Source of the DNA: Ascidiella aspersa
Taxonomy: Eukaryota
Direction of reading: 5' to 3'
DNA length: 64,000 bases
Assembly (NCBI GenBank): GCA_963924565.1
Contig: OZ004609.1
Location: forward strand, 30,814,001-30,878,000
The position numbers and the translations under genes are program-made. A model generated the notes under the pieces. It saw only the letters and a list, made by a program, of their open reading frames with translations, ran no database searches and was not told the origin of the DNA. Numbering within the stretch: the first letter of the stretch is position 1; every line of letters starts with the position of its first letter. Below, one piece after another: positions 1 to 64,000 of this stretch.

Positions 1-1378
1 TATGCCTTTGATGCGAAAGTGGTTCAAATATGGCGTAGAATTTGGGGAATGATCGAAACATATATTTGATAAATAGAATTTACTTAGATAATGCATATGG
101 CTATTTTATTAAATTTTGACCAGCTTACGTGTTTGAAAATCAAATATTATCATTCTCTTAAAGACTAAAAATGGTTTAACGCCTATGGTTTGCTATACTT
201 TTGCAAACTTTCACTAGGTAATTTTTTACCATAGCTTGGTCCGAGCAATCACTGTTAAAACAGGCTTTAAATCTGTCGTTTCAAACAATATGAAAAACAC
301 TATTACGTGCCTAATACGCAAACTATTAAATCGAAAGTTTTGCTAGATAAGTTTAGGCCTGATGTTGGTATGCTGGTTGGAGCAAGATGCACAACAGGTG
401 CTAACAGAGAGGCGTAGACTGCCTTAAGATTTCGCATTTAAACTTGCGGCGGTAAATACACCCTATTGACACTTAATTATTAGGCGAAGCTTATCGCGAA
501 GTAATTGGTCGCCCCAAAAAATGCTGACGCCGCATTTAAAGCAAGCACTATAAATGTGTCGCCGATATTCTGCCTTGAACATCCCTACTCGAAATGCTTC
601 CCTCCGTTAATTGTACGGTGGGTGAAACTTTATTCACGGCCTTACCTCTTTGTGTATTACCGCGACAATACGATGAAATACGATTTGGAGAATATTGGAA
701 ACATCGTATTTGGAGAATATTTGCTATTTGCACCTGTTCTGTATGTTACTCCAATCCAACATATCTACACACAATTATAAGTTGTGTATAATAATATAAT
801 AACTTATGGCTTTGAAGCGAAGGGGGTTCAAATATGGCGTAGATTTTGGCAAATGATCGAAACATACATTTGATCAATAAAAATTTACGTAGATAATGCT
901 TACGGCCATGTTATTACATTTTGGTCAGCTAGCATGTTTAAAAAGTCAATATTTTCATTCTCTCTAAATGATTTAACGTCTATGGTTTGCTATATTTTTT
1001 CCAACTTTTACTGTGTAAATTTTTACCATGCCTTGGTCTGAGCAATCACTGTTGAAACAGAGTTTAAATCTGTAGTTTTGAGCAATATGCAAACACGTTT
1101 ATGTGCCTAATAAGCCACGTTTTATATTGAAAGTTTTGCCAATTTAAATCCAATAAACGCAAGATTTATTTATTTATGACGCCATGTTATGACGTAGCTT
1201 TGTAACGTCGTCGTTAAGAATGCGTTAAACTTAAGCTTTTTGTTGTTGCGGCCTTGTATAATTATATTTGCTTAGACCTGGTGTTGATATGTTTGAATGG
1301 TGCAACAATTACAACATGTGCTAACAGAGATGTGTACACTGCCTGTAGGATTCGCATTTAAATTTGCGGTGGTAAAAT
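1..1378. repeat. Diverged tandem duplication (copy A ~1-457, copy B ~805-1378, B with an extra ~130-bp block)
   Basis: Colinear similar blocks, e.g. ggttcaaatatggcgtaga, gagcaatcactgtt and gattcgcatttaaa.ttgcgg.ggtaaa, in both copies. Confidence 0.85.
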
Positions 1379-1796
1379 ATTTTGTGTTGTAAGAGCAATA
1401 GGTTTTTTTACTTAGAGAGGCCTCTTTATGAAAGGCAAGTCGCATGTGCATAGTTTTACTAGGCAAGCCACTTCCAACACAAATGTTGCACGCGCGGGAC
1501 AATAGGGCGCAGCAGGGATGCCAGCAGCCGCCTCGTCGCGACGCGAGCTGGACAAAGCAAGCGAATATGAACGAATTCTGTATGAAAGTTTTTCTGCTGC
1601 TAGATGGCTGTCGTTAGCTACAAAGTGCTAAAAAGCAATATTTCAGGTTTTTACCCTCCAAGCAAAGGCCCCTGGGAGTGCAGCCTCATAAACTTTTACA
1701 AAGCACCTACATACCACTATACGCCATGTCTGAAAATTTGAAGGTTCTACGATGTCTACTTTTTCTATAAAGCTTCGGACAAAACTCGGTCTGAAA

Positions 1797-1863
1797 CAAA
1801 CCATAGGAAACCATAGGAAACCATAGGAAACCATAGGAAACCATAGGAAACCATAGGAAACCA
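1797..1863. repeat. 10-bp minisatellite (CCATAGGAAA)n, 6 perfect units
   Basis: Directly visible at 1801-1860 with partial flanking units. Confidence 0.97.
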
Positions 1864-2691
1864 AAAAAGAATAACGGCAAAAACAAGATATGTCCCGAAA
1901 ATAAATTTTCGGCCCATATAATTATACAAAAACTCGAAATTTACGCAACCAGTGTCTGTCAATAAATACCTCCCCGACTGCCAATAGCAGCGGCCGTTTT
2001 ATTAAACTAACCTTGACTTTCGGGTTTTTTAAAAAAAAGTCTTATCTGGGTTTCTCTCGCTTTGAAAGTGTCGAGAAAAGGCCCCTTCTGGCGGGTTGTA
2101 CGCCAACTCGCGCGCGAGCGTGCGTCATGTAACAATGCCTTATTTGCTTTGTCATAATAGGTGCGAAATCGCGCGGCTGTCTTGTCAAACAGGTGTGTGC
2201 GTGTAAGTCGCTTGCCTTTCAAAAAAGTGATCAAATGCGGCTTATTAGTTCGTCGTATTTGGGGGTAAATTGCTCAAACCATTGGAAATTAAATAAGGGG
2301 ACTCCTTTTAGTTTTTTTTGCGTTTAGCGGGAGCATTTTGTTCACGTGTAAACCTTTTTACAGTACCTCTTTAATCTATGTGTTTAAAAATTGCATTGAT
2401 CAGTGCAACGTACTTGATAATTATTTTTTATTACAATAGTATATGGTGCTTTCACCTTTGGCTTACACATAGATAACGTATAATATAGTCAAAATGTTCT
2501 ACTTATATTTCTCGTAGCATATTATCTAAATACTGAGCTCGTCTGATTTAATGCAAACTTAATATGTAAAAATGAAGATATCTCCTCGTCCTAATGCACG
2601 TTAATGACGACAATGACTTCGAATGGTTGCAAAACAGTATAGACTTTCTTGTCTCAGTCAAAATCAGTCACTATATAGGTTCTAGTTTAAA

Positions 2692-2731
2692 AAAGAAATA
2701 TATTTCGCCAATCACGGCATCATCAGTCTCT
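2692..2731 (-). ncRNA. Minimal type-I hammerhead ribozyme (inverted copy)
   Basis: Reverse-complement copy of 2795-2834, with stem I AGAGA/UCUUU (one G-U pair). Confidence 0.75.
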
Positions 2732-2794
2732 AAATTAATTTTTAATTTCTACCACCATGGTTTAAGTGTTTACATTATTTTGTATTCGTTTTTT

Positions 2795-2834
2795 AGAGAC
2801 TGATGATGCCGTGATTGGCGAAATATATTTCTCT
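2795..2834 (+). ncRNA. Minimal type-I hammerhead ribozyme
   Basis: AGAGA-CUGAUGA-U-GCC(GUGAUU)GGC-GAA-AUAUAU-U-UCUCU: stem I AGAGA/UCUCU, 3-bp stem II, palindromic stem III, complete core. Confidence 0.8.
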
Positions 2835-4504
2835 TTTCAACTAGAACCTATAGTGACTGATTTTGACTGAGACAAGAAAGTCTATACTGTTTTATCTCGT
2901 CTGATTTATTGCCAACCACACCACGCATTTGCGGCAAGCAAACAGTGAATAAGTAGCCGCCAAAATTGTGATTTTTAATGTTGCAGTGACTCAAGTACGC
3001 ACGTCACTGGTTCGCTTAAATAACCTAATGCAATCTATTCGGGGCAAAATGACTTAACGTGAATTTAGCTCTTTGTACACTTAACGTAAAAGTCTAGTGT
3101 TATTGTTTTGCAGAAAAATTGTCTGGTTACCTTGTTTTCTAATCACATATATGTTTCATGTTGCGCAGTTTTATTAAGATTTATAACAATTTGGCGCTTC
3201 ATTTTAAAGAATCGAAGTTTGAAATCTTTATATTGCTTTGACTAATTTTGTTGGGGTTAAATGTTAATGAATTTTGTTTTTCCTTGACAACAAACGCCTT
3301 ATGAATGTTTAAATAACTCTAATCTGCTTCCCGAAAAACGACATTAACGAAGTGTTAAAATGTTTACAGCATTTCGCGTTTTAAGTAATTTCAACAGACT
3401 TCTAAGTGCTTAGTATTAGCATCTTATAACACTGTGCTATGTTGCGGTAATTAAAAAAGAATATGCTTTAGGTTGCTCTGCCTTTCAAACATGAGGAGTG
3501 GTTCTCAAAATGGGGTCCGCGGCCCCACGGGACTCGTGAGGATGTTCCCACATATTTTAAATTAATTAATTGATAAAACATTTTCACCCGGAGCACATCC
3601 CTCTTGTTTAGTTCGTGAGATAATCATTAAATTCATAGCGTGTGTAAAGAAAACAGTTTAGCATCGGTACGAATTTCCGGGTACAAATGTACTGTAAGAT
3701 TTTTTCGTTTTGAAAACTGACGAGACCCTGTATTATTTAAACACCAGATTCGGTGGTGATTAATAAAGACGTTTCACCTGTGGGTGGTGGGCAAACAACG
3801 GTCGTTTCTAAATTTGATACTTTTTTATAAATAAAAATAACGCCATTTCGTGTCAAAGTTGGTTGAAATGATGTTCTACTACTCAAGTTTACTAATTCGT
3901 CATTGTATACAAATACACCAATGCGGGTTTTCAGGAGCAATGACGCAGAGCTTATGAGCTAAGCCGTAGGAATGTTTTTCATCGAGCGACGATCGTCGGT
4001 TGAAATGTTGTTTGTGACACAACATTTCGCGTATACGCTTTTTGGTCGCGTGCGAAAAAAGGGGCGCAACGTTTTGACTGCGACTTACTAAACAGAATTT
4101 ACGGTTTAATGAAAGCCTGAGATTTTTAACAAAAGTCTTCATACAACACGATTAAGGTCAGAGCTATCATTCGACAGGAGCTCAAATTAAGTGGTTCTTA
4201 ACCTTTTTCAACGTAGGCCCCTAAAAACTTTTATATTTATTATTTAGTTCAGCATAAAATTGAACGTCATAAGAAACCTGCTGTTTTCGGTCGAAAAAAT
4301 TGAAAATTGAAAAAGGGTTTAAATACATTCAAGAAGATTGCGTCTATTTTATAATTCAACTATTTTAATTTTGAAATTTAAGATTTTAATCATTCCTTCA
4401 TGGACCCCTTAGTACACGGACCTAGGAACCCCTGCTCTATGTAAACACGATAGACAAATTATTCTGTACAGTGTTTTATTAGCATAGCTCTGATTGGTTC
4501 TTGT

Positions 4505-5629
4505 CACAGGCGCCGAACTTTTAAAATCCCAGGGCGTTTTTTGAACCAGTCCTTAAAAAGGGGGTTCCCGAAATTTCAACTTGGGTAATTCCCCTATTTT
4601 CCGTCTGACGTTAATGAATAATGACGTCATGAAATAGTGACGGGGATGACGTCATAAAATAGTGAAGGGAATGACGTCATACATATATAACCAAACAAAG
4701 CCAATTAACGTCCAGCAAAAGCGAACTCTTGCTATAAAATAGCTTAGTGTGCAATCGTTAACTTCAGGCGAAAAACTAAACCAAGACGGTGAACTTGTGT
4801 GATTGATTTTGATAGAATCATGTTTCGACTATCAGCAGCGCAGTTACCCAAGTTCCTTGTACGGGACTACGCTAAATTACAAGCACGTCTTTCGTCACCT
4901 GCAAAACGAAGATCGTTTTCCGGATGTTGTTATGCCACGATTTGCGCATCATCTGCGCCGAGCAGTGTGCCAAGTCAATTTTGCGATTCCGTATATTATG
5001 TTTAAAACAACCGTTATGTCTCACGTTGTCAGAAATAATTGTACCTAAAGCTAATGCGTGTTTTGTCCTGTATTAAAATGATGAAGGACGAAGGTTAGTG
5101 CCAATTTAGTTTAAGCAGCGTTCTTAACTTATTTCAGCCATAGCATACGTACGTGCAGAAGGAGCGAGCGTTGTGACGCTAGACGAAGCACTGTGTTATA
5201 CGGCGTTTAAAAGTTAGGAAATAGGTTAACACTTGTCTATTTTAGCCTCAGTAATAGGCTTGATGCATCTTTTATCACAGAAGATTTTTCACTAAACACA
5301 AATTTCTCATCAGCTTTAGCTTGAACTACGTTTAGCGCGACCTGGTATTTCGTACTTTTAACCCTTCGGTTTATTATTAGGTGCAAACGAATACTTTCGC
5401 AGAAGGTACTTCTCCGCATGGAATTCAGAAAAGTCGCGCATACTGTTAGTGAACCAGGATTGTGTTATTAGCAGTGTACATTGCGCTATAGCTGTAATAT
5501 AGTGTTCACAGAAGTGAAGTTGCACACTAATTGCACACGAAACTTAAGCGAACTCCAGGGCGTTTTGACACCCTGCAAGAAATCCAGGGCGTCAAAAAAC
5601 GCTCTGCACACCCACGTTCGGCGCCTATG
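4505..5629. mobile_element. Non-autonomous hAT-type DNA transposon (1125 bp)
   Basis: TIRs CACAGGCGCCGAAC and GTTCGGCGCCTATG (13/14 match). Perfect 8-bp TSD GTTCTTGT at 4497-4504 and 5630-5637. Subterminal CCAGGGCGT repeats at both ends and no transposase ORF. Confidence 0.88.
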
Positions 5630-8600
5630 GTTCTTGTAATCACCTTTTCCTTTTTCCGTTTTTTCCGTTTTTCCGTACAGCTAGAATTTCTGGAAAATAA
5701 CAAACAGGCCAAAACGCGTCAAACAGGTTATAAACTTGCCAAGTAAAACAACCTCTTACTACTTGGAAACAGTATACACAACAATTTACTGTAAGACGCT
5801 GCTCTCCAGGAAAGCACGTATCGAGAATAAGGCGTGGCAGACTTGTTTACATTTTACCTGCGTTTCGGAATTCCGGCGCAATTTATCAACCAATCTATTG
5901 TGCTTTTCAAATTAGCTAGTTTACATATCCCTATTTAAGGTAAAATATTGACAGAAAAACAAAGAGCTTAAGCCGACTATAGTTCAAATATCTCTTCACT
6001 ATATTTTCTAACATTTCACGTGCAATGTCTCTTTTTCTTAAATTTTCAACCAGCCGTAAAATTCCCCCAGCGTATTGCCTAATTATTTTTAGATATATTT
6101 TTGTTCGTGCCCTATATTTTTAAAACGCAATTTTTTTAGTTAGATATTGATTTGACCGTGTTTTTAAAAAACATACGACGCCTATTTTTTTTTTCTTCGG
6201 TGAGTTGACGTGAAATTGGTCACTGAGTTTAAAAAACAGTTGTAACCTAATGTCATATTGTTTTAAATCACTTTCCACTTAACGGGTAAATTTTTTTTAA
6301 TTATGCCGCAAAGGTAAACGTACACCATTAAACGTGATATAAAGGTTCATGGCAATACGTAAATTCCAACACATTCTATATTTAAAAACTAGCGACGCAA
6401 GGCCCTACAGATCGCGACATGACGAGCCAAATTGTTGCACGCGTCATATTCGATTGTCTTTAGGTTGTTGTTTTCCTCGCCGCTTCACCATAAAAGCCGC
6501 CCGCGTATACAACAGACCGCCGAATCCGTTCCCAATGCCCAGAGAATCGCGGAATGTCTCGTTACGCAACCTCACCTGTTATGCAATGACTGCACTGCTC
6601 CTTACCTATGTACGCGTGATCTACTGCCCTCTGGTGGCCGCCTGGCGTCCGTCTTGCATAAGAGCCGAAAAGTAAGAAGGACAGCGCCTTACGCAACGCT
6701 AAGCGGGCCCGGAATATCAAGTCGAGAAAAGCTCACAGCAGCGGCTTTCGACTCCGCGTTTTGGGCCCGTACAGCATGTGTTTGGAGCGAATAAGCCAGC
6801 GCGTAATCCAAGCTCGGTGGACTTACATAAGTCGGCCGGAGCCGCTTGCGTAAAGCGAGCTCGCGACTGAGCCGCCGCTCATCGCCTCAAGGCTCAGTTA
6901 CATAACTCGCGATTCGAAGCCGCGGCCCCGGCCGACTGTAGGTAACTTTCTATGCAAAGCGACGCTCAGTTCGAGTGCTGGGCCTGGGAAAGATGCAGGC
7001 AGTGATTTTTCGGAAGTGCGACTTTCGACGGGTTTGCCTTTTATTGGAAAGCGGCTTTATCAGTTTCCGAGCACTCGACACAGTGTGTCCCGCTTGCCTT
7101 CCAGGAACGGCCGCCATTTTAGGGCTTGGCTGGGACGATTTCGGATAAAAAGTGAATACGCAATGAATGAAGGCGCCAGAATCAGAGGCAGTCGCAGTCG
7201 AACCACTTTTCTTCTTAAAAGTGCCAGAACAGTTTTACGCGTTAAAGCTACGTCATTCTACAGTTCAGACTTGAGTTGGTAGTGCCACTTGCAGAAACCA
7301 TTTAGCCTTGTGTGTCCTTAGTGCTCTATGTCAACTGTTTACCAGCCGTTCAGGTATTTGTGGAAAATGTGTAAAATAAAATATTAGCATGCTGCAAAAC
7401 TGTTTTGTGCATAGTTCAAAACTTCACCTGTACGGAGAACTTTTAACCGACACCAGAACTTGGCTCTAGGTTTGCTGTCATTACGAAAGAATGTTATCTG
7501 GTGCTGTCATCTCTCAGCACGAAAGGTTAACGCCTGTAAGGCGAGGAAATGCGTCTTTCCAGCTTTCTGTCATATAGGCCAGAAACAATAGCAAGCCAGA
7601 AGTTTGAACTTGATAAGCCAAAAGGTGGCCGCGGCGCGGTTCGCTAGAGTCCAGCAGTGTAGTACCGGTGGACACTCGACCAAACTGCCAATTACTGGCC
7701 TTTCGCTTGTGATAGTAGCGTACGGTCGGCGAGTCGCTTGTCTCGGAAGGTCAATCGTACTTTGGCAACCTAATTTAGCTGTGCAAGGCTAATAATTACC
7801 CGTCTGCCTTTGACCGGGCGAAATGGACAGTGTATAATGCTGTTCTACCAAGCGTGCACTGATCTTGCAGCGTAGCACCCTAAAGCCACTATACACAAGG
7901 CACAAGCCTTTGCTTGGCGAAGTAAAGCAAAACCATGCCTACACATCCCACGGGAATGCACTTAGTTCCCGGAACCCTGGCGTTCTTTCTAGCTAAGTAG
8001 CTAAGGCGTGGTGCTGTTGCGATAATACATAGTTACGGGACTTTGGCCGATAAGTAAGCGGGCAGCGAGCGAGGTTTAGTCGCAGTTTTCCGGGCCCCTG
8101 CTGCCACAATAATCGCATTGTCGCTCTTTTCGATCATTTCGCCGCCGTGACGGTGACGTCCATCGCATACAAGTTCCGCGAAAGCTTTAGGCGCCGGGTG
8201 GCCGATATTTACACCGCGGACGAATAGATGGCGATTTGGGCCTTATTTTGGGAAAGTCCTAGACAGGCTGCTTGAAGTCTTACAGGCGCTGTGTTGTGGT
8301 GCTAGCGTCTGTTGCATAACAACCGTTCGCCTGTTGTTGAAGCATCTGTAGACGCCATACGGCTAAATTAGGCTCAATCTGATTGTTGGGATTAAGCTAT
8401 TAACATTGTTTAAAAAAATTGAATGAGTATTTAGATCGCAAAAACGCGCGTGTCATATGATGAGGCCTAAACACTCAAGTGAGACAACTGTTATGTTTAT
8501 TGACACTTTAAGGATATCAGAAGCGTATAGGTCCAAAACTTCTCAACTGCATAATTTGAGACAGTTTATCAGTGTTTTTGGCTATTTCGACGCAGCGGTA

Positions 8601-8849
8601 TATTTATGTGCAGAGCCGGATACGGGCCGGTTACCGAAGTTTTCGGTTTTTTTTCCTTACGATTTTAGGACCCTGGCCAGCAAAATATGCAGGGTCACAA
8701 AACATTCAGGTTATGCCAAATCTCCCGGTTATCACGGCGCCGCCGCACCTTAGCCTTTAGAGGCCCGAAGTCGGTCACGGGATTTTTTGTTTCGCAGAAG
8801 TTCCGGAGCGCTTTCGTCGAAAATCTGATCCTCCCGCCGATAAAAGCGA

Positions 8850-9130
8850 CACACGCCAATAGCCCAATAGAGGGGGGTCAGGCTGCACGCGCGCATGCGC
8901 ACGACGCAAAGCCCTCCTTAAAATCTTCGATTTCCAAGCGCGCCCGGACGCTTTGAGGTGCGCAAGGCCGTGATTTCCCTAAAACGCAGCGGATCCGGCG
9001 CCCGGGTCACGGGTTCACGGTCGACGCTTATGTAACTGTTAAATTGGCCTGCAGGCATCGGTCAGTGCGGAGCAGTTGCGCCTCAACCGCCGTTCTCCTC
9101 TCTCTTTCTCCTTCTCTCTCGCGCTCCTCC
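8850..9130 (+). promoter_or_regulatory. CpG-rich promoter-like region, candidate upstream SOCS promoter
   Basis: Two CCAAT boxes (~8856-8868), NRF1-type palindrome GCGCATGCGC at 8891-8900, Inr-like TCAGT at 9062 and a downstream CT-rich tract. Confidence 0.5.
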
Positions 9131-9593
9131 TTGGCGTCTCTCCTTTCCTCCCGCGCGCGGACTTTCGCTGCCACTCTAGTCACGTTGGGTCAGCGTCGCA
9201 GCAAACGCGTCTTCAAGAACGGTTCGACCTTTCCGAATGCTAAGACGCAAGGCAGCTTTCGTGAAAGCAACGACACGAACGAATCCCTCGGGCCGTACGA
9301 ATGCTTGAGCGAAAGCGATTCTGGTATAATACTGGCCGCTTGTCAATACTTGCGCTTGCGTGATTGGCCCGTGCCACTTTCGTGCTGCTCTTGACCTCCG
9401 CCGCGGACGCCCGTGACCCAAGGTGTCACGCTTGTTCCGAGCGTGGCCGGCCTTCTGCGAAAGGCAACAGTCGCACGATAAGTTCGCGTTTTCAGGTTTT
9501 TTATTGAAGATCGTGCCGGCCGATTTCGCTTGAAGTTGCCGCGTCTTCCCGTTGGGTCATGTTAGACTCGCAAAAATTTCACCACTGAATGCA

Positions 9594-9837
9594 AGGGTTG
9601 TTAAACTGGGTACATGGACCCCTCGGGGGTCCGTGAAATAATTTTAGGGGTTCCATGAAGGCCTAATTAAGTCTATTTGTATTGTGACAAAAATTTAATA
9701 AGTATCAGCATATTTCGGAAGTCTATTTGATTGTGACGTAAATTTATGACGTCATTTTGGAACATTTTTTGCCTACCGGTGTCCAAGCGAAGCAAAAAAA
9801 AATTAAGGTCCGCGGTAAAAGAAAGTAGAAACTCTGA
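9594..9837. mobile_element. Degenerate hAT-like MITE
   Basis: Imperfect termini (agggttgttaaactgggg ... tagaaactctg) with ggacccc/ggggtccg subterminal motifs also seen near 3497-3540 and 4400-4435. Confidence 0.4.
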
Positions 9838-12800
9838 CTTAATGATGGGATAGAAAATACCATTGTGTGAAACGTTTGTTACGGTTGTACCGCGTTACCA
9901 CATTATCCAAACTTAGGACAATAAATTGGTACAATTTACCGAACAGAAAAAATTCAATCACTTTTATGTAAAATTGAAATATAATTTGCTCCACCAGACA
10001 ACCTACTAATCGATAAAAATGCCTCTCCAGGTAAATCATGTAAACCGATCGGTGAAATGTGATACCCGCTCAGTTCCGCCAGTTTCGGGCCGATAACCCC
10101 AAGGGGGGTCGTCGTTCTTGGCTTCATTATTGAAAGCTCAACTCTTTTAAATCCGAAAGCAACCTTCTACCGTAAATCGCGACCACAAGGCTGCCTGTGA
10201 TACATTAACGAAAACGCGTTTTCCGAAAAGCGCCCTTCGCGTAATCTCCTCGTATACCAGTTCGCGTAAAAACGGTAAGCATCAGCGAGCGAGCGTTGCC
10301 CCGGTAAACAGAACAACACCGAATGCCTTCCGCGGCCTTCGATTTTCTCTTTTTCGACTGTCTTGCGGCGGATATCGGCCTGATTAAGAGTTATAACAAT
10401 TTCGACCTGGTCTCCGTGCCCTTTTCGTATTTCACGCAATGTTTTGCCCTTAACGCAATTTTTTGCCACCCGCTTAACTTGCCTGGAATCTTTTTTGCCA
10501 GATTGTGCCTGAAAATGAGCCTTTTAATCGGAGATCACAGCACGTGGACCGCAAAAATGACACCGCTGTATTTTTTATTCCTAAAGATATAAACGATATT
10601 ATTTAATATATCTATTTATCTAGGAGAAAACTAAGTCACATAGTTACAGGCTTGCTTGGAAGTCGTTAGATAGAGGGTGACGTTTGACTTATATGTGCAG
10701 CCTTGTAGTACTCGATCAGGCATTGAGTACTACAAAGTCATAAATGGTGACATGGAGAGACTTTCTTGTCAAAGGACTAATATCTGTCCACCTTATAAAT
10801 CCATTTTTAGCGCATTTTTTTCGTGGTTTACCAAAAAACATTCTGTTTTCACAACCTATTACCGTCACTGTATGTCTTTCTTTCCAGATGTTTGCGTAGC
10901 CCTTTTTAGAATGTCCCGCGTCGAAAACGTGTGCTGATAACTGTGTATCGCGGCATGAACCGCTGCCAGAAACCGTGACACGAAAGGGAAGGACGCCACC
11001 AAAAGGATGAACAGCAAACTACGTCGGATTTTACGCAGAAAGCGAAGCAACGCCGACGACAAAGCTTCAAAGGTTTGCCGTTTTTCAACTTTTTTTTATT
11101 TAATTTTTTTTTTACGAAAATTATATTAAGTTAACAAAATGAGTTGACTTATCTAAACTTTTTAAACCTAAAACAAATTTTGGCCTAATAACCAGGAAAG
11201 ACTGAAAAAGACTTTGCCTTTTAATTTTTTGAATTTTTATCTATTTTGACGAAACTGTGGTAGGATTCTCGACCAGTGCCGAAAATTGTTGTCTTTACAA
11301 TATCCTTCTTGTTTTTTTTACTTGTTTGATAAAATATTCTTATTTTCTGAAAAGTGTTCGTAGATTTAATGAAAGTATACGTTCGACAAACATTGCGTCT
11401 GGCAATTACGTTTTGTGGGTGCCGATAAAAACCGCGCTTTTGCGGGAAACGTTTTACGGCGGGTTAGGCTCGGGCAAATAAATAAAAAACAGACATGTTT
11501 TCCGAAACTAGCTGTTTGGTATTTGCGAGTAAGGAGGCCAAGATAAATAGTGTGTCGACTCAACATATTTGTTTCAGCGTTACGATTCACCCCTCTGTGA
11601 TTCACTTGCAGGGTTTCAGATTCTTCAAATCTTTAAATGTCTGTTTAAATTATTAAAAAAAAAACATTTTTTTCAAAAGTTTTTTAAACGAAAACTGCTA
11701 TTTACTGTTTTAATTAGGAGTATCCAAGTCCATATAGAAATAGGATAAGGCTTGGATATTCCTATACTATACACGTCTAAATAAGGCCCCCGACCATTAT
11801 GCTTCTAATTTATTGTAATGTCCATGGCATTTATACTGTTATGTTTCCAAATTATTTTTCAAAAAACTCAAGTGATCAAATTTTAGTCCTTTAAAAGTCT
11901 ACAATTGTTTTTTTTTAAGTCTTTAAATATCTTCGAATTTATTTCATAAAAATGTGTGGCGACTCCAAATTGCCTTTTTCAACCAGGCCAAAACCCTTTA
12001 CAACCAAGCCTTTGCTCTGTATTCCAGCCTATCGTCCTGCGTAAAATTTTAACCTTATATATATATATATATCATTTCGGGTGAGGAACGTACCCAATGC
12101 CTCTGTTTGTCTATTGAGTGTTGACGCAAATCAACCTAGCGCGTAAACAAATAGGAACTGTTTGACATTGCCTTAACTCGAAAAGCGTTGCCCTTGAATA
12201 GCAAACGACGCCGGCAAACTTCTGCGAAACGCACCAGGACAAACCATTTTGACCAGGTATTCAAAAGGTCAACGCACTATACGCCCCTTGTCCTTCTGGG
12301 AAGTTTGGTTTTAAAGCGGTTCGCGCAAAGCTTCGCATCAAATATAGATGCGAACCCTCGTGCCCCAAGGCATTGTTGGTACCCTCATATCACCCCGAGG
12401 GGTGGTCTATTTTACAAGTTGTCTATATACAGAGTTGGCTTTAAAATTAAATAGACACCAGTCGGGCGAGTGTCGACCAATCAGAACTCGCCCTAACGAA
12501 ATTACACCCCCAAAAATGTCGGCACGCCGTCTGCAAATTTTACGCCCTACTCCTATGCTATACCTAATTGTATTTCCAATAATTTAACCTGCCTTTCTAT
12601 TTCGGTTGGTATATACATAGTCCTTGTGCGACCGGCCTCGATAGCTTAGCAGACTATTGAAATGTTTAGTAAAATACGCTTGTGTAATTATGTAAATGCG
12701 AATTGTGCATCGTTAACGATTTGTGCAATTGTCCTCCAAACTGTACCACTTAACACTATTTTCTCAAATTTAGTCCAGTAGAGGTCTTTTACGAACAACA

Positions 12801-15585
12801 TATTTTTGCTGTAGACAGCAAGGCGAATGAGTGTCAATCAGTACTCGGGCCTAAATTGGCGAGTGCAAATTCCCAACCCTAAAATAAAATTCATGCAAAA
12901 CAAGATAAAATTTGTTTTCCAAACATTTGCAAACAATAAAAAAAAATTAAAAGTTAATACAAAATGACAAATGTACGAACTAATTAAAAATTATCAGGCG
13001 TAAAACACTAACAATATACCAACTATCCAATATACAAACTTTTTAGGCGTTTAGCTCTATAGCCTATACTTGTTACAATTTTGATACAATTCCTGTAAAT
13101 CCGTTTACTTGTCGACCCTGTAAATTGTTTAAATTGTTTAAGTATGCCAAATTGTATTTGCTGAAACGATAAATAGAGGATAGAGTGGTAGGATTAATTT
13201 GTCATAAACAACACGCAGTTGGTTGGCCGAAGCGCGCTATCTTTTCCTTTATAACGCTTACTTACGGTAAAATTATGGTCGGGTCAAACAGGCGTAAAAT
13301 TGAAACAGGACAATGGGACATTTAAAGAGAATTTTTAACGATTTTTGGTAGTTTATGGGCCGTAAATTTTGTCAGCCTTTCAAAGGTCGAAATCTCCGTA
13401 CATTTCTGATAAAACGTTTAGCAGCGTTGCTGTAAAAATGTTCAAATACAACAAAAGACCTTTGCTAGAACGAATATTTTTTTTGCAAGAAATTGCTTTG
13501 TAGTGTTTAAATTGCTGCATTACGTTAAAAATGTAGCAGGACAATAAAGCTTTCGGGGTTTATTTTTATAACGTTGCCCGTAAAAACGTTCAAATACGCC
13601 TAAATACGTTTCCTAGAAAGAATAAAGTTTTGCAAGAATTCGGTTGAAGCGTTTTAACAATTTTCGCTTAAATTATTTGTCTTGCCGATTTACAATAAAC
13701 TGATTTGCTGCGTTACAAAGAACCGCATTGTCCTCAAATTATTTCCAAGCGCTTTTAATAAACGGATACGCTTATTTGCGCCTCCCTATATAAACAGCCT
13801 GCACGATAAGGACCCTTTCGTCAATTGGATTTCCAGTAAGCCGACAAGTTTTCGCGTTTTCGTGACGTGTCGAAAGTGTTCGGCCGGATTGTGAAATCGC
13901 GTGTTCCCGGCAAATAGGCGGCGTTTATCAGAAATTCTGGTCCGATTCGACTATTTGCCCGTGTTACACTCTCGACCGCCCATCGCCTTTTTTCACGCGC
14001 CCCTTCGGCGGCGTTGGGCAAAGGGCAGTTCGCCGATTTTCACGGCGTCGCCGAATTTTACGCTCCCATCGCGCCCGATATGTTTGCTCTTCCGGTAAAA
14101 AAGGGTCGGCGCGCGGTTATCGGAAATTTTAAACAGATTCCGCCGAATAGAGCATTATTGGAAAAGCCATTATGTTGCCAGGCAGGGCGCTGTCGAGTGT
14201 ATTACACCGTTGTGCAGTTCAAATTGGACTATAGGTTGGTCGCTTACAGGCTGCTCCTTATAATGCTTTAAGTAAAATGGGAAAAGTCGAGGTTATACAC
14301 AAAAATGCTGGTGGTGGCATGCACAAGATACGTTTGCGAATCTTTTTGAATTGACGTTGGATTTTGCTTTCAACTAATGAAATAACAGAAACGACTTTGG
14401 AAATGCGGGAAGGCGGTTTTATCGAGTTGATACGCCGTTAGCTTTTAGGCGTATTTTGAAAGATGAAATCTGCATTAGGTGTTGTAAGACATAGATATGT
14501 ATAGATTAAAAAATGTGAAATACAGTAAAAGTCCTGGACAAAAAATAAAGACAGTGATAATCGTCTGTTATCACAACCTTTAAATATTAATCGCAGCTCA
14601 AAAGTATCCGTAGATAAATACTCTATACTATTTTAATGCGCATAGTAGCATATATCCGCGCACAGTTTATTAATCAATCGCAAGTCTTATTTAGCCTTTG
14701 TCGAAACCTCCAAACATTACTCAGCTACAGAATCACGCCTGCTTGTCACATCCCTAAAAGTTTCAGCAGCAACAAGCCTATAGCTCTCATAAACGCTTAT
14801 CGGGGAAGAGCAGCTAATCAACTCAGGTGCGTTGGGTCAACTATTCCCCTCCAATCCACTTTGTAGCGCGACGGCCTTGGACCTACTCAGTGACCCGAGT
14901 TACTAGAAATGATCGTCGCTCGCTTCGTATACTGAAGGAGAAAAAGCCGCATCTCGTAAAGTCCGTGACGTAGAGGCGCCGGCAAAGCCAGCGACCTGCT
15001 GCTGGCAAATAGGCCTTGGATAGAGGGCCTTGTCGAAACGTGTGGATTTGCTGTAAGCAGGCGCGTCAAGTTTTCATTTTAAAGACAATTTTCCAGAGTT
15101 TTTGCTGCGGAATTATGGTCCTAGTTTTAGAAGTTAAAAAAGGTGAAAATTTCACTGGTATACTTGTTTGAAGTGTGCTGTTAACCACCTGAGAGGGCGG
15201 GAAGGTACAGCAAAAGAGATAGTTTAGGTTATATTTCAGGATTGCTACCCCAAATTTTGTCATACCTAAAAATTTAATTTTGTGTTAGACGATTTAGTGA
15301 GTGCGTTCATTTCCTATACATAGTAAGTTTGACGTGCAGGGACCTGAGTAGTTAGTTTGTTTGTTTTACGGATTACAACGACGTTTTTACGATTTCGAGG
15401 TCGACCGGCATAAAGTTCAAATGCTATCCACGAGTTCAATATTTCCTGAAAGGTGGCATTCACATTGTTAAAGCGCAAAACATTGTTTAATACTGTATTT
15501 TCAGGTAATATGTATATCAAAAAAAAAAAAAAAAATTAAGAACGGTATTATAATTGTCAACAAAAATTAGTGTGTAGCGTAAGAT

Positions 15586-15909
15586 AAAGTATGACGACCA
15601 TTTTAAAACCACCTGTTCTTCTTTTCGTATAGTGTGCAACATACCCTTGTCCCCGTGTAATTTGAATTAAAAAAAAAGAAAACAAAATACTGTTTTGCAT
15701 TTAACTTAAACAACTATAAACATTGATGTTTCATAAATAGAAGCTCTGTCCTCAAAGTATGACGACCATTTTAAAACCACTTTTTCTCTTTTTGGTAATG
15801 TGCAGCATACCCTTGTTCCCATTTAGCTTGAATTAAAAAAAAAAGATTTTGCAATTAAATTAAGCAACTAAACATTGATGTTCCGTGAATAGAAGCTTTG
15901 TCCCAAAGT
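15586..15909. repeat. Two-copy tandem duplication (~150-170 bp unit)
   Basis: aaagtatgacgaccattttaaaaccac...cataccctt...aacattgatgtt...aatagaagct.tgtcc.caaagt starts at 15586 and again at 15754. Confidence 0.9.
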
Positions 15910-15922
15910 CCGATCAACCAGC

Positions 15923-15946
15923 ATGCCCGTTCGTCTGCGGTCCAAG
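15923..15946 (+). CDS. Putative first coding micro-exon of the SOCS gene (MPVRLRSK)
   Basis: agcATG with A at -3, then 8 codons and a consensus donor AAG|GTAAGT at 15947. Phase 0 matches the acceptor at 17505. The 17505 exon has an in-frame TAA upstream at 17454 and no ATG near its start. Confidence 0.5.
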
Positions 15947-16908
15947 GTAAGTAGCCGGAACTGCATAAATAGAAAGAAAGTTTTCTGCAAGCGGACGCAA
16001 CCGAAAACAACAGTTTGCCACGGGAAAACGGTTTGCCCAAGGCGCGAGGCAGCTTAGCGATTTCTCTCTTTCTGGTCTGTGTTATGCGTCGAATCTAACG
16101 ACGGATTTCCTTTGCGCTGGAAAGGTTAAAACGGCCGCTGTTTTGCTCGCAAACAACTGCTTATTGTAGCGCGCTTCGGCCGGCTCGCGATATGACCGTT
16201 TTGCCTTTCTGCAATATAACACGGGTTTGACCGGCTGTTGGCTGCTGCCCTGCGTCTTGAGCCTAAAATTATGTATGTCAGCAAAATTTAAAGTTAATTT
16301 CTTCACTTTCGTTTTATCCCCGCTTTTGAAAACACCTAAATAAAGCCATATGTTTTTGCAACGCATTCCGGTGTTTCCAAGGCGAAAAATTCTCCTGCAT
16401 TTTAACTGAGTCGGCTTGGTTTTAACCTACCTACAGCTTTTTAACCTTTCTTATCGATCTCGCAAAAGGTTATTTTTGGCGCGTTGCCAACTTGCGACCG
16501 CACTGCTTGCGTTGCTGCTGGAAAAAATAACTCAACACGAATTTGTTGAGTGTTTGACGGAATCGGGAGGTACATCTATTGGAAAATTCGCTTCTCAGCA
16601 TCACTTTTTAAGCAAACTTAAGCGAATTTATCACTGCAATATTTTATTTTTGTTTTCAAGCTTCATTACCGGTTAACTAATGGCTTAATTCAGAAAGATA
16701 CCATTAAAAAACATTTTTTATACGCCGTTTCCGAGTCGGTGTTTTGAATTTGAAAAAATAAAAACGGAATTCGGTGTGATTAAAGTCCTTCTATAAGTGA
16801 ACAACTAAAAACAAAAGTCAAAAACAACCCCAGCAGATCTGCCGAAACTGCCAAACTGTCAATCAAATATGGTGTTGATATACCTTGCATCAGCAACAAT
16901 AAATAAAC

Positions 16909-17409
16909 CAGTGATTCTCAAACTTTTAAGCCCAAACCCTTTTGCCTTCCTAAAAGTATGGTGCATCTGCGACTTTTAAACGCCGGAACTTAAAAATGAG
17001 CCGTATAATATTAGCCTTGACATTCACAACATGTACTCATGCAAACCACTTACACAAGCAGTCAATGGTGTATTTATTTTAACAAATGTTATGCGCGTAA
17101 GGTGTTTTGGTACTGGAACGGCTTGACAAATTTCCCAAAGCGGCTCCCTCAAAACATACCCAACAGCAGCTATATTTTGTATAGACTTCTATAAAATAGC
17201 GGTCTCTTAAAAAATGAACTTTGCTGTCAGCCCAATCGTAAATAAATGGCTGTGCAAACATATTGAAACTTCCTTTTTTGACCCCGGCGCACGGCGCTTT
17301 ATGACCTTTAAAATGGCACGACTGTATTAAAACTGATTTTCATTTTACTGTGTAGCGTTAAAATACGTTGCAAATACGCTACACGTATACTTAAGTTTGG
17401 CAACCACTG
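16909..17409. mobile_element. Old hAT(Charlie)-like MITE
   Basis: Imperfect TIRs CAGTGATTCTCAAACTT and AAGTTTGGCAACCACTG. The flanking 8-mers share TAAAC. Confidence 0.5.
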
Positions 17410-17504
17410 TCCTAAACGCCCGAGACCACCGCCGCAAATAAAAAGTCCCGTTTTAAGCGCCAGTCTCCAGACGCGCTTTAACACTTTCCTTCTCTTCCGA
17501 GCAG

Positions 17505-18774
17505 AAACGCGACAAGCCAGCTTTGCCCGCTCTGCTTTCGGATCGCACCAAGGCAGAGCCCAACTACTACTTCAACAACAATGAAGCGTCGGGCGCCACC
17601 AAGCGACTGGAGGAGGACGACGACAAGAAAAAGGGAGAGGACCTCATCGTCAACACCGATCCAGTGGAACCCGCTCCGGAGCAGGAGGAGCAAGGAGCAG
17701 AAAACGCGCTCCTTCCTCAGCCGCTCATCATCGACTTAGAACCGCTCGAGTGTTCGCGCGAAACGCCGCCTCCGCTCGCGAACTTGCGCGAAAACGCGCG
17801 AAACGCCGCCGCTTCGCTGGAGGAGCGCCCGAAGATGGAGGCTGGCGAACCACAAGGGCAGCTGGAATTCGCATCAATGCGCGGAGCCGCCGCCGCCAGT
17901 AGCTTTCAGTTACATAACAGTGCCCCGCGGGCGTCTTACGCAACTGGTAAAGTTATGCAACCTCGGCTCGTAGTACCAGCGGCTGAGAGACGCGCGATCA
18001 AGCCAGATCAGTGCGGCTCAGAAGCCTCGGCCGCTCCAGCTCTCAGCGCCGCCGTCAACTTCGCCGACTGCGCCGACTTTCACGACTGGAAAGGATTCGA
18101 AGCCGACGCCGCCATTTCGGACTGGGCCGACCCGGGACACGACATGAAGCGGCACCACCCCGACTCGACCACCGCCGACCTGCAATGGGGCTGGGTGTCG
18201 CAGACGCGTGACGTCACGCCGTGTGACGTCACCGCCAACCGCTGCTCGTGCGACTTTCTCCCGACTCCGGTGGACCACCACCACCACCATCTCCGACGAT
18301 CCACCGTCAACAATTGCTGCAGCAGCACCCCGGCCGGATGTGACGTGTGCGCGCAAGGCATGACGTCACAAAGGGCGAGGAACAAGTGGCAGCAGGAGTC
18401 GTGGCGGGCGCCCCTCCCACGCTCGCACTCAAGGTCCTGCTTCCGCGCCGCCCACCAGTGCCGCAACCGCCGCCTCCAGCATCAAGTATGCTCCTCCTGT
18501 CATCCGTGCTCCTGTTCCTCTTCGACGTCTTCTCCTACTCAAGAGGCTCCCAGGAGGAGCCGGAGCGCAGTGCTCTTCACCATCCTAGATGAGGACGCTG
18601 TCGAACGGCGTCCGCGCATCCTCGAGTTCGATAACGCTCCGGAAGAAAGAAGGGAAGACGATGGTTTCTCCTCCTCCTCTTCTTGGGACTCGCATCTGGA
18701 CTCTCGCGATCCCCGATGTTACGGATGCGAGCAATGCGACATCAACAGCGAGAGCATGGACTGGTGCGACGAAG
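17505..18774 (+). CDS. SOCS: SOCS gene, large N-terminal coding exon (low-complexity; acidic then Cys/His/Ser-rich)
   Basis: GC-rich open frame of more than 420 codons in AT-rich surroundings. Acceptor ttccttctcttccgagcag|AAA and donor GAA G|gttagc (phase 1), which fits the phase-1 acceptor at 34780 (WCDE-E-FNCTQ). Confidence 0.75.
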
Positions 18775-21700
18775 GTTAGCCCTTTTGATTTTTTGTGATT
18801 TTTTTCAAAGGGCATTAAAACATTAAAGGGAATTTTTTTTCTGATTTAAAGAATAGAAGTAAACTTAGGTACAAGCAACATTGTCCGAATATTGACAATT
18901 GTATGTTGGAAATTTGTTACTGAACAGCGTATTTCAAAGTCACTTGATCCGTTTAGTCTAATGTGTCAGCGGTAGTTAGCAAACTTTTGCACATGTCGTA
19001 TTTACGGCAAATATTTGCGTAGACTACAGATAAATTTACGGTGAGATAAATGTGCAATGGCTGTGGAATTCTTCAAAAAAGAAGTAATCTGGAATTTATT
19101 CTGCTAATCTGCCTTATTTAATTTTTACTTTGGGGTTTAATTTGGGCCTTGTACTAGGTTAGAGGTCTTTATTTGGTAAGATATATTAAAAATAATTTTT
19201 TATTTTTTATTTTTGTAACTGCAGGTCGAAATACCTTTATGGCTCTACCTTAATTTTAGTATTGTTAGAAATAGATGCTGTACGAAAAGGTAGGATTTTT
19301 AGATAATACTGTTTTTCACCAACAGTTTTTAATGTTGAGGGCCTTTCACAAATGCCATCACGTTTGCAATACATTACTGCTGCGTTGTTAATTTACCACT
19401 TTTACCTCCAAGAGTTTAGCCGGTTTTCACCGCCAAAACATTACACTTTCGTGAACACCACAAGTGCTCACGCAAGGATAGTTCAGGAGAGGGCACAGCC
19501 AGTTTAGATAAGGCTGTGGTTCCGGATTTGCACTTCGGTTCGCTGTGTTTACCCGTCTGCCTTAAACACGCACCAATAAGCCAATTGCCATATGCCTGTT
19601 AAAATGTATCTATATGTCTAAAATGCGTCAGGTACTTTGCTAATAGAACTTGAAGTTCGCATTTAACGTTTATAGCTGCCAATTCGACCTGGTGTTTTCT
19701 AGGACGAGATAATTAGGAAACCGATTTGGGCGCTGCTTGACGCAAGAGTGATCAGAAAAGTTTCTTTTCTCAGAATTAGACGTAATGGACTTTACATTGG
19801 TGTGCCTTCTCAATTAATCGGCTTGTTTGTTGGGTGTTATCACAGCTGTACCGCCATTTATTGATATGTGTGTTGATGATTTTAAAAATTACGCAAGTCA
19901 CAAACTACGTCAGTTTCTCCTAATTGCCCTAAGGCTAAGAACATGATTCACAATTCCAAAGGGCTGCGGTCAATACCGGAATTCGCTTTACCATAATGTC
20001 GTTTCTCGGTTTACTACATCACTGTAACTTGGTTTATCAGCTCATTATTTTTACACTAAGCGCGATCGAAGTGTAACGCTTGGCTCAAGGTATCACCGAC
20101 TGCCCCTGGAAATAACAATTTTATGGCTTTTCAAGAAGCGCTTTGAGTCATCTCACTTCCGAGAACTGTTTTTGTTTTGTCGTTAATTTGCGAGTAAATG
20201 TGACGCGGAGCGCCGTAGTATTTGCTCGCTTACCGATCGGAAATTTTGGTTTTCCGATAAGCCTTTGTGTTTGGACCTTTCCGAGAAGCCTTGAGCGCAT
20301 TGTGCGGTTTTTGTGGGAAAACTGAAGCAGGCAAACTGTCAACTGTGCTTTTTAGGTTATGTGTTTCTTAAAAAAAGGAAAACCGCATTAAAAAATGACA
20401 AACAGCTTTCAATTACTGCCCTTCTGCTGAATAATTGAGTACTAAGTTGTACGGAAAATTTCCTTTAGCAACAGAGTTAGGGCTACAGGTTTAAACCTAT
20501 AAACGCCAGGAGGCATCCATTTTGTCCTGTTTGCCAAAGTCGTTGGACTCGTGACCCCAACTTTGCGTGTTTACCCAGCGTAAACCAGGTCTTGCCTTTC
20601 ACCCCGGTTCGTCTGCCCCATTGGCAAATACGCGCTGCAAAGGCCCAACTACTTGAAGCCTTAAACAGGGTGCGAATGTGTGTTGGCGAAGGCATCCTTT
20701 AACTTATAATCAAATCCTGTTTCGGTACTGTGCGCCTCAGGGTGGCGCCCACGAGCTATCGTGTGATCAGTTTTTTTAGGAAAACGACTTTTTAAGTGAC
20801 CCTAAAAACGGGAATATAGCAGCGGTTAAAAGCGCTAATGTTAAAAGCGCTAACGTTGTCGTATGTCGCAAAGCTAGGCGCCTCTTTATCTGTTGACAGC
20901 AATCGGCAACTCTGAAATGTAACTCGCGAAATATGCAAAACCGTTAAAAAAGAAAAAAATCAAGTTCTAGAAAACAATATACTCTGCTCTTAATTAGAAA
21001 ACCATAATTTATTCACTATAACATTTTCACTAGTTTGACAATATTTAACAACAATACTATAGTTTGACAATGTAACAACAGCTAACATGCGTTGGCCTGC
21101 GAAAACCGCCTTCGGATAACTTTCGGCGCAATTATAAGAGAACCGCGCTGACTTTTCGTAGTCTGTTTCTCGCAACGCGAATGCATATGTTCGTGCAACA
21201 GAAATAGTGTGTCAACTTACGCAACCTCTGGCCGATTGGGTTAAATTCGAATCAGCTGGAAATTTCGAGCCAACTCGATTTGGAACGAACCGCGCACGCG
21301 CAAGTCGCATTTGACGCACGCACGTCGATTCGGTGACGTTTTTGCGTCGGTTTCCAGCGACGTCGCGTGCGTGCGTCGGGGCGCCCGAGGCGACGCAGAA
21401 AGAGGGCTATTTTTCGGTCAGCGAAACGCCACCAGTGCGGTGAGCCGTTACCGGCCTTGCGGTTGACTGGCAAACCAGCCTGGTAACATTTTTGGTGATT
21501 TGTGACAAATTTATTTCGTGGCATTTGTTTTGTGCGTTACGGTTTCGCAGTTTTTTGCTCCTGAGGCGCTGAAATTTTGTGTATTAGCAAAAATTTAACC
21601 CTAAATGCTAGAGTTGGTGTTTGTTTGAGCGAAAGACTAGATTTCGGATTTAACTCATGAAAAACGGGTTGTGGGGTTTAATGTAAAAAATTGCTGTAAA

Positions 21701-23248
21701 TTTTGTATAGTTTGCGCATAGGAAAATATGCTTGTTCGCCTACTTGCTTGCACCTATAAAACGTGAGCTGATGTAGCTGACACAAATGTCGCAGGTCGGG
21801 TCATTTACAGAATATTGGGATTAATTTTTAGCAGAAAAGTATTTAAAGTGGTTTATAATACCCAACAGGAGGTTGAGAGTCAGGAATCAGTTAATTGCAA
21901 AGTTTCGAGAACCGCGGTTCCAATGGATTATTTTAAAAGCAAACTTATGATAACTGGGTTTAAGTACTTTTTTAAACCCAGAATGTACAAAAAGTCGGGT
22001 CACAGTGTTTATTATTGCTTTTGCGCCCAGCCTTATAATGAAAGGCTTTACAGTACGGGCGAACTTTGTCAATCATTAACCAACGGGAAGGGAAACTGGG
22101 ACTTGTAAATAAACGGCGAATAACGGTAAACGAAGGCTTGCGGCTTGGGCGTCCTCCTATTTACAAAACTCATTAGGCGCTTTCAGGGTAGTAAGGGTGA
22201 GAATGATATATCACTGCAGCTATTTTGCAAGGCATCAAACGGAATGTGAGTTTTACGAGCCGAAGGTGTTAACGTTTGCGCAGCAGTGCGGAAATTTTAT
22301 TTACAAGTATAGAAGAAAGCAAGGTAAACTCGATTTTTACCTCAATGTTAAAAATACAGCTAAAGTAAACAACATTCAGAATAAGTGTGGCTTTTTACAA
22401 ATATTGTGAATGTGTAACATCACCGTGTTAAACTTGTCTTCTTTCATGCGGTTCATTACCCTCAAAAAGGTGTAAAAAACGAAATGCGCAACAGTTGACC
22501 GATCATACTTCGCGAGTTTGACTCAGTGTTACCCGCTACTCGGCCGACCGACTCAAGTATCTGTATGTGTTTTTTTTTAGGAAAAATATTGATTTAAACA
22601 TTTTTGCCGACAAAATCTTCACGGAAGCCGTGGCCTGTCGAAAAAGAAATCCGTGTGACGCGATTAGCGGTCGAGTTTACGTTGTTTAGGACGAGGCAGG
22701 CAAATAACAAACGCGTCATTTTGACGTCAATGGGGTGAAAGGCGAGACATGTTTTGGGGTCCCAGATCGCGCGGCGTATTTTTTTGAAAAACTTGCGGCG
22801 AAACCGCTCACTTCCGAACCGACGGAAGACAGCTGTTAAGTCTGTTTGTGGTTATTTAAAGCGGCGGTTGTTTTGCCTTTGTCGCAAATGTTTAAAACAG
22901 AATAGAAAAATTAAAGATAGAAGTCTGTCTCTGGTGACCCACTAATAATTTTTAAGGTCCTGCGCCAAAAGTATATAATTACACATCTAGGCTTTTTGCG
23001 AGACATCTTGAGAAAATTGAAATACTTTTACGGACAACTTCACAAACACTGACCTTTATACGCTGGATAGCGTTCAAACAATGTGCGAAAACCTATTTTC
23101 GTTTTTTATAGTGGTTTTAAACAAAAAAGCGAGCCTTTGCTTACAAATCGCCCTAATAAACCGAACAACGGGATAAGAAACGCGCAAAGCATTTTATCTC
23201 AATTTTTATGTCGTTTACCTCGCGTGGTGTTGAGCGTAGTATTGTTGC

Positions 23249-23306
23249 ATTCACTGATGAAGGCATCCTCAATCTATAAGGTTGTCGAAACGTTGGAGAC
23301 AATAAA
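23249..23306 (+). ncRNA. Hammerhead ribozyme core, probably a degenerate Penelope-like remnant, in the long SOCS intron
   Basis: CUGAUGA-A-GGCAUCCU(loop)AGGUUGUC-GAA-ACGU-U followed by AATAAA. Stem I pairing is only partial. Confidence 0.6.
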
Positions 23307-26300
23307 TAAGTACCGAAAGAGCTTGTTTTCAGAAAAAGCGCAAAGGCTGGTTTACAAGGGGAGCTTGCTTTCCAAGTTTGTTGATAAGAACCTTTACCCC
23401 GCTGTGCTTTTCCAGCCCCGGTTGTCGTGACCCTGGTGAGTTTAACTCAGCAAAAACGCCCCCGTTTCAGGTTGGGTGCCCTTTGGCGTCACAAGTTGAA
23501 CGCAGAATGTTTCACCGTTTCTCTTTACGCGCTCAAAGAGAATCGGGAAACGACCCGAAACACATTTTGCCAAGTTCGTTCGGTTGAGTGTTTCTAAGTA
23601 AGTAAATTTTATGTGCCACGCATAAGGATAAGTACAAGTCCCGCGGTAAGTCAGATCGTTATGAGTTTAGGAAGCACAAAGCTGAATTTCTAGAGATGAT
23701 TTTGGTTAGTTTGCCAGCCCCTTGATAATTTAATTTAACAATTTTAAAATATTATGCTTTTTTATTTTTAACAGAGCGAAAATTGTCCCTGAAGCGGCTG
23801 GAAAATAGGGTCGGCTATTTATAAACGGGCCTTGGCTTGAATAAAAGCGTTTTTACGACTCGTGTTTTTGCGATTTCCGAGAGTCGGAATAAGAGATAAA
23901 AGCGTGATTCACCTTAATTCTGCTTTTTTCGGCGTTATTGTCGCGGCCTTGGAATCCCTGCAAAACCTTTACGCCTACGGGGATGAATCACTGCGTGTTT
24001 TGGCAGCTCGGTGCGACAACAGTTTGGCTTCCGACCGCAACATTTTTAGCAAAATTACGACCAAATCCCGCAAGCCTTTACACGCGTGTTCTTTGTCCGC
24101 CTTGAGAGGTCTTTCTTTGTCAAGATCGAAGTGCCAGGCCTGGGTAAATTTTCTCACCTTGTGGACGCGTTGCTTTTGAACAGTTCTCTTTTTTTGATGT
24201 ATTATCCTTTTGAAAAGTTTTTTTGTTGTATTCAATTTCAAGATGCGCCCGACATCGTTTTGCGACCTACAAAACACGTTTAGTTCAAACCAGGCTTGTT
24301 TATTGCATACACCTTTTGTAATCCCGGTCGCAAATCCTGTGGCCGTAAAGTTTATCAACTGCCAACTGTTGTGTTGTGAAATGATGTGCCATTGTCCCTG
24401 ACCAAACGCAACGCTCTCACTCTCCTTGGTCAGTAACCTATTTCGCCCGCCGACCGTTCTAGAAGCTTCCTGAACCAAAAATACATCGCGTTATATTGTC
24501 AGACATTACGTGGGAATGTCCATAAAAACGCCAGTTTTTAACAACCTAAACAATTACAACTGGGTCAAAACGGCGGCAAGCTTTTGATGCGCGAACGAAT
24601 TACGCTTCGACGTGTTTTAGTGTTAGAGCGCCGGCAGCTTTTTCAGCTCCTGCGAAAAACCACGCGGCCGCCGTGTCATGCATTACAGCAGTGATTCTCG
24701 GCCTTTTATGGTTTACGGCACACCTAAAAAATAATAAATTGATTTTCGTCACCCCGACTCGAATTTTGTTGAGTATTTTACTGAATGTCACTATAAATGG
24801 ACCTGGAACAACACAATCCACTTTCAACATGTGGAAAATGTCATTTAATATAATGGTCTCTAATCGTAGACAAATAGTTCTATCAGAAGCTTACCAATTG
24901 TGCAAAAATCTAGAAATGGCACAGCAGGGCGCCGCAGCACCCCGGTTGAGAAGCACTGCATTAAAGGTAAGCTCCGCTTTCGCTACGTTACTCGCCAGTT
25001 CCTCGAATTTCACGCCCCGATTGGCACAGGCCTGTTTTGTTGTAGATATGGCGCCAATTTTACCCTTGGATTCGCTCCAGCTTTCGCAAAATGCCGCGAA
25101 CCCGAAAACGTCGCTTCTAGTTCCGGCGCCGCTCCGGTTTCGTTTCTTTGCCTTGTGGAATTCCCTGAAGGCGCTTTTTTCATCTATTGTTTCATCTAAT
25201 AACCTTGACATTAAGTACCCTTTCGCACGGTTTCGCCAATCGAGCATACGGCGTTGTCAAATAGCGGAACCGTTGGGCGCTAGAATTTCGCTCGATGGGC
25301 GAACGGCCGAACGCCTATAGTTTTTTGTTTGCGTTAGCGGAATGTATATTAAATTCGTTGAATCTAATAAAGGAATTTAATAAATTTTACAAGTTAAACA
25401 GTGTAACCTTCGAACTGGTAAATCACTTTAATCTGATAGACTTTATCTTTTCCATTAGGTAACTTTGCGTATTCTTCAGAATTATTATTGGAAGAGCATA
25501 CTGACGGCATTTATTGATTTTTTCATTACTTAACTTATGACACACGTGATAGAATTCATGCTCAAAAGTTTTCCAAGGGTTAACTGAACCTTATCGAATT
25601 CAGCTAAAATGTCCAATTCAGTCCAATTGTGAAATGAGAGTTTCCTAATTTGTGAAAAGAGTTCCGGTAAATTTGAGTCAGATTACTCAAATTTTGGTCA
25701 ACGTATGATTTACGGCGACACTTTATTAAAACTCGACCCTTCTGACGTGGAAAAAGAACGCAGCGTGGTTCAAGCGTTTTGTTTTACTTCAATGGGTGGC
25801 ATTGTTCCTTGAGAGCGGCTAAAAATCAACAACGTCTCGCTCGTTAACCACGTCCGTGCTTTCGAAACGTTTATTGTGACGGAAAGGTCGCTATCTCTGG
25901 GAAGCCGAAATGCGCCCTCGTAAAAACTATCGCCACCTTTTGTTTCGTAATAGCTGCGAGCGGCATCCAATGAAAGGCCGCATTCGAAGGCAAGGCAATT
26001 TTGCGATGACGCAATAAGCTCGTGAGAAAGACTGATCGAAAAGGCTTCTTTACATTATCCTTGTTCTACGAAGCCATTTATAATTTGGCCAATTAATGTG
26101 GCCATTAAAGATGCCAATTAACTGACCACGAAGCAAAAAACACGACTGAAAAAGGAATGAAGGCAAGTGCCTGAACGGGCTACAGCGGTGGTTCCCGAAT
26201 TGGGGTTCGTGGTGCCGTTTTACGGACAACAAATAGAAAGTGTTTAGTTCTTAAGCAAACGAAAAATATACCAAAAAGATTCTCACTTCGCTATATATTG

Positions 26301-29300
26301 GTTACTCTTATTATGTTGTTGTGTAGAGTGACGTTTTATTTATTTCCCCTGATTTTTAAGGTCGCAAGAAAACATTCCAACGGCGCCGCTACGTAACATT
26401 CTCTAAAAGTTTGATAAGCAGTGCTAGCGCTTCGAAAAATGCTTCCAATGTCAGTTAAACCCACACTATTCAGAGGCATGTGACCAATTGTTATTTTTCA
26501 CTCTCCTGCAAACGCCCTGGACTTCGAACTTTGCCACCGGAACAATGACAAGCAAATTTTACGCTACACATATGGATTCCGGAAATTACTGGCGTTTCCG
26601 GCATTTCGTCGAACTGGCCGCGTCTCTTTGTGAAATATTCCATTTCACACGTTTGCGTTCTCGTAAAACCCAAATTGTGTGACATAAATCTGTCGCTGTG
26701 TTGGTTGTACCGATTAGAATAGATTTTTATAGAAAACTGGTTGCGAAATTCTAACGAACGTGTACCCACATCCTTTACGCCCTTTTAACATAAAATAACT
26801 AGGCAATCGGATGCCTTTAGAGCGTCGATTTGTGTTAGGTGTTCCCTTTTCGAGTGCAACAGCGGGTCGAGGAATTCAAACATATTTGCTCGTGCGTCAT
26901 TTCAAGACGAATTCGTGGTCCCGGCACGTAAAAAACCTTCAGTTTTGCCCTTTCGCCCTTGCTTTATTTGGTCGCGGCTTAAATGCACATTACTTTCTCT
27001 TTCCCTTGCGGTTCGAGCGGGCTCGATTCGTGGTTCGAACACAAACGCAGCGGTGGTGCTGCGACCCTTTTCGACCCTTTGACTTGATCAGTGCCCGCTT
27101 TTGTGCGGGCTTTGACTTTTAGCGTTCGCTTCAGAGGGCGCGCTATTGCTGGATTTGCGAATGTCAAAGCTCTACTTCGTCCGGCAGCCCGACCTTTGTC
27201 GTTGCCGAGCGCTTCGCTGAATTGCCGCAACGCAGACCGACAGCCTCGCCGCTGTTTCGCGCGCTTGCGACTGATTGACGGTTTGTTCGCGTTCCTGCCT
27301 GACTAACTGGGGTTCGCGCCAACTAAGCAAGTTCACGTCTAGACTCGCGCCCTTTTGCTAATACTCTAAGGTGTCTGGCTGATGCATGATGCATGCACGA
27401 CCGGGTTGAGTTAAAAGCAAGCCCAACTTTAAGACTGTACGGTTGACGGAGCCGGTACCCCTTCTTAGGCCGTGGTAACATCCCATACGAGGCATCGGTG
27501 CGGATCCCACACTTAAAGTGCCACCTTTTTCCAGCTTTAGAATTTAACCAATACCATATTGCTTTTTAACTTTAGCAAATGGCGTCATTTTGAATCTGAT
27601 CGGACGTCCACACTTTTCGAACAAAGTAGCGGTATCGGAAAAAAATACAAAGAATCAAACACATCCCAAGTCAGGACTATTTTGAGTGTCGGCCATCCTT
27701 CTCCTATACCTTTCACGTAAACCCACATCTATTATTTAAAGCCGTCTGGGCCTCGTCTTCTCGGCCAGGAGTGCCTCCGCGTTTCTTGGCTGCAAAGCCC
27801 GTAACGAGTCTGCAATTTACGATTGCATTGCTTACGCGAGCCACCGATAACGACCCTTTTAGTATGCATAATTCATCACCTTGGCCGACCAGTCATTGCG
27901 AATTCAAGGGCTAGCCCGTTTGTATAATTTCCCGGGGGTGTTTCCGAGATTTTTTATGACACGGAACGCTTGACATCTGTTGTTGCTCTTTTGCAATGGC
28001 CCTTATAAAGATTCGGCGTTTAATTCAACAGTTTTATGATCATGCAGCAGTGATGGTAGTTTTAGGGATTAAACCACCCCCATACGCGTGTAGTAAGCGC
28101 CAATCTAGATTAACAAACACAGTTGTGGAGTTTTTTATGTAAAATATGCGTGTCTTCTCGAAAGAATGCAGCGTTCCCTGATGGAAGAGCTTCTTTTTAG
28201 AATACTTTACCTGGCAGCAACAGCATATTTATGTGTGTATCTTATTTAGAACTAGAAAAAAAATCTTTAAAAGCAGTCTACTATAACTAAAATTAGTTTT
28301 CCCAATGAAGTAGTTCAATCATTTCATTATCAGACGTAGAGCGTGGAATCGCGATTGTGTATCCAACAAGGACAGAGAGTGTGTCTGCGCTTGCGTGATG
28401 CGTGTATTGCGCGCGCGTGCGTAAGTGTGTGTGCGTGTGCGACTTGGCGCGCGGCCAGTTCGCGCTAACCGGGGAGTCGGAACCCGGGTTCGTTTGAGTT
28501 CAAATTGCGCAACTCTCGGCGTCCGCGTAACCGTTAAAACACTGTGAAACGTGGAGGCATCACGTCCACACAGCTACACGAATATACTAGTTCAATAAAA
28601 CTATGTAGTATATTTGGTTGAAATGCTTTAAAGAGCTACGAGAACTGTGCCTTTTGCGCAGTGCTCAAAATGTTCGGTTTTACTGCGCTAAAGCGCTGAA
28701 CAGTTCGAGCCTTGCGGCAGAGTTGAGCTTTTTGCCTCAATTCATGACTTAGTGCAGCGGACGCGAAAACGGCGTTTCAAAGCGACGTTTAAGCTAATTA
28801 AATCGATAATTTAACATTGTTAGACGCGGTTCAATTTTGCATTAAATCGCTACTGAAGTAATTGTTTGCTCAAACTTCACAATTTTGTAAGTTCGAAAAA
28901 TAGGCGATTCCCGGTTTTATGTGTTTCAAATCCACTGAAATTAAGCGTACACACCTAAAAACGTTTGAGTTTTCAGAACCACCTTTTGTTGCGTAGGGCG
29001 AAACGCGATCGCGACCCTTTGAACAATTTCGGGGTCCCGTTGGGGTGTGGTGGGGCGCATCGGACCCAGCCCCTCATATTTCGGCGTCATTGATGACAAA
29101 TCCACCGGCCGGCGTACCGGCCTAAGGAGCTGGAACACGACGCCCAGTTGCCCACGCTGCAGTTCGAGCGTGCAATTGCAGTTGCTGAATCACCGGCTGG
29201 ATTTTTTGGCCGAAGATCTATGCCGGGAGGGGGGTACTTTTAGATTAAGCCAGTGACTTGATTTTACTTTGAAACGTTGTCGCCTTCGTGGAGAATATGT

Positions 29301-31290
29301 TTTGGTAAATTGATTAAAAATGAAAAAAATTGGGCTGGAATTTTTTGGCGGTCACAAGCTATTTTGAAATCACTGGGACTGAATTGTTTGAAGCTGTCGT
29401 TGTTTTATACATTTGTTGACTATTTCCTTTGCGTTTCGTCTGCTTAACCTGTACTAACTTTATATCAACAAGAAAACGAAAGTTGATTTTAAGTTGGTTT
29501 AGCTGAAATTCTTACCAAGACCTTTCACTTTGTCGGCAAATGTTACAACCTTTCCGCATAAGCTACAACGGTATGCAACTCCATTTTTGGCTTTGCTCTT
29601 GTAAAATCAACGAAACAACAGCAAATAAAGTATGTTTTCTATGCTTCGAAAAGGAACTTCGTCACTTGGTCATTAGCGAACTGCCGGTAAATGTTCTCAA
29701 ACGAACGACCTTGCGGTTTCTCGGCATCGTTTTATCACGTTCCACATTTGTTTGTTCCCGGCTCTCAGCCGAAGTGGATTTCCGACTACCTTCCCTGTTT
29801 GCTGTAGGCCATTACGTACAACCATGTGCCTTTTGAGAGGGGTTAACGACCCGCCTCTTGATTTGGTGATTACCTGACTTGCATTTTGGACCCGTTTCAA
29901 GGTTTAAATAATCTGGGACACTCCCTTTTTCGAGAAAATGCACTGGACGTCATTTTGTTCTCGTATAGGTTCTGCGACACCCTATTACGCAACAATCCTG
30001 TAAAAATAATTAGGAGAGAAAAACGGTAAAATCAGGTTCAAGTGGTTCGGTCTAACAGAAATTTGGTGTCAAAATCTCAAAAAGATCTTATATTAAAAAT
30101 AAGGATAAAACGTCAAATTCAATTAACCATTTTTAACTTCCTTGTCATTCTTAAGGGACAAATAAATACTTTTCGAAAATAAGGGAAAGCTTCGCCTTGC
30201 TAAAACAAATCGAAAAGACTTTCTTGCCCCAAAGGCTATTTTGCAAATTTTTTATTCATATAACAGATCTCGACTTTGGGTTATCTCCGAAAATTGCCAA
30301 AAAACTATACAGATATAAGGCGTCAGAAGTACATAGGCGGTGAACGTCACAACGGCTAGACAGTCGGTGGCGTACGTTAGACTTTTAAACTATAGTTTCT
30401 CCTTTTGTGACGCCCTCAAAAAATGTCGCGAAATGAAAGCGACGGGCGCCGCAAGGACCAAAGTCGAAGTGACTTGAGCCAGGGCGTTGGAATGCATTAT
30501 GCCTTTCAGTGCGCGCGACTTTCATTTTTCCCGGAAAAGGCTTGGGCACGATTCGGACGGAGCCATTTGACAAAATGGGAGTCGCTAGCGTTGTTATAGG
30601 GTTCTGTAGACCCTGACTCACTTCGTAAACACAAGTTGTCAATGATCAATCGACAGTCGTCATAACATCGCAAAGCAGGAATAGAGTTCGAGTCGCTCCC
30701 GAAAACAGGTTTCGACAAATGTCAAGTGTTTTTTTTGTGTGTGTATTTCGCTCGCCACTTCGAACCATACTCAAACGCCCAGGCGTCGGAAAACCTCGTT
30801 GAAATGCTGGTCGCTCGGAAAACCGCACTTACGAAATATATTTAATTTTGAAGCCGTTTAGACCCCACTGTGCTGGCACGTCTCCCTCCGCCAATAATTC
30901 CCTCCCACGTGCGCCCACACGAAGGAAGGACCCTTTCCTTAGTCGTCACCAGTACGTTGTGTGGTGTAAAGCCGAAAACAGCCTGAGCATTAAAAACACC
31001 CCAAATACTTAGTATCACTTATAGACCCTGTTGTTGTTTACTGGAGCCGTTTCTTGCTCGAAACGACAACGGGTTTCGCGGAAAATTGTCGGAGTCGGGA
31101 CTCAATGCATTATCGCCTTGCAAGTGTCCTCGGGACGGGGAAAAATCAACGGTAAATGGACAAAGGATTGAGGCGTGATTCCAACTCTATGACGCATCAA
31201 ACCGCATCTTGTTTTGCTTGCGTCTGTCCATTTAATCCGCTATCGGAAGTAAACAGGCTTTCGGCAAATCTCATACACTGGAAATCGGCT

Positions 31291-31375
31291 CGTCAGCGTA
31301 TTCCAACCCGTTAGACTTCGAGGAAACTGCGTTAGCGTATTCCAACCCGTTAGACTTCGAGGAAACTGCGTCAGC
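31291..31375. repeat. 39-bp tandem duplication
   Basis: AGCGTATTCCAACCCGTTAGACTTCGAGGAAACTGCGT occurs at 31295 and 31334. Confidence 0.95.
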
Positions 31376-34300
31376 CCTCGGCGGCCCACTCGCTTCCGTT
31401 TCATCTGGCAGAAACTCGCGGATGTGGCTTCAAAGCGTGATTTCTTCCACCGAGAGCGCGAAAGCGAAAAAGACCGGCCAGAAGATTGATTGATTGATTG
31501 CGCAATTCCGCCTTTCCCTAATCCGTGCCACACCAGCTTCGGAGCTGGAATCGACTTGGAAGGGTGGCCTATAGTCATTCCACCGTCTCCGTGGCCTATT
31601 TAGGAAATGTGATTTTTTAAGTCGACTTTTAGAAGCGAAGGAAACGATTTGCATCGCATTCGCTTTGTTTCCCATACCCTCACCCACATTTTGATTCGTT
31701 TAATGGTTTAATCCATCACTCCTCGCAAAGCGATTTAGTAGTGGCGCCTCTTAATATACCGCACCGTTTCAGAGAATCAATCAATCGATCATAGGTTATA
31801 CTTGTGTAAAAAATGCCACCGATTTGCGATTGTCGTTTGTAACAAAATGCCAGGACGCTGATAAAACGGCAAGGTTGTCGACTAATGCCGGCCCCTCACG
31901 TGACTTTTAGTTTTGAAAGATTAAACCTCGATAAACTTGCATGTGGTCCCCTTTAAAGCGTTTTTGTTCGTCCTATACTAAGTCTGTTGACAAATAGCTA
32001 CCCTCAATGACTTACGCAATGATTGAAAATTGTGAGATTGCTGTACAATGAGAAAAAAAAAATCGTATACTTTTAAAAAACAACGTCGGTCATACTACAC
32101 GCCAAGTTAACAGGTAAATGCCACAATGTAATTTGATAATTTATCTTATGTGTAGTGAACATTCTAGTTTCGCATGTTTGCCAGCACGACTAATATCTCT
32201 GCAAAAAATTCCAAAATTACGCCAACCCGATGGTACACTTGTGAATCTCTTAAAATACATACATTCGTACAGGTTAGAAAAACCACTTGGTTAGCGCGAG
32301 TCGTCCAACTAAAACAGCGCGGCGGTGTTCGACCCTTTTCCCAGACTTCGCTTGGGGCGCCGAACGGAAAAAAGGGAGCGAAGGCACCTGGCTTTGAACA
32401 CGGCCGCTCAAGGCCTCGCAGTTCGCCGTATTCAAACGATCGTCGCTCCTTTTCGGAGAGCGGCTTGTATATAACGCGGCGGGGCCGCGGTGGTTAACTG
32501 GATAGCACAGAGCGAGGCCAAGCAACGACTGTGTTAGATTTCGAGGCGTTCGTTGGAGCTGGAACCCTCTGGCTTTCGCAGAATCCTTGCACCTTTTCAA
32601 GCGCAGAGGTGACAGCGACCGGTTCAAATAGACGGCTAGAGGGCTCACGCTGGCTCAGTAAAGCGCCGCAGCGACAGGCATGCGAGCGGATGCCGCCTTC
32701 TAAAAGGCGATTTCCCTTTAACGCGCTGCCGAACTGACTGATGGCTATCTGTGGCGCGGCGGTGGGCTCGTGGAGCTTAAACGAGGCCGACTCTCTTGCT
32801 TGCTCGTCCGTCAACGACTGAAAGTGTATTTCGGGTGCGCGTCTTCCTGTTGAGACTGGCTTTTTGTTGATGTGATGCGAGCAGTTGGTCGATTGCACAA
32901 CTGCTGCTGTTGCTAATGGTGCTGAGGTTTTAGAAATGGCCTGTCACGCTTTTCTGCTCGGTTTGAGTAGCGCAGTTATTTTAGTAGCGCAGTTAGAACT
33001 CGGCAAGGGCGGTCAGATTGTGAAAAACGTCAGCAACCTGGCAGTAACTAGTCCATGTAAATCGCTCTAACAGTGTAAAAGAAATGTAAGTTTACAACTA
33101 TATCTATCGTTAGAGTGAATTTTATCGATTACCACTCTGCATAGTGGAGCTAGCTTTATTTTGTGAGCCACTAGTCAGATAAAAAAAATTTTTAAATCGG
33201 CGTAGTTGGATTTCAATGCATATTTGGGGCTTTTTCGTCGTTCTGTTGTTTAATATTAAACGTACCCGTGTGTCAAACCGCGCCTGGTGTCTAACACCGT
33301 GGACACCTTACGCCAGGGCGCCGTGATTGCCCAGACACTTTGATCGGTGTTTGTTCTGCCGTTGTTCCACCGTAAGAACTATACCGTCATGTGACGAAAA
33401 CGGTCCAAAGCCGAGCAAACGTCATTTGTTTGAGAAGAAAATCGAAGCCGTCGTGCTTTCCTGTTCGGCCCCGGACCGCACTTCTCCTAAACCATAGAGG
33501 CGCAACGCTAACCGCAACTGTGTATGACTTCACCGCTCTTAAATCATCACCAGCAAGGCAAAGATCAGTCAGACGCGACGCGGTCATGTGCCCAGCTGAG
33601 CGCAGAAGTACAACGGTTGAAAGTCGTGCCCGACGTAAGGCGCAGGTTTTTCCGCGCTAATAGCCGCCGATTCGCGTGCGTGCGACGTTTTTTTGTCAAT
33701 GGACCTTTTACTACGAACGAAACGGGCCCGGCGGGGAATTTCGCCAGCAGTCGTGACGCGAGCGGGCTACAGTAGACTGGTAGCGCTGGCCTGATGCGCT
33801 TTAATCGCACGGCTCGGTGACAGAAATTTCGACAGAAGTTTTCGGCCGGTTGACGCCGGTTTACCGCTAGTTAAAAGGTACGACGTCCGTTGCGTTTTGC
33901 CGGTTCGCCGGTCACCCGAAAAGGTAGGCCCGGTGCGCCGTTTGCGTAACTGTGCCGCTCGCTTTCTGGCTAGCCCAGGCCTGCGCCTTGTACGGCCTCG
34001 CTATTGCGCTGGTTCTGTCGGTTTACCAGAAATGTTCGTCACGAAAAAGTAAAGCCGTCACCGTCGCTCTGTTTCTCGCGAATTGTCGCCGGGCGATCGA
34101 CTGTACAGTCTTTAATGGCGAGCCCGACGTGAGGTCAGTGTGTGTCAGTTTTGGTGAGAGAATGTGTATAGTGAAACAGCGTTTGAACCCGTCTTGGTTT
34201 CAAAATCGACGCGTGTCATAAAGTAGCTGAGCGTGAAATTACCAGCTACTGAAACTATAATTAACAGCAGCAGAAAGTAGAACTAAAAGCGGACGAAAGT

Positions 34301-34779
34301 TCAGTTTAGGGTACAAGTCAAAGAGGAGTCACGCGCATGTGTGCAGTGCTATGAGTCGATGCATTTTCGGTATAGGTCACATCTCAGAATGTGGTTGAAG
34401 GACTTGCGCTTCGCTCAGTTCGGACTCCTGCACTTTTAATCCCGAACAAGGACGGCTTCTGTGGCTGTTTTACGACTGTGTGCTTACCAGCGTAGCTCGC
34501 TTGTTTTCTTATTTAGGCGACATCGCCAGAGTCGCTGTTGCAGCCGGTGGGAAAGTAAATATGGTCTCGAGTTGTTCGCTTTGACTCACTCAGTTTACGC
34601 AACGTTAGCGGTCGGTTTGAAAGCTGGTGCTTGTATGAAGTCAGTGTTTTGCCTTGACTAGCCGCGAGAGTTCAGGTTTATTTGTCATCGATTTTTATTA
34701 TTTTATTTGGAAATTAGCTTTAATTCGGCTGCTTGTCTTAGAAAAGAGTTTTAACTTTTGTTTCTTTGCCTTTTTGCAG

Positions 34780-35554
34780 AGTTTAATTGCACTCAAAAAA
34801 GCAGCCACTGTTTTGCGACGAACGCCCACCCGAACAGCGTCAGCATCAGCGATTGTCTTCAATTCTCGAACAACGTCAACCAGCGCGGTTCCTTTGTGAC
34901 GTCACAGCCCGCGTCGCCAAGCATGGCCCCCTCAGTCGGATTCTTCAACCAGGCCGAGTCGCCGGTGGTCGCCCAGCAGCAAAACGGCCACAACAACCAT
35001 CACCAGCATCAACACAACAACCGAAACTCTAGCGCCGCGGCTCAGTGCTGCTGCCGGCGCTCCGCACGCGCCATGACGTCACGCACACGTCATCAGCGCC
35101 AGCAAACGGCCAAGCGCGTCGACAGCGCCGAGCGTCGGCCGGTTGCCTCCACCTCCCTGGCGCATTTCGAACTTTCAAAGCGCTCTTACGCCAAGCTGAT
35201 CGCCTACTGCCACTCGAAGAAGCTGCTAGCCGATATGTACTCGCGCTCTCCGACGCCGCGCTCCAACCGACGCCAGGGCGACTTCATTTCCAACACGCCC
35301 GCCTTCGACGCCGAGCGCCCGCATTCGGATGTTTGTTATTCGGCGGGAAATCGGGACGAGTTTGCCGCAGACGGCCTCGCTTCGAGTCGGCAGAGCAGCC
35401 GCGCCGCAAACGAGATCTGCCGCCTGGCGCGCGTCTTCGAGACCGTGGAGGAGTGCCCGTGGTACTACGGCGCCATGACCGGGCAGCAGGCGCGCCAGAT
35501 GCTGCGCGGAACACCGGTCGGAACCTTTCTACTTCGCGACAGCAGCGACGCACA
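34780..35554 (+). CDS. SOCS: SOCS2/CISH-like suppressor of cytokine signalling: N-terminal region, extended SH2 subdomain and N-half of SH2
   Basis: Acceptor tttttgcag|AG. Encodes EICRLARVFETVEECPWYYGAMTGQQARQMLRGTPVGTFLLRDSS, the typical SOCS SH2 start with an intact FLxRDS arginine. Donor CA|gtaagt is phase 2. Confidence 0.95.
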
Positions 35555-36474
35555 GTAAGTCGAAAAATTTCAATTTTTTTAGTATAAATTGACCTATCAT
35601 TTTCGCGTTATTGGACCAAAGCGGCGCGGCTCTTGACTCTATTGTTTCCCGCTTCCATGAAAAGCGATTTTTGGCGAACAAGCGGCTCGAATTTGACCCA
35701 ATTGTTCGCGGGAAGGTTTATTTCTGGCTAGGTTTCGTGCTTCCTGGTTCCAGATAGATTGTGGCCGCTGAAATCACCACCACCACTAGCGCAGGTGCTT
35801 TCCGTTATTCAGTTCGCGCTATGCGGCCAAGGGCCTGCGTCCTGACTCGGAAATTCAAACACACGGGTTTTCCCGGACATTCAAGGCACGTTTATAACTT
35901 TAGCGTGTTTTTTTTTCAACCTTACCCGAGTTTACAAATAAACGTGACATCTTAAGGGGCCTTTAATGAACTTTTTGTTCTGCGAATAGCCCACCGCAGG
36001 CGAAATTTCCCGAGGGGTATGGTACTTTTTGCAACTGTATTATCTCGTATTAATGCAACTCATCATGGTAGCCGAAAAGTAAGAAATGTTCGTTACAAAA
36101 AATAATTTTTTAAAGCATGTCCGCTGTAAAAATAACACCAGAGAAGATATTTAGGCGGGTGTAGTTTTGTTTCAAGTTTCGCGCAATCGCTTTTGCAGAA
36201 AGTTGCTGCAGCAAAGTTTGCGGCGCACTCGAGACCCGGTCCTTGCGCCAATTCTAAATTTAAAAAGTCGCTCTTTGTCCGATTCCCGGTATTCGAAGTG
36301 CGCTCGTTGCACGGGCGCGACTTAAATCGCCCGACGCCGTTAAGTGGACCGATCGCATCGCGCCTATATATGTATATGTGAAACAAAACGGACAAAGCGC
36401 TTGGCCGCGGCCGCGCTCGAGTCCCAACAGTCGTTTTCCAGGTAAAATAGCGCTCTCGTTCGAGTTTAAAAGCT

Positions 36475-38744
36475 TTCGCGGAACCCGGGAAGTGGCGACG
36501 GCCTCGCTCGTTAGAAAGCGACACTCTATCTCTCGAGTCTCCCTTTTCTCGGTAAGGGTCGTCCATTTAACGCCGCCCTTCTGCCAAATCGTCGCAGCAA
36601 TGACCGCGTTTTCCAAGAAACCGCCCCCTCCTTATATACACCCGCACGCGTCCGAACGGTTTGCGCGATGTTTTGGTTATCCAATTGGAACAGAAGCGAA
36701 AGATTTTTGCGGTTAAGAATTGAACAAGAAGCGCAGTTTTTTTCCCTGTGAAACCTATTATTTAAAAATAGCAAAAAAAGTAAAAAAAAATGTTGGATTG
36801 CTGTCCGCTGATATGAGCTGGCATTTATTTGCCGTTAAACCCCCTGCCACGCTATTTTTAAGACAAGAAGCAGAAAGCGCGGAAATTACTCAAGTCCTTG
36901 GGTCTTGGGTTCGAACCTCGCTGGGAATGCGAGCTATCAATTTTCGGCTGACCGATCTGTCGACAAGCCCTTTTTAACAGGCTCGGCTTTATTTTAAAGC
37001 GATTTGCGGTCTGTTGCGTAACTCCGTTTTCCGGGAAGGACTGTCTGTTTTCGGCGAGTGCGAGAAAGACCACTTGAGACCTATCGAAACCGTCTCAAGC
37101 TGCCTTTTTCTTGCAAACGTGCCACCCGCGTTTTTTTTGTTCGTTCGCTTTCGTTTCTGCCCCGACGGTTCTTGTACGCTACGATTTGTCGGTGATTTCT
37201 ATATTTGCGGATTTCGCCGTACTTCGCACAGACGCCTATACAACCTAATTCGGGAAGGTTTTGCTTTGTTTCCGTAAAGTGAAGTGTCTGATTCTAAGAA
37301 ATTTCACCGTTTTCGCGAAATTTTATACCAAGTTTTGAACTGTCTGGCGCCTTGTCGTGATTTCATTTTCGGAGTAGTTCCTGAAGTTTACGATTCTTGG
37401 ACGAAAACAGCGCGTCGGATTGGCGAACGGGTGCGACAAAAAATATCGCTTGTTTTGCGAAAACACGGCGGACAAAGCCTTTGCATGCGGAGTGAGTCAC
37501 GCCAACGATGAACAACGGAATTTCGAACTTTGCCGCTGACTCATTCCCAAGTGCGAGTCACTTCTAATCCGAGTTCGCCTTTGCACGCTCGCGCCAATTT
37601 TCTGCGAAAACCAGCTCGCCAGCAAAGGTCGTCGAATCGCCACATCCAGCACTTTCCGAGAAGCGCAACTGGCAACAACGGGTGTGTAATGTACCGAAAG
37701 GCACTTGACATTTGTCAGCGGCGAGACGAAACACGCGTTCTGGCTCTGGCTTCTCGGAAACAAAAATCGCCAAGGTTATGTAACATGGTTCTGGCCGGCA
37801 GGACGCGACCAGGTCCTAAGCCCGAGGACGCCGGACGTGTCGGAATGTGGACGCGCCAGCGGGTAACAAAAACAAGATCACGGCGTGTTTGCGAAGCCAG
37901 TGGACGTGGGTTTAATGCGCGTAGGGTAAGGCAGGTACAGAGCACGCGAAATGACAGGTACTGAACCCGAAATGCGGCCAACTCGTGACGCGCGAAACCG
38001 TTTTACCTTGTCGTCCTGCGTCGGCGGCGTGACAGCTTTAACGCTGAAAACGGAGGGCTTTAAATCGTGTACACTTTTCAGTTTTTTTAGCGCGATGGAC
38101 ACACTGGACCGATTGTGCTCAAAATTTCGTCATTTTTGTGGTAAAATTCCGCAGCTGGATTGTGAGAGGGGAGGGGGTGTTTGTCTGCCCGCCGCCGTAC
38201 CGATTGTCGTTTTTAATGAGTTTAACCTTGCTAGATGGGAATTCCAGCTCCCAGGATCGATTTTCCGACTCCCCGCCCACACTTTCGCTTTGCCCTTGTG
38301 TCGATCGCATTTTAACAGCTTCAAGGGCGACCGATCGATACTCGCGATTCCGTTGGCGGCAACGAAATGTCGCAATACGGAAATCGCGCGACAAAATGCA
38401 GCTGTCAGCAGATTTGGCCACGTATAGCCAAGAAAAAAAAAACACTACGGCGCCGATCCAGACGGTTACATAAGGTCTTGAGCGCGATGAAAAAGCCGCC
38501 GTGAAGTTTCGTGCCGAATTACAGCGATTATCTGTTCGTTTCGCTGAAAAAACCGTTCAAGTGCTTAGTGGGCCGACACCGCCACCTCCGTGTTGAATGT
38601 CACATTTGCCCGGTCGCTTTCCCTTTTCGCGCTTTCTGCGAAAGTCTGCCGACGGTCGCTTCACAGAAAGCGCAAACGCAACGAAAAGTGGCGCCCGGCC
38701 GCGCTCCGGATCCGATTCCAGTGCGGCGCCGTTTTTTCCGGGAA
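36475..38744. promoter_or_regulatory. Cluster of STAT-binding (GAS, TTCnnnGAA) sites in the last SOCS intron
   Basis: TTCGCGGAA 36475, TTCCAAGAA 36611, TTCCGGGAA 37029, TTCCGAGAA 37654, TTCTCGGAA 37751 and TTCCGGGAA 38736, in CpG-rich DNA. Confidence 0.55.
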
Positions 38745-40900
38745 AGCAATCGACTCCTTGGACTCTCCCAGCGGCGGCAGCTGGCGCTATAAGTGGCCCG
38801 TTTGTTGATTGCGCCCCTCTTCGACGAAAAGCGGACTTTCTGCGGCGCGCCAAACGTGTCAACGGCGTCGTCGCCTTCCCAAACCTATCGAGCAGAGGCC
38901 GAACGTTGACTTCCCAGCTCTCGCAAAAAATCGATTGTTATGCAACAAAGGCGAGTCCTGTGACGTCAGCCGAACGCCCGCGGCGAACTTGTCTCCGCGT
39001 GACCGGGCGCTAGGCCGAGCACTCGCGTCTTATATAAGTCGCGAACGGCTTACGTAACTCTTAATGGGCGTCGTCGAATGCTCTTTAAGTTTGCCGTTCT
39101 TGGAGAGAGTTTTTTTTTGCGTTATGAAACGATTGTTTTTGTGCTTTAACCCTGTCGCGTTATGCTAGGCGGAAAACACCCGCTTTGGTCTGTGGTAACG
39201 CAGAAGAAGTCGCGTTTCCATACGAATCAATTTTTGATTTTATTAAGCATTCACTGGCAAAGCGTTTTAACACGTTATTGCTATCATCCTATTTTCTTAT
39301 TTACAAAAGTTAGCGACGCCGGACTTTATATATATACTGCTGTTTAATAACAAAATGTCCTATCTGTTCTCTCCTTCCAATGTAAACTTTGCGCGATTAA
39401 AACAAGTAACGTTTGTTCCGCCAAGAAAGGTATTAATAAAAAGTAAAATATTTCTCCAAATAGAAACAAAGTTGTAAACCGCCAGCCGCCCAAAAGACGG
39501 CTTATTGCTTGAAAAATCTTTACCAGTTCCGCATACACACACACGAAACGTCTTGGGGTTTCCTAAAACCTGTTTTTGTTGTTGTTGGCTCCACTGGATG
39601 CGAAAAAAAAACACTGACCCTAGCTTCCTGTGCCAGCTTTCCCACCAACACACAGCTTAGGACTCAATCGCCCCTTTGAACGAGCCGTAAAAACGATCCG
39701 CACTTCCCCGCTCTTACTGCGAACAAACCCGGACGCCAGAATCCGAAACTCGCTTTCAGAAAACGCCGAAACCTCGCGACACAATGGACCGCTGTGTCGC
39801 GCGCGCTACACGAGAAAGCGACACGATTGGCCTTTTCCGGCTTCGAGTTCGCGTCCTGAGTGGCGGAAGATGACCAGAGGTCGTCTGATCCTTTACAATT
39901 TCCGTTCCGTATCGAATTAAAAGTGAAGTGAGGTCGTGGATTTGTTTTCGACCCCATTGCGGTTTAAAGACTTCACTCGGGTTCTGTTTGAGCGTTTATA
40001 GACATCGGTGAATGTGACTAAATACAAGTTCATTACCTTTGAACTCCGAGAAAAGAACAAAGGCGCGTCGGGACAAATCAATTTCGTCTCCGAAAAGTGT
40101 GTCACGGTGTTGTAAATGTCGCTACGTCGTTGGCAGAAACAAAGGTAGACGTTGCAGGCGACAGTGTAAAATACGACCTTGCTAAGCAAAGCCCAAGGTT
40201 AAATAAATCGATAGAAATAACAGCAAAGAGCTGTTGCGGCCATTTAAAGAGCTCGGAATACTACGCGATTCCCCTTCCCGACTGCGAATTACACGGGAGC
40301 TAGAAACAGCCGTAAATCAGAAGCGAGCGAAATCGCTGCGACCCTTGGCCGTTCACACCACAGCCGCCGCTTAAAGAGCGTGGGAAAATGCGCCCGTGTT
40401 TGCGAGGCAATAGCTAGTCGCAAACACCATATGTGTGCGCTCTTGCTGTAAAAAGCGTTAGAATACAGGCATAAGGGAAGTTTCGAGGAAAAACACCCAG
40501 GCAGACGAAAAGGGCTCTTAAGTTCAAAGCGCATTCCGTACTTGAAACTGAAACCAAACGCCCGCGTAAAACTTATATATTTCGTTTGACAACAGAAGTC
40601 CCACTTTAAATAGAATTTTGATACTTAGCTTAACCTCCTATTTTTATCACTGAACGGAGCGAAATAACGCGATTTTTTTTTTTTATAACGGTAATAGCTC
40701 TTGTGTCTACTAAGCATATCACCTTAATGTTGGTTAACCGAAGGCTCTGTGTTACCTAAGACGCTTAACGAAACCACACATTCTTTTGACTGGACTTATT
40801 CGAGTTTTTCTATGTACTGTAACGTTTATAGTTAGTTTACCGTTTACATTATAGACATTAGATTTTTACCGGTTTCTCACCTTCTCTTTTCTTTCCTCAG

Positions 40901-41435
40901 GCACCTGTTCAGCCTCAGTCTTATGTCGAAACGCGGCGCCACCAGCATTCGAATGGTGAACACCAACGGCAATTTCCACTTTGACTCCGAAACCGACGAA
41001 AGCACCGGCAACGGCAAGGGCAACCCTTCGTCCTTCAAGTCCTCCGGCTCAGCGAGCGACATCCGCCGCTGTGTGGTCCGTATGATCCTCAGCTACACCG
41101 GCTCGTTGTCCAAGACGCGCCGCCCAGCAATAACGCAAGCCGCCGACTCCGCCGCACCACCTTGTGGCGAAGAAACTGCGAGCGGCGCCGCCGCTAGGGG
41201 CTCGTCGTCTGAGCGCCAGTTCCTTTGCTACTGGATGGACCAGCGCGGCTCGCGCAAAGAGATCCCGATCAAGCTGGCGAAGCCCCTGGGCGGGCAGATG
41301 ACGTCACTGAAACAGATCAGCCGCGCGTGCCTGAACCGCCACGCGCGCTTGTGGGAAAGTCCCGAGCGGCTGGCCTCCCTACCCCTGCCCCTGGCGCTAA
41401 AGAACTATATTCGAAAGTACCCCTACCCCGAGTGA
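40901..41435 (+). CDS. SOCS: SOCS2/CISH-like last exon: C-half of SH2 and SOCS box
   Basis: Acceptor ctttcctcag|G completes RDSSDAQHLFSLSLMSKRGATSIRM. Ends with SOCS box SLKQISRACLN...LPLPLALKNYIRKYPYPE and TGA. Confidence 0.95.
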
Positions 41436-43800
41436 AATGCAATGAAAAATACACCAAGAGAGTGTCGTGTTTCTTCTATGTTATTTTGCGCGATCTCCCA
41501 CTCGCCCGTTTTACTTTCTTTGTTTGTTTTTTTGCCAGCCACGTATGCAACTTCGCGACTTCGTTTTCGACTTTCTGTAGCATTGTTATACGGAAACTGC
41601 TGTTTTCTCAACGCACCGATTCGCCCGAATATTCTCACCGCAGTCTATATTATGCATAAGCACAAGAGTTTTGTATAACCAGTTTTTTATGTTTGTGATA
41701 AACTTTGAAACGATTTAAAAAAAGTTCAAATTTAATACGATACGAAAGCACGCGGCACCGATATATTGCATTTATGTCATTAACCGCAAAATAACTGTGT
41801 AACAGAAAAGCTAAATTTTATACGACATATCCCTTTAACGTCAAATAAATCCGTTAATTTCGACTATAAACCGGCTGGATAAAATATCAGCCATTGGGTT
41901 GAAGTTTTTTTCCACACACACGTTTCACGCTTTGATTATGACGTCACATACCCGGTCGCGCGCAAAAAAACTTTACTAACCGCCCAACTTTTCGTTCGCT
42001 TTGAGCTTTACCTGTTGTAAACGCCTTGTTCGCGCATCGAAGACTGGCGTATTTTCAATCGTTCAATTTCAGCCGCCCCTTTTTCGTTTTCCTATTTATT
42101 TTTGCGTAAATGATGAGTTCCTTGTTTTCGGTTTCGTTCGTTCGTTGGTTCGTTCGTTCACTGTCGTCGGGAAAGCAGAATCCCTACCGTCTTTGGCCGA
42201 TGCGAAGTTGAAATTAAAAACAACGACCTTATAAGTCACATTGTGTTTTCGATTGTAGAGTTAATGATTCAAAGTAGGTTAGTTTGTCTTCACAGAGCGT
42301 AGACAGTTTATATCGGATTCTTACCAAGTTTAGCAAAAGTATATAAAAACAACCCAGAAAGTATACATGAGTGCATATAGCAATATCTGCTTCAATTCGC
42401 ATCATTTTCAGCCCGTATCGTTCCATATGTGCAAAATAAAACCCTTTACTAACCTTAACACACAATGTAATGGTTAAGGTTAAGTACACTGTTATAGTGC
42501 TAACTGCTTTGTATACAAGTGATTCTCCAATATTTGTGACTTACGACACCCTACGTAAAGTAGTTCTACTAACAGTTTTCCAAATCGGTGTAGCATCCTC
42601 GAAAATTGAAACAGCCCTCATCAACAACTGTGCCCAACCTGGGAAAATATTTTTGATTTGCTGCACTACAATGGTACACAACAATTGTATTAAGAAGTTT
42701 TTTAGCAGGAACAACATTGTTAATAAAAATATTTAAAATATATTGCTCGGCGCCCAGCATTAGAAACGCTACACTGATCGAAAACCACTGGTATAGACAA
42801 ATAACAAACCTATAGCGACATTGTGCGGTAATATTGTTTTTCTTTTGTGAGTGTGTTTAAGGATATTTCCATGAACAATAAATATTGTGTGATGATTGTG
42901 ACACTTATAGTTAAACCTGTTGTGATTCGTGGGGCTATTATTCTTGCCTTTCTTTTTTTTATCATACATATGAAGTACATGTTGTGGTGCTTCAACATAT
43001 TTCATATTTTATTTTCTTTCGACATTTAAGGCTGTCGAGTTTTGCTGTTTAAAGCAGAGAGCAAATATGGTACCAACTTTAATATCCCTTAAAGTCTTAT
43101 TTATTTACGGTCTGGACGCAACAAATGCCTAGCACCAATCAACCAATGAGATACACACTACTTGACCAAATGTGAACAGAGGCAGATTACAAGAAATGTT
43201 CTACGTTAAGTCAATGCCCATCATGTTGAAAATGGCTAAGTAAAATATATTCGAAACGTTCAAAATGCTATACCTACTTCAATATTTGCTTTTATACTTT
43301 AGTTCGCTAATCGAGTGTTTTTAATATTTTTTAACAACGTGATTTTAGGAAAAGCTACAGCACACACAAACACTTTTCTAGAATGATCTATATGTAAGTA
43401 ACACTTTGTTAATAAATTGTATGTTGTGTACTACAGAATAAACACGTGTTTCATATTGTTAAGTACGTGATATCAGCAAGAAAACTTATCCGTTCATGCA
43501 ACATAGCGCGCCAAATTATGTGACAAAACCGAAACGCCACTTCCTCGCTTTTTATTTGAGAAAAAAATGCATTCTTCGGGGAAATAATAATAATCACCTG
43601 AGCGCTTTCGTTGATTGAACGGTTAAACCCGAAACACATTCAAGGGAGGTGGCTTGCTTTCAGCTATTTCCACAGTTATCAGTGGGAGTCGTGCACTAGG
43701 TTTATCAGTCAGCAAGGACCGTACACAAGGAAAGCTCAGAAATCATAGCCGATGAAAACAGAGTTTTTTCAAATCAAACAACCTAATATACATTATCACT

Positions 43801-43916
43801 ATATAAACTATTGCTACCAGGCATGGTAATATAAATCAAAAACAGCTTCTCTGGTAATTGTAATTGATATCGTCCGTATCAATTACAATTACCAGAGGAG
43901 CTGTTTTTGATTTATA
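43801..43916. repeat. Fold-back insertion with 40-bp inverted arms and a flanking direct repeat
   Basis: Arms 43830-43869 and 43877-43916 (1 mismatch), 7-nt loop. TATACATTATCACT occurs at 43787-43800 and 43913-43926. Confidence 0.8.
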
Positions 43917-46282
43917 CATTATCACTGTTTTGTAAAGCATTACATATGTTTTCAGTAAAGCGTTGTATTATTATTAGAGATACGGACGATAAAGTAATGC
44001 AGTGATCGGGTTAAAAAGACACCAAATTTAATTAGACACTTAGGGAGACTTCTGCTCTCTGTATATTTAAAAAACTCTGTTACCACCATTCGGATTAATT
44101 CCCAAGAATATTGGTATTCTTGCATACTATTAAAGTTTGCAAATAGACGTGTTCTCGTTTCCTGAATTTCTTAACGTGGTTGGCGATGAAACCAAAGCAA
44201 AACCCCGGTACAACATTTAAGTATAATATTTGAATACTTTACAAGAAAATTAGAAACTTATCGCAATGTTTTATTGGTTTAATTTTTGTGCAGGATACTT
44301 AAGAGCGTGAAAATATGATGGTTTTATATGTAAGGGGCTGTTTCCGCTAGGATGTTGCAAGAAAACTTTTCGGGCCTAGGGTTTGTCATTGAACATAGAT
44401 TACAATACATAGCTAACATTTATGGACGTATTTTCGTTAAGAAAATTGCAAGCACAATTTGTTTTATTTTAAATTAATTGCAGAAGCAGGTCAACTTTAG
44501 GCAGAGCTGCGGAGTCGGATTAATACTGAAGTTCGACTAAAAAAAAAATAAATAAATAAAGTCGCCCAACCACAGCCAAATTAAGCGACTTGGGCTCCGA
44601 CTTACATTAAATCCACTCTCTCACATGGGCTGAAAATATTTCACACTATGCCATTCCACTCTTACGATTTACAGTTTACGGTCTTTTTGGTTATAAACTT
44701 GCTAATGGACAAGCGCACGTCGGACTTGAGTAGTTTAACCTTGTCTTATTTCGAGTCAGGCAAAATAATAGTGTCTCGCTTGCGTTGTTTAAAGTAGATT
44801 GTCTTTTGTGTTTGTATGAATAACGGGTGTTAAAATCTTGTTTAAACATCGAAATAAGATATTCTAACTACGTGCACCTCAGCTTTTTAACTACCCTGAA
44901 GGTTGAAGCAATTAATCTTCTAGTTTGGTAATTTCAATGGCTTCTTTAGGTAAAGCAACTTACCTGCTTTCTAATTTGTGCATTTATTTTGCGAAAACGA
45001 CCTTTTTGCTTCATCGTAAACGAGTAGTAAAATATGACCCGAAAACGAGTGGCATTTTGACGAGGCGTTCTGAACTTTTCTCAATATGCGTTCGGGAGTA
45101 AATTGTATGTTTTATAACTTTGCTGACGAAATATGTCGAGGTAGGTATTGGGGAGTTTTGGGCCCTTAGCGTCAGCACAAAATTCCGGCAGTGGGTTTTA
45201 AATGGCGGGAGGTTTAAACCGAATATCCACAGCTACACGAATGTATTAAGACATATCTTTATTGAGTCCGAAACCAATGACAGTAGTTTCTGCCTGTCAG
45301 TAACTGGTAATGCGTACAAAACGAAGTAAATATCCAATGTTCAAAAAACCTGCGTAACATGCCAAGTCATACGTGGACAATTATAAGAAATAGCTTTTTA
45401 TATATTATCCGACTGTGCAGTAGAAAAGGCAGACATGAACACCAGTTTTCTGCAGTACGTATTGTTCGTATGAAGTTCAATTATAAAATACATGAGGGGT
45501 CCAGTAGTGTTTCGTGTAACATAAAAAAGCAACAACAGTTCAAACAACGAAAAGCAAATTTCATTTGGGTTACTTTTACAACCAAACATGATATTGCCAA
45601 TAAAAATATAACACGGCTACGATTTTTGTAACACTCCATTAGTTTTGCGTATTTTAATAAAAAGAGGTCGACAGTGTATGTATATTGTATATGCAACATA
45701 CTTTAAGAAGCAGAGCCACTTGTGCGAGAAGGTTTCCCCAAAACTAGAACACTATTTTACGCCCGATTAAAACTTTCTAAGCAGAACAACAGTCAAGGCT
45801 CAATACACAACAAATAATGGTAGAAACTACTGGTACTAAAGTGTGGGCAGTGAAATACATTAAAGCAAGCATTATAGCACTTATAATGCAAACCAACTTT
45901 TCGGACTTTCCAACGCTCCATGACACAATTAGGATCGTTTGATCGTTTCCAATATTACACAATCGTAAGTTAAATTTGCCCAGTAGACTGAATTACAACT
46001 GTTACTGCTTTTCTCAACATAAAAAACATTTTTGGAACATAAATTATTTGCTAAGAAAACAGTCTTTCTTATGATTCTCATAGTCGACGCATATACAAGT
46101 GAAATTTACAAACATTTCACTTGCATACAAGAAACCAACAACTTATACAAAAAAGGCGCTACAACTTAGAAAAAAAACGGCAGGTGTTTTGGCAAGCAAT
46201 AAAAAAAGTTCTTTACCCGAAACCCGGAAAAGAAATCGTAGTCTGGATTTACAGTGTCGGCAGGGTCACTTTTACGGGGCCG

Positions 46283-46483
46283 TCACAGCACCGGGCAAGG
46301 CTTGTCAGGCTTGAACGGGTTGGCTCCTTGCTTGGTGACCAGGTAATCGTTCAGTTGCTGCGTGTTGCAGTAATCTACCAGTTGTTTGGCCGCCGTCGAT
46401 ACCGGAATTCTTTCAACACTGTTCTCAATCCGCAGCTGCTGCACTTGCTTCTCCATCGCTTGTAGGCGTTTGTTGTTTGACAT
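46283..46483 (-). CDS. GNG: Heterotrimeric G protein gamma subunit (paralog A, 66 aa)
   Basis: GGL-domain pattern VQQLRIE..ERIPVS.AAKQLVDYC...DYL...NPF with C-terminal CaaX box CPVL. A 5'UTR acceptor (ttcttttcag) lies at 46557-46558. Confidence 0.96.
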   Translation of the reverse strand: MSNNKRLQAMEKQVQQLRIENSVERIPVSTAAKQLVDYCNTQQLNDYLVTKQGANPFKPDKPCPVL

Positions 46484-48138
46484 TTTTACCAGATTTTTTT
46501 GTTAAAGTTTTAAAAGAAACAACTTAGTTGGGGAAGTAGTAAAATAATATGCGGATCTGAAAAGAAAATCAAGTTTTTTTTTATATTATAAGTGGCAACT
46601 CTTAAAATAGAATATTCAGAATCCCCCCTCCCCTCTACGCTCGAACGTATGTTTTACGTCTTTTGTCTTTTTGGACCGGTTAGGCAAATATATTCAGCCC
46701 AAAGAAGCCGAATTTCAATCCCCCTTTCAAACAAAAATCTTGGATGTAATCGAACAAATTTGAAATGACGTATGTTTTAATCCAGTCTTTTAAAATAAGT
46801 CCAAGTCCAGCCTTTATCATAGCACGTCAAGCCCATGCCAAGTCATTATAACACAAACTATATAGTTGGCAAACTTCACCAATTCTCAGTCATATTCTTA
46901 ATAAATAACAACAAAAACGAAACATGTAGCGACAAACGGTTTTACTTGGCAAATTACACACAAACTATATAACGGTTTTACTTGGCAAATTTAAATATCA
47001 GGCAACAACTCATAGTCACCGCGTTTACCGAAATGACTTAGTCGAAACAAGCCAGTTGTTTAAAAAATTAGTTTAAGTCAGTCGATTTGCGATTAAGTTA
47101 TGTCACGCCATTTAAAAACAGTGACTTTAGTCGACTATCAAGTCATTGATGTCAATACAACACTCCAAATTTCTCGTTGTTTATTGACTTGTCGCGACAA
47201 CTGTGATTTAATTTAGTTAATGAACTTAGGCATATCGTACCAACTTAAATCACATTGTCAAATCGATTCTCATTCACTTGCTGTTATATTCATTAAACTG
47301 TTTCGAAACACAATTTTATACACCTAATATTGACATTTTACGGGACGTTAACGTAGAGCGACATGCGATCCAAAATACGTCATAAAGCAAGTGCTATTTT
47401 TACCAGAATTTCCGGTATCTTAAATTTTAATCAACCGAACCCAAATGTCATTTAATGAGCCTCCGCGTGTATTTAGCACAACCTCAAAAACATCGCTAAA
47501 TTTACCAAACGACCTTATTGCCCGGGCAATCTATTTCCAAAGCCTTTAACACACGACGCGTAAAACTCCGTAAAAACGTGCCAGAAACAAAAACCCACGC
47601 AATTCGATTCGAATCAGAACACGAAGAGTCGAACACCTACAACAGCAGCGTTAGCAAGCAAAACAAAAGCAACCAACTGCGCCAAACAGCCTCAGGAATG
47701 AAGGTGTTTTCGTTCGTTGCTGTACACTGCCTCCGTAATTGCCCAGGCTTCGGGGGTACGGATTTCGCTTCGAGCTTCGGCCGCGGTTTTGGTCGCGATT
47801 AGAAAAATAATAAACAAGCGCCCGGATTTTCGCCATCCTACACGGAAACTCGCTCAGAGCGAGAAAAAGTGCTCTGGGCCCGCCGCGCCATTCGGTTTAG
47901 ATTTGCTGCTAAAAAGATTGAACCAATTTCGAAACCTATGGTTGGACGAAGAACTTTCGTCGACAATATATATCTCGTACAGCGATTCAATCCAGCGACC
48001 AGTCAACTGACTAGCTTTAGACGTATGGAACTGATTTTGTTAACATATAAATATATATATTTATTTTCTAAGCTGTCAATCGTTAGATTTTAATATCTGA
48101 AATGCTGTCCCGTATTACTTTTAACCTGATGGTGTATC

Positions 48139-48442
48139 CAGGGGTAGCCAACACGTCGATCGCTATATTTCACCTGGTCGATCGCGTCGAATATGTGTTA
48201 CGTACTCATTACAGTTAGCTTTCGCACACAAGTGAAACTATAAAATGACCAATTGTTGTCTAGACAAGCCTAATAAAGCGCTCTTTGACGTAATAAATCA
48301 ACCTCTATCGCTGGCTTGGAATGCAATTAACGCTCAAAAATTTTAATAAGTGTTCTTGTGACTTTTTCACTAAACCAGTCGATCGAGAGTCTATAAAAAA
48401 TATCTCAGTTGATCGCAAGCAAACATAAGTTGGCTACACCTG
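48139..48442. mobile_element. hAT-like MITE
   Basis: TIRs CAGGGGTAGCCAAC and GTTGGCTACACCTG with internal GATCG repeats. The TSD is degenerate. Confidence 0.65.
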
Positions 48443-50773
48443 GTTATACAATACTGTAAATGGCTACCTGTTTCGTTTCCGACAATGTACGGGGACTACG
48501 GCGTCAGGCCATATGTGAGCACAACCGTTCTGAACAAGAAGCTGTCTGGCACGGATGCAAAAACTCAATTAAACTGCCACATAAGGACTGCACTGTGGTT
48601 TGCTCTGCTGGACGAGAAGTATGTATATTTCAGACAACATTTTCGATAAACGCGTGCCGTAATTCTGCCCTGAAACAACCTTGTCACCGCGGAACTAAAC
48701 AGGTTAAATGCGTGGCATATTCGGTAGAAATGGAACCTGTACAACACGGACAGGTTCAGTGACGGCTAAATGGAAGGCTTTACACATTTCACGACACTGC
48801 CTGAATTCTAATCTCCGCTATCTAATGATTTGTATCGATACGGAAGGCCGTTCGATCAAGCGTAGCAGGGGGTAGGGAGAAAATGTCCGGTGAATCTAAA
48901 GGTCACTTCTCACTGTATGATTTCAGTCAGGCTCGCTGTGGACTGCATCAACATATCAAAATAAACTTGACTTATAAACTTATAAACATGTACTTCGGTA
49001 CAAACTCGCCCCTGAGCTGAAAAATATCAACGATAAAAGGATTAGAGTGAGTAGATGGTTTGTAAGTCTTCTTTTCTCAATAAAAACACTGTGTAATTAA
49101 TGGCAATCTCTTATACAGGGGCGCCGCTTTGGATATTTGACCACTGCGCCTAAACAATACTAGAAAGTGACACTTTTTTTCTGTACAAACACCTCTAATT
49201 TCATGATATGCCGTTGAATTGATTTTGCTGAATAACAACAAAACATTTTCAAGTGCTATATAGGACAGTGCTCGAATGAAACTGATAGTACTCCGCTCGT
49301 CATACGGTCGCTTCCAGTTCTTAAACAGAGCGCAAAAGGCCATCTACCAGGAAGTATGCGCTACGCGAAGCGACACCACTGTGCTAAAGACTGCAAAAAG
49401 TCAGAGCACGACATCTCTGTAGAGATATGCCCGTTCCTTGTGTGGCTTATGCTGCGCGCATGTTGAGTTCCTTGTATCGGCGAAGGCCAATTTAGGGCAA
49501 CAATGAAAATCCCGTTTACAAGTCTTAAAATTTACATACTGCACCACGCATTGGCATCACAATGGAATCTCTAGCGATTTAATCTACTGTTCATGACGGA
49601 GTGCACGTTCTCCACCGTCGCTGTTGTTCAGACATCTGCGTGAACAGTGTTATAGTTTTTAAGACCACTTCACATTTCGTTCAACAATATAATAAACGCC
49701 TGCTTTGGCGACTGGTTTCTCTGATTGATAAGACTAACCTCCGCCGTTAGACACACACTACATAACACTACGCAAAGAGGCTGGATCGTTACATTACAAT
49801 ATTGTACCAAATGATGCTTTTTGTACGCGTTTCAACATAGCAATAACTCTTAACCCATGTATGATTCTTAAAACCGCATCTGTCGCCCGTAAATTTAGGC
49901 TATACCGGGCCTTTAAATTTAATATACCGGGCCTTTTTCTGAATAAATTCACCTTTTCATCACAATTACCAGCCCAATTCTGAAATCCATAGTTCTTGAA
50001 AATCTGCTCGTACGCCTCTTTGGAATATGACCTCTGTGGAAAGTGTGGTGTTCAGTCGACAAAGCAATACATCTCGATAAGCGCTACACTCGACAAGCGT
50101 TGGCGCTTGGCGTGCACTCGAGTCAAAACCTTCACAGGAAAACAGCGGTCGCTTCACCTTTCCACGGTTTGGCCGATTTAAATACTCGCCTTTCTCTAAG
50201 TGTCTGTCGGTGTCAATCCTGTTTTCCAAAGGTTAAAACATCATTTAGCGCAGCCGTGTAAACCTACCAATGTTGAAGACACAACGGCAAAAAAATGGCA
50301 AATTCACCACTTGTGATGTGGCCACGTAAACTGCGTTGGTTAATCGGCGTGTGCGCCCTGAAAAGTTTTTAGGCGAGCGAAAAGTCAATCGGAAACAATC
50401 GACCAGCGCTCTCCCACGTTCCTTCGTCGCCATGACGACCGCAAGCAGCAGCAGCCGTGTTTCCCGCCAAAAGTACTCGCCGATGCGTCGAAGCGTGACC
50501 GTCCGACGAGCGAGAGGCGTGTATAGTGGCACAATTGGAAAGGGGGGGTGTAAGTGGTTGTAAACGTCCGGACTTATCTCCTAGATAACTGTACGGCTTT
50601 ATACGAGCGACCATTGTGTTCGTTAAGCGTGCGGTAAACTGGCGAACGTCGCGGCATTTAGCGGCCCTTCGAACAGCTAAGAACCGCAGCTGGACAAAAA
50701 ACTGAGGCACAACTGATTTTTTGCCGTCCTGTTAGTTTATGGTAATCCTGGGGTACGTTTTTTTCAACCAAGA

Positions 50774-51098
50774 CAGTGTTTCTTAACCTTTTTACGACCG
50801 AAAAACAAAAGATTAGGTATAACAGAAAAGCTTGGCCGACCCAATTCAACTTTTTGTAAGCTTAAATCAAACGAAACATAAGAAAATGCCATAAAGAGAT
50901 TCGAATTTAATTAATAATTATGATTTTTTTCGTATTATGATTTTTTTTCGTATTTTTTTCTCAAATATTGAGAAATCGTGTTCTAAACTAATGGCAATCA
51001 ATCCATTCAGAATTTAGATAAAACTACTGTAGTCGGCGCCCCAACTAATCCAACGGCCACCGAAGTTCGGCTCGCAGCTCATGGACTGAGAAACTCTG
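50774..51098. mobile_element. Degenerate hAT-like MITE
   Basis: Termini CAGTGTTTCTTAACC and ACTGAGAAACTCTG. No clear TSD. Confidence 0.4.
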
Positions 51099-52357
51099 CA
51101 CTATAAAGTACAGATTAAATCATACAAAGAACTCAAGCTCGGCAATGATTACATTTTGTATTACCGTCCATAAGGTCATCTGAAACGTATCGTTTAGCTA
51201 TTGTTTAACTTTAAACGGACATCACACACCCTAAAAAATGTGCAGCCTGTTGTAAGTGTAATACTTGCAGGACGAAAAATCCACCCATCTCAAGACTTTA
51301 GCATTTCCATACATAAAGCTTTTCCTCAAAAATCGTTTTGTGCGATGCTATGTGTTGTGTTGACAAAATTAGTCTAAAGGTTTTCTCAATTTTCTAAAAG
51401 AATTGACTAAGTCAAGCAACAACACTTCTACGCTTTACACGAGGACAACGTGTTCTTTATCTACCATTATCGCGAACCAAGTGCTTGTCAGATTACCTGC
51501 AATACATTTGGAGTCTGCAACACAAAAACTTCAGGCGAAACACGTTTTATTCGAGCCTACAAACTGACCAGTTTACCAGCTGCAAACAAAATCGATCGCA
51601 AAAAGCCCACGGAGAGCGAAAACGAAAACTTATCTGTGCACGGCAAAACTAATGCTGCCTGCAGCGCCCCGTCGCTTATCTGGTAAATCTACTGACTGGG
51701 ATATAAATGCACACAGCTCCGAGAATCTGACATCACGTTGTCCCGGAAATGCGCAGATAGAGACCACAGGCCTTAAAACGGTCTTTTCTCTCCGAAGCAA
51801 ACCGACGTGCGCTGATATCAGCAAAATCAGGATGAACAAATTCCAGCTACTGCGCCATGGGCTACTGCAGAAAACTAGCAGAAACGAGGTTACAAATTCC
51901 GAAACCGAATGCCGAAGAAGCAACGATTACTGTTGGCAAAGTAGTACCGAAATATGCAACAAATTGAGCAAATTCTACTTCTTCAAATCGTCCTGCCTTT
52001 TGATACTTAAAATCTGTCAATGCACTGATATAATACACATCAACAGTAACCGTTCGCACAAAACTTACTTGGTGATCTGTTTCGTACAGCATTTTCATCG
52101 CCCTTCCACAGGTAACAGAACAACCCGAACCAGCAGCGCAGTAAAGTTATTTACCTTCCCCCTCGCTGTCTATCGCCGCAACTCTTTTTCCCCGCGCTCG
52201 CTCTGACGTGCAACAATGAAAATTGACCCAAATTGCGAAGGCGATCAAATTTGGGCGAAGCGAAACGACTTTGCCCTGCGATCTAACGAGCCTTTTGCCG
52301 CCCGACGACCGACGCTAACTAGAAACGGCGAACTACAGCAGGTCACAAGTTTGTTGC

Positions 52358-52750
52358 CAGTGGCGTAGCCAGCCGAAAAATTGGGTGGGGGATAAAAAAT
52401 TTGAACTTTTTTTGTTTAGCTTTTGCCATTGTGTGAACTGCCGTATCTAACAAAAATAAATATGCTAGCAAACCGTTTCGAGCATCAACTGACTGAGTTT
52501 TAACGCAATGCTTTAAAAAACATTCAAAGAGCAGAAAACAAATGAACTAAAAATTAGTAAAGCTACAGATTAATAAGCATAACAAACGTAATAATAGCTA
52601 CATCGTTTGTGACGTAACAGTGTATGACAATTGAAGGTGTGGTATGCCTTTGATCAATTGTTGTACTGCTCATAAATGCTACAAAACAAATTTTTAGAAG
52701 TAAAAAATTAATATTTTTTTTTTGGGGGGGCATGGCCCCTGTAGCACCAT
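52358..52750. mobile_element. Degenerate non-autonomous DNA-transposon-like repeat
   Basis: Begins CAGTGGCGTAGCCAG...TTGGGTGGGGG and ends TTTTGGGGGGGCATGGCCCC, a terminal pattern common in invertebrate MITEs. The right TIR is not intact. Confidence 0.35.
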
Positions 52751-55700
52751 TGGATAAGTTAGCAGTCTAGCAGTTTGTTGCAAGTGTGCGGTGCAAACCG
52801 AAGAAACGGCATTCCCAATACTATTTTTGGTCTCCGAAATTTATAATATTTGTGTATGTATAGCACGGTAGTCTCTTGTTAGCAAATCGAAAAACATAAT
52901 TGGCTCGGTTAAATGGCCACATGTTTGGAAATTACTTAATCTTTTACTTACATTGTGTAAAAACGTTTACGCCTATGTTTGTTGCCTGAGCAACGCGTTC
53001 GTCGTTTGGATGACGTACGCGCCTTAGCACAAGCCTATTTTCATCGATGATCGTCGAACGCGCGCAATTACGTCTTTACGGCTCTGTAGTACCGCGCTAT
53101 ACCTAAACATTTCGGGCCACCACGACTGGTTCTACTACGCCCGCTACGTACGCCATTCTTATTTAGCTAGCCGCTGACATTTCGAGCGTTAGATGGCTAT
53201 CTTTGAGGCCTGTCCTGTTCTCTTTAAAAGTAAAATACGTTCCGTTTAGAGTCGAGTATGTATGCTTAGACTCTGTGATTAATATAAACTTATATAAAAA
53301 GTTGACCAAAGTTGCTATCTGAATAAGTATAAAGTTGCCACAGCACACTTTTTGTGTGAAATTATTTCTCAAAACCGTCTTTAGGAAATTAAAAAAATAA
53401 ACGACTAGCAGAGCTGCAGAGGTGAACACTATGCTTCAGTGTAAACAAGAAAACGTTTTAGGCTATTTCAACAAACAAAAAATAACCCTCGTTTCTATCT
53501 ATTCGCCCCACTAGCTTTCGCATGCTATACAGTAGCACAATGTTATTACAACAGCTCAGGACAAAAACTATATCGAACTGCGGGCTAACCTTTAGGCAAA
53601 ATTCAAATGGCATCACGATGTGACAGCCTCAGCTGCACTTTGAGCGACCGATGCGATCAGCTTTTGCTTTTACTAGCGCTGCGCTCTGCCGTTTTGCTGC
53701 CTAATGTGCGATCTGACATTATGCCGCGGCTTTACGCTAAAAGCGTAGAATCGGGACATCGCTAAAGAAAGAACAGAAGCGAGTTAGCTGGCTGTGAGGA
53801 TTTAATCGCTTAAAAATCGCCCCGTGACTCTATAAGAACGGTGTTCTTTTGCGTGAAAGACGAAAGACCATTGGTTGTGAACCTTAGTAGTGTAATTTTC
53901 CTTTTTTCTATTCCGAGAATTAAGACCCTAAATCTATTTAATTATTATCATTGATTTAAAATATCTAGGACGACCTTTGAACATTTGAAAAGTCTGGTTT
54001 ATCGTATTTGCTATAGTCAGCGTTGGGTGATAGCATCTTGTATTACTGTCAAGCTACCCCCTTACAACTGTCAAATTAGCCCGCTGAGGGTAGGTAAAAA
54101 ACACGCGTTAAAAATAAGAATAAAAGGTGTCCGTTTTTGCCCATGGTTGGAATTGATTTTCGTGGCACTATCCATGTAGGTCCCCGACCCGTCCGGCTAA
54201 ATCTAATCAGATGACCCCTGGGAAAACAACCTGTCGGATGCCGGCTAACGCCGCGCTATCACAATACGTGTTATCGCTTTTCACATCACCAAATGCTTTT
54301 TTCATCACCAAAGGCGTCGAAATAATTGGTTACCGGAAGCTGGGTGTAGTTTTAACGTCGGAATTGCGTGGAGTTGATAACTATTTATAAAGGCTATATA
54401 TAGTAGTTATACAAATATACAACCTTAAGTCGAGAGGGTGGTTATATCCAGGGAGCTTTTATAACACGAAGTGAAGTTAACTAATCTTTTCAGTGATATA
54501 ATTCGAATTCTCATTACTCTCAAAGGATGCTTTTAGTTTTCGAACCAGGTGTATTTTTTTCTATGTCCTTGAGCGAAACGGCATACTACTAATATTTTCA
54601 ACACCTACACTAATTTAAAACAGCATGAAATTACCCCGCTTCCTTGGCTTTTTCGCTTTCTGGACCAAATGTTTTTGAGACGGCTGAAAGTTACAATGCT
54701 CAGAGCTACATAACATAGCACGTATCATATACGTTTCACATTCACTTGAAAACTTTTCTATGTTTCTACGAATTAAAGCGCTTTCCCGTAAAATAGGCAA
54801 CCCGGCCGGACAAGCAGTTGCAAAACGTTTATAATTTCCTGCCTTTTTCGTGACACTCTCATGATTCTCAAGAGCCCACGCCCGTTCAGCTACAAAAGCA
54901 GGGCAACGACAAATCAGGCGACTCTGAGATTCGATCGTATCGAGCATTGAAGGCGTTTAGTGTGCTGCGCCTCTGCTCGTCTTCGAACCGTAAACATCCT
55001 GATCTCTAGCGCGTCGACGTCCATGCTTTAGCGAATCGGCCTGGCGAAGCTATGACGAACTAAGCACGCTATAGAGAGAGAGTGGTTTGTGGGTGAGTGA
55101 AGGCATGAGAGCGCGTTCGTTTCATGACGCTACTATCGCCCGGCGCCACTAGAGCGCCAAGAATCAAAGGGCGGAAGTGACGAGGGGAAGTCTTTGGGCC
55201 TCATACGCGAGTCACGTGGTGGGCGAGCGGGGTAGGACCAAGGGGTCAGGCGGCCGATGCCCAGCAAAATGACTGTTTTGCTTGCTTGCACAATAACTGT
55301 TTTGCATACACGATAATGCGCAGTGGCGGTTTGTTACGAAGGTTAATCAGCAGGCTCGTTTAATGTGGGATCGAAGGTTTGCTGCAAACTCATTCAAGGT
55401 CCTTGTATAATGTCTGTACTCTGTATGTAAGCAATTTGTCTGCGGTCTTTTTTCCGTATAACATAATTGAGCATTAGGGACGGCAAGCCACTATATCTTG
55501 AGCAGTTATTAATGCCGATTGACTGCTTTTACTTTTCTTTTTGTGTTTTTTTCTTGAGCTTAACGATTTAAACATAAACAACTATACTCGAAAGGCGCCG
55601 GGTGAAAATCAACGTAACCCTTTTTACAATATTGAAAACTGTCCACAATTGCATATATAAAGCAAATAAATTTTATTTTCCCTAATTAACAAATGGACAC

Positions 55701-56926
55701 ACTGTAAAACTAGGCATAAAACTCGAGTATTCACAGACACCCACAGGTGGCAACAGTGAATGCATTTCCTGCCTTTTCTGATGCTCTATTTTGACGATAC
55801 GATAAACAGTAAAGTTAAAAGGCGTGTCCAAAGGACCTTTGCCCCATTTCCTTCAACGGCTATTAGGATGCTTGTGGCTTCACTGGGATCAAAGAAAGTG
55901 AACAGACATTTTGATTAAAGTTCTTAATTTGGGCATGTTTTAAGTTGTCTTCTGTTTTGAATAAGCGTCAACACAAGCACAAAGAATCTAGACTGCTGTA
56001 AAGTTAGCAACTTTAATTCACTTGTGTTGTTATGGGAATATAATATGTCGCCTCTCTTTTAGCCACGTGCTGTAAAATAGCTTACTGCCTATATAGCTGC
56101 ACTGTTTACAACAAGAAGTTGAAACACTTCATTACTTGCTTGTTGGAAGATAAGCTGTTCGCCAGTTCCGCGCAGAAGTTGATGTTTCCTGCGTAAACCA
56201 CATGGTCATATTACGCATGTGTTGCCGATTTGTTACAAGCGCTTTAGTTTAGTAGATAGGTCAACGTATGGAACGACAATAAGGAAAACGCAACATTTCT
56301 GTAATATTTTGCAACGAATCACCCCCGTTTCTATATGACTAATTTATTTTCTTTTATTAGCGATATAGTGCTGTCACATCGTAGTACTTAATTATTGGCA
56401 CACTTGTTACAACGAACAACAGCTTTGCTTTTTAAATTGGACTATTTCCGTATCACTAATTTGCATGCAATTAAAACAACTTAGGTATTGGATGTAGTCA
56501 TATCCGTCATTTTAATAGATTGGATATAGATCACATTATATAGTGTTGTGCTGTGTTATTGAACATTATCTTTACGTATATGCCATGCTGTGAATAATTT
56601 TTTAAATTGGAATATGCGGGACTTTAAACTGTTTGTAGACTTTTTTCAAATCATATAAATGCTATTTTTGATTGCTATCTAATAAACTTAATTTGTGGCA
56701 AGTTCAATTTTAAGATTGTTTCAATAAAAAATCATTACAATGACCAAAAAACGAAGCTTGCACAATTTTATTGTGGCTCAATATAATTCGCAGTGGACTT
56801 GGCGAAGCAACAAAGCGCGTACATTCGCAACAGAGAAAGTTTGGCAATCATCGGAAATAAACGAGAATCAGGCCGCAATTCAGCTCTGTTCGTTTTTACG
56901 GGGCCGCCTGGGTATTTACAGGGCCG

Positions 56927-57139
56927 TCACAGAACGGGACACGGCTTGTCGTTAATGTGATGGTTGACGGCGCTGGGAGTCTTAGTGATGAGATAGTCGT
57001 TGGGCATTTCGCTGTTGCAATATTCGACCAGCTCCTTGGCTGCCACCGAAACTGGTATCCGCTCGATGTCGCACTCGAGCCGCAGCTGCTGGACAACTTT
57101 TTCGAGGCTCTGCATTTGCTGGCGCTCCTTAGTGGCCAT
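56927..57139 (-). CDS. GNG: Heterotrimeric G protein gamma subunit (paralog B, 70 aa)
   Basis: VVQQLRLECDIERIPVSVAAKELVEYC...DYLI with CaaX CPVL. Clear paralog of 46283-46483. A 5'UTR acceptor (cgctttccag) lies at 57221-57222. Confidence 0.95.
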   Translation of the reverse strand: MATKERQQMQSLEKVVQQLRLECDIERIPVSVAAKELVEYCNSEMPNDYLITKTPSAVNHHINDKPCPVL

Positions 57140-59925
57140 CGCGAGAGCTAGTTGTTTTGTTACAAGGACGATAAGGTCATTGTTGCCATAATATGCCCTT
57201 AATGGTTACCTAAGCAGGACCTGGAAAGCGGATGGTTTAATTAGTCACATTTTTGATAAACCTGTGTGGCATTTTTTTAGGTCATTTGGAATGAAAAACA
57301 ACTTGAAAAGGAAAAATATCGCGCTACATAATGACCGGAGTACAATAAAAAAACAGATTTAAGTTACGTAATAGCCTATAATTCCAATATAATAAAGATT
57401 ATTTCGATGGGTTTGCTTTCCTCTATTTCATTTATCTATTCATTACTTTCTCTTATTATATTTTCCTATATTCGTATAAAATAAAAACTTTTGCAGTAGC
57501 TAAAGGCGATAGGTCTACCAGCGATGCTGTACTTGTAGTTTTGCAGGTTAGGTCGTGGCATAAGACTAAGTAATGCTGTATAGTTTGGAACGAGAAACGA
57601 TGATCGTGATGTCTTGAACGAATTCCTACTTTGCACAGTTAGTCTTGCCAGGTTTTAACATAAGCAATCGGAGCAGAAAATAAAACAAGGTTAACATGTA
57701 AGCTGGAATACTACATCGGGGCAACTTAATATTCCACATTTTTGTTTGGTTAAATACATATTTTACCACATTCTAAATTAAGTAAAAAATTTGATTAACA
57801 AAAATAAAAAGATGCATTTTCGCCAACGGGAAAATATAATTATCAACTTTGTGCTCTCAATACATGCTAATTTGAAATATTACAAATTATTTTAACTCGT
57901 GATCAGACCTATGCAAACCTTTGTTTTTGTTGCTTTGCTAAAGTTAATTTATCAGCTCTGTATTGCGTCACCAAACGTTGTTCAACCATGATTGACGTGC
58001 CAGCCTTGAAATTCGAAACAGGAACAGTTCCTACAAACGACTTAACGCTTTAGGGAAACGTCATACATGACATTTAGCAAAGGGGACCTTCCTTAAACCA
58101 ACATTTCCTGTGACGCCACAGTCATAATTTAGAAACAGAGCCAACGCTTTATACTTTTCAACCCTTAACTTCTAAGTACTGAATGCCAAATTGATATCAT
58201 GACAATGAGATATTCAATTGAAAAAGGTGGTTTTGAAAACAGATAAACGATAACTTCTTCTGAATGAAATGCAAGCAGGAATACCAAGGGGTTAAGTTGA
58301 ATTTCGCCTCTTTAGCCGTGCATAGCATTACCTTTTAAGTTAATAGCTGGTCCTAACTTCTATTTGCTATTTAATTACACGATAAAAAGTCACAATTTTT
58401 TAAATAACTTACCCGCGTTTGAGAATCAATATTTTATTGAAATAACTGATTAAACTTTCCTCATTTTTACGTCGATTTAGTGAATACATAAAAGCTCTAC
58501 CATTAACCTTTCTTTGTCAAAGTGTTTTACATTTTCTATGGTGAAAAACACTTTGGTAAAGTATTCGATGGGCAATTCAATTTAACTTTTCATTGACTAA
58601 TAGAAGCCTGCTATGTCAAACCTAGTTGCGTGCTCAAATAGGCGGAAATGCAATGTGGGCTGGGTGTGGACTGTTGTCTATCTAAGCAGTCTCTGCCTCT
58701 TTGCTGTTAACGGGGCCAAGCATCATTTATTCCATTAGTGTCAACTTCCTGGAGTGTACAAAATTAAGTTTCACAAACCGAAGGTCACACGTCATATTTG
58801 TTGTTAGATGCAGGCTGAACTCTTATAAATAATTAAAGAAGCCTTACAGAGATAGCTCATTTGTTTAAATGGGATAATGTTTAGCCTATACGCTATTAGG
58901 GAGAACAGGTATGGTTTTAAAATATGTATCTGCTGCGTTTTCCTTGGGGGTTAACCTAATGGCAATACACATATCAAAATTATCTGCAAGTATGAATAGT
59001 TTCCAACATATAACAAGCACAATTTGGCGAAATTTTAATCTTTTTTTCAAGCTAATACTTGCTATAAATCGTCAAACTCTAACATCCTGCATTTGCAACA
59101 GACTGCCGTATGCCTTCAAAATCGAGCAAGATAGTATAGCAGCAACTGCAGTCTAAGCACCACGAAAGTCGGCTAGCTGCCCTACAAGCCTAATAGAAGC
59201 AAGCGGTTAGAGTCAGGCCGACTGAACGTGGTATGCGTCTTCTCGGCAGCTCTGCGAGCGGATAATGATGCGACGGAAATGACGAAGGAATTAGGCCTTA
59301 ACGACAAGCCTTTGCTCTGCGCTGCGCTTGATTGCGGATGAGAACAGTTTGCTTATTGTACAATGCCAACAGAGCGAAAATGGCCTTCTCAAACCGCAAT
59401 TAATCTCGAATTGTAACATAGACAGAAACTAAAATGTATCAAGTCGGTCAAAGTGGGGACTCGCCTTGGAACAAAAAATAATACGAACAACACAATGTCC
59501 GATTTCGTAATATAAATATTAGTCTGGCTGTGTACGATTTAGAGATAAAGTTAACAACAATATTTTAGCTCAAACGTAATTCCGTAGGCTACTTACTAAC
59601 TTGTTTTGTGTTTGCAAAACCTTTACACCTTAAAATAAAACACATATTTGTGCTTTGCGACACACTTATCGTGCTGCAAGAGTTGAACTTTTAGCCTGTT
59701 TTTCTGCGGGGTTAAACCTATAGATTTCCTTATGCAACCAAAAATGTGAGAATTCAACAATCGCGTAATTTAGTAGGCCTACTGTGAATGAATTTTATAT
59801 TTTTACACGTGGAAAATCAACAAATTGGAAAATGTAGCACTATACAAATATACAAATACACAGACAATGACGAGAAGACTCCATAAACCTTTGCCGACAA
59901 ACTCCTAAAGCAACTTGGTAAGATC

Positions 59926-60049
59926 TCAGTTATGCAGAACTGCCTGGATTGCAATACAAAAATTTTCCATTGCTATTTTTAACTCAGTAGAGTTATAAAA
60001 GGCGATACTCAGGCGAAGACAGTTTTTGAAATCGCCCACCACAGATGAC
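59926..60049 (-). CDS. PLP-dependent aminotransferase last exon
   Basis: Acceptor tttatgcag|G. Encodes SSVVGDFKNCLRLSIAFYNSTELKIAMENFCIAIQAVLHN then TGA, including the conserved RLS arginine of fold-type I aminotransferases. Confidence 0.9.
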
Positions 60050-60553
60050 CTGCATAAAAACATAAAATTTAGGGAACTCTTTTAGATTAAGATGATCCGT
60101 TCAATGACCAAGACAACAGTTTGTAAAACATAGCCTTCATTAAGAATTTTTAGAAGTAGATATACGAATTTAAAATAACAACAAATATTAATTAAAAATT
60201 AGAAAGATTGATTAGAATTAATTTGTTAAAGGCGTCAGAACAATTTCCGTTTTAAAAAAAACGACATATTTCCCGTCTTCATACTATTCCATCTAAAATA
60301 TAGTTGTTTAGATTTAGGCAATTCAGTGGGTTATTGTTTATATTTTTCAATAGGAGAAAATAAAAGTGCGTATGGATTTCAGGTCCCTTTTGTAAGTTTT
60401 ATTAGGTGTTAGGCCGTTTCGATAGAGTTCATAACGCCGTCATTCATTTTTACAATACTTTGCAAGGCTGCTATTACACATCGTTATTCTAAGTAATGAA
60501 AGGGTTTCATATCACTAGGAAATGGCCATTAAACTTAAATTGACTTAGCTTAC

Positions 60554-60732
60554 TGATTTCCAGGAAGAAATGTAACGGTGCTTGTCCTCTTGCATTCCTG
60601 TAAGACCTCGGCAGCAGAAACCCCTTCTGGAAGTCTAACCCACAAAAACACGCCACCAGAAGGACGCGATCTTGTGACATTGAGTGATTTCAACCGGTAA
60701 TCGAGAAATGATTTCACAGTCTCCATACGTTC
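60554..60732 (-). CDS. PLP-dependent aminotransferase exon
   Basis: ERMETVKSFL...PSGGVFLWVRLPEG...VTFLPGN. Phase 0 acceptor tttaag| and donor CA|gtaagc (phase 2). Confidence 0.92.
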
Positions 60733-61356
60733 CTTAAATATGGACATTGTGGATAGAATACTCTTCATATTTGAATTGCATATTTAGGCCTACTATTTAT
60801 ATTTAGGCTACATTATTTTTTAAATCACAAAGCAAAATTGATAATGATTTGTACAATGCACCGTCAGCCAGCAGAAACTACGAAATCAGTTGCCCTATTT
60901 ATAATAGGTTCTTATGTCAGTAAAACTAGTAATGTCGAATGGAACCAAGTTTAAGAAGGTTTCCTAAAGAAACGGCTAAATAAGTTTGATACAAGGACCC
61001 CGGTACGAACAAGTTTAAGCTATCGATACCGCTCACTAATTTAGACGTTGATTAAATTGGTTGTTAGCGTTTAATTATATTATTTTGTAAGAAATTACAG
61101 CAAGGTTTAGCAAATCCAAGATAATACCCTTTTCATATTCGGCTTGGTAATATGCAGTGCTAGCAAAGCAATTTACGCAGCAACACCCTGACCATTGTAT
61201 TTCGTTGATGCTTTAACGCTAACTAAATAAGTTCAAGTCGTCGATAATCTTTACCAATAAGGCACGCCAGAACACATTAAACGAGTTTATCACAGGTATT
61301 GGAAGGTATAACACCCTTTCCTGCGTGTACGAGTTTATCTTACGCAGCGGTGGCAC

Positions 61357-61598
61357 GTTAATCTTAACCGCCTCCGTACTGGCGTCGGCTGTTTCGGAAT
61401 GTCAATGCTGAAGTGGGGCTTGACCCACAATCCGGCTTGCATATGTGGCGCCCACCACCAAACTGCGGACCACATCCTGGAGGAATGTACCACCTACCGC
61501 CCACCCCACGGGGAACGAGGTCTCAAAGACCTCGATATTGACACTCTGAAATGACTCTCGTCAACAGAGCTCCGTGTTTGACACACGAAAGAAGAAGA
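61357..61598 (+). mobile_element. 5'-truncated non-LTR retrotransposon 3' end (I/Ingi/Vingi-like), antisense in an aminotransferase intron
   Basis: Translates VNLNRLRTGVGCFGMSMLKWGLTHNPACICGAHHQTADHILEEC (CCHC zinc knuckle of ORF2) and ends in a (GAA)n tail. Flanked by AGCGGTGGCAC (61346-61356) and AGCGGTAGCAC (61599-61609). Confidence 0.85.
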
Positions 61599-62151
61599 AG
61601 CGGTAGCACCGCACATTTGGAGCACCCGCTCAAACAGGTAAGGGTTGTGGCTCGAATCTTCCCATTGTCAAGGGGAGGCCTGGAATTCCTGAGCAAGCCA
61701 GTAGTGTATGCGCCCAGTCCTCTGGCAACCTGTCTCCACTAGGGAGCAGGTGCTAAAACCAATTTGCTTCACCATGGTTTGGTTTTGAATCTAGCGCATT
61801 TTTCACTTATAAAGGAGTCGCGCTGCAGTACACGTCCTGGAAACCCGGTGGACTACATTCACAGGGTTGGACGAACTGTCAGGACTAGACAAAAACGCGG
61901 TTTAATTCTTTCTTCCCGAAGCATAATTTTTCAGTGAATGTAGAACACGGTTAGTAATAATAGTAGCCTATATTAGCCGAAATTTTTTTTCGGGTGCAAA
62001 TTTGGTTCTGTAATGCTCATTTCTACGCTTGTTTTATAAAATGTGCACTACAGGTGCCAGTATTCGTTTGGGCCATAATTTCGTTTACATGCTTAGTTAA
62101 AATAGTTGCGGTCTCCAAAAGGTGTAACCAAAGACAGCTCAAGACATCAAC

Positions 62152-62369
62152 CTTATATTCCTTTCTGACAATCTGCAAGTGCTCGTCCATGTCTCCGTTA
62201 GCCAGAGCTTCTCCCATGATGTTGGATAGAAATGCGCTCATTCCAGAGCCGCTGTGAACCAGGTAGGTCTGCTCCAGCAGGTCGCCAACACGTTTGGGAA
62301 GTTCGTACCAGCCCAGACGAAGACCGGGACCGGCGATCTTGGAGAAGGAGCCGTTCGCCACCACGTTCC
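62152..62369 (-). CDS. PLP-dependent aminotransferase exon carrying the catalytic lysine
   Basis: GNVVANGSFSKIAGPGLRLGW (SFSK...GLRLGW motif). Acceptor ttttacag| and donor AAG|gttgat (phase 0). Confidence 0.93.
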
Positions 62370-62680
62370 CTGTAAAACGAGTTACATTCGAACATAAAAC
62401 TCTTATACACCTTACACAAGTGTGTACAACTGCGATCTGGCCCAGTCAAATTGCCTTTTTCCTTTAGCTCCTTTCTGCAGTTGTCTTTCTTATACGGAAC
62501 ACGAAGCTGCATCTAACGCCTCGTTCCACCACCCCTTTTTAATTGTGCCCAGTAAGAATGCTTTAAATGAACAAATCACACGCAAATTGCTGGCAAAAAA
62601 ACAAATGAAAAGCTATTTCTATTTCGCTAAACGCAAGCAAACGCTTGCACCCCCAATATAGATCACCATGCACAAGTTAC

Positions 62681-62851
62681 CCTTGTAATCCGCGTCACTC
62701 TTGTTGTCGTAAGCGAAAAGGCGCTGCGGGGAAAATGCGAACTTTTCCGGGTCGGCAGGGTCGGTTTCGTAGTTTAACGCATTGTAGACGTCATCTGTGA
62801 CTATCAGAAGCTGGTGGTCGCGGGCAAGTCGGACAAGTCGTCGACATTTTT
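62681..62851 (-). CDS. PLP-dependent aminotransferase exon
   Basis: EKCRRLVRLARDHQLLIVTDDVY (DDxY PLP-contact motif). Phase 1 acceptor and phase 1 donor G|gtaact. Confidence 0.93.
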
Positions 62852-62878
62852 CTGTTTTACAAAATGCAGATGTACTAT

Positions 62879-63102
62879 GGAACACTATATACGGATCTGT
62901 TCATAAGTTTAATGGTGAAAATAACGGCCCAAATAGACGTTAAAAGCGACATGCTTTATTTCCAAACGTTTCGGCAATTTTGATGATGGCATTCACAATT
63001 TTTGATGATGGCATCACTGATGATGGCATTAGAAATTGCCGAAACGTTTAAATAAAGCATGTCGCTTTTAACGTCTATTTGGGCCGTTATTTTCACCATT
63101 AA
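62879..63102. mobile_element. Fold-back insertion, Penelope-like remnant, with ~70-bp inverted arms, a hammerhead core and a 13-bp TSD
   Basis: Arms 62909-62980 and 63033-63102. GCAGATGTACTAT occurs at 62866-62878 and 63103-63115. CUGAUGA-U-GGCA...UGCC-GAA-ACGU-U lies at 63017-63048, followed by AATAAA. Confidence 0.8.
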
Positions 63103-63698
63103 GCAGATGTACTATTTTAGCTAATTCACTTTTCAAAACTATTGGCAATTGGTTTGAAACAATTTTTTCTAAACAAAAAATAAAGTTGTGCTTATGGATT
63201 GGTTTGGGGATGTTTTGATTCCTTTTTATTAGAAATATCCGATAATATCAAATTGGATACCAGACGCCAAGTGGCAAACTCAGTACTAGTCCGACTAGAA
63301 TGATATCGGTTCTGATCTGATGCCAAATTAATTTAGAAATGTCAGTCATCATATGCGATCCACAGGGGGGATTCTATACCAAACAATAAAACAAACTGAA
63401 AGGTTAACATCTGTATGTAACTAAACTTCCTTTTGGCTTAATAAATTTTTGGCAAATTTTTTTTTTTTGGAATTTTGGCTTAATAACCTCGGAAAAACTG
63501 CCTTTGACAGTTTCAATTTGATTTATTTTCCCTTTTTTGGCATAGTAATGACGTCATTGGTCACGATTCGGTTCGCGATACCTCGTCCGAAATATCAAGT
63601 ATCGGTATCGGACGAGTACCGATACTACCACTTGTTATCGGGTGTGGGCACCGATCCAGTGTTGTCGAACACGCGTATTCAGAATCAAGAAATATTAC

Positions 63699-63867
63699 CA
63701 GAAGACAAACAGCAGCCAGTTGGATTGTGGTGAGTAGCGATGCAGTAGACCGCCGCTCTAAACGGCCTTTGCTCGGTCAGTTCAATGCTGGGAAGGGCCA
63801 GAACCTGCTTTTCCAAATCATCCAGGTCCATTCCGTCATCCTCCATTGTAACATGGGCGACCTTGAC
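63699..63867 (-). CDS. PLP-dependent aminotransferase class I/II (YER152C / 2-aminoadipate transaminase-like), internal exon; 5' exons lie outside the window
   Basis: Acceptor tatctcag|, translates VKVAHVTMEDDGMDLDDLEKQV...FRAAVYCIATHHNPTGCCLSS (NPTG motif). Donor G|gtaata is phase 1. Not in the supplied ORF track. Confidence 0.9.
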
Positions 63868-64000
63868 CTGAGATAATGTTTGGGGTAACTGACAGTGTTA
63901 GAACAAGCATAGGTCCTAAAAATACTAACACCCAGATTCTTAGCCATTGTTGATTTCTTCCTAGCTCGTTCTTAGGGTTGTCTGATAATATCGGATCGTA

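Follow-up and report, generated by a model that had tools for sequence, protein, structure and literature searches.

The window, a stretch of 64,000 nucleotides on contig C3 of the Ascidiella aspersa genome, contains two intronless genes on the minus strand, here termed paralogs A and B, that encode G-gamma subunits: both translated coding sequences carry a GGL domain (Pfam PF00631) and end in the CaaX box CPVL. The coding sequence of A (46286..46483, minus strand) specifies 66 amino acids (PF00631, E 3.7e-15) and that of B (56930..57139, minus strand) 70 amino acids. A search of the 309-Mb genome revealed six G-gamma matches, and a GH6 match over the cut-off agrees with an ascidian origin. 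One of these, paralog C (L002, G000:C3:5568437), is 89% identical to A and also lies on C3, at a distance of ~25 Mb; it has a two-codon insertion and a terminal CPFL, and its amino-acid changes lie mostly near the C-terminus. A further tandem G-gamma pair, L004 and L006 (G000:C2:38.98 Mb), is spaced by 4 kb, and the N-terminal half of L006 is divergent. L038, a distant G-gamma gene on a metagenome contig, groups with L004 at 99/98 support.

Comparisons were limited to four sequences of close kinship plus a single distant gene. A relative, termed organism C, was represented by runs X6 and X7 from one sample; X1, X3 and X9 are other samples of the same species as the window. No orthologue of B more than 80% alike was found in organism C, sample X5 yielded nothing further at A, and viral and prokaryote collections contained no orthologous DNA, while a metagenome scan for such DNA gave at least two near-identical loci among the matches listed. 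Protein relatives P0001-P0005 are known as protein sequence alone. The 5′ flank of paralog C is closer to the organism C gene than the flank of A is.

RNA reads of run X9 span both A (19 reads, no splice joint listed) and B (16 reads), and their first mates all map to the plus strand, which in most stranded libraries denotes minus-strand RNA; A and B are transcribed on the gene strand. By read cover, the 3′UTR of A (45400..46282, minus strand) measures at least ~880 nt, with a gap at 45859-45909 and a possible contribution of reads from paralog C. Upstream of A, TACTKGGCAAAT-like words (46863-46995) include a perfect 21-nt direct repeat, and 46668-46745 matches several organism C contigs, so that it may be repetitive or a word that recurs in promoters. 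The 9-mer GCATATTAT is common to A (46544-46552) and B (57189-57197), near the 5′ ends of read cover. Elsewhere in the window, the plus strand carries a SOCS-type gene with an SH2 start and a SOCS box (34755-35555 and 40836-41432) and a 440-codon open frame lacking a Pfam match (17457-18779).

The UGA stop codons of A, B and C are each followed by two copies of the 12-mer CGRCMCYGTAAA: copy 1 starts immediately at +1, copy 2 at +24 in A and C and at +21 in B. The stop of A (46283..46285), copy 1 (46271..46282, +1..+12) and copy 2 (46248..46259, +24..+35), all on the minus strand, are unchanged in organism C. In B, the stop and copy 1 occupy 56915..56929 and copy 2, at +21..+32, 56895..56906 (minus strand). 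In all three genes the second copy is out of frame and has no stop before it. The two stop contexts quoted in the initial annotation lie exactly in the window (A, 46271-46288; B, 56915-56932; minus strand; two matches compared to 0.01 expected), and its description of four synonymous differences ahead of the stop and 11/12 identity behind it was correct. Where A and B encode the same residue, just 16 of 37 third positions agree, so that the probability of an 11/12 post-stop match is ~0.001, and that of a 10/12 match ~0.008. The statement that both paralogs read UGA-CGG applied to A and to B of the assembly, but not to B in X1, X3 and X9. Position 56924 carried the other base in all three further samples of the species that cover it (X1 contig, X3 contig, two of two X9 RNA reads), so that B in these samples reads UGA-CGA and matches A at 10/12 positions. 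Overall, UGA-CGG is present in A, C, organism C and assembly B, and CGA in the other B samples (3/3) and in L038.

The motif was not found in the three remaining G-gamma genes of the genome, where the best match had five mismatches. L038 starts with UGA-CGA and has one copy of the 12-mer at +49 with a single mismatch (6/3000 shuffles); the similarity of its UTR as a whole to those of A, B and C was not significant (21-154 of 300 shuffles). Two further colinear short words that L038 (1717-1860) has in common with the UTR of B were likewise not significant (24-37 of 300 shuffles). In these G-gamma genes every copy of the 12-mer is on the sense strand and at most 60 nt from the stop, and the sequence upstream of A and B contained no copy. 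Further downstream, the conserved word TTGCCAAA (46188..46195, minus strand) has TGCCAAA in common with B and C and is a candidate miR-96-family or DNA site.

Outside the G-gamma genes the 12-mer is near background and it is not a genome-wide element: it occurred 47 times compared to 22 times for the control, in part within repeats, and together with a stop 65 times compared to 69. A genome-wide regulon was therefore rejected, as the counts with a stop are at control level. Among 27 loci examined, eight lay near a gene placed by Pfam, with the 12-mer in sense orientation at three and antisense at five. The two further exact 15-mers belong to coding sequence read in a different frame, one in the C-terminus of ATP synthase gamma and one in a receptor tail. 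The latter (L044:1501-1515) lies in the final codons of a gene that resembles a receptor and has NxxY motifs, and a second 12-mer-like copy (L044:1588-1599) follows ~60 nt past the stop of this frame. A search for the tandem 12-mer pattern returned, among the matches listed, mostly one satellite (113 matches compared to 5 for the control, all but 13 listed), a 30-bp repeat at G000:C3:28.33-28.34 Mb with more than 90 copies among the matches listed.

The organism C contig aligned to 46172-46486 with 17 differences and one gap, and 14 of the differences were listed. The coding sequence differed from that of A by at least 11 changes at ~38 synonymous sites, with all 11 listed changes being synonymous (0.29 per site), whereas the 81 post-stop bases differed by three substitutions and one indel among the differences listed (Fisher p 5e-4, based on 14 of 17 differences). 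This contrast indicates that purifying selection on the post-stop bases is real. A and C are identical at 88 of 104 positions over +1..+120 and at 17 of 30 thereafter, and a second block of ~70% identity follows at +241..+330. Nucleotide conservation is thus raised over 100-200 nt after the stop, with a constrained block of ~120 nt (46160..46282, minus strand) defined by A/C identity and, up to 46172, by the organism C alignment.

Conservation of this kind might be a neutral leftover, with tandem duplicates sharing bases by descent or gene conversion and having no function. Across the stop, 33 of 36 bases of the organism C orthologue are those of B, for which conversion is a possible cause, and B tolerates a G/A polymorphism at +3. 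However, changes between species are about fivefold rarer in the block than at synonymous sites, and C has kept it despite its ~25 Mb distance on the same contig. The contrast with organism C largely refutes a neutral origin, which we regard as very improbable.

The selection acts on nucleotides and leaves no codon signature. The initial annotation had suggested looking for codon-like substitutions in an alignment of orthologs, and these are absent. Between A and C, pS is 0.37 and pN 0.06 in the coding sequence, whereas pS is 0.15 and pN 0.18 over codons 1-25 of the extension; in organism C, all three post-stop substitutions are non-synonymous in the readthrough frame, and no change occurred in 17.7 synonymous sites of the extension where five were expected (P 0.002). 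These codon-type tests are based on few changes, 13 and 3, some of which are common to both comparisons. Together with the organism C contrast, the pS/pN pattern means that every reading of the block has to include constraint on the nucleotides.

The initial annotation proposed that readthrough of UGA yields a non-prenylated G-gamma with a hydrophobic tail. According to this possibility, which we regard as a serious though less likely rival of an mRNA element, UGA-CG and the 120-nt block would let a few percent of ribosomes continue and bury the CaaX box. The stops of A, B, C, organism C and L038 all have the context UGA-CG(G/A), which keeps readthrough plausible, and this context is absent from the other three G-gamma genes of the genome (0/3). 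Frame 0 after the stop is open for 38, 35, 52 and 38 codons in the four genes with the motif (shuffle P 0.12, 0.13, 0.08 and 0.14, with A and C not independent) compared to 11-12 codons in all three others. In A, B and C, frames +1 and +2 are closed by the TAAs of the motif itself, in A by those of copy 2 and copy 1, respectively. The CGG/CGA variant of B is silent in the readthrough frame. Apart from a run of T, the indels measure 3 and 12 nt between A and C and 3 nt in the linker between A and B, the latter depending on the alignment. All these features support readthrough.

The 38-codon open frame described for A exists in the assembly allele, where it is closed by a TAA at 46166..46168 (minus strand), but beyond codon 27 the tail depends on a run of seven T (46201..46207, minus strand). 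C, organism C and the single X9 RNA read over this position have one T fewer. At 46210 and 46243 that read has the letters of A, and X9 contributed no read less than 90% alike; it therefore does not originate from paralog C. The extra T in A may represent a minor allele or else a mistake in the assembly, and the predicted hydrophobic tail, which depends on it, is not supported. In the short-T allele the frame instead runs to RFFSKL-TAG, with Ser-Lys-Leu-TAG at 46159..46170 (minus strand) being in the coding frame with the shorter run only. The same TAG ends the extension of C, which terminates in CKF, and the identity between A and C drops at this second stop, as would fit a translated extension; B uses a different stop, and assembly A differs by the 1-nt indel. 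The 52-codon open frame of B (56768..56926, minus strand) ends in EPQ, which is not a targeting tripeptide, and that of L038 in CVR, so that the extensions of A, B and L038 have neither length nor end in common.

SKL before a stop is a peroxisomal targeting signal (PTS1), and this end arose in 1 of 4000 shuffles; ends of the type [SAC][KRH][LM], the consensus of PTS1 variants, arose in 10 of 4000. The readthrough product of short-T A might hence go to peroxisomes, while that of B would merely lose its anchor. We assign the peroxisomal version about a third of the weight given to readthrough, and it is improbable that readthrough cancels the CaaX anchor, exposes SKL and sends a small G-beta/gamma pool to peroxisomes. 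Such a swap of CaaX for SKL would be driven by an unstructured, duplicated 12-mer that closes both wrong frames. A match to Pex3 in the genome, weak although over the cut-off (E 9e-4), is in line with it. On the other hand, SKL was noticed after the fact and seen in short-T A alone, an allele known from one RNA read and the relatives, whereas the assembly allele is frameshifted; the organism C alignment stops at 46172, just ahead of the tripeptide. G-beta/gamma is not known to have a role in peroxisomes. The term 'peroxisom' is also absent from the accessible text of PMC9678972.

Readthrough in general is further supported by viral UGA-CGG sites with nucleotide conservation over 100-200 nt, as described in the available portion of PMC3159437. 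Such sites typically have a stem 7-12 nt downstream, and no supported counterpart was detected in A, B, C or L038. None of six folds gave a favourable z-score, nor did folds omitting the ribosome footprint: values ranged from +0.5 to +2.7 for A and from -0.94 to +1.3 for B, C and L038, so that among these few sequences no stem past a 7-12 nt spacer had a z below -0.94. The post-stop region of A folds less than its shuffles, and those of B and C are not unusually unstructured. A consensus fold of A, C and organism C contains a small hairpin near +50 (-8 kcal) with two one-sided changes. The lack of a stem counts against readthrough, as do the absent codon signature and the stop context, since the efficient cellular context is UGA-CU(A) and not CG (PMC4207609, PMC4132726, as far as accessible); UGA-CUA(G) does not occur at the stops of A, B, C or L038.

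Several other candidates were rejected. A hairpin over the stop of A is broken in B and C. An Rfam scan of 44000-60000 (E ≤ 5) returned one sub-threshold snoRNA match and neither a SECIS element indicative of selenocysteine nor another family. For a splice donor in GTAAA, no joint was listed in X9, where the depth is 1-5 reads. For +1 frameshifting at CUG-UGA-C a frame of 9-10 codons exists, and four of five A/C changes in it are non-synonymous by hand count. The Pumilio consensus matches copy 1 of B alone.

The block might alternatively function in the DNA as a cluster of transcription factor sites. Since A and B are small and intronless, it lies ~300 bp from the start site, and YGTAAA resembles forkhead or posterior-Hox cores. 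Upstream of A there are three TACTKGGCAAAT-like words, and the 3′UTR has a further one in inverted orientation (45970-45985) that C and organism C retain; the variable C/T of the motif is a CpG/TpG exchange. Yet the copies of the 12-mer are all in sense orientation and within 60 nt of the stop, with none upstream of A or B, and the features of the reading frame would be unexplained. We consider action as DNA unlikely.

It is equally improbable as a neutral origin that the motif pairs with or mimics helix 17 of 18S rRNA, or that it is a miRNA site. The T form of copy 1 is identical to ten consecutive bases of the 18S rRNA of the species (nt 502-511, L071) in the 3′ strand of helix 17, and pairing of this helix was proposed for leaky contexts in the part of bioRxiv 2021.04.18.440353 available to us. 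However, the C form disrupts the pairing, the other copies match at 8-9 of 12 positions and the match was found post hoc; the ten-base identity is probably due to chance. With respect to miRNAs, TGCCAAA, present in A, B and C, corresponds to the miR-96/182 seed site, and no gene of the miR-96 family was found in the genome by searches that were insensitive. Ascidian miRNAs with a matching seed appeared only as low-read predictions in the accessible supplements of PMC5399378 and PMC2884542, and the available text of PMC5831862 gave no match, so that a well-supported one was missing from these sources. The binding element named in the initial annotation as the alternative to readthrough gained somewhat, as it fits the duplicated, displaced copies better than readthrough does.

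In our judgement, from which the odds of all readings derive without computation, the best explanation is a stop-proximal mRNA element in the 3′UTR that is bound by a putative factor, and we give it about an even chance of being correct. The two unstructured copies of the 12-mer and the flanking conserved words would bind an RNA-binding factor. This factor would control how stable the mRNA is, or how well it is translated, for an ORF of 66 codons followed by a UTR of at least 880 nt, e.g., by protection from nonsense-mediated decay or by translational control. Nearly all protein would end in CPVL and be geranylgeranylated according to the X = Leu rule given in the accessible text of PMC9678972, and the leaky-looking UGA-C would simply follow from the position of copy 1 next to the stop. 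That the block works as RNA, that a protein binds it and that decay or translation is affected are all proposals. Stop-proximal protective elements are known (PMC6277124, available part), and according to the same source low readthrough itself protects from decay, so that such an element and readthrough are not exclusive. Against the mRNA element, the 12-mer is not widespread in the genome, copy 1 lies under the terminating ribosome, and bona fide readthrough genes are likewise conserved at the nucleotide level after the stop (PMC4132726, as far as accessible). It also leaves unexplained the open frame 0 in all four genes with the motif, the indels of 3, 12 and 3 nt, the A-C drop at the second stop and the SKL end.

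The post-stop element is private to the G-gamma family, selected and of a known general kind. For Ciona, two G-gamma subunits were reported in the available part of PMC2752167; GGL domain and CaaX box are alike, whereas A. aspersa has at least six genes, and the post-stop motif is present only in the A/B/C clade and L038. In the sources covered, which were other than subscription journals and bioRxiv supplements and in part incomplete, no description of the element was found under the motif, readthrough with CaaX or G-gamma, or ascidian readthrough. Likewise, the sources covered outside subscription journals, some of them partial, contained no precedent for a readthrough switch from CaaX to another signal. 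Were readthrough to occur, the locus would be a stemless UGA-CG site in a cellular gene, at which translation switches between prenylation and either none or peroxisomal import, with mutually exclusive C-terminal signals.

The following comparisons refer to the accessible parts of the cited papers. The UGA-CUAG genes OPRL1, OPRK1, AQP4 and MAPK10 (PMC4132726, PMC5100048) also have UGA-C across paralogs and conservation of the next 12 bases; here, CG replaces CUA, a coding signature is absent and one allele is frameshifted. Type II viral readthrough in VEEV, CTFV and tobraviruses (PMC3159437, PMC13517186) resembles the locus in UGA-CGx and ~100-200 nt of conserved sequence, in contrast to which the stem is unsupported, a long functional downstream ORF is missing and the motif is repeated out of frame. 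With the peroxisomal readthrough isoforms of LDHB, MDH1 and fungal enzymes (PMC4207609), one allele of A shares SKL-stop at the end of an in-frame extension; however, G-gamma is a signaling subunit and not a metabolic enzyme, the context is not UGA-CU, and the CaaX box would be cancelled as well. Finally, the RSV element bound by PTBP1, the TRAM1 element and the unstructured region of TCV (PMC6277124) are similarly located directly after the stop in a long 3′UTR and act as nucleotides, and nucleotide constraint in the first 100-200 nt of a long UTR is found here as for these termination-proximal elements. Different from them, the G-gamma mRNAs carry a specific, duplicated 12-mer instead of a pyrimidine tract, and factor and effect are putative. 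At a minimum, the block is a small element next to the stop of chordate G-gamma mRNAs that is under strong selection and, it appears, new to the literature.
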